Source of the DNA: Candidatus Sumerlaeia bacterium
Lineage (GTDB): Bacteria > Sumerlaeota > Sumerlaeia > SLMS01
Assembly (NCBI GenBank): GCA_038208905.1
Contig: JBBQYG010000059.1
Coordinates: 1-20,232, forward strand
Reading direction: 5' to 3'
DNA length: 20,232 nt
Under the pieces are notes generated by a model, which saw nothing but the letters and a program-made list of their open reading frames with translations, was not told the DNA's origin and ran no database searches. This document shows positions 1 through 20,232 of the stretch, one piece after another (within the stretch, counting starts at the first letter, position 1; the number at the start of each line of letters is the position of its first letter). A program made the position numbers and the translations under genes.

Positions 1-73
1 AGAGACGAGAGTGAAAAGAATTAGAGCCGCCTATGAGCCAGAGCTTAGAAAGTAGATATAGCACTGATAGGAA

Positions 74-619
74 CCTCCGACCTCTCCCCCAATTCTTGCT
101 GTATATACACCTAGCAAGACCTAGCGGAGCAATACGGCCACGGCGTTTCGGATTCAGGGGCAAAAGGACGCGTTCGACGGCGTCATCGCGGGAACTCCGG
201 CCAACGCGGCGCTGGAGTCCATCGAGGCGATGATCGACTGGGCGGCGGTGCGCGCGGTGCTGGCGCGCGGGTACGACGACTCGGTACGCGGGTGGGTCGG
301 CAGCGACCCGGTGGTGCTCTTCAAGATGCTGCTGCTCGAGCGGATATACAACCTGTCGGACGTGCGCGTGTCGGTGGAGGCGGGCGACCGCCTGTCGTTC
401 CTCCGCTTCCTCGCGCTGCCCGCGGGCGAATCGGCGCCCGACGACACGACGCTGGTAAAGTTCCGCGCGCGCATGATGCCAGGTCAGAGGGCGGCCGCGC
501 GCCGCGAACCCGCGCAGGGCCACCGCCACCGCGCAGGCTCAAACGAGGGCGCGAGGGGGGAAAATGTGGCTCCGGGGCGAAAAAAACGAGGTTGCTTTCA
601 GAACGGAGAGGGGCGGAGG
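74..619. mobile_element. Non-autonomous or deleted IS remnant with candidate terminal inverted repeats
   Basis: CCTCCGACCTCTCC (74-87) compared with the reverse complement of 605-619 (CCTCCGCCCCTCTCC) brackets the transposase fragment. CTTTCAGAACGGAGAG (595-610) also looks like an IS right end. Boundaries are uncertain. Confidence 0.4.
134..476 (+). pseudogene. IS5/IS1182-like transposase N-terminal fragment (DUF772/InsH N-terminal domain); DDE catalytic domain missing
   Basis: The frame of ORF 230..724 reads ...QKDAFDGVI...ALESIEAMIDWAAVRAVL...DPVVLFKMLLLERIYNLSD...DRLSFLRFL.L......PDDTTLVKFRARM, the DUF772 signature (LFKMLLL...YNLSD, F..FL, PD.TTL.KFR). Similarity ends at about 476. The frame is open upstream of ATG 230 with no earlier start codon. 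Confidence 0.85.
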
Positions 620-756
620 GTCAGGCCAGAGGTTCCCTCATGGGTGTCCATGTCCATCTCGTACATGACTCCCTCTCGCAGTGGCAGACGACAAAAATTC
701 TCGCCCGGTGCCTTGCAATTCTAGAGTGACTCTCGAAAGTCCTGTCGTATTCCAAC

Positions 757-818
757 GTATCTTGGGCGTCTCGCCCGAGCCCCGTCGCCCCCACACGCGG
801 GCAAGATGCCCACGATAC
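757..818. repeat. REP doublet (REPIN-like inverted repeat)
   Basis: GTATCTTGGGCGTCTCGCCCG (757-777) and CGGGCAAGATGCCCACGATAC (798-818) are inverted, match at 18/21 and are separated by 20 nt. Each arm is itself a hairpin (GGGCG-TCT-CGCCC; GGGCA-AGA-TGCCC) with a GTAG-like GTAT foot. Confidence 0.75.
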
Positions 819-906
819 TCTTTTACGGCGTCCTCCATCGCGACAAGACTCTCGAGAACCGCTCTAATCGATGGCTATCGACCTCACGTTTCTGGTGTGC
901 GACGCG

Positions 907-1305
907 TTACTCCCCACCCGTCCCCGTCTGCAACTTCGCGATCTCTTCCTTCAGCGCGGCGGGCGTGAACGCGAAGGAGATGCCGATGGAGCAGTAGGAC
1001 GGCGTGATGCCCCGCGCGTCGTGATAGTCGATCCACACGATGGCTCCGCGCGTGTCAACGCGGCGGTCCCCGCCGAACTGGAAGGCCACCTTGGCGAGGC
1101 GGATGCCGTGGAGGAGGCGTTGGTACTCGTCGCGCGTGATGTGGGAGCAGCGCATCTTGCAGCCGCCCTCGGAAAGATCGGTGGCCAGCGCCTTGTGGAC
1201 TTCGGGCGTGAAGGTGTGCTCGGGCTGGAGGATGCACAGCTCCACCGGGAGGCTGACTGAAACTCGCGGGCTGGAGCGGCGATTTGGGTGCGAGGCTTTT
1301 TCCAT
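907..1305 (-). CDS. Single-domain PilZ protein (c-di-GMP receptor)
   Basis: NRRSSPR (RxxxR) and DLSEGG (D/NxSxxG) motifs, followed by GAIVW and IGISF strands. Start placed at ATG 1305. Confidence 0.85.
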   Translation of the reverse strand: MEKASHPNRRSSPRVSVSLPVELCILQPEHTFTPEVHKALATDLSEGGCKMRCSHITRDEYQRLLHGIRLAKVAFQFGGDRRVDTRGAIVWIDYHDARGITPSYCSIGISFAFTPAALKEEIAKLQTGTGGE

Positions 1306-1414
1306 GGGTGGCTGCGTCGTTCTGTTGGTGGTGGTCGGGGCTGCCGGGCAGCATTGGGCTCGCCGAGCCCCCACGGTGCAAGAACAGCCTTTGCCCCGCG
1401 CGGGGCCGGGGCCG

Positions 1415-1864
1415 CTAATTGGCGTCAGGGTCCTTCACACCCAGCAACGCGTAGTCCAGCGAGTACTTCCCCGCGCCCGTGAACAGCAGCGCGATGGCAC
1501 CAAGAAACAGGACGGCGACGTACTCGAAACCGCCGGTTTGCATAAAGAAGCCATTCTTTCCGTGAACCATCGCAAAGGCCACCACCATCGTGAAGGCCAC
1601 GGGGATCGACGACCACCGCGTCAGCAGGCCGACCAGAATCAGGAGGCCGCCGACCAATTCGACAAACGTGGCCGCGACGGCGTTGGGAAAAGGAAACGGA
1701 ATGCCGAGCCCGGCAAAGGCGTCGGCGGTGGCGGCGATTCCATTCACGAAGAGCTTCTGTCCACCGTGGGCGATAAACACCACGCCGATTGCAATGCGCA
1801 GGACCAGCAGGCCCAGCGAAGTTTTGTTGGCCAGAAGGCGGTCGAGTAGCGTCAGGAACTGCAT
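1415..1864 (-). CDS. DoxX family membrane protein
   Basis: LLVLRIAIGVVFIAHGGQKL, ELVGGLLILVGLLTR, GGFEY and GAGKYSLD motifs; four hydrophobic segments; Shine-Dalgarno GAGGA upstream. Confidence 0.95.
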   Translation of the reverse strand: MQFLTLLDRLLANKTSLGLLVLRIAIGVVFIAHGGQKLFVNGIAATADAFAGLGIPFPFPNAVAATFVELVGGLLILVGLLTRWSSIPVAFTMVVAFAMVHGKNGFFMQTGGFEYVAVLFLGAIALLFTGAGKYSLDYALLGVKDPDAN

Positions 1865-1919
1865 GGGTATGTCCTCTTTTCTTGGTTGGTGATGGCGATT
1901 TCGCCCGTACTGAGCAAAT

Positions 1920-2393
1920 TCAATCGAGCAGCGCGCGCACCTCCTCCAGCAGTCGGCTCAGCTTGGTCAGCTTCGCCGCGCCGATCGCCTCCACCAACTT
2001 GTGATCCAGTTTGTCCACCGCGCCATCCATCCGGTTCACCAGGCCCAGGCCCTTCGCCGTCAGCCGCGCCACCACCACGCGGCGGTCATCGCGGTCCCGG
2101 TCCCGGCCAACCAGGCCAATCTGCTCCATCCGGTCCAGCAGCCGCGTCACGTCGGGCACGCGGCTTACCATGCGGCATCCGATCTCGCCACAGGGTAGGC
2201 CCCCGGGACGCGCCCCGCGCAGGATCCGCAGCACGTTGTACTGCGTGGCCGTCACGCCAAAGGGCTTCATCGCGTCTTCCTGCGCCCCTCCCAGCCGGTC
2301 CGCCGTCACGAGGATCGAAAGGAGCGCCTCCTGAGCCGGGCTCTTGAAGGGCTTGGTCTGCTTGAGTTCTTCCTGGAGCCTCGTGCTTGTCAA
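1920..2393 (-). CDS. MarR family transcriptional regulator
   Basis: GVTATQYNVLRILRG, PDVTRLLDRME..GLV.R, DRRVVVARLTAKG. TTG start with AGGA Shine-Dalgarno. Confidence 0.95.
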   Translation of the reverse strand: MTSTRLQEELKQTKPFKSPAQEALLSILVTADRLGGAQEDAMKPFGVTATQYNVLRILRGARPGGLPCGEIGCRMVSRVPDVTRLLDRMEQIGLVGRDRDRDDRRVVVARLTAKGLGLVNRMDGAVDKLDHKLVEAIGAAKLTKLSRLLEEVRALLD

Positions 2394-2421
2394 GTTGGCG
2401 GTCCTTTCCTTGTTCTACCGA

Positions 2422-2436
2422 TAGTCGTTACGACAA
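2422..2436. promoter_or_regulatory. Palindromic candidate MarR operator
   Basis: TAGTCGTTACGACAA (core GTCGT-T-ACGAC) lies about 30 nt upstream of the MarR start in a locally AT-rich patch. Confidence 0.5.
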
Positions 2437-2642
2437 GCATTACCCGTGCCAGCCTCTCCGCCCTTTCCGTCGTTCCGGCCTTTCCCTGCATTTCCCCGCC
2501 GTTTGATCTGGACCGTCTCCCACGCGATGGAGCCGCACCGGAACAACAACCGGCCTCCCCGGCCCACCCGGCGGGGACGGCGGCTTCGGTGAGACCGGCG
2601 CGGCGTATAGACGCCACGCCCACGTCGCGCGTGGCCCCTTTC

Positions 2643-2789
2643 CGCCCCAGGGTGCGGGTCGTCTTCATCTCCGGCTGCTCCGACGACGTCATCAGCAAGC
2701 ACGGCGCCCTCAACCCCGGCATCGTCTTCCTGCAAAAGCCGTTCATGCACAAGACGCTGCTGGGGAAAATGCGGGAGCTGCTTGACGGA
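2643..2789 (+). pseudogene. C-terminal half of a response-regulator receiver domain (hybrid-kinase/CckA-like)
   Basis: RPRVRVVFISGCSDDVISKHGALNPGIVFLQKPFMHKTLLGKMRELLD matches the beta4-alpha5 region (RP..KVLFMSGY.DD....HG.L..G..FLQKPF....L..KVRE.LD). The N-terminal half, including the phospho-Asp, is absent. Confidence 0.85.
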
Positions 2790-2909
2790 AACCCCGCGTT
2801 GGCCCAGGAAAATGCGCCGCTTTGCTTGTTGTCCATGCCTCCGTATATACATAGAAGCAGGCCCTGCCTGGTCAGTGCAGGCAGCTAGTTCTTCCCCGGC
2901 GGACATCGG

Positions 2910-3209
2910 CCGCAGACGCTGGCGGAGGTGAACGGGGAGAGCGGCGCCGCGTATCGGCGCCATGCCTCCGGCGCGGAGCACGGCCCGCTGCACTAGGGCG
3001 CGGCGGCGCTCCACGGGGACTACCTTGGCACAACGCGGCTCTTTACAGGAGCCACCGGCCATGCGACCCCCGACACGTTCACCAGCTACGAGCCCTTCGG
3101 CACCCCGACCTCCGACGGCCTCCGCTCTTCGCAATCGTCGTCCTTCACCGGCCAGCACCGCGACCACGCGACCGGCCTCCAGTACCACCGCGCGCGATGG
3201 CTGGATCCG
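2910..3209 (+). pseudogene. RHS repeat-associated core fragment (absent from the ORF track)
   Basis: Codons from 2910 read PQTLAEVNGESG...GPLH*GAAALHGDYLGTTRLFTGATG...TSYEPFG...FTGQHRDHATGLQYHRARWLDP, matching the RHS core (H.D.LGS.R..T...G...Y.PFG...FTGQ..D..TGL.Y.RARYYDP). In-frame TAG at 2994-2996; truncated before the GRF...DPxG motif. Confidence 0.88.
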
Positions 3210-3423
3210 CGCGCGCTATCATCGGTCGCTCGATCTGCCGCTGGATGCGATCCGGCTAAGCTCGCGAGCCTTCGTCTTCGACAACTCGAGCAAGAACCCG
3301 ACATGGCTCGCGGAGATTACGGACGGAAAGGTGCTCGAACTGAAATCCGCCGAGGTCCCCAAATGGTTCCAACGCGCCGTCCTCGAAAAGATCGGCTACA
3401 TCCCGCCCCCGCTTTCCGGTTGA
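3205..3423 (+). pseudogene. C-terminal fragment of a zeta-toxin-like / predicted ABC-type ATPase (COG4185-like)
   Basis: IRARYHRSLDLPLDAIRLSSRAFVFDNSS...[22 protein letters not shown] resembles the KI..RY.RSL......FDNS tail of this family. The P-loop N-terminal part is missing. Confidence 0.7.
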
Positions 3424-3499
3424 GCCCCGCGCGTTTCCGGCGACGCTTTTGTCCCCATGCGCTCTTGGGCGCATCGATCTCGTTGAGAGGGCTGACGCC

Positions 3500-5209
3500 A
3501 TGAAACTGCATTCCCACGTCGTGACCAAGGGTCCCGCCCGGGCCCCGCATCGTTCCTATCTCCGCGCCATGGGGCTCTCCGACGTGGAGATCAACCAGCC
3601 CTTTGTCGGCGTAGCGTCCACGTGGAACGAGGCCACGCCGTGCAACATCGCCCTCTCGCGCCAGGCCCAGTCCGTCAAGATTGGCGTCAAGGCCGGGAAG
3701 GGAACCCCGCGGGAGTTCGTCGCCATTTCCGTCAGCGACGGCATCGGCATGGGGCACGAGGGAATGAAGGCGTCGCTGGTTTCCCGCGAGGTCATCGCCG
3801 ACAGCGTGGAGTTGATGGTCCGGGCCCACTGCTACGACGGCATCGTTGGTCTGGCGGGCTGCGACAAGTCGCTCCCCGGCATCTTGATGTCAATGGCGCG
3901 CCTCAACGTGCCATCGGTGTTCCTCTATGGCGGCACAATCCGCAAGGGAACCTACGGCGGGAAGGACATCAGCGTTCAGGACGTGTTCGAGGCCGTTGGT
4001 GCCCACGCGGCGGGAAAGATTTCGGATGAGGTGCTGCACGACATCGAGTGTGGCGCGTGCCCCGGTGCCGGTTCCTGCGGCGGGCAGTTCACCGCCAACA
4101 CGATGGCCTGCGTCAGCGAGGCAATCGGCATGGCGCTCCCCGGCAGCAACTCCGCCCCCGCGGAAGATCTCGATCGCGACAAGTGGGCCGTGCGCTGCGG
4201 AGAGGCCGTGATGGCGCTGATCCACGCCAACATCAAGCCCCGCGACATCATGACGTTCAAGGCCTTTGAGAACGCCGCGGCCATCGTGGCCGCGACCGGT
4301 GGCTCCACCAACGCGTTCCTCCACCTCCTCGCGATCTCATCGGAGTGTGGCGTCAAGCTCACGCTCGACGACATCGACCGTATCAGCCAGCGCACGCCGA
4401 TCCTCGCGGACCTGAAGCCGGGCGGCAAGTATCTGGCCGAGGACGTCCACGACGTCGGCGGTATTCCCGTCATCCTTCGCGCACTGCTCGACGGCGGGCT
4501 GCTGCACGGCGATTGCCTGACGGTGACGGGCAAGACGATGGCGGAGAACTTGGAGGGTGTCACCATCCCCGCGGGCCAGGATGTTGTGGTCCCCGTGGCG
4601 CGCGCGATTCGCTCAACCGGTGGCTTGCGCGTGTTGAAGGGGAACCTGGCGCCCCACGGCTGCGTGATCAAGACGGCGGGTGTGACCAAGCTGGCACACT
4701 CCGGCCCCGCCAAGGTTTTCAACTGCGAGGAGGACGCCTTCGACGCCATCGCTCGCCAGGACGTTGTGAAGGGCGACGTGGTGGTGATCCGCTATGAGGG
4801 GCCCAAGGGCGGGCCGGGAATGCGCGAGATGCTTGCGCCGACCGCCGCGCTGGTGGGCCAGGGTCTTGGCTATGAGTGCGCAATGGTGACCGACGGACGC
4901 TTCAGCGGCGCGACGCGCGGACTGATGGTCGGTCACGTGACGCCGGAGGCCCAGGATGGCGGGCCGATCGCGCTCGTGAAGAACGGCGACGTCATCTCGC
5001 TCGATGCGGAGGTCGGCACGATCGAACTGCACGTTGACGACGCCGAGTTGGCCCGTCGCCGCAAGGAATGGAAGCCGATCACGCCCCGCTATGGCGGCGG
5101 CGCGCTCTACAAGTACGCCCAGCTCGTGGGCCCCGCCCACGAGGGCGCCCTCACCAGCCCCGGGGGCGTTGTGCCGATCGACGTGGAGAAGCTGATTATC
5201 AGAGGGTAA
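3500..5209 (+). CDS. ilvD: Dihydroxy-acid dehydratase
   Basis: [67 protein letters not shown] and TDGRFSG motifs. ATG 3500 with GAGAGG Shine-Dalgarno. Confidence 0.98.
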
Positions 5210-5252
5210 GGCAGGGAAAAGCAGGGGGCGGCAATGGGAGGGTGGCGTCAAC

Positions 5253-6338
5253 ATGTATAGACACGTTGTCTGTCTCGCAATCGCAGGTGCGCTCGTGTCC
5301 ACGGTCGCGGCGGAGGACACCACGCGCCGCGTGATCGGCGCGGGGGAGTGGAAGACCAGCGGCAAGATCGGCGATTTCGGGGAAATCCGCGCCACTCGCG
5401 ATCAGAACGCGTGGGTTCTGCGCCCGAGCGCGGACGATCCCGATTTCTCCTTCGGATGGATCGAGGGACCAGTCTTCGCCGCGTTTCCCGCGACGGACAC
5501 GCTTTCGGGCAACAACGTGGGGATGCGCGTTGTCTATACGTTCAGCTCGGCGGTCCCCGGCGCCGCGCCGGAATTGCGGATCCGGCTGAACTCCGACAAC
5601 TTCGGCCAGTACGCCATCGCCGCCGTCGCCAATAACCGGTTTCAGGAAATCAAGGGCGTCGGCGGCGGAGCCGTCACCGTCCTCTTCGACCGCCGCCAGC
5701 TCTCCTCCGAGACACGCTTCATTCCCTACATCGATTTGCTTTCAGCCGGCACGGGAGTCAGCCCCGACTGGTTCGTCCGCATCGAGAGCGTGGAGACCTT
5801 CATTCCTGTCTCGAACGCGTCCTTCGAGCGCGAGAGGCTCATCGCCACCGCCTACATGGAGGGGACCGGCAACGTCTACGCGCACCTGGGCGCTTCGGCC
5901 AATCGCACCCCCGTCTATACGCGGACGGGGTCCGGTCCGGCATCCTTCGCCTACGATGGCGCCCACATCATCGTCATCGACAACGGGCGGCTTTTCGGCT
6001 TTTCTTCCACCACGGGATTTGCCCGGGTGGACATCGCCACGGCCAACGTCATCTATGGCGGTATTTCGGAGCACCACGTCGGCTATCTGGAGCGTGGAGG
6101 CCGCGCCTTCTACTTCAATCTCCTCACGCGGGAGAAGCGCTCCCTCGATCCATCCGCCAGCTTCTTCGCCGTCGCCGGCGCCGGTGACGGCTCCCTCACG
6201 TTCATCAAGCGCCGCGGCAACGGCACACTGGAACTCTTCCAATACGACACCCGGCTGCTGAACCCGTCGCTGACGCGCCTCAACGGGGACAATGCGGCGC
6301 TGATTGTGAATTCGCGCTCGACGCTGCTGACGCAGTAG
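5253..6338 (+). CDS. Secreted hypothetical protein, beta-rich, probably two domains
   Basis: Signal peptide MYRHVVCLAIAGALVSTVAA; GGAGG Shine-Dalgarno; high-GC third-position codon usage; no recognised family motif. Confidence 0.85.
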   Translation: MYRHVVCLAIAGALVSTVAAEDTTRRVIGAGEWKTSGKIGDFGEIRATRDQNAWVLRPSADDPDFSFGWIEGPVFAAFPATDTLSGNNVGMRVVYTFSSAVPGAAPELRIRLNSDNFGQYAIAAVANNRFQEIKGVGGGAVTVLFDRRQLSSETRFIPYIDLLSAGTGVSPDWFVRIESVETFIPVSNASFERERLIATAYMEGTGNVYAHLGASANRTPVYTRTGSGPASFAYDGAHIIVIDNGRLFGFSSTTGFARVDIATANVIYGGISEHHVGYLERGGRAFYFNLLTREKRSLDPSASFFAVAGAGDGSLTFIKRRGNGTLELFQYDTRLLNPSLTRLNGDNAALIVNSRSTLLTQ

Positions 6339-6354
6339 CGGGCTGTTCGCTAGG

Positions 6355-7179
6355 TCAGTGGAACAGGTGGCGGCGGGCGCCCTCGGGCCCGATCGTCGTC
6401 AGGGTCGCCGGCGAATCCGTCCAGCAACCCGTGTTCAGATATTGAATCCCTCCGCCTTCGACCCGCGTGTCGGCGTCGAAATAGTGCGTATGGCCGCAAA
6501 GGACGTAATCCACGCGGCGACCGGCGGCGTACTTGACAGCCCGGTGCTCGATCTTGGCGCAGACCTTCAGCCACTCCTTGGAGGAGCGCTTGAGCCACCG
6601 GCTCAGGTTCTTGGCGTGTCCCTCGCGGCGCTGCACCGCCTCGTACACATTGCTGGCCAGCGTGCTGATCACCGGATGATTGTTCAGGAAGTCGTCGAAC
6701 TGGTGGCCGTGGATGAACAGATAGCTCTTTCCGTATAGATCCAGAAACAGCTCGCGGTGCGCGTTCACCCCCAGCATCCAGGGGATGATATCGCGCGCGG
6801 TCTCGTCGTGGTTTCCTTCGATCCAATCCACCGTGATGCCCGATCGCGGCGCGGCGAAGCGGCGGATGTCCTCGATCAGGCGATAGTGCGAACGCGTCAG
6901 GCTCGAGAAATCGAGATTCTCGAAGAGATCCCCAAGGATGATCAGGCGGCGGAAGGGATAGAATTGCGCAAGGGCGCGGCGGAGGTCCCGCGTCCGGCTG
7001 ACCTCGCTCCCCAGATGAATGTCGGAGATCACCACGACATCGGTCTTGTAGCTTTTCCTTGGCGTCGCGACGTGGATGACCTTCAGGTCGGAACCCGACG
7101 GCATCGGATTGAGCAGATCCTGGCAAGCCAGATAGCTGGCCTTGCGCGGCGGTGCTTCCTGGATGCTGACGACGGACAC
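6355..7179 (-). CDS. UDP-2,3-diacylglucosamine diphosphatase-like (LpxH/COG2908) calcineurin-like metallophosphoesterase
   Basis: ISDIHLG, GDLFE, GNHDE, HGHQFD, CGHTH and YLNTGCW motifs. GTG 7179 with AAGGAG Shine-Dalgarno 7 nt upstream. Confidence 0.88.
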   Translation of the reverse strand: MSVVSIQEAPPRKASYLACQDLLNPMPSGSDLKVIHVATPRKSYKTDVVVISDIHLGSEVSRTRDLRRALAQFYPFRRLIILGDLFENLDFSSLTRSHYRLIEDIRRFAAPRSGITVDWIEGNHDETARDIIPWMLGVNAHRELFLDLYGKSYLFIHGHQFDDFLNNHPVISTLASNVYEAVQRREGHAKNLSRWLKRSSKEWLKVCAKIEHRAVKYAAGRRVDYVLCGHTHYFDADTRVEGGGIQYLNTGCWTDSPATLTTIGPEGARRHLFH

Positions 7180-7202
7180 GGGCGATCTCCTTGGGCGGTG
7201 AA

Positions 7203-7232
7203 AGAATGGGCCGCGCGGGGGTGGGGAGTCAA
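7203..7232 (-). promoter_or_regulatory. Candidate sigma70-type promoter for the LpxH-like gene
   Basis: TTGACT-N18-CATTCT ending 24 nt upstream of GTG 7179. Confidence 0.5.
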
Positions 7233-7371
7233 GGCGTTGACCGCGCCCGGCGCGTCTTCGGAGTCCTTTTTTCCGAAGATGGGGAGAGCTAACGCGAGAT
7301 GCGCGATGCAGCGTCAATCTTCAACTGGTCGGGCCTCCAATTTGTCAACTTTTCGCTGCCTTCCGGTCATT

Positions 7372-7404
7372 TGGGCCACCACGCCAGTGCCATCCGGTGG
7401 CCCA
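7372..7404. promoter_or_regulatory. Inverted repeat, candidate upstream activator sequence
   Basis: Perfect 9-bp inverted repeat TGGGCCACC-N15-GGTGGCCCA centred about 100 bp upstream of the candidate -24 GG. Confidence 0.35.
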
Positions 7405-7462
7405 GTCCGGTGTGGCTTGCCCTCCGTGGTGTGTTTCATAAAGCTTCGGGGGCTGCGGCAGG

Positions 7463-7478
7463 ATGTCATACGCGACAT
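7463..7478. promoter_or_regulatory. Palindromic operator next to the -24 element
   Basis: ATGTC-ATACGC-GACAT, ending about 10 nt before the -24 GG. Confidence 0.4.
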
Positions 7479-7486
7479 TTTGGCTT

Positions 7487-7502
7487 AGGCACGTTCTGTG
7501 CA
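7487..7502 (+). promoter_or_regulatory. Candidate sigma54 (-24/-12) promoter
   Basis: AGGCACGTTCTGTGCA against consensus TGGCACG-N4-TTGCW. Exact GG-N10-GC spacing (GG 7488-7489, GC 7500-7501), about 33 nt upstream of the DUF502 start. Confidence 0.6.
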
Positions 7503-7534
7503 GCAGATAAACTTGTCGATACACCTCCGAATCC

Positions 7535-8347
7535 TTGGACCCCCACTTGGCTCCCGCGTCAAACAACTCCTCATCCGGCGAACACCACCGCCCCCCAAAA
7601 CGCCACACGCCCTTCGAGCACGTTCGCCGCCACCTGATCGCCGGCCTGCTGGTTATCATCCCTGTCTTCGTCGCGGTTTATGCCGTGTGGGCTATCATGA
7701 CCCTGGCGGAGAGCTTCTTTGGCCCCGTCGTTGACGAATTCACAACCCGTGGCGGATACGACGGCTTGCAGCACGAGCCCTACTATATGTTTGCCAAGTC
7801 GGTGATTTCCTTCATCCTCGCGGTGATCGTCATCGGATTCGTGGGGTGGCTTTCCACGTTCCTGCTGGTGCGACGGGTGATCCAGATGGGCGAGCGCTTG
7901 GTCTCGCGTGTTCCCATCCTCAAGTTCTTCTACAACACGCCCAAGGAGGTACTGCACACCTTCACCGCCTCCCAAAAGGGAAGCTTCAAGCGAGTGGTCC
8001 TGCTTGAGTACCCGCGCAGGGGCGTCTGGGGACTTGGCTTCGCAACGGGGGAGATCATCAAGCAGCCCGAAGGGGAGCGCCTCGTTTCCGTCTTTCTCCC
8101 GACCACGCCCAATCCCACATCGGGCTTTCTGCTCCTGCTCCCGGAGGAAGATGTCTTCGACACAAATATCCCAGTGGAGGATGGCGCGCGGCTGATCATT
8201 AGCGGAGGAATTCTCTCCCCTGATTCCATTTTCACCCAGCGCTTCGTCGGCCTCCACGCTCAGCCGGCGATGCCACCGCTCGGGCCGCTCACGTCCGACA
8301 ACTCCATTGCCCCTATCGACTCAATCCTAGAAGACAAGGAGAAGTAA
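7535..8347 (+). CDS. DUF502 family membrane protein
   Basis: LIAGLLVIIP, GERLVSRVP...Y, FKRVVLLEYPRRGVWGLGFATG, VFLPTTPNPTSGFL and IISGG motifs. Start codon uncertain (TTG). Confidence 0.93.
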   Translation: MDPHLAPASNNSSSGEHHRPPKRHTPFEHVRRHLIAGLLVIIPVFVAVYAVWAIMTLAESFFGPVVDEFTTRGGYDGLQHEPYYMFAKSVISFILAVIVIGFVGWLSTFLLVRRVIQMGERLVSRVPILKFFYNTPKEVLHTFTASQKGSFKRVVLLEYPRRGVWGLGFATGEIIKQPEGERLVSVFLPTTPNPTSGFLLLLPEEDVFDTNIPVEDGARLIISGGILSPDSIFTQRFVGLHAQPAMPPLGPLTSDNSIAPIDSILEDKEK

Positions 8348-8352
8348 ACCCG

Positions 8353-9711
8353 ATGCCCCTACGCCTCCTCCTGGTCGATGATCAGCCGGAAATCCTCGAG
8401 GGCCTGAAGATGGCATTCAAGCGCACCGAGCACGAGATCTTTGCCGCGCCCAGCGGCGAGCAGGCGATCCAGATCCTCAACTCGGAGGCCATCGACGTCG
8501 TCCTGACCGACCTCATGATGGAGGGCATCGACGGCCTCGCGGTGCTGCGCCACGCTCGCCACCTCGCCCAGCCCCCGTCCGTCGTAATCCTCACGGCTCA
8601 TGGCTCGATCGAGGGCGCCGTGGACGCGCTGAAGGAGGGCGCCTTCCACTACCTTACCAAGCCCGTGAACATCAAGGAGTTGCGCGCGCTGGTGGATAAG
8701 GCTGCGGAGCACCTCAACCTTGTCCGCGAGAATATCAGCCTGCGCGAGCAGATGGACAAGCGCTACGGCCTGGAGGGAATGATCGGCGACACCAGCGAGA
8801 TGCAGCAGATCTACGATAAGCTGCGCCTGATCGCCCCCACCAAGGCCAACGTCCTGATCCTTGGCGAGAGCGGCACTGGCAAGGAGGTGCTTGCCAAGGC
8901 CCTGCATCAGGCCAGCCCCCGCGCGCGGAAGCCCTTCGTGGCGGTCAACTGCGCCGCCTTGCCGGAGTCGCTTCTGGAGAGCGAACTTTTCGGGCACGAG
9001 CGCGGCGCCTTCACCGGCGCCGTCAGCAAGCGCCAGGGGCGATTCGAACTCGCCGACGGAGGCACCATTTTCCTCGACGAGATCGGCGAGGTGCCTCTCT
9101 CCATGCAGGTGAAACTTCTCCGTGTCCTGGAGGCCCGCGAAATCCAGCGCGTCGGCGGATCGGAAACCGTCAAGGTGGACGTTCGCATCCTGGCCGCCAC
9201 GAATCGCGACCTGACCGACGACGTGGCCGAGGGGCGCTTCCGCGAGGACCTCTTCTACCGGCTCAATGTCGTCTCGCTGACGCTGCCGCCGCTCCGCCAC
9301 CGCCGCGCGGACATCCCGATGCTATCGCGCCACTTCCTCGCCGAATTCGCCCGCGAGAACGGGCGCGAAGCTCCCACGATATCCAAGGAGGCGATGGAAG
9401 TCATGACCGCCTACCACTGGCCCGGCAACGTGCGCGAGCTGCGTAACGTGCTCGAAAACACCTTTGTCTTCCTTCGCGGAAACACCATCATGCCAGAGAA
9501 CCTTCCCAAGGACCTCTCGAAATCGAGCGACGAGCCGAAGGACGGCTTCTTCTTTCCCTTGGGCAGGCCGCTGGAGGAGATCGAGACGGAGTACCTCCGC
9601 CGCACCCTCGCCCGCGAGGACGGCAACCGGACCAAGGCCGCCGATATCCTGAAGATCAGCCGCCGCACCCTGCAGCGACGCATCAAGGAGCTGGGGCTCG
9701 AATCGGGCTGA
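8353..9711 (+). CDS. Sigma54-dependent response regulator (REC + AAA+ + Fis-type HTH; NtrC/AtoC family)
   Basis: LLVDD...LTDLMM...TKP receiver; GESGTGKE; ESELFGHERGAFTGA; FLDEIGE; AATNRDL; FREDLFYRLNV; WPGNVREL; GNRTKAADILKISRRTL. Confidence 0.97.
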   Translation: MPLRLLLVDDQPEILEGLKMAFKRTEHEIFAAPSGEQAIQILNSEAIDVVLTDLMMEGIDGLAVLRHARHLAQPPSVVILTAHGSIEGAVDALKEGAFHYLTKPVNIKELRALVDKAAEHLNLVRENISLREQMDKRYGLEGMIGDTSEMQQIYDKLRLIAPTKANVLILGESGTGKEVLAKALHQASPRARKPFVAVNCAALPESLLESELFGHERGAFTGAVSKRQGRFELADGGTIFLDEIGEVPLSMQVKLLRVLEAREIQRVGGSETVKVDVRILAATNRDLTDDVAEGRFREDLFYRLNVVSLTLPPLRHRRADIPMLSRHFLAEFARENGREAPTISKEAMEVMTAYHWPGNVRELRNVLENTFVFLRGNTIMPENLPKDLSKSSDEPKDGFFFPLGRPLEEIETEYLRRTLAREDGNRTKAADILKISRRTLQRRIKELGLESG

Positions 9712-9715
9712 GCAT

Positions 9716-10843
9716 CTATCGCGCCGACGACATCCCTTGTCTATACAGGGCGTCGGTGCGCGAGACCAGCGCATCCAGGCTGAAATCCATCGCGCGGGAG
9801 CGGCACGCGGGCGCCATCGCGGCCAGCCCGTCCACGCCCAGAGCCAACGCCTCGCGAAGGTGGGCGGCCAGCGTCTCCACATCGCCGGCTCCGTGGACCC
9901 AGCCGACATCCGGGCGGTCCACCGCCTCGCGATTCCCGCCCACGTCGCTCGCGATGGCGGGCTTCCCACAGGCCAAGGCCTCCACCAGCGCGTTGGAAAA
10001 GCCCTCCTTGAAACTCGCCAACGCAATCGCGTCGCTCGCATTGTAGAGTGCCGCCATGTCGTCCCGCGCGCCCAGAAGCCGGATGTCCACACCGGGCATC
10101 GCAGCGACGCGCACGCGGACTTCCTCCTCCAGCTTTCCCGCACCGGCGAAGAGCAACACCGGCGGCGGCCCCGGCCATCCCTCGATGGCCTTTGCATAGG
10201 CCTCCAGCATTCCACGGGGATTCTTCTGGGGATGAAGACGCGCGGGAACCAGGATCGCGACGCTCGCGGGGGCGATCCCCAGCTCGTTCCGCGTGGCGCC
10301 GCGGAGGGCCGCGTTGGGCTGAAAGGCGTCCGTGTCGATCCCGTTGTACAGGAGCGGCACGCGCTCCGCGGGAAGGCCAAGGCGCTTCATGACGTCGGCC
10401 TGCACGGCGCCCGAAACCGCAATGGTGCCCGTACGCCAGCGCGAAACCGCGCGATCCATCATCGCCTGGCGTGGCGTGTCCCAGCTATCTACGTTGTGGA
10501 TCTGGCCGAAGATCGTCTTCACGCCCGCGAGGCGGGCCGCGATGGTGCCGGGAATGTTGGATCGATACATGTGGGAATGAACCACATCGGGCGCGATTTC
10601 GCGCAGCCGCCGCCGCAGCGCGGCGATTCCCGGAGGAGAGAGCCGCGTGCGCAGCGTGATCACCTCCACTGGGATTCCTTTCGCGCGCAGGTCGTTGGCC
10701 AGCGGCCCCTCTTCGCGCAGGCAGATCACCCGCATGTCCCACCCGGCATCCGCAAGGCGGGGCACCACGGCGGAAAGGCGGCGCTCGATCCCACCCACGG
10801 GTAGCCAGGTGATCAGGCGGACGGCGATGGGACGACGCGTCAT
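9716..10843 (-). CDS. Glycosyltransferase family 4
   Basis: GGIER, VVHSH, LYNGID, RLHPQKN, EGFSNALVEA (EX7E) and SDVGGNRE motifs. The ATG overlaps the upstream stop (ATGA). Confidence 0.95.
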   Translation of the reverse strand: MTRRPIAVRLITWLPVGGIERRLSAVVPRLADAGWDMRVICLREEGPLANDLRAKGIPVEVITLRTRLSPPGIAALRRRLREIAPDVVHSHMYRSNIPGTIAARLAGVKTIFGQIHNVDSWDTPRQAMMDRAVSRWRTGTIAVSGAVQADVMKRLGLPAERVPLLYNGIDTDAFQPNAALRGATRNELGIAPASVAILVPARLHPQKNPRGMLEAYAKAIEGWPGPPPVLLFAGAGKLEEEVRVRVAAMPGVDIRLLGARDDMAALYNASDAIALASFKEGFSNALVEALACGKPAIASDVGGNREAVDRPDVGWVHGAGDVETLAAHLREALALGVDGLAAMAPACRSRAMDFSLDALVSRTDALYRQGMSSAR

Positions 10844-11628
10844 TCGGGAGGCTCCGGAATCATCAGCGGATTGAACCAGGGGACGAGGCGGGGAGCGAGC
10901 CCCGATTCGCCACCGTGGATCTCCACCTCGTCCAGCTCGCCGCCTGGGGCTGCGCTTGGCCACTCGATCAAGACCGGCCCGGAAAACTCGGACAAGGCGC
11001 CGAGTCGAGAGGCCATTGGGGCCGGAACATAGCCCGAAGTGGACGTGTATCGCGCCCGGCCCCTGATCGACGGCATCGGCCCCCCTTCGGTGGCGAAGGG
11101 TGGCAGGCTGGGCTCACTGGACAGGATCAGCATTTCGCCAGTGATCCAGAACACCCCAAGCGAACCGGCGGAACGCGGCGCATTGGGAGAATCGAAAAGG
11201 CCGGTCGTCTCGATAACTTCTCTCAGGCGGTGTACGCGAAACCGTTGGGGGCGCTCGATGGGGACATAGGCCAGCCAGCGATCCTCGCCGCTCGCCTCGT
11301 CGTTCCAGAAGAACACCTGCCCCGCGGGTGCGAGCGTCTCCCGGCAGGACTTCGCCGCGGCCCGCGCCTGCCTCTTCAAGGATTCCCCCGAGGAGGCGTG
11401 AGGAGCGAGGAACGCATCCTCCGCCAGCGATAGGGAGAAGCTCAGGGTACCCAGCGTTGGCTCGCGGAGCGCCATCATCATTGGCGGATTCTTCCGCGTT
11501 GCCGCGGCGCCCACCCAGGCAAACATCAGGAGCGCCCCCGCGAGCAATGCGGCGAAAGTCGATCCCCACGCCCACCGAATCCGGCGCAGGCGTTGTTCTT
11601 CGTCCGTGGGCGTCCGACGCTTGAGCAT
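10840..11628 (-). CDS. Hypothetical membrane-anchored protein (one N-terminal TM segment)
   Basis: Basic N-terminus followed by WAWGSTFAALLAGALLMFAWVGAAA; translationally coupled to the GT4 gene. Start placed at ATG 11628, since the longer ORF overlaps the pilin gene. Confidence 0.75.
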   Translation of the reverse strand: MLKRRTPTDEEQRLRRIRWAWGSTFAALLAGALLMFAWVGAAATRKNPPMMMALREPTLGTLSFSLSLAEDAFLAPHASSGESLKRQARAAAKSCRETLAPAGQVFFWNDEASGEDRWLAYVPIERPQRFRVHRLREVIETTGLFDSPNAPRSAGSLGVFWITGEMLILSSEPSLPPFATEGGPMPSIRGRARYTSTSGYVPAPMASRLGALSEFSGPVLIEWPSAAPGGELDEVEIHGGESGLAPRLVPWFNPLMIPEPPE

Positions 11629-11661
11629 AAAAAAGGAGACCGCCCCCGTGCGGAGGCGGTC
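11629..11661 (-). terminator. Intrinsic terminator after the pilin gene
   Basis: Minus-strand hairpin GACCGCCTCCG-CA-CGGGGGCGGTC followed by TCC and T6, 30 nt after the pilin stop. Confidence 0.65.
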
Positions 11662-11690
11662 AAGTGAGACAGGGTCTTGGAACGCGAAGC

Positions 11691-12356
11691 TTACTGCTTC
11701 ACGCGCCACGTGTCGCCGTCGGAGATGGTGCCGTTGGAGGGATCGTAGGTGAACGAGCCGTTGGCGGCGCCGCCAGCGAGGAGGGTGATCGAGGGCTGGG
11801 CAACGCTGCCGTTGTAGGCAGATTCCGTCGTGGGCAGGCCCGCGAAGGTGTTGTTGACCCACTTGCCAGCGCCGCCCTTGGCGCGGGGATTCGCCAGGTT
11901 CCACAGCATCTCGCCGCCGTCACGCTCGTCGACGTTCGGTCCGAAGGATCCAAGGACCCAGCCGCGCTGATCGGTCCAGTAACGGAAACCAATGCCACGC
12001 GTATCCGCGAACGGATCGGGGAAGTTCGACGTCACATAGGCGATCGGCGTCGTGATGGTCAGCAGGCGCGACAGGTTGCGGGCGCGGAACGTAGAGCCAA
12101 CCGTGCCGGGAACCGCGCTGTAAAGGCCAGCGTCCAGCGTAAGGGAACCAGTCACCGTCGAGGCCGGGTACGTATTGTTATCGATGTAGTACGTTTCGAT
12201 GGCCGTTGCGAGTGAACGATGGTCAGACTTGACGCGAGACACCTTGGAGCGCGTCTGCGCCTCCAGGAAGTTGGGAACCGCGATAGCCGCGAGGATCGCG
12301 ATGATCGCAACGACGATCAGCAGTTCGATGAGGGTAAAGCCGCGTAGTTTAGTCAC
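11691..12356 (-). CDS. Type IV pilin-like protein (prepilin N-terminal cleavage/methylation domain)
   Basis: MTKLRG|FTLIELLIVVAIIAILAAIAVPNF class III signal with E5; later DPF, S.GP and YDPSNGT.S.GD motifs. GTG 12356 with AAGGGG Shine-Dalgarno. Confidence 0.95.
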   Translation of the reverse strand: MTKLRGFTLIELLIVVAIIAILAAIAVPNFLEAQTRSKVSRVKSDHRSLATAIETYYIDNNTYPASTVTGSLTLDAGLYSAVPGTVGSTFRARNLSRLLTITTPIAYVTSNFPDPFADTRGIGFRYWTDQRGWVLGSFGPNVDERDGGEMLWNLANPRAKGGAGKWVNNTFAGLPTTESAYNGSVAQPSITLLAGGAANGSFTYDPSNGTISDGDTWRVKQ

Positions 12357-12419
12357 TGCGCTACCCCTTTCAGGTTTGGAATGGGTGCCCGCTACGGGGC
12401 AGCCTTGCACGGTCTGGAC

Positions 12420-12471
12420 ACGCTGGGGACCCCACCTATCATGGGTCAAGCTCAAACGGAGGAAAAAAAAA
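12420..12471 (-). promoter_or_regulatory. Candidate pilin promoter with upstream T9 tract
   Basis: TTGACC (12449-12444)-N18-CAGCGT (12425-12420); T9 run (12471-12463) in an UP-element position. The -10 match is weak. Confidence 0.35.
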
Positions 12472-12478
12472 CGGTTTT

Positions 12479-12682
12479 CTAGACCACCCAACCTTGGACC
12501 ACGGTCAAAACCACCACAATCACTCCCAGCGCGCCCAAAAGTAGTAAAAATTTACCCCATCTTCTGAAAGTTTTCCCTATCAGAGACGGCGCGTAACCAA
12601 AGTCAATCAGTGAAATCACGAATGAGAGAAGTAAGGTTAAGTATATCATCGAGACGAGAAACATCAGGCCCGCGGAATTCAT
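12479..12682 (-). CDS. Small 67-aa two-TM membrane protein
   Basis: MNSAGLMFLVSMIYLTLLLSFVISLI...KTFRRWGKFLLLLGALGVIVVVLTVVQGWVV; GGAGG Shine-Dalgarno; TGATG overlap with the upstream stop. Confidence 0.8.
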   Translation of the reverse strand: MNSAGLMFLVSMIYLTLLLSFVISLIDFGYAPSLIGKTFRRWGKFLLLLGALGVIVVVLTVVQGWVV

Positions 12683-13170
12683 CAGGTCGCGACCTCCGCG
12701 CCGGGAGCCGGTGCCTGCGACAATTGCGGGTTTCCCGCCAGCAAATCCCACAGCCGCACCGTTGCGAAGTAGTTCAGTCCACCCGCCACCACCAGATGGA
12801 AGGCGCCCAAGTCCGCATAGGGCTTGCTGCCAAGCGCCGTCAGGTTGAAGTAGGCGGAGGTATCGCTCGCAGCGGCCCGCTGCAAACCCTGCAACCCCAG
12901 CCATCCTCCGCCGTGGAAGGCCTGGGAAAGGTAGGTAAGTATCCCCACCAGATTGAAGTTTGGTGTGAAGGGCGCCCAGCTAACGGGCGCCAAAATATAG
13001 CCCCCCATCAGAATCCCGATTGCAAAGCACAGGTTGATCAGGATGAACAGGGTGGCGCCGCGCGCCATATCGCGCGACAGGATGTATCCCAGCCCCGGTA
13101 TGAGCCAATTCGCGGTACAGAGCGCGAGGGCCACCGGGGGCGAGCGGCGGAGAAGGGGTTCTTGTGGCAA
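12682..13170 (-). CDS. DUF6677-like membrane protein
   Basis: NWLIPGLGY.L.....RG...F......F.IG..MGG and DLGAFHLVVAGGLNY.....D resemble the WLIPG.GH / G..F..VAGLLN family pattern. TTG start is uncertain. Confidence 0.75.
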   Translation of the reverse strand: MPQEPLLRRSPPVALALCTANWLIPGLGYILSRDMARGATLFILINLCFAIGILMGGYILAPVSWAPFTPNFNLVGILTYLSQAFHGGGWLGLQGLQRAAASDTSAYFNLTALGSKPYADLGAFHLVVAGGLNYFATVRLWDLLAGNPQLSQAPAPGAEVAT

Positions 13171-13271
13171 CGAGATCGGGATTCTTTCGGGCGTTGTATA
13201 AAGCCGCGTCGTGGATAAGACCTGCTATCGGCGCGCGGGTTTGCACGGTCAACGCCAAACCCCTCGCCGCG

Positions 13272-14219
13272 ATGCTCGCCATCGCCGCCACCTCGGCGTC
13301 GGGCGCCACGCTTTCGCCCCCACACCCGATGCCCGGCGGCGCCCGCCGCATGACGTGGGATGGGCCCAGTCAGACGCTTGTTTGCGCGATGGCGCTTCAC
13401 GGGACCACCTTTATTCGGATGGCCGACACCGCCATTGTGGACGAATCGTGGCATCCCCAGTGGACCACCCTGCACGTGATTGCGCTCGGTGGGGGGCGCT
13501 ACCTCCTCGCCGACCGGTCCGGCGTCCTCCGCCTCGTGGAACGCGACGCCGCAACGACCGACTTCGCGGAGGTCGCCGCCTGGCCTTGCGACGGAGTTCC
13601 CACCCACTTGGTCTGGCGCGAGGGTGTCCTCCACGTCGCCGCGGGCGGAGCCGGCGTCCTTGTCTTCGACTGGGACGGCACCTCCACCAAGCCGCGACTC
13701 CGGGCGCGGTTTCCCTTCGTGGACTTTTCCAAGGAGATCGCCTTCCTTGGTCCCTCGACCTTCGCCGTGGCGGACAATCAGGAAACCGGCTATCAATTGA
13801 TTTCCCTCAGCGATATCCAGCGCCCGCGCCTCCTCGCCCGCGAAAGCCACAGCTTCGTCGATGGCGTTTCCACCTATGGAAACCGGATGGCCATCACGGC
13901 CCGGGGGCTGGGAACCTTGGTCTTCGATGTGGGGGAGCCAACGACCCCCCGCCTTGCGGCAACCGTCCCCCTTCGCGGGAACACACCCCTGCCCACTGCT
14001 CGATTCTGCGCCTTTTCCCCCGAGGGCCGACTTCTCGTCTGTCACGATGGCGAAGGAGCCGTCCTCAAGACCCTCGACGAAAACGGCCAGGAGCTGGACC
14101 TTATTGACCGCCTTAGCGTTGTCGTGGAGAACGAATCGTTCCTGAGCGCGGCGTTCCTTCCCGGGGGCGTCATCGCGCTATCCTCCATGACGGGAAACCT
14201 GTACTTTGCCGAGCCCTGA
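13272..14219 (+). CDS. Secreted LVIVD-repeat-like beta-propeller protein
   Basis: Repeats LHVAAGGAGVLVFDWD...KPRL, AVAD..TGYQLISLSDIQRPRLL and AITARGLGTLVFDVGEPTTPRLAATV; Ala-rich signal-like N-terminus. Start uncertain (ORF open from 13164). Confidence 0.8.
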   Translation: MLAIAATSASGATLSPPHPMPGGARRMTWDGPSQTLVCAMALHGTTFIRMADTAIVDESWHPQWTTLHVIALGGGRYLLADRSGVLRLVERDAATTDFAEVAAWPCDGVPTHLVWREGVLHVAAGGAGVLVFDWDGTSTKPRLRARFPFVDFSKEIAFLGPSTFAVADNQETGYQLISLSDIQRPRLLARESHSFVDGVSTYGNRMAITARGLGTLVFDVGEPTTPRLAATVPLRGNTPLPTARFCAFSPEGRLLVCHDGEGAVLKTLDENGQELDLIDRLSVVVENESFLSAAFLPGGVIALSSMTGNLYFAEP

Positions 14220-14302
14220 CCCCGGATTGGCTTCCCGCTTGCGTTTGTTGTGGCCGTGCAACACCGCAGCCCCCCGCGGTTGATTCGAGAGACGACGAAA
14301 CA

Positions 14303-17134
14303 GTGCACCTGACCCCACGATGGTTCCAACATCTCCACTTCACGCTGGCGGCGCTTCTGGGCTTCGCGATGGCGACGTCCGCGCCCGCTCAAACCACCGG
14401 GAGGGGCGCCTCCATCGGCGGCGACTTGACCGTGTATGCGGCGGAGCGCGCCTATAGCTGGCGGAACTACAACGTTGCCTGGGAGTTGGCCCTCGGCGCA
14501 ATCCAGGGGGACCCGCCGGGCCTCCCCGCGATCCGCGTCTTCGTCGATATTGCCAGCGATCTCCACCGGCAGTCGGAAGTCCTGCGCCGCTTCGACCCCG
14601 AAACCGCCGCCACCCCCGAAGAGAAGGCCCTCGCTCACTACGCGCGGTCCTATCTGGCGCTCCAGACTGGCGACCTCGTGCGGTCACGCGAAGAAATAGG
14701 GCGCGCAATGGGGCAGGTAGGCAGAAATCTACCCTTCGAGATTCGACGACTGGACCTCGTCATCAGCCGGGAGGAAGGCAAGAAGTCTGGAAACGAGATT
14801 TTTCGCGAGTACGAGCAACTTGTCGCCGAGAACAACGATAACGGCCTGGCCCACCTCTCCTATATCAACACCTTCCACTTCTACCAGAACGAATCCCGGC
14901 GCCATAAACGGGCTGTGGCCGCCGCCATGGCCGCGCCGGAGCGCACGCCCCAGACCTACTTGCGGCAGATCAACTTGGAGGAGAACAGCTTCTGGTTTGA
15001 TCCCGCCCGCGCCTTGGAGATCGCAAACCAAGGCCTGGCCGAGTTTCCCGATGCCCCCGAGCTGGCTCTCGGCAAGGTAACCTATCTGCGACGCCTCGGG
15101 CGCACCGGGGAGGCGTTGGACCTCGCTCGCGAATGGGTCGCCAAGGCACCAAATCACGGCGGCTTCCGCACCCCGCTGGTGGACGTGCTGGAAGACCTTG
15201 GTCGCTATGAGGAAGCAATCGCCGAGTCCCTGCGGACCGCCGACCTGACCCACCAACCGGAGATCATCGAGGCGCAGCGCTTCAAGCGGGCCCGGCTGTT
15301 CCACTACTCCGGCAAGCGGCCGGAGGCCATCGAGGCGCTGACCGATTTCGTCAGGGTCAACCCCACGGGAAACTTCTCGCGCGCCGCGCGCATGCTGCTC
15401 TTCTCGCTCCAGACCAGCCAGCCCACCGATGTTGTCCGCGTCATCGCGGACGGAGGCTACGTTCAGCAGCGCGGCAACTATTGCGGGCCCGCCACCCTCA
15501 GCATGGTCCTCGGCCACTGGGGCGTCCGGCGCGGGCAGGAGGACGTCGCCGCGTCCGTCTATACGGGCATCGCCGGGACGCCGCCCCAGGTCATCCATCA
15601 CTACATCGCCTCCGTTGGCCTCGAAAGCGTCGAGTTCAAGGGAACGGACGAGAGCTGGAAGCGCCTGATCGACGCGGGGATTCCCGTCCTCTGGCTTCAG
15701 ATGAATGGATCCCAGGGCGGGCACTACCGTGTGGTTCTGGGTTACGACGACGTGCTCAAGAACTGGATCGTGAGCGACCCCAACTTCTACGCGCGCACGG
15801 AGATGAGCTACGAACTTGTGGACGACACCTGGATCCTGCCCAGTCTGCGCCGCTCCATTGCCATCGTCCCCAAGTCGCGCATCGACGACCCGGCGCTGGC
15901 GGACCTCGCGCCGACGCCGATCCTGTTTATCACCAACTGGGTGCTCTACGTCGCCACGGGCGCCAACCTCTTCGTCGGGCTGTTCCCCGCGCTGCTGGTT
16001 AATCTGCTGGTGGCGCTTGTCCTTGCGTGGGCTGTTGCCGGCTTGCTCAGGCGAATCACGTATCCCAACGTGGCTCTCTCGCAAATCCGGCTGATGGCAT
16101 GCCTGATGGTGCCGATCGCGGCGCTGAATCTGGTGGTTGGAATCTTCCGCCTCAGTCAGGGCGTCAGCGTCCTGCTCGCGCTGCACCTTGCCCTCGTCAC
16201 GCTGATTCCGCTGCTGGCGCTGCTTCTGGTGTTCCGGCGGCTGATCCACGACATCCTGCACCCGCGCGAGTCCCTTGGCCTTGTCGGCCTCGTGATCGTC
16301 GTGTGGCTGTGCCTCGCCTTCATCGATCAGGATCCGTGGCAGTGGGTGGTGCCGGTTTGCCTCCTCGTGGCGGCACTTCCGGCGATGCTCTGGCCCCGGC
16401 TGGCGATCAAGCGGGCGGAAAGCGCCCTGCGCAACGGAGAGCTGAACCGCGCGCTTGAACTGGCTCGTCGCCACGGCCACGAGGGCGCGCGCTACTTCGC
16501 CGCCATCGCCATCGAGATCGACGGCCACCTCTCCGCAGGTTCCTTCGACCGCGTCGTGACCATCGCGCGCAAGCTGCTGGCTGAGAACGCGGGTCTCGGG
16601 CGACCCCAGCGACTCGCCATTCGCCTCTACCAAATCGGGGCCGAAGCGCTTCGCTTCGCCGACGAGGACATCCACGCGGAGATTGTCGAATACCTCAAGG
16701 AGCGCGCCATGCCCCGCGGCCTGCGCACCGTCGCCGATGGGCTCCTCCTCTACGTCGATGGCGAGGTTGCCGCCCGCGGCGGCAGCGTCGCGCGCATACC
16801 AAACAACACCGAAGTTGATACGCTTCTTGCGGCGCTCTCGCTACTGGGCCGCAAGGCGCTTCCCGGATTTCCCGTCACCCGGACGCTGCGCGGGAGGTCC
16901 CTGCAATCCTGTGCCTTCCTCCTCGCCCTCACGGGGGCGTTGCGGCTGGCCGATGCCGCGGAGAACCCCGAGCGGCGACAGCATCTCTGGATGACGTGGT
17001 CTGGGCGATACGGCCTGATGCTGCGGCTCGTGCGCGGGTTCGAGGTCAACGCGCGGCCCTCGCGCGCCGTCGTGCGCAAGCCAGCGCCGAACCGCAGCCC
17101 CTCGGAGGAGAGGCGCGGCTCGGGAGTAGGCTGA
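14303..17134 (+). CDS. Membrane protein: signal peptide + TPR-like repeats + C39-like cysteine peptidase + 5-6 TM helices + helical C-terminal domain
   Basis: Signal ...LAALLGFAMATSAPA|Q. TPR-like units (ALEIANQGLAEFPD, LRRLGRTGEALDL, LEDLGRYEEAI). Peptidase motifs QQRGNYCGPATLSMVL, IDAGIPVL, GHYRVVLGYD and VSDP, giving Q388/C394/H474/D492. Hydrophobic block at about 15920-16395. Confidence 0.88.
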   Translation: MHLTPRWFQHLHFTLAALLGFAMATSAPAQTTGRGASIGGDLTVYAAERAYSWRNYNVAWELALGAIQGDPPGLPAIRVFVDIASDLHRQSEVLRRFDPETAATPEEKALAHYARSYLALQTGDLVRSREEIGRAMGQVGRNLPFEIRRLDLVISREEGKKSGNEIFREYEQLVAENNDNGLAHLSYINTFHFYQNESRRHKRAVAAAMAAPERTPQTYLRQINLEENSFWFDPARALEIANQGLAEFPDAPELALGKVTYLRRLGRTGEALDLAREWVAKAPNHGGFRTPLVDVLEDLGRYEEAIAESLRTADLTHQPEIIEAQRFKRARLFHYSGKRPEAIEALTDFVRVNPTGNFSRAARMLLFSLQTSQPTDVVRVIADGGYVQQRGNYCGPATLSMVLGHWGVRRGQEDVAASVYTGIAGTPPQVIHHYIASVGLESVEFKGTDESWKRLIDAGIPVLWLQMNGSQGGHYRVVLGYDDVLKNWIVSDPNFYARTEMSYELVDDTWILPSLRRSIAIVPKSRIDDPALADLAPTPILFITNWVLYVATGANLFVGLFPALLVNLLVALVLAWAVAGLLRRITYPNVALSQIRLMACLMVPIAALNLVVGIFRLSQGVSVLLALHLALVTLIPLLALLLVFRRLIHDILHPRESLGLVGLVIVVWLCLAFIDQDPWQWVVPVCLLVAALPAMLWPRLAIKRAESALRNGELNRALELARRHGHEGARYFAAIAIEIDGHLSAGSFDRVVTIARKLLAENAGLGRPQRLAIRLYQIGAEALRFADEDIHAEIVEYLKERAMPRGLRTVADGLLLYVDGEVAARGGSVARIPNNTEVDTLLAALSLLGRKALPGFPVTRTLRGRSLQSCAFLLALTGALRLADAAENPERRQHLWMTWSGRYGLMLRLVRGFEVNARPSRAVVRKPAPNRSPSEERRGSGVG

Positions 17135-17138
17135 GCCG

Positions 17139-18428
17139 CTAATACAGGCTGACGCCGCTGGCCGTCGCCGACGCCGGTGTCTCCAGGAACCCCAGCGGGC
17201 CCGGATAGACGAACCCGGGGAAATAGTTGGCCAGCGCCGCCGATCCGACGCCAAGTCGCTTGGTGAATATCTCGCCAAGCACCGTGCGGAAGTCCGTCGT
17301 GACTGCCAAGTCCTTCCTCTCGAAAAGGCTGTCGTTCGCCAAGCCCGGCCACGCGCCCCATACCTGCTTTGCGGCGATGTTCCGATTGAGCACCATCATC
17401 GCGCCGCCGTGGCCGTGGTCGGTGCCGCGGTTGTCGTTCTCCTTCAGGCGACGCCCGAATTCGCTCATCACGACCACCGTCAGGCGGCCGTGGTGGCTGG
17501 CCATGTCGTTCCAGAAGGAGTGCAGCCCGCCCGCCAGTTCCTCCACAAGGCGCGCAAAGGCTCCCGCCGCGGAGTTTCCATCCGCTTGGGACTCGTGGGT
17601 GTCCCACCCGCCCATGTCCACCGTGGCGGCCTGAAGGCCCAGGTCCATCTTCACAAGCTGGGCGATGTTGGCCAGCGCCCGGGAGAAGTCGTTGTCGCCA
17701 TACACCACCCCCGGCGTCGGCGCATAGGCGCCCACCGGATTCGCGTCCAGCAGGTCCGCCGTATCGAGCGTCTTGATCGCCACGGGCCCAAGGCTGGCAT
17801 CGAAGTTGTACATCAGGCGGAGCGCGCGACGGATATCGCCGGCGTGGGAGCCTGAGCCGCGGAGCGTGAACTCCCCCGGGTCGTTCATCGCCAGCGCGCC
17901 GGGGAATCCCGAGAGCGCCAGCGAGGCGGAGGCGCCAAACGTCAGCCCGCGGAACACGCCGCCATAGGAATCCTGGCTGGGGGCGCCGTTCAGGTAACGG
18001 CCGATCCATCCACCCGCGTCGCGATCCTTCCCGCCATTGTCCATGTAGTCCTGGGCCTGAAAATGGGAACGGCTGCCATCCGCGTCGGGAAGCCCCGTGG
18101 CTGGGATGAGCGCCAGATGCTGCTCGTCATACAACTCCTTGAGCGGCGCGGCGGATGGATGAAGCGCGAAGTATCCGTCCAGCATCGTCCCCGCCGCCGC
18201 GGAACCCTGAATGCGCAGGCGGGGACGGGCGTCGTGGTAGAGCGAGTCGGCGACGGGTATGAGGAAATTGAGCGCGTCCATTCCCCCGCGAAGGAAGACG
18301 TTGATGACAACATCCCGCGATGCGGCGGGCGCGCCCTGCGCAAAGACAAGGTCACCCAGGCGCGAGCCGTTCATGGCGACAATGCCTGCGCAGCAGCCCT
18401 GCAGGAACGTGCGGCGGTGGAGCTTCAT
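17139..18428 (-). CDS. DUF1501 family protein with Tat signal
   Basis: MKLHRRTFLQG twin-arginine signal; FLRGGMDALN, LHP, RSHFQAQD, GGWDTH, SEFGRR..EN...GTDHGHG and DL..TTDFR motifs. Confidence 0.95.
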   Translation of the reverse strand: MKLHRRTFLQGCCAGIVAMNGSRLGDLVFAQGAPAASRDVVINVFLRGGMDALNFLIPVADSLYHDARPRLRIQGSAAAGTMLDGYFALHPSAAPLKELYDEQHLALIPATGLPDADGSRSHFQAQDYMDNGGKDRDAGGWIGRYLNGAPSQDSYGGVFRGLTFGASASLALSGFPGALAMNDPGEFTLRGSGSHAGDIRRALRLMYNFDASLGPVAIKTLDTADLLDANPVGAYAPTPGVVYGDNDFSRALANIAQLVKMDLGLQAATVDMGGWDTHESQADGNSAAGAFARLVEELAGGLHSFWNDMASHHGRLTVVVMSEFGRRLKENDNRGTDHGHGGAMMVLNRNIAAKQVWGAWPGLANDSLFERKDLAVTTDFRTVLGEIFTKRLGVGSAALANYFPGFVYPGPLGFLETPASATASGVSLY

Positions 18429-18506
18429 GTTGAGGGGGGGACCTGTGATCGGGGTATCGTCCGATGCAACCACCATCGCCGCGCGGGCCCCGGTTGGCAA
18501 CGGAAA

Positions 18507-18562
18507 GGGCCCTCGGGAAAGGCCTGATTTCCCGGGGGCCCATTCCTGTCATGCGGGAATGG
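18507..18562 (-). terminator. Double hairpin after the Kelch gene (terminator or mRNA-stabilising structure)
   Basis: 14-bp stem GGGCCCTCGGGAAA / TTTCCCGGGGGCCC (18507-18541, one mismatch) followed by TTT on the minus strand; adjoining stem CCATTCC...GGAATGG (18540-18562). Confidence 0.55.
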
Positions 18563-18564
18563 AA

Positions 18565-20079
18565 CTAGCGGAGAGTCTCCAATACCGACGCGATCTCGCC
18601 AACGGTTCGCGTGCCGGCGCGCTGATCCTGCTTGCCACCCATCGAGTCAAAGAAAATCCAGGATGGCACCCGGAAGACGCCGCTCTGTTGCGCGACCTGA
18701 GGATACTTGCTCACGTCGATTTCCGCGAACACGGCTCGCTGGGTAAGGGCCGCGAACGCGGGATCGGAAAAAGTCCGGGCCTGCGCCACGCAGTCCGCGG
18801 CGGCGGGGCTGTGGAAGTACATGACCATGGGCCGCCGGTTCGCCGCGCTCTGGGCCCGCGCCGCTTCCAGTTGGAGGAACCCGGGAAGGCTTCCGGGGGT
18901 GGAGACCCTGGCGGGCGTCGTCGTGATCGTGTTGGAGGCGATGGAAGTCGATCCTCCCGCCGAGCCCACGTTTCCCGTGCCGCCAAAGTTGGCCCACTCG
19001 GCCTCGGCGGCCTGAAGGGCGGCGGGGGAGAGGCGCAGGATGAATACCTCGGGCGCCGGCGCATCCGTGCGCAGGATCTTCCCGCCAGAGATGTAGATCG
19101 CCGCGCGGCGATAGTCGGTCGCGGCAGCCTGGTACAGCTTGTTGGGAAGGTTCGTTGCCTGCTTCTGCCACTGGCGCATGCCCTGCGGCGAGACGCTGGT
19201 CCAATAGATGTCAGTGCTCATCCCGCCTGCCTTGTAGCGAGGCGAGATCGAGAAGAGGTACGGCCCCGCAACGGCTGACGTGGCCGAGTAGAATGCCTCC
19301 GGCAAATCGGCGGGCTCCGCGCGCCATTCCCCGATGCGCCCGTTGGAAAGCACCGGAGCGGAATACACCTTGGCGGTGGGATTGACGGGGGTTGTTTCGT
19401 CGTTCAATCCCCCCCACGCATAGGCCCGCCCGCCGACCACGGCGGCGCAGTGAAACCACAACGGCGCGGGAAGTGGCGACGACTCCGCCCAATCACCGAT
19501 GGAGCCGTCCGGCAGCACCGGCGCCGACCAGACACGGCTGGAGACTTCGGTCCTCGATAGCCCCCCCGTGATGTGTACATAGCCCGCCGTCGTCAGCGCC
19601 GCCACACAGGACAGCCCTGCCTCCGAAAAGGGCTTGGACTCGCGCCACGGCGCCAGATTGCCGTCGGGGAGCGGGCTGGACCACGTCACGGTATTGACGC
19701 GGTCGCCATTGAGCGAAAGCGTCGAGCCGCCCAGCACATAGGCAGTGTCGTTGAGGACGAGGGTGCTGTTGTTGATGTAGTGCCGCGCCACGGCGAGCGG
19801 CGTTGCCCGGCGCCATGCAAGCGGACGGCCATCGGGGGCCAGGGCGCTGGCGTCCACGCTTTGCGAGGGAACCTGTTTCCCCTGCTCGTTGATCGAGCCG
19901 CCCAGCATATACAGATTGTTGCCCAACACCGCCGACCCGTGGAAGGCCCGCCCCGCCGGCAGCGGGGTAGTGGGGCTCAGGAAGTCGCCCTGCGCCATGA
20001 TGCCCGTGTTGGACACGGCTCCAATCGCGAGGCATGTCGCAAGTGTGCGCCGAATCTTGCGTGCCAAAAAATTCATCAT
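18565..20079 (-). CDS. Secreted Kelch-repeat beta-propeller fused to a C-terminal thioredoxin-like domain
   Basis: About six repeats of the form Y..GG...V.SAP..PDG....W.....LP; G/S/T-rich linker; then AARAQSAANRRPMVMYFHSPAAADC...FAEIDV...GVFRVPSWIFFD..G. ATG 20079 with AAGGA Shine-Dalgarno. Confidence 0.88.
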   Translation of the reverse strand: MMNFLARKIRRTLATCLAIGAVSNTGIMAQGDFLSPTTPLPAGRAFHGSAVLGNNLYMLGGSINEQGKQVPSQSVDASALAPDGRPLAWRRATPLAVARHYINNSTLVLNDTAYVLGGSTLSLNGDRVNTVTWSSPLPDGNLAPWRESKPFSEAGLSCVAALTTAGYVHITGGLSRTEVSSRVWSAPVLPDGSIGDWAESSPLPAPLWFHCAAVVGGRAYAWGGLNDETTPVNPTAKVYSAPVLSNGRIGEWRAEPADLPEAFYSATSAVAGPYLFSISPRYKAGGMSTDIYWTSVSPQGMRQWQKQATNLPNKLYQAAATDYRRAAIYISGGKILRTDAPAPEVFILRLSPAALQAAEAEWANFGGTGNVGSAGGSTSIASNTITTTPARVSTPGSLPGFLQLEAARAQSAANRRPMVMYFHSPAAADCVAQARTFSDPAFAALTQRAVFAEIDVSKYPQVAQQSGVFRVPSWIFFDSMGGKQDQRAGTRTVGEIASVLETLR

Positions 20080-20123
20080 TTTGCCTTCCTTCTCCCCGTG
20101 GAATTCGTTCGTCAAGCGAGGTC

Positions 20124-20152
20124 ACCATGCCACCGGCCAGCGAGTGAATCAA
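20124..20152 (-). promoter_or_regulatory. Candidate sigma70-type promoter for the Kelch gene
   Basis: TTGATT-N17-CATGGT with an extended -10 TGn, 45 nt upstream of ATG 20079. Confidence 0.45.
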
Positions 20153-20232
20153 TCGTTTCGTCGCGCGTGCCTTCCAAACCGAATCGGACGCAGGCCTTTG
20201 GGTTCTGCCTGCCGGCCTCCAATTCAGCCAGT

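Follow-up and report, generated by a model that had tools for sequence, protein, structure and literature searches.

A predicted inner-membrane C39-like cysteine peptidase with TPR-like domains and a family-specific membrane module in Sumerlaeota

Described systems and the domain order of the Sumerlaeota protein

The exported peptidases of the Peptidase_C39_2 family (PF13529) are extracytoplasmic enzymes with a Gln/Cys/His/Asp catalytic set, and in a 2023 classification (PMC10318531) they are described as single-domain peptidases. In the PA2778 family (NF033920), with its partner PA2779 (NF033919), a periplasmic C39-like peptidase is associated with TPR. The peptidase-containing ABC exporters (PCAT/AMS) start with a cytoplasmic N-terminal peptidase that is followed by the ABC membrane domain and the ATPase. 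In the LapD–LapG system of Pseudomonas fluorescens, a periplasmic cysteine protease is under inside-out control, and LapD has HAMP, GGDEF and EAL domains; TPR modules select substrates for periplasmic proteases in the NlpI–Prc, LbcA/PA4667–CtpA and BepA systems; and TgpA of Pseudomonas aeruginosa is a multi-pass membrane protein that displays a periplasmic transglutaminase-like cysteine-protease domain.

The protein analyzed here is encoded at 14303..17134 (+) of the window, that is, the 20,232-nucleotide stretch of contig JBBQYG010000059.1 from a Candidatus Sumerlaeia bacterium (assembly GCA_038208905.1). The ORF codes for 943 amino acids from a GTG codon that is the earliest start possible in its frame, and we consider it a real gene because its codon-position GC (GC1/2/3 = 0.69/0.45/0.83) fits one. 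It is also far beyond chance, given that there are 19 full-length relatives with 32–49% identity. Pfam, hydropathy and AlphaFold2 (AF2) agree with the order of parts that a sequence-only reading of this DNA had put forward, namely, a Sec-type signal, ∼330 aa of TPR helices, a Peptidase_C39_2 domain, a hydrophobic block (539-699) and a helical, TPR-like tail. The AF2 model of the full-length protein has a pLDDT of 85.9 and a pTM of 0.73, and that of the membrane block with the tail alone has values of 89.7 and 0.83, respectively; a Foldseek search with the full-length model returned TPR proteins alone.

The protein shares the Gln/Cys/His/Asp set of the PF13529 exported peptidases and, as far as its location can be predicted, their extracytoplasmic placement; in contrast to these single-domain enzymes, its C39 domain is preceded by a 330-aa TPR array and followed by a polytopic module that leads into a TPR-like domain, predicted to be cytoplasmic. 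With 36.7 bits against the cut-off of 150, over profile positions 7-135 of 255, it is not a member of NF033920, and unlike in the PA2778/PA2779 pair, the peptidase and TPR are fused and membrane-embedded; PA2779 itself had no match in the source genome, and none in 14 control genomes either. The ComA-type ABC exporters (3k8u/5xe8) belong to the same fold family and also have the peptidase directly before a helical membrane block, whereas the protein described here has a signal peptide, a peptidase domain located behind the TPR array, from residue 376 onward, no ABC domains and, apparently, the opposite orientation with respect to the membrane. With LapD–LapG, only the concept is common, in that a papain-superfamily protease in the periplasm is combined with a membrane protein that has a domain in the cytoplasm; here, there is a single polypeptide, the LapG family is unmatched, HAMP, GGDEF and EAL are absent, and the context is not one of adhesins or type 1 secretion. 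The proteases of the NlpI–Prc, LbcA/PA4667–CtpA and BepA systems are serine or metallo enzymes, soluble or lipoprotein-tethered, and all of these lack a polytopic membrane module and a cytoplasmic domain. TgpA is similar in that a polytopic protein holds a papain-superfamily domain in the periplasm, but differs in the catalytic family and the order of the parts, a comparison made by Pfam alone (there is no Transglut_core match here).

A motif scan of the 943-aa protein detected neither Walker A nor LSGG, and no ABC family matched it in Pfam at E ≤ 1, so that the earlier remark on the missing Walker motif was correct. Pfam also found no HAMP, GGDEF, EAL, PAS, nucleotide-binding or other signaling domains in this protein, no cell-wall-binding domains (LysM, SPOR, PG_binding) and no match to the LapG family (C93) or Transglut_core.

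Conservation and membrane topology of the parts

Conservation was assessed in an alignment of 32 sequences from a single phylum, which is shallow, so that invariance is less telling than it would be in a deep family. Mean column identity is highest in the C39 domain (0.65), followed by the membrane module (0.54), the TPR array (0.44) and the tail (0.37).

The predicted signal peptide (aa 1-29; 14303..14389, +) has a single basic residue, a hydrophobic core at 13-24 and APA preceding Q30, as judged from hydropathy and sequence; AF2 models a helix at 6-24 and a low-confidence linker at 23-40. A hydrophobic N-terminal segment is present in 28 of the 32 family members, and the other four begin at or past the first conserved motif, which probably reflects mis-called starts. 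The segment that follows (aa 38-371; 14414..15415, +) is modeled as a solenoid of ∼20 helices, mostly with pLDDT above 90. Pfam places TPR_16, TPR_14, TPR_19 and TPR_2 at 233-366, with TPR_14 at 27.3 bits (cut-off 23.5) and the remaining models under their cut-offs, and both Foldseek and a PDB profile search matched this array to TPR proteins. When the family profile is searched against the PDB, the top natural bacterial TPR match is PA4667 (E 9e-20), although TPR similarity of this kind is generic.

The peptidase domain (aa 376-523; 15428..15871, +) is recognized both as Peptidase_C39_2 (PF13529; 386-494, 52.3 bits with a cut-off of 24, E 1e-13) and as Peptidase_C39 (PF03412; 34.7 bits with a cut-off of 22), and AF2 builds an alpha/beta domain at 378-523. 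Distant relatives score 57-71 bits with PF13529 in all nine cases tested. The catalytic set had been given as Q388, C394, H474 and D492, and most of it stands: Cys394 and His474 occur in each of the 32 relatives, and at position 492, 21 of them have Asp and 11 have Asn. The invariant Gln (32/32), however, is Gln389, whereas position 388 is Gln in just 10 relatives. In a weak alignment (E 0.18) with the ComA peptidase domain (5xe8/3k8u), C394, H474 and D492 lie opposite the matching Cys, His and Asp. Thus, Q389, C394, H474 and D/N492 supply the Cys, His, oxyanion Gln and third Asp/Asn that a papain-type enzyme requires, and the conservation of catalytic residues among homologs expected from the sequence is observed. 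C39-like domains are not always peptidases: a Q-C-H-N variant is reported (PMC13642728) to have weak glycosidase and no Gly-Gly peptidase activity. Asn at the third catalytic position, as in that variant, is found in 11 of the 32 members of the present family.

The hydrophobic block contains, according to hydropathy and AF2, helices at 539-552/554-557, 563-585, 594-615, 618-648, 654-673 and 679-710. The first element (aa 539-557; 15917..15973, +) is modeled as a 14-residue and a 4-residue helix with pLDDT of 67-80, below that of the rest, and includes the conserved residues N545, Y549, T552, G553 and N555. The model is therefore best read as five full TM helices (aa 563-585, 594-615, 618-648, 654-673 and 679-699; 15989..16399, +) preceded by a short half-helix, in line with the five to six TM helices counted previously. 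The signal peptide and the positive-inside counts suggest that this first element is re-entrant or interfacial and does not span the membrane. The region of the five TM helices has conserved polar residues (N567, N609, D650, E656, D675 and R699). N555, N567 and P588 are invariant in all 32 sequences, and N545 and D650 (31 each), E656 and R699 (30 each) and D675 (29) are nearly so; the conserved Asn residues in the membrane might have no role other than helix packing. The C39 domain is connected to this module by ∼15 conserved residues.

No Pfam or NCBIfam family covers residues 525-700. Foldseek with the membrane block and tail found nothing at E ≤ 0.001 and no transporter match, and in a protein atlas the best score for 525-943 was 0.76, to TPR clusters, with nothing for 530-712. 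The VIA-align list for the membrane block and tail was taken up by matches of the tail. The conservation of the membrane module, its distribution among 26 database matches and the presence of TPR and C39_2 in nine of nine distant members suggest that the module plays a functional role and belongs with the peptidase.

The signal-like N-terminus (28/32) and the distribution of basic residues point to a periplasmic location of the TPR array and the peptidase and a cytoplasmic location of the tail, as anticipated by the sequence-only reading. Averaged over 32 sequences, there are 2.4 K/R in loop 2-3, 1.8 in loop 4-5 and 4.4 after TM6, compared with 0.4 K/R and 2.2 D/E in loop 5-6; the topology is thus derived from hydropathy, charge counts and helix lengths. 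The genome encodes Omp85 and LpxC, and therefore, a periplasm exists. The protein would span the inner membrane only, and the label 'trans-envelope' previously attached to it is not appropriate.

The tail (aa 700-916; 16400..17050, +) is all-helical, with pLDDT of about 90-97, and the helix 679-710 is continuous, so that TM6 runs into it. Its Arg content is 13.5%, compared with 9.3% in the whole protein; thus, its description as an Arg-rich helical region holds. As to its supposed TPR-like beginning, VIA-align over positions 168-400 of the model gives Z of 9-11 with TPR proteins, values that helical repeats can reach by chance, and the sole Pfam match, ANAPC3 (TPR-type) at 705-734, is weak and under the cut-off. 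The structural matches of the tail include peptide-binding TPR domains of the PlcR, Rap and NprR type (Z 9.4-9.7, again within the helical-repeat chance range). A loop motif around 853-866 is conserved within this otherwise least conserved region (G855 in 26 and P854 in 20 of the 32 sequences). The C-terminal end (aa 917-943 plus the stop codon; 17051..17134, +) appears disordered, with pLDDT below 50 for 909-943, and the relatives are not alignable there.

Distribution of the family and gene neighborhood

Among 1.84 billion representative proteins, the membrane block and tail have 26 matches. Of these, 23 are proteins of 860-1031 aa in which the match begins at the same position, about 495-550; the remainder comprises short pieces of 379 and 233 aa and a weak match in a 1440-aa protein. 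All nine distant members tested carry TPR and C39_2. The full-length copies in genome collections all come from Sumerlaeota, in 10 of the 75 genomes of the phylum. A word-based search, which has a limited reach, found as shorter forms just the 233-aa piece and a 421-aa TPR+C39_2 protein with 33% identity. The nearest C39 relatives outside the family, on the PF13529 branch, are 188-507 aa long, and 13 of the 14 have a single N-terminal hydrophobic segment, the remaining one having a second hydrophobic peak; these are exported proteins, so that a periplasmic location, initially viewed as unusual, is the common condition among the closest relatives.

A literature search found no description of such an architecture, and a term search of the Sumerlaeota genome paper (PMC8092238) found nothing on the 943-aa protein or the envelope. 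Judging from Pfam, NCBIfam and the literature, there is no described family that combines TPR, a C39-like domain, a membrane module and a TPR-like tail, which is what the sequence-only reading had surmised. Exported C39-like peptidases with TPR partners have already been catalogued; what is new is the fusion to a family-specific membrane module and a cytoplasmic TPR-like tail.

The gene directly upstream (13164..14219, +; start uncertain) is separated from the peptidase gene by 83 bases and encodes an exported protein without a Pfam or NCBIfam match; its orthologs bear N-terminal hydrophobic segments. An assignment as an 'LVIVD-type' beta-propeller found no support, with no Pfam match at E ≤ 1. 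The gene for this protein lies directly upstream of the peptidase gene in nine related loci, and of the 75 Sumerlaeota genomes, 37 have the protein, some of them in families that lack the peptidase gene. A complex prediction for the periplasmic part of the peptidase (41-525) and the upstream protein (55-351) gave a score of 0.01, compared with a mark of 0.32, which is uninformative either way.

Divergently oriented from these two genes is a conserved row at 9716..13170 (−), identified by synteny, that consists of a DUF6677 membrane protein (12682-13170; Pfam E 7.5e-12), a small membrane ORF (about 12479-12700), a type IV pilin-like protein with an N_methyl, GspG/PilA-type N-terminus (11691-12350), a membrane-anchored protein of unknown family (10840-11904; start uncertain) and a glycosyltransferase assigned to GT4 families (9716-10963), all on the minus strand. 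An ORF on the plus strand (12610-13218) was dismissed as a shadow of the minus-strand DUF6677 gene. The close subfamily keeps this row, from GT4 to DUF6677, divergent from the exported protein followed by the peptidase, and six of the nine loci with the upstream exported gene extend far enough to display it in full. In the source genome alone, there are about 34 matches to the pilin-like family. The peptidase gene is missing from the equivalent place in two genomes (G051 and G036), and two distant members have other neighbors. Because the exported gene occurs without the peptidase, the pilin-like family is repetitive, G051 and G036 lack the peptidase and the distant neighbors differ, we did not build a mechanism on the neighboring genes: no functional clue from the neighborhood applies to the family as a whole. 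There are no adhesin, type 1 secretion or cell-wall synthesis genes beside the peptidase gene, and no small tail-anchored gene or precursor peptide gene is conserved beside it across the family.

Proposed function and competing explanations

On balance, we lean toward a processing peptidase of the inner membrane that faces the periplasm, with the TPRs binding the substrate, the membrane module included in the working unit and the tail docking a partner in the cytoplasm. Acting at the outer face of the inner membrane, such an enzyme would cut exported or membrane-anchored envelope proteins in a site-specific manner, or possibly transfer acyl groups in them. The periplasmic TPR array would not only bind the substrate but present it as well. 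The membrane module would be more than an anchor: with its conserved Asn and Asp residues near the periplasmic leaflet, it would form one unit with the peptidase and either position it or hold the membrane-embedded part of the substrate. The cytoplasmic partner may contribute localization or control.

More ambitious roles of the membrane module, as a new transmembrane coupling device by which a cytoplasmic TPR receptor switches periplasmic proteolysis, or as a polar pocket that recognizes membrane anchors or lipid-linked groups, appear unlikely; if true, the protein would be a single-polypeptide inside-out protease switch or, alternatively, a new sortase-like class of enzymes. For a one-chain switch, in which a ligand or protein on the tail would, through a relay via the TM6 helix and the polar core, open or close the periplasmic peptidase, the helix unbroken from membrane to tail, the strong conservation of the module with its polar residues and the fact that this module was never found apart from the peptidase all appear suitable. 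Gating by the tail in the manner of LapD–LapG, as initially proposed, is nevertheless improbable: the HAMP, GGDEF, EAL, PAS, nucleotide-binding and Walker A elements are all absent, the LapG family (C93) is unmatched, adhesin or type 1 secretion genes do not adjoin, and conservation is lowest in the tail, whereas ligand-sensing sites are usually conserved. An enzyme that cleaves anchors or transpeptidates, with the module binding a TM anchor and the peptidase releasing or transferring ectodomains, would have functional parallels in exosortase/rhombosortase or in the proposed PA2778/PA2779 pair. The peptidase is ∼15 residues from the membrane, and N545, N555, N567, N609 and D675 would all be near the periplasmic leaflet under the predicted topology. 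Such a role, suggested earlier in the form of a transpeptidase for surface proteins, is doubtful, given that, in a crude genome scan, 111 of 3389 coding-like ORFs had a hydrophobic segment at the C-terminus and inspection by eye revealed no recurrent motif that could be a sorting signal, that no small tail-anchored gene is kept beside the peptidase across the family and that the PA2778 model falls far below its cut-off.

Many cell-wall hydrolases have a papain fold, and TPR adaptors are known for periplasmic proteases that act on such hydrolases, PA4667 presumably being one, as the adaptor (LbcA) of the protease CtpA. Accordingly, the substrate might belong to the cell wall or be lipid-linked, with the enzyme acting as an amidase, endopeptidase or transpeptidase on stem peptides or on a precursor held by the module, and the TPRs serving as a scaffold for the cell-wall machinery. 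The Peptidase_C39_2 domain appears among the catalytic domains of phage endolysins in two surveys, but these listings are annotations rather than assays, the TPR similarity is generic, LysM, SPOR and PG_binding are absent, and cell-wall synthesis genes are not nearby, which makes this reading quite improbable. There is hardly any probability left for a peptide export-and-processing unit, an inverted, ATPase-free relative of the ABC exporters in which the tail would capture a precursor, an oligomer of the module would pass it and the C39 domain would remove the leader. The succession of the C39 domain and a helical membrane block, as in the peptidase-containing ABC exporters, and the peptide-binding TPRs among the chance-range matches of the tail are set against the lack of ABC membrane and ATPase domains, of an apparent energy source and of a conserved precursor peptide gene nearby, as well as against a membrane block of just ∼160 aa without structural match to a transporter. 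Equally far-fetched is a non-catalytic scaffold that would tether complexes at either side of the membrane, with the C39-like domain reduced to partner binding. The presence of a TPR array at each face would fit this role, but the strict retention of Gln, Cys and His, with Asp or Asn at the fourth position, and the top rank of the C39 domain in conservation argue against it.

Exported C39-like peptidases occur widely, with substrates known for hardly any of them. The practical value of the present family is limited until its substrate is found. In this family, the peptidase is fixed to a conserved membrane module that was found in no other protein, with a TPR domain predicted at each face of the inner membrane. 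This makes the family a compact test case for the ways in which proteolysis in the periplasm can be located at the membrane or linked to the cytoplasm. For the phylum Sumerlaeota, none of whose members has been cultured, the protein is a defined, lineage-specific addition to the envelope.

The peptidase gene and its domains

The ORF at window positions 14303-17134 (+) is a real gene that starts at a GTG, the earliest start possible in the frame, and encodes a protein of 943 aa (P0001). Its GC content by codon position is typical of the genes in this genome (65% GC), and it is present in one copy in the 4.2-Mb, 94% complete assembly. The Pfam matches comprise Peptidase_C39_2 at residues 386-494 (52.3 bits compared with the cut-off of 24), Peptidase_C39 (34.7 bits) and TPR models covering residues 233-366. 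The full-length AlphaFold2 model, built from 19 sequences, is confident (pLDDT 85.9, pTM 0.73) and consists of a helix (residues 6-24) followed by a loose linker, about 20 helices (38-371), an alpha/beta domain (378-523), six helices in the membrane region (within 539-710) and, up to residue 916, a further helical domain; the model of residues 525-943 alone, from 32 sequences, reaches a pLDDT of 89.7 and a pTM of 0.83. The same genome (G000) contains further Peptidase_C39_2 matches at C61:16816-17211 (410-aa frame), C110:8735-9223 (589) and C10:21614-21805 (242).

The catalytic set recognized in the sequence-only reading holds across the 32 aligned family members, in which Q389, C394 and H474 are invariant and residue 492 is Asp in 21 sequences and Asn in 11; the Gln originally picked, Q388, is the adjacent, variable one. 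A weak alignment with the ComA peptidase domain (E 0.18) places the motif with C394, H474 and D492 opposite the matching Cys, His and Asp. The mean column identity is 0.65 in the C39 domain, 0.54 in the membrane block, 0.44 in the N-terminal TPRs and 0.37 in the tail. In 18 of the 32 members, a Gly-Gly pair lies directly past the predicted signal peptide, before a conserved S-P-E-E-R stretch, and this pair is a candidate self-processing site; P0001 itself diverges from the pattern (residues 30-50, alignment A2).

Predicted membrane layout and cytoplasmic tail

A hydrophobic N-terminal segment preceded by basic residues is found in 28 of the 32 members; in the other four, whose sequences begin at or past the conserved motif that comes first in the family, the start was probably mis-called. 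A periplasm exists, given that the genome encodes Omp85 and LpxC. The loops between the membrane helices contain, on average, 2.4 (loop 2-3) and 1.8 (loop 4-5) K/R residues, with 4.4 directly past the last helix, and loop 5-6 has 0.4 K/R and 2.2 D/E, so that the positive-inside rule puts the tail in the cytoplasm and the side preceding the helix 563-585 in the periplasm. With the N-terminus exported, the first element (539-557) would not cross the membrane; in the models, it is only a 14-residue helix that breaks at G553 and is modelled less confidently. The layout inferred from the charge pattern, the exported N-terminus and the short first helix is therefore a half-helix, re-entrant or interfacial, followed by five helices that span the membrane. 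The anatomy and topology originally proposed, with a periplasmic C39-like domain and a cytoplasmic tail, hold up on this layout, but ‘trans-envelope' was an overstatement because the protein crosses one membrane.

The membrane block is more conserved than a plain anchor would be: N555, N567 and P588 are present in all 32 sequences, N545 and D650 in 31, E656 and R699 in 30, and D675 in 29. Only 15 residues separate the end of the peptidase domain from the membrane, and N545, N555, N567, N609 and D675 would lie near the periplasmic leaflet, directly below the peptidase. A phmmer search with residues 525-943 against 1.84 billion representative proteins (E <= 0.001) yielded just 26 matches, of which 23 are in proteins of 860-1031 aa, aligned at the same relative position, and the other three are two short pieces and a weak match in a protein of 1440 aa. 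All nine distant members tested contain TPR and Peptidase_C39_2, and given these match lengths and positions, the module is seen in no other architecture. The module matched no Pfam or NCBIfam family and had no usable neighbour in the Atlas search, and Foldseek detected no match at E <= 0.001 when it was searched with the tail attached; its fold may nevertheless be a known one.

The tail (residues ∼694-924) matches many TPR proteins with Z of 9-11; these matches are compatible with a TPR-like solenoid, but the scores are within the chance range of the tool for helical repeats. The sole low-confidence loop in the model of this domain, residues 853-866 (window 16859-16900), contains a conserved motif of a hydrophobic residue, Pro, Gly, a hydrophobic residue and Pro, followed by an Arg-rich stretch, with G855 conserved in 26 and P854 in 20 of the 32 sequences.

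Distribution and gene neighborhood

Among 5.8 billion proteins searched through a word index, there are 19 full-length relatives with alignment identity of 32-49%, the named ones all being ‘C39 family peptidase' from Candidatus Sumerlaeota. The gene is present in 10 of the 75 genomes of this phylum, including 7 of the 10 other genomes of the window's own family, the single genome of a second family and one of the four in a third. When every prokaryotic species was represented by a single genome, the scan gave full-length matches at eight loci, six labelled Sumerlaeota or Sumerlaeia and two merely ‘bacterium', and the remaining matches kept align to the peptidase domain only. Fourteen of these outside relatives were examined; they are 188-507 aa long, and in 13 of them the only hydrophobic segment is at the N-terminus, whereas the remaining one has a second hydrophobic peak. 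They resemble exported stand-alone C39-like peptidases; hence, contrary to what had been supposed, a periplasmic C39-like domain is not unusual.

One orthologue (G053:C15:68465-71083, L008/L017) contains one in-frame TAG, which could mean either that the gene is broken or that the assembly is wrong there; P0040, a 233-aa protein on a 680-kb contig, is 56% identical to the peptidase part, ends just within the first membrane element and may be a truncated copy. Metagenome runs with the labels freshwater, microbial mat and sediment contain DNA near-identical to window 12400-17400; five runs from five studies, one possibly the source sample, contain at least half of the sampled words.

In the close subfamily (nine loci), the peptidase gene is always directly preceded by a gene for an exported protein of unassigned family, and beside it lies a divergent row encoding a DUF6677 protein, a small membrane protein, a pilin-like protein, an unassigned protein and a GT4 glycosyltransferase. 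The upstream exported protein, however, is present in 37 of the 75 genomes and reaches families from which the peptidase gene is absent; two genomes without the peptidase gene have unrelated genes at the corresponding spot, and two distant members of the peptidase family have different neighbors. The neighborhood thus reflects lineage synteny rather than a dependable functional link. Complex prediction for the peptidase and the upstream protein did not support binding, a result that carries no weight either way, and a crude scan of the genome for a common C-terminal sorting signal found none. The downstream genes for a DUF1501 protein (17139-18500, -) and a Kelch-repeat and thioredoxin-like protein (18565-20115, -) are not kept beside the peptidase gene in related loci.

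Elsewhere in the window, an ORF near the left end (230-724, +) matches the transposase domain DUF772 (Pfam E 1.5e-11). The type IV pilin-like gene (11691-12350, -) belongs to a greatly expanded family: of 40 candidates scored in this genome, at least 34 match at E <= 1e-20, and the family has matches in all 75 Sumerlaeota genomes. The plus-strand ORF 12610-13218 (202 aa) is a shadow frame of the real gene, 12682-13170 (-), for the 162-aa DUF6677 membrane protein.

Proposed function and relation to known systems

The best-supported reading is a membrane-seated C39-like cysteine peptidase that faces the periplasm. The periplasmic TPR array would pick substrates, the conserved membrane module would cooperate with the catalytic domain, and the cytoplasmic TPR-like domain might dock a partner. 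A possible alternative is the switch of the sequence-only reading, whereby the tail gates the peptidase across the membrane, but no feature of the protein supports it: Pfam reveals no signalling domain, and no other region is as poorly conserved as the tail. Activities other than peptide cleavage by the periplasmic enzyme are conceivable because one Q-C-H-N C39-like protein is reported to act as a glycosidase and to lack Gly-Gly peptidase activity (PMC13642728).

The PA2778/PA2779 pair, C39-like peptidases that are exported, and TPR proteins that partner with periplasmic proteases have all been catalogued before. The peptidase protein does not belong to the PA2778 family by score (36.7 bits compared with the cut-off of 150, a sub-threshold hit that is its sole NCBIfam match), and it has the defining domains of neither the ABC-exporter nor the LapG/LapD systems. 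A classification from 2023 treats C39_2 as single-domain peptidases (PMC10318531). In agreement with the original remark that no described family with this architecture was known, none was found in full-text searches of the literature on C39 and C39-like peptidases (TPR, periplasmic) or on Sumerlaeota peptidases. Neither the catalytic module of the protein nor its TPR theme is new, but the two are fused to a membrane module that is undescribed and to a repeat domain in the cytoplasm. The architecture is clean and conserved, and it occurs in one uncultured phylum, Sumerlaeota.
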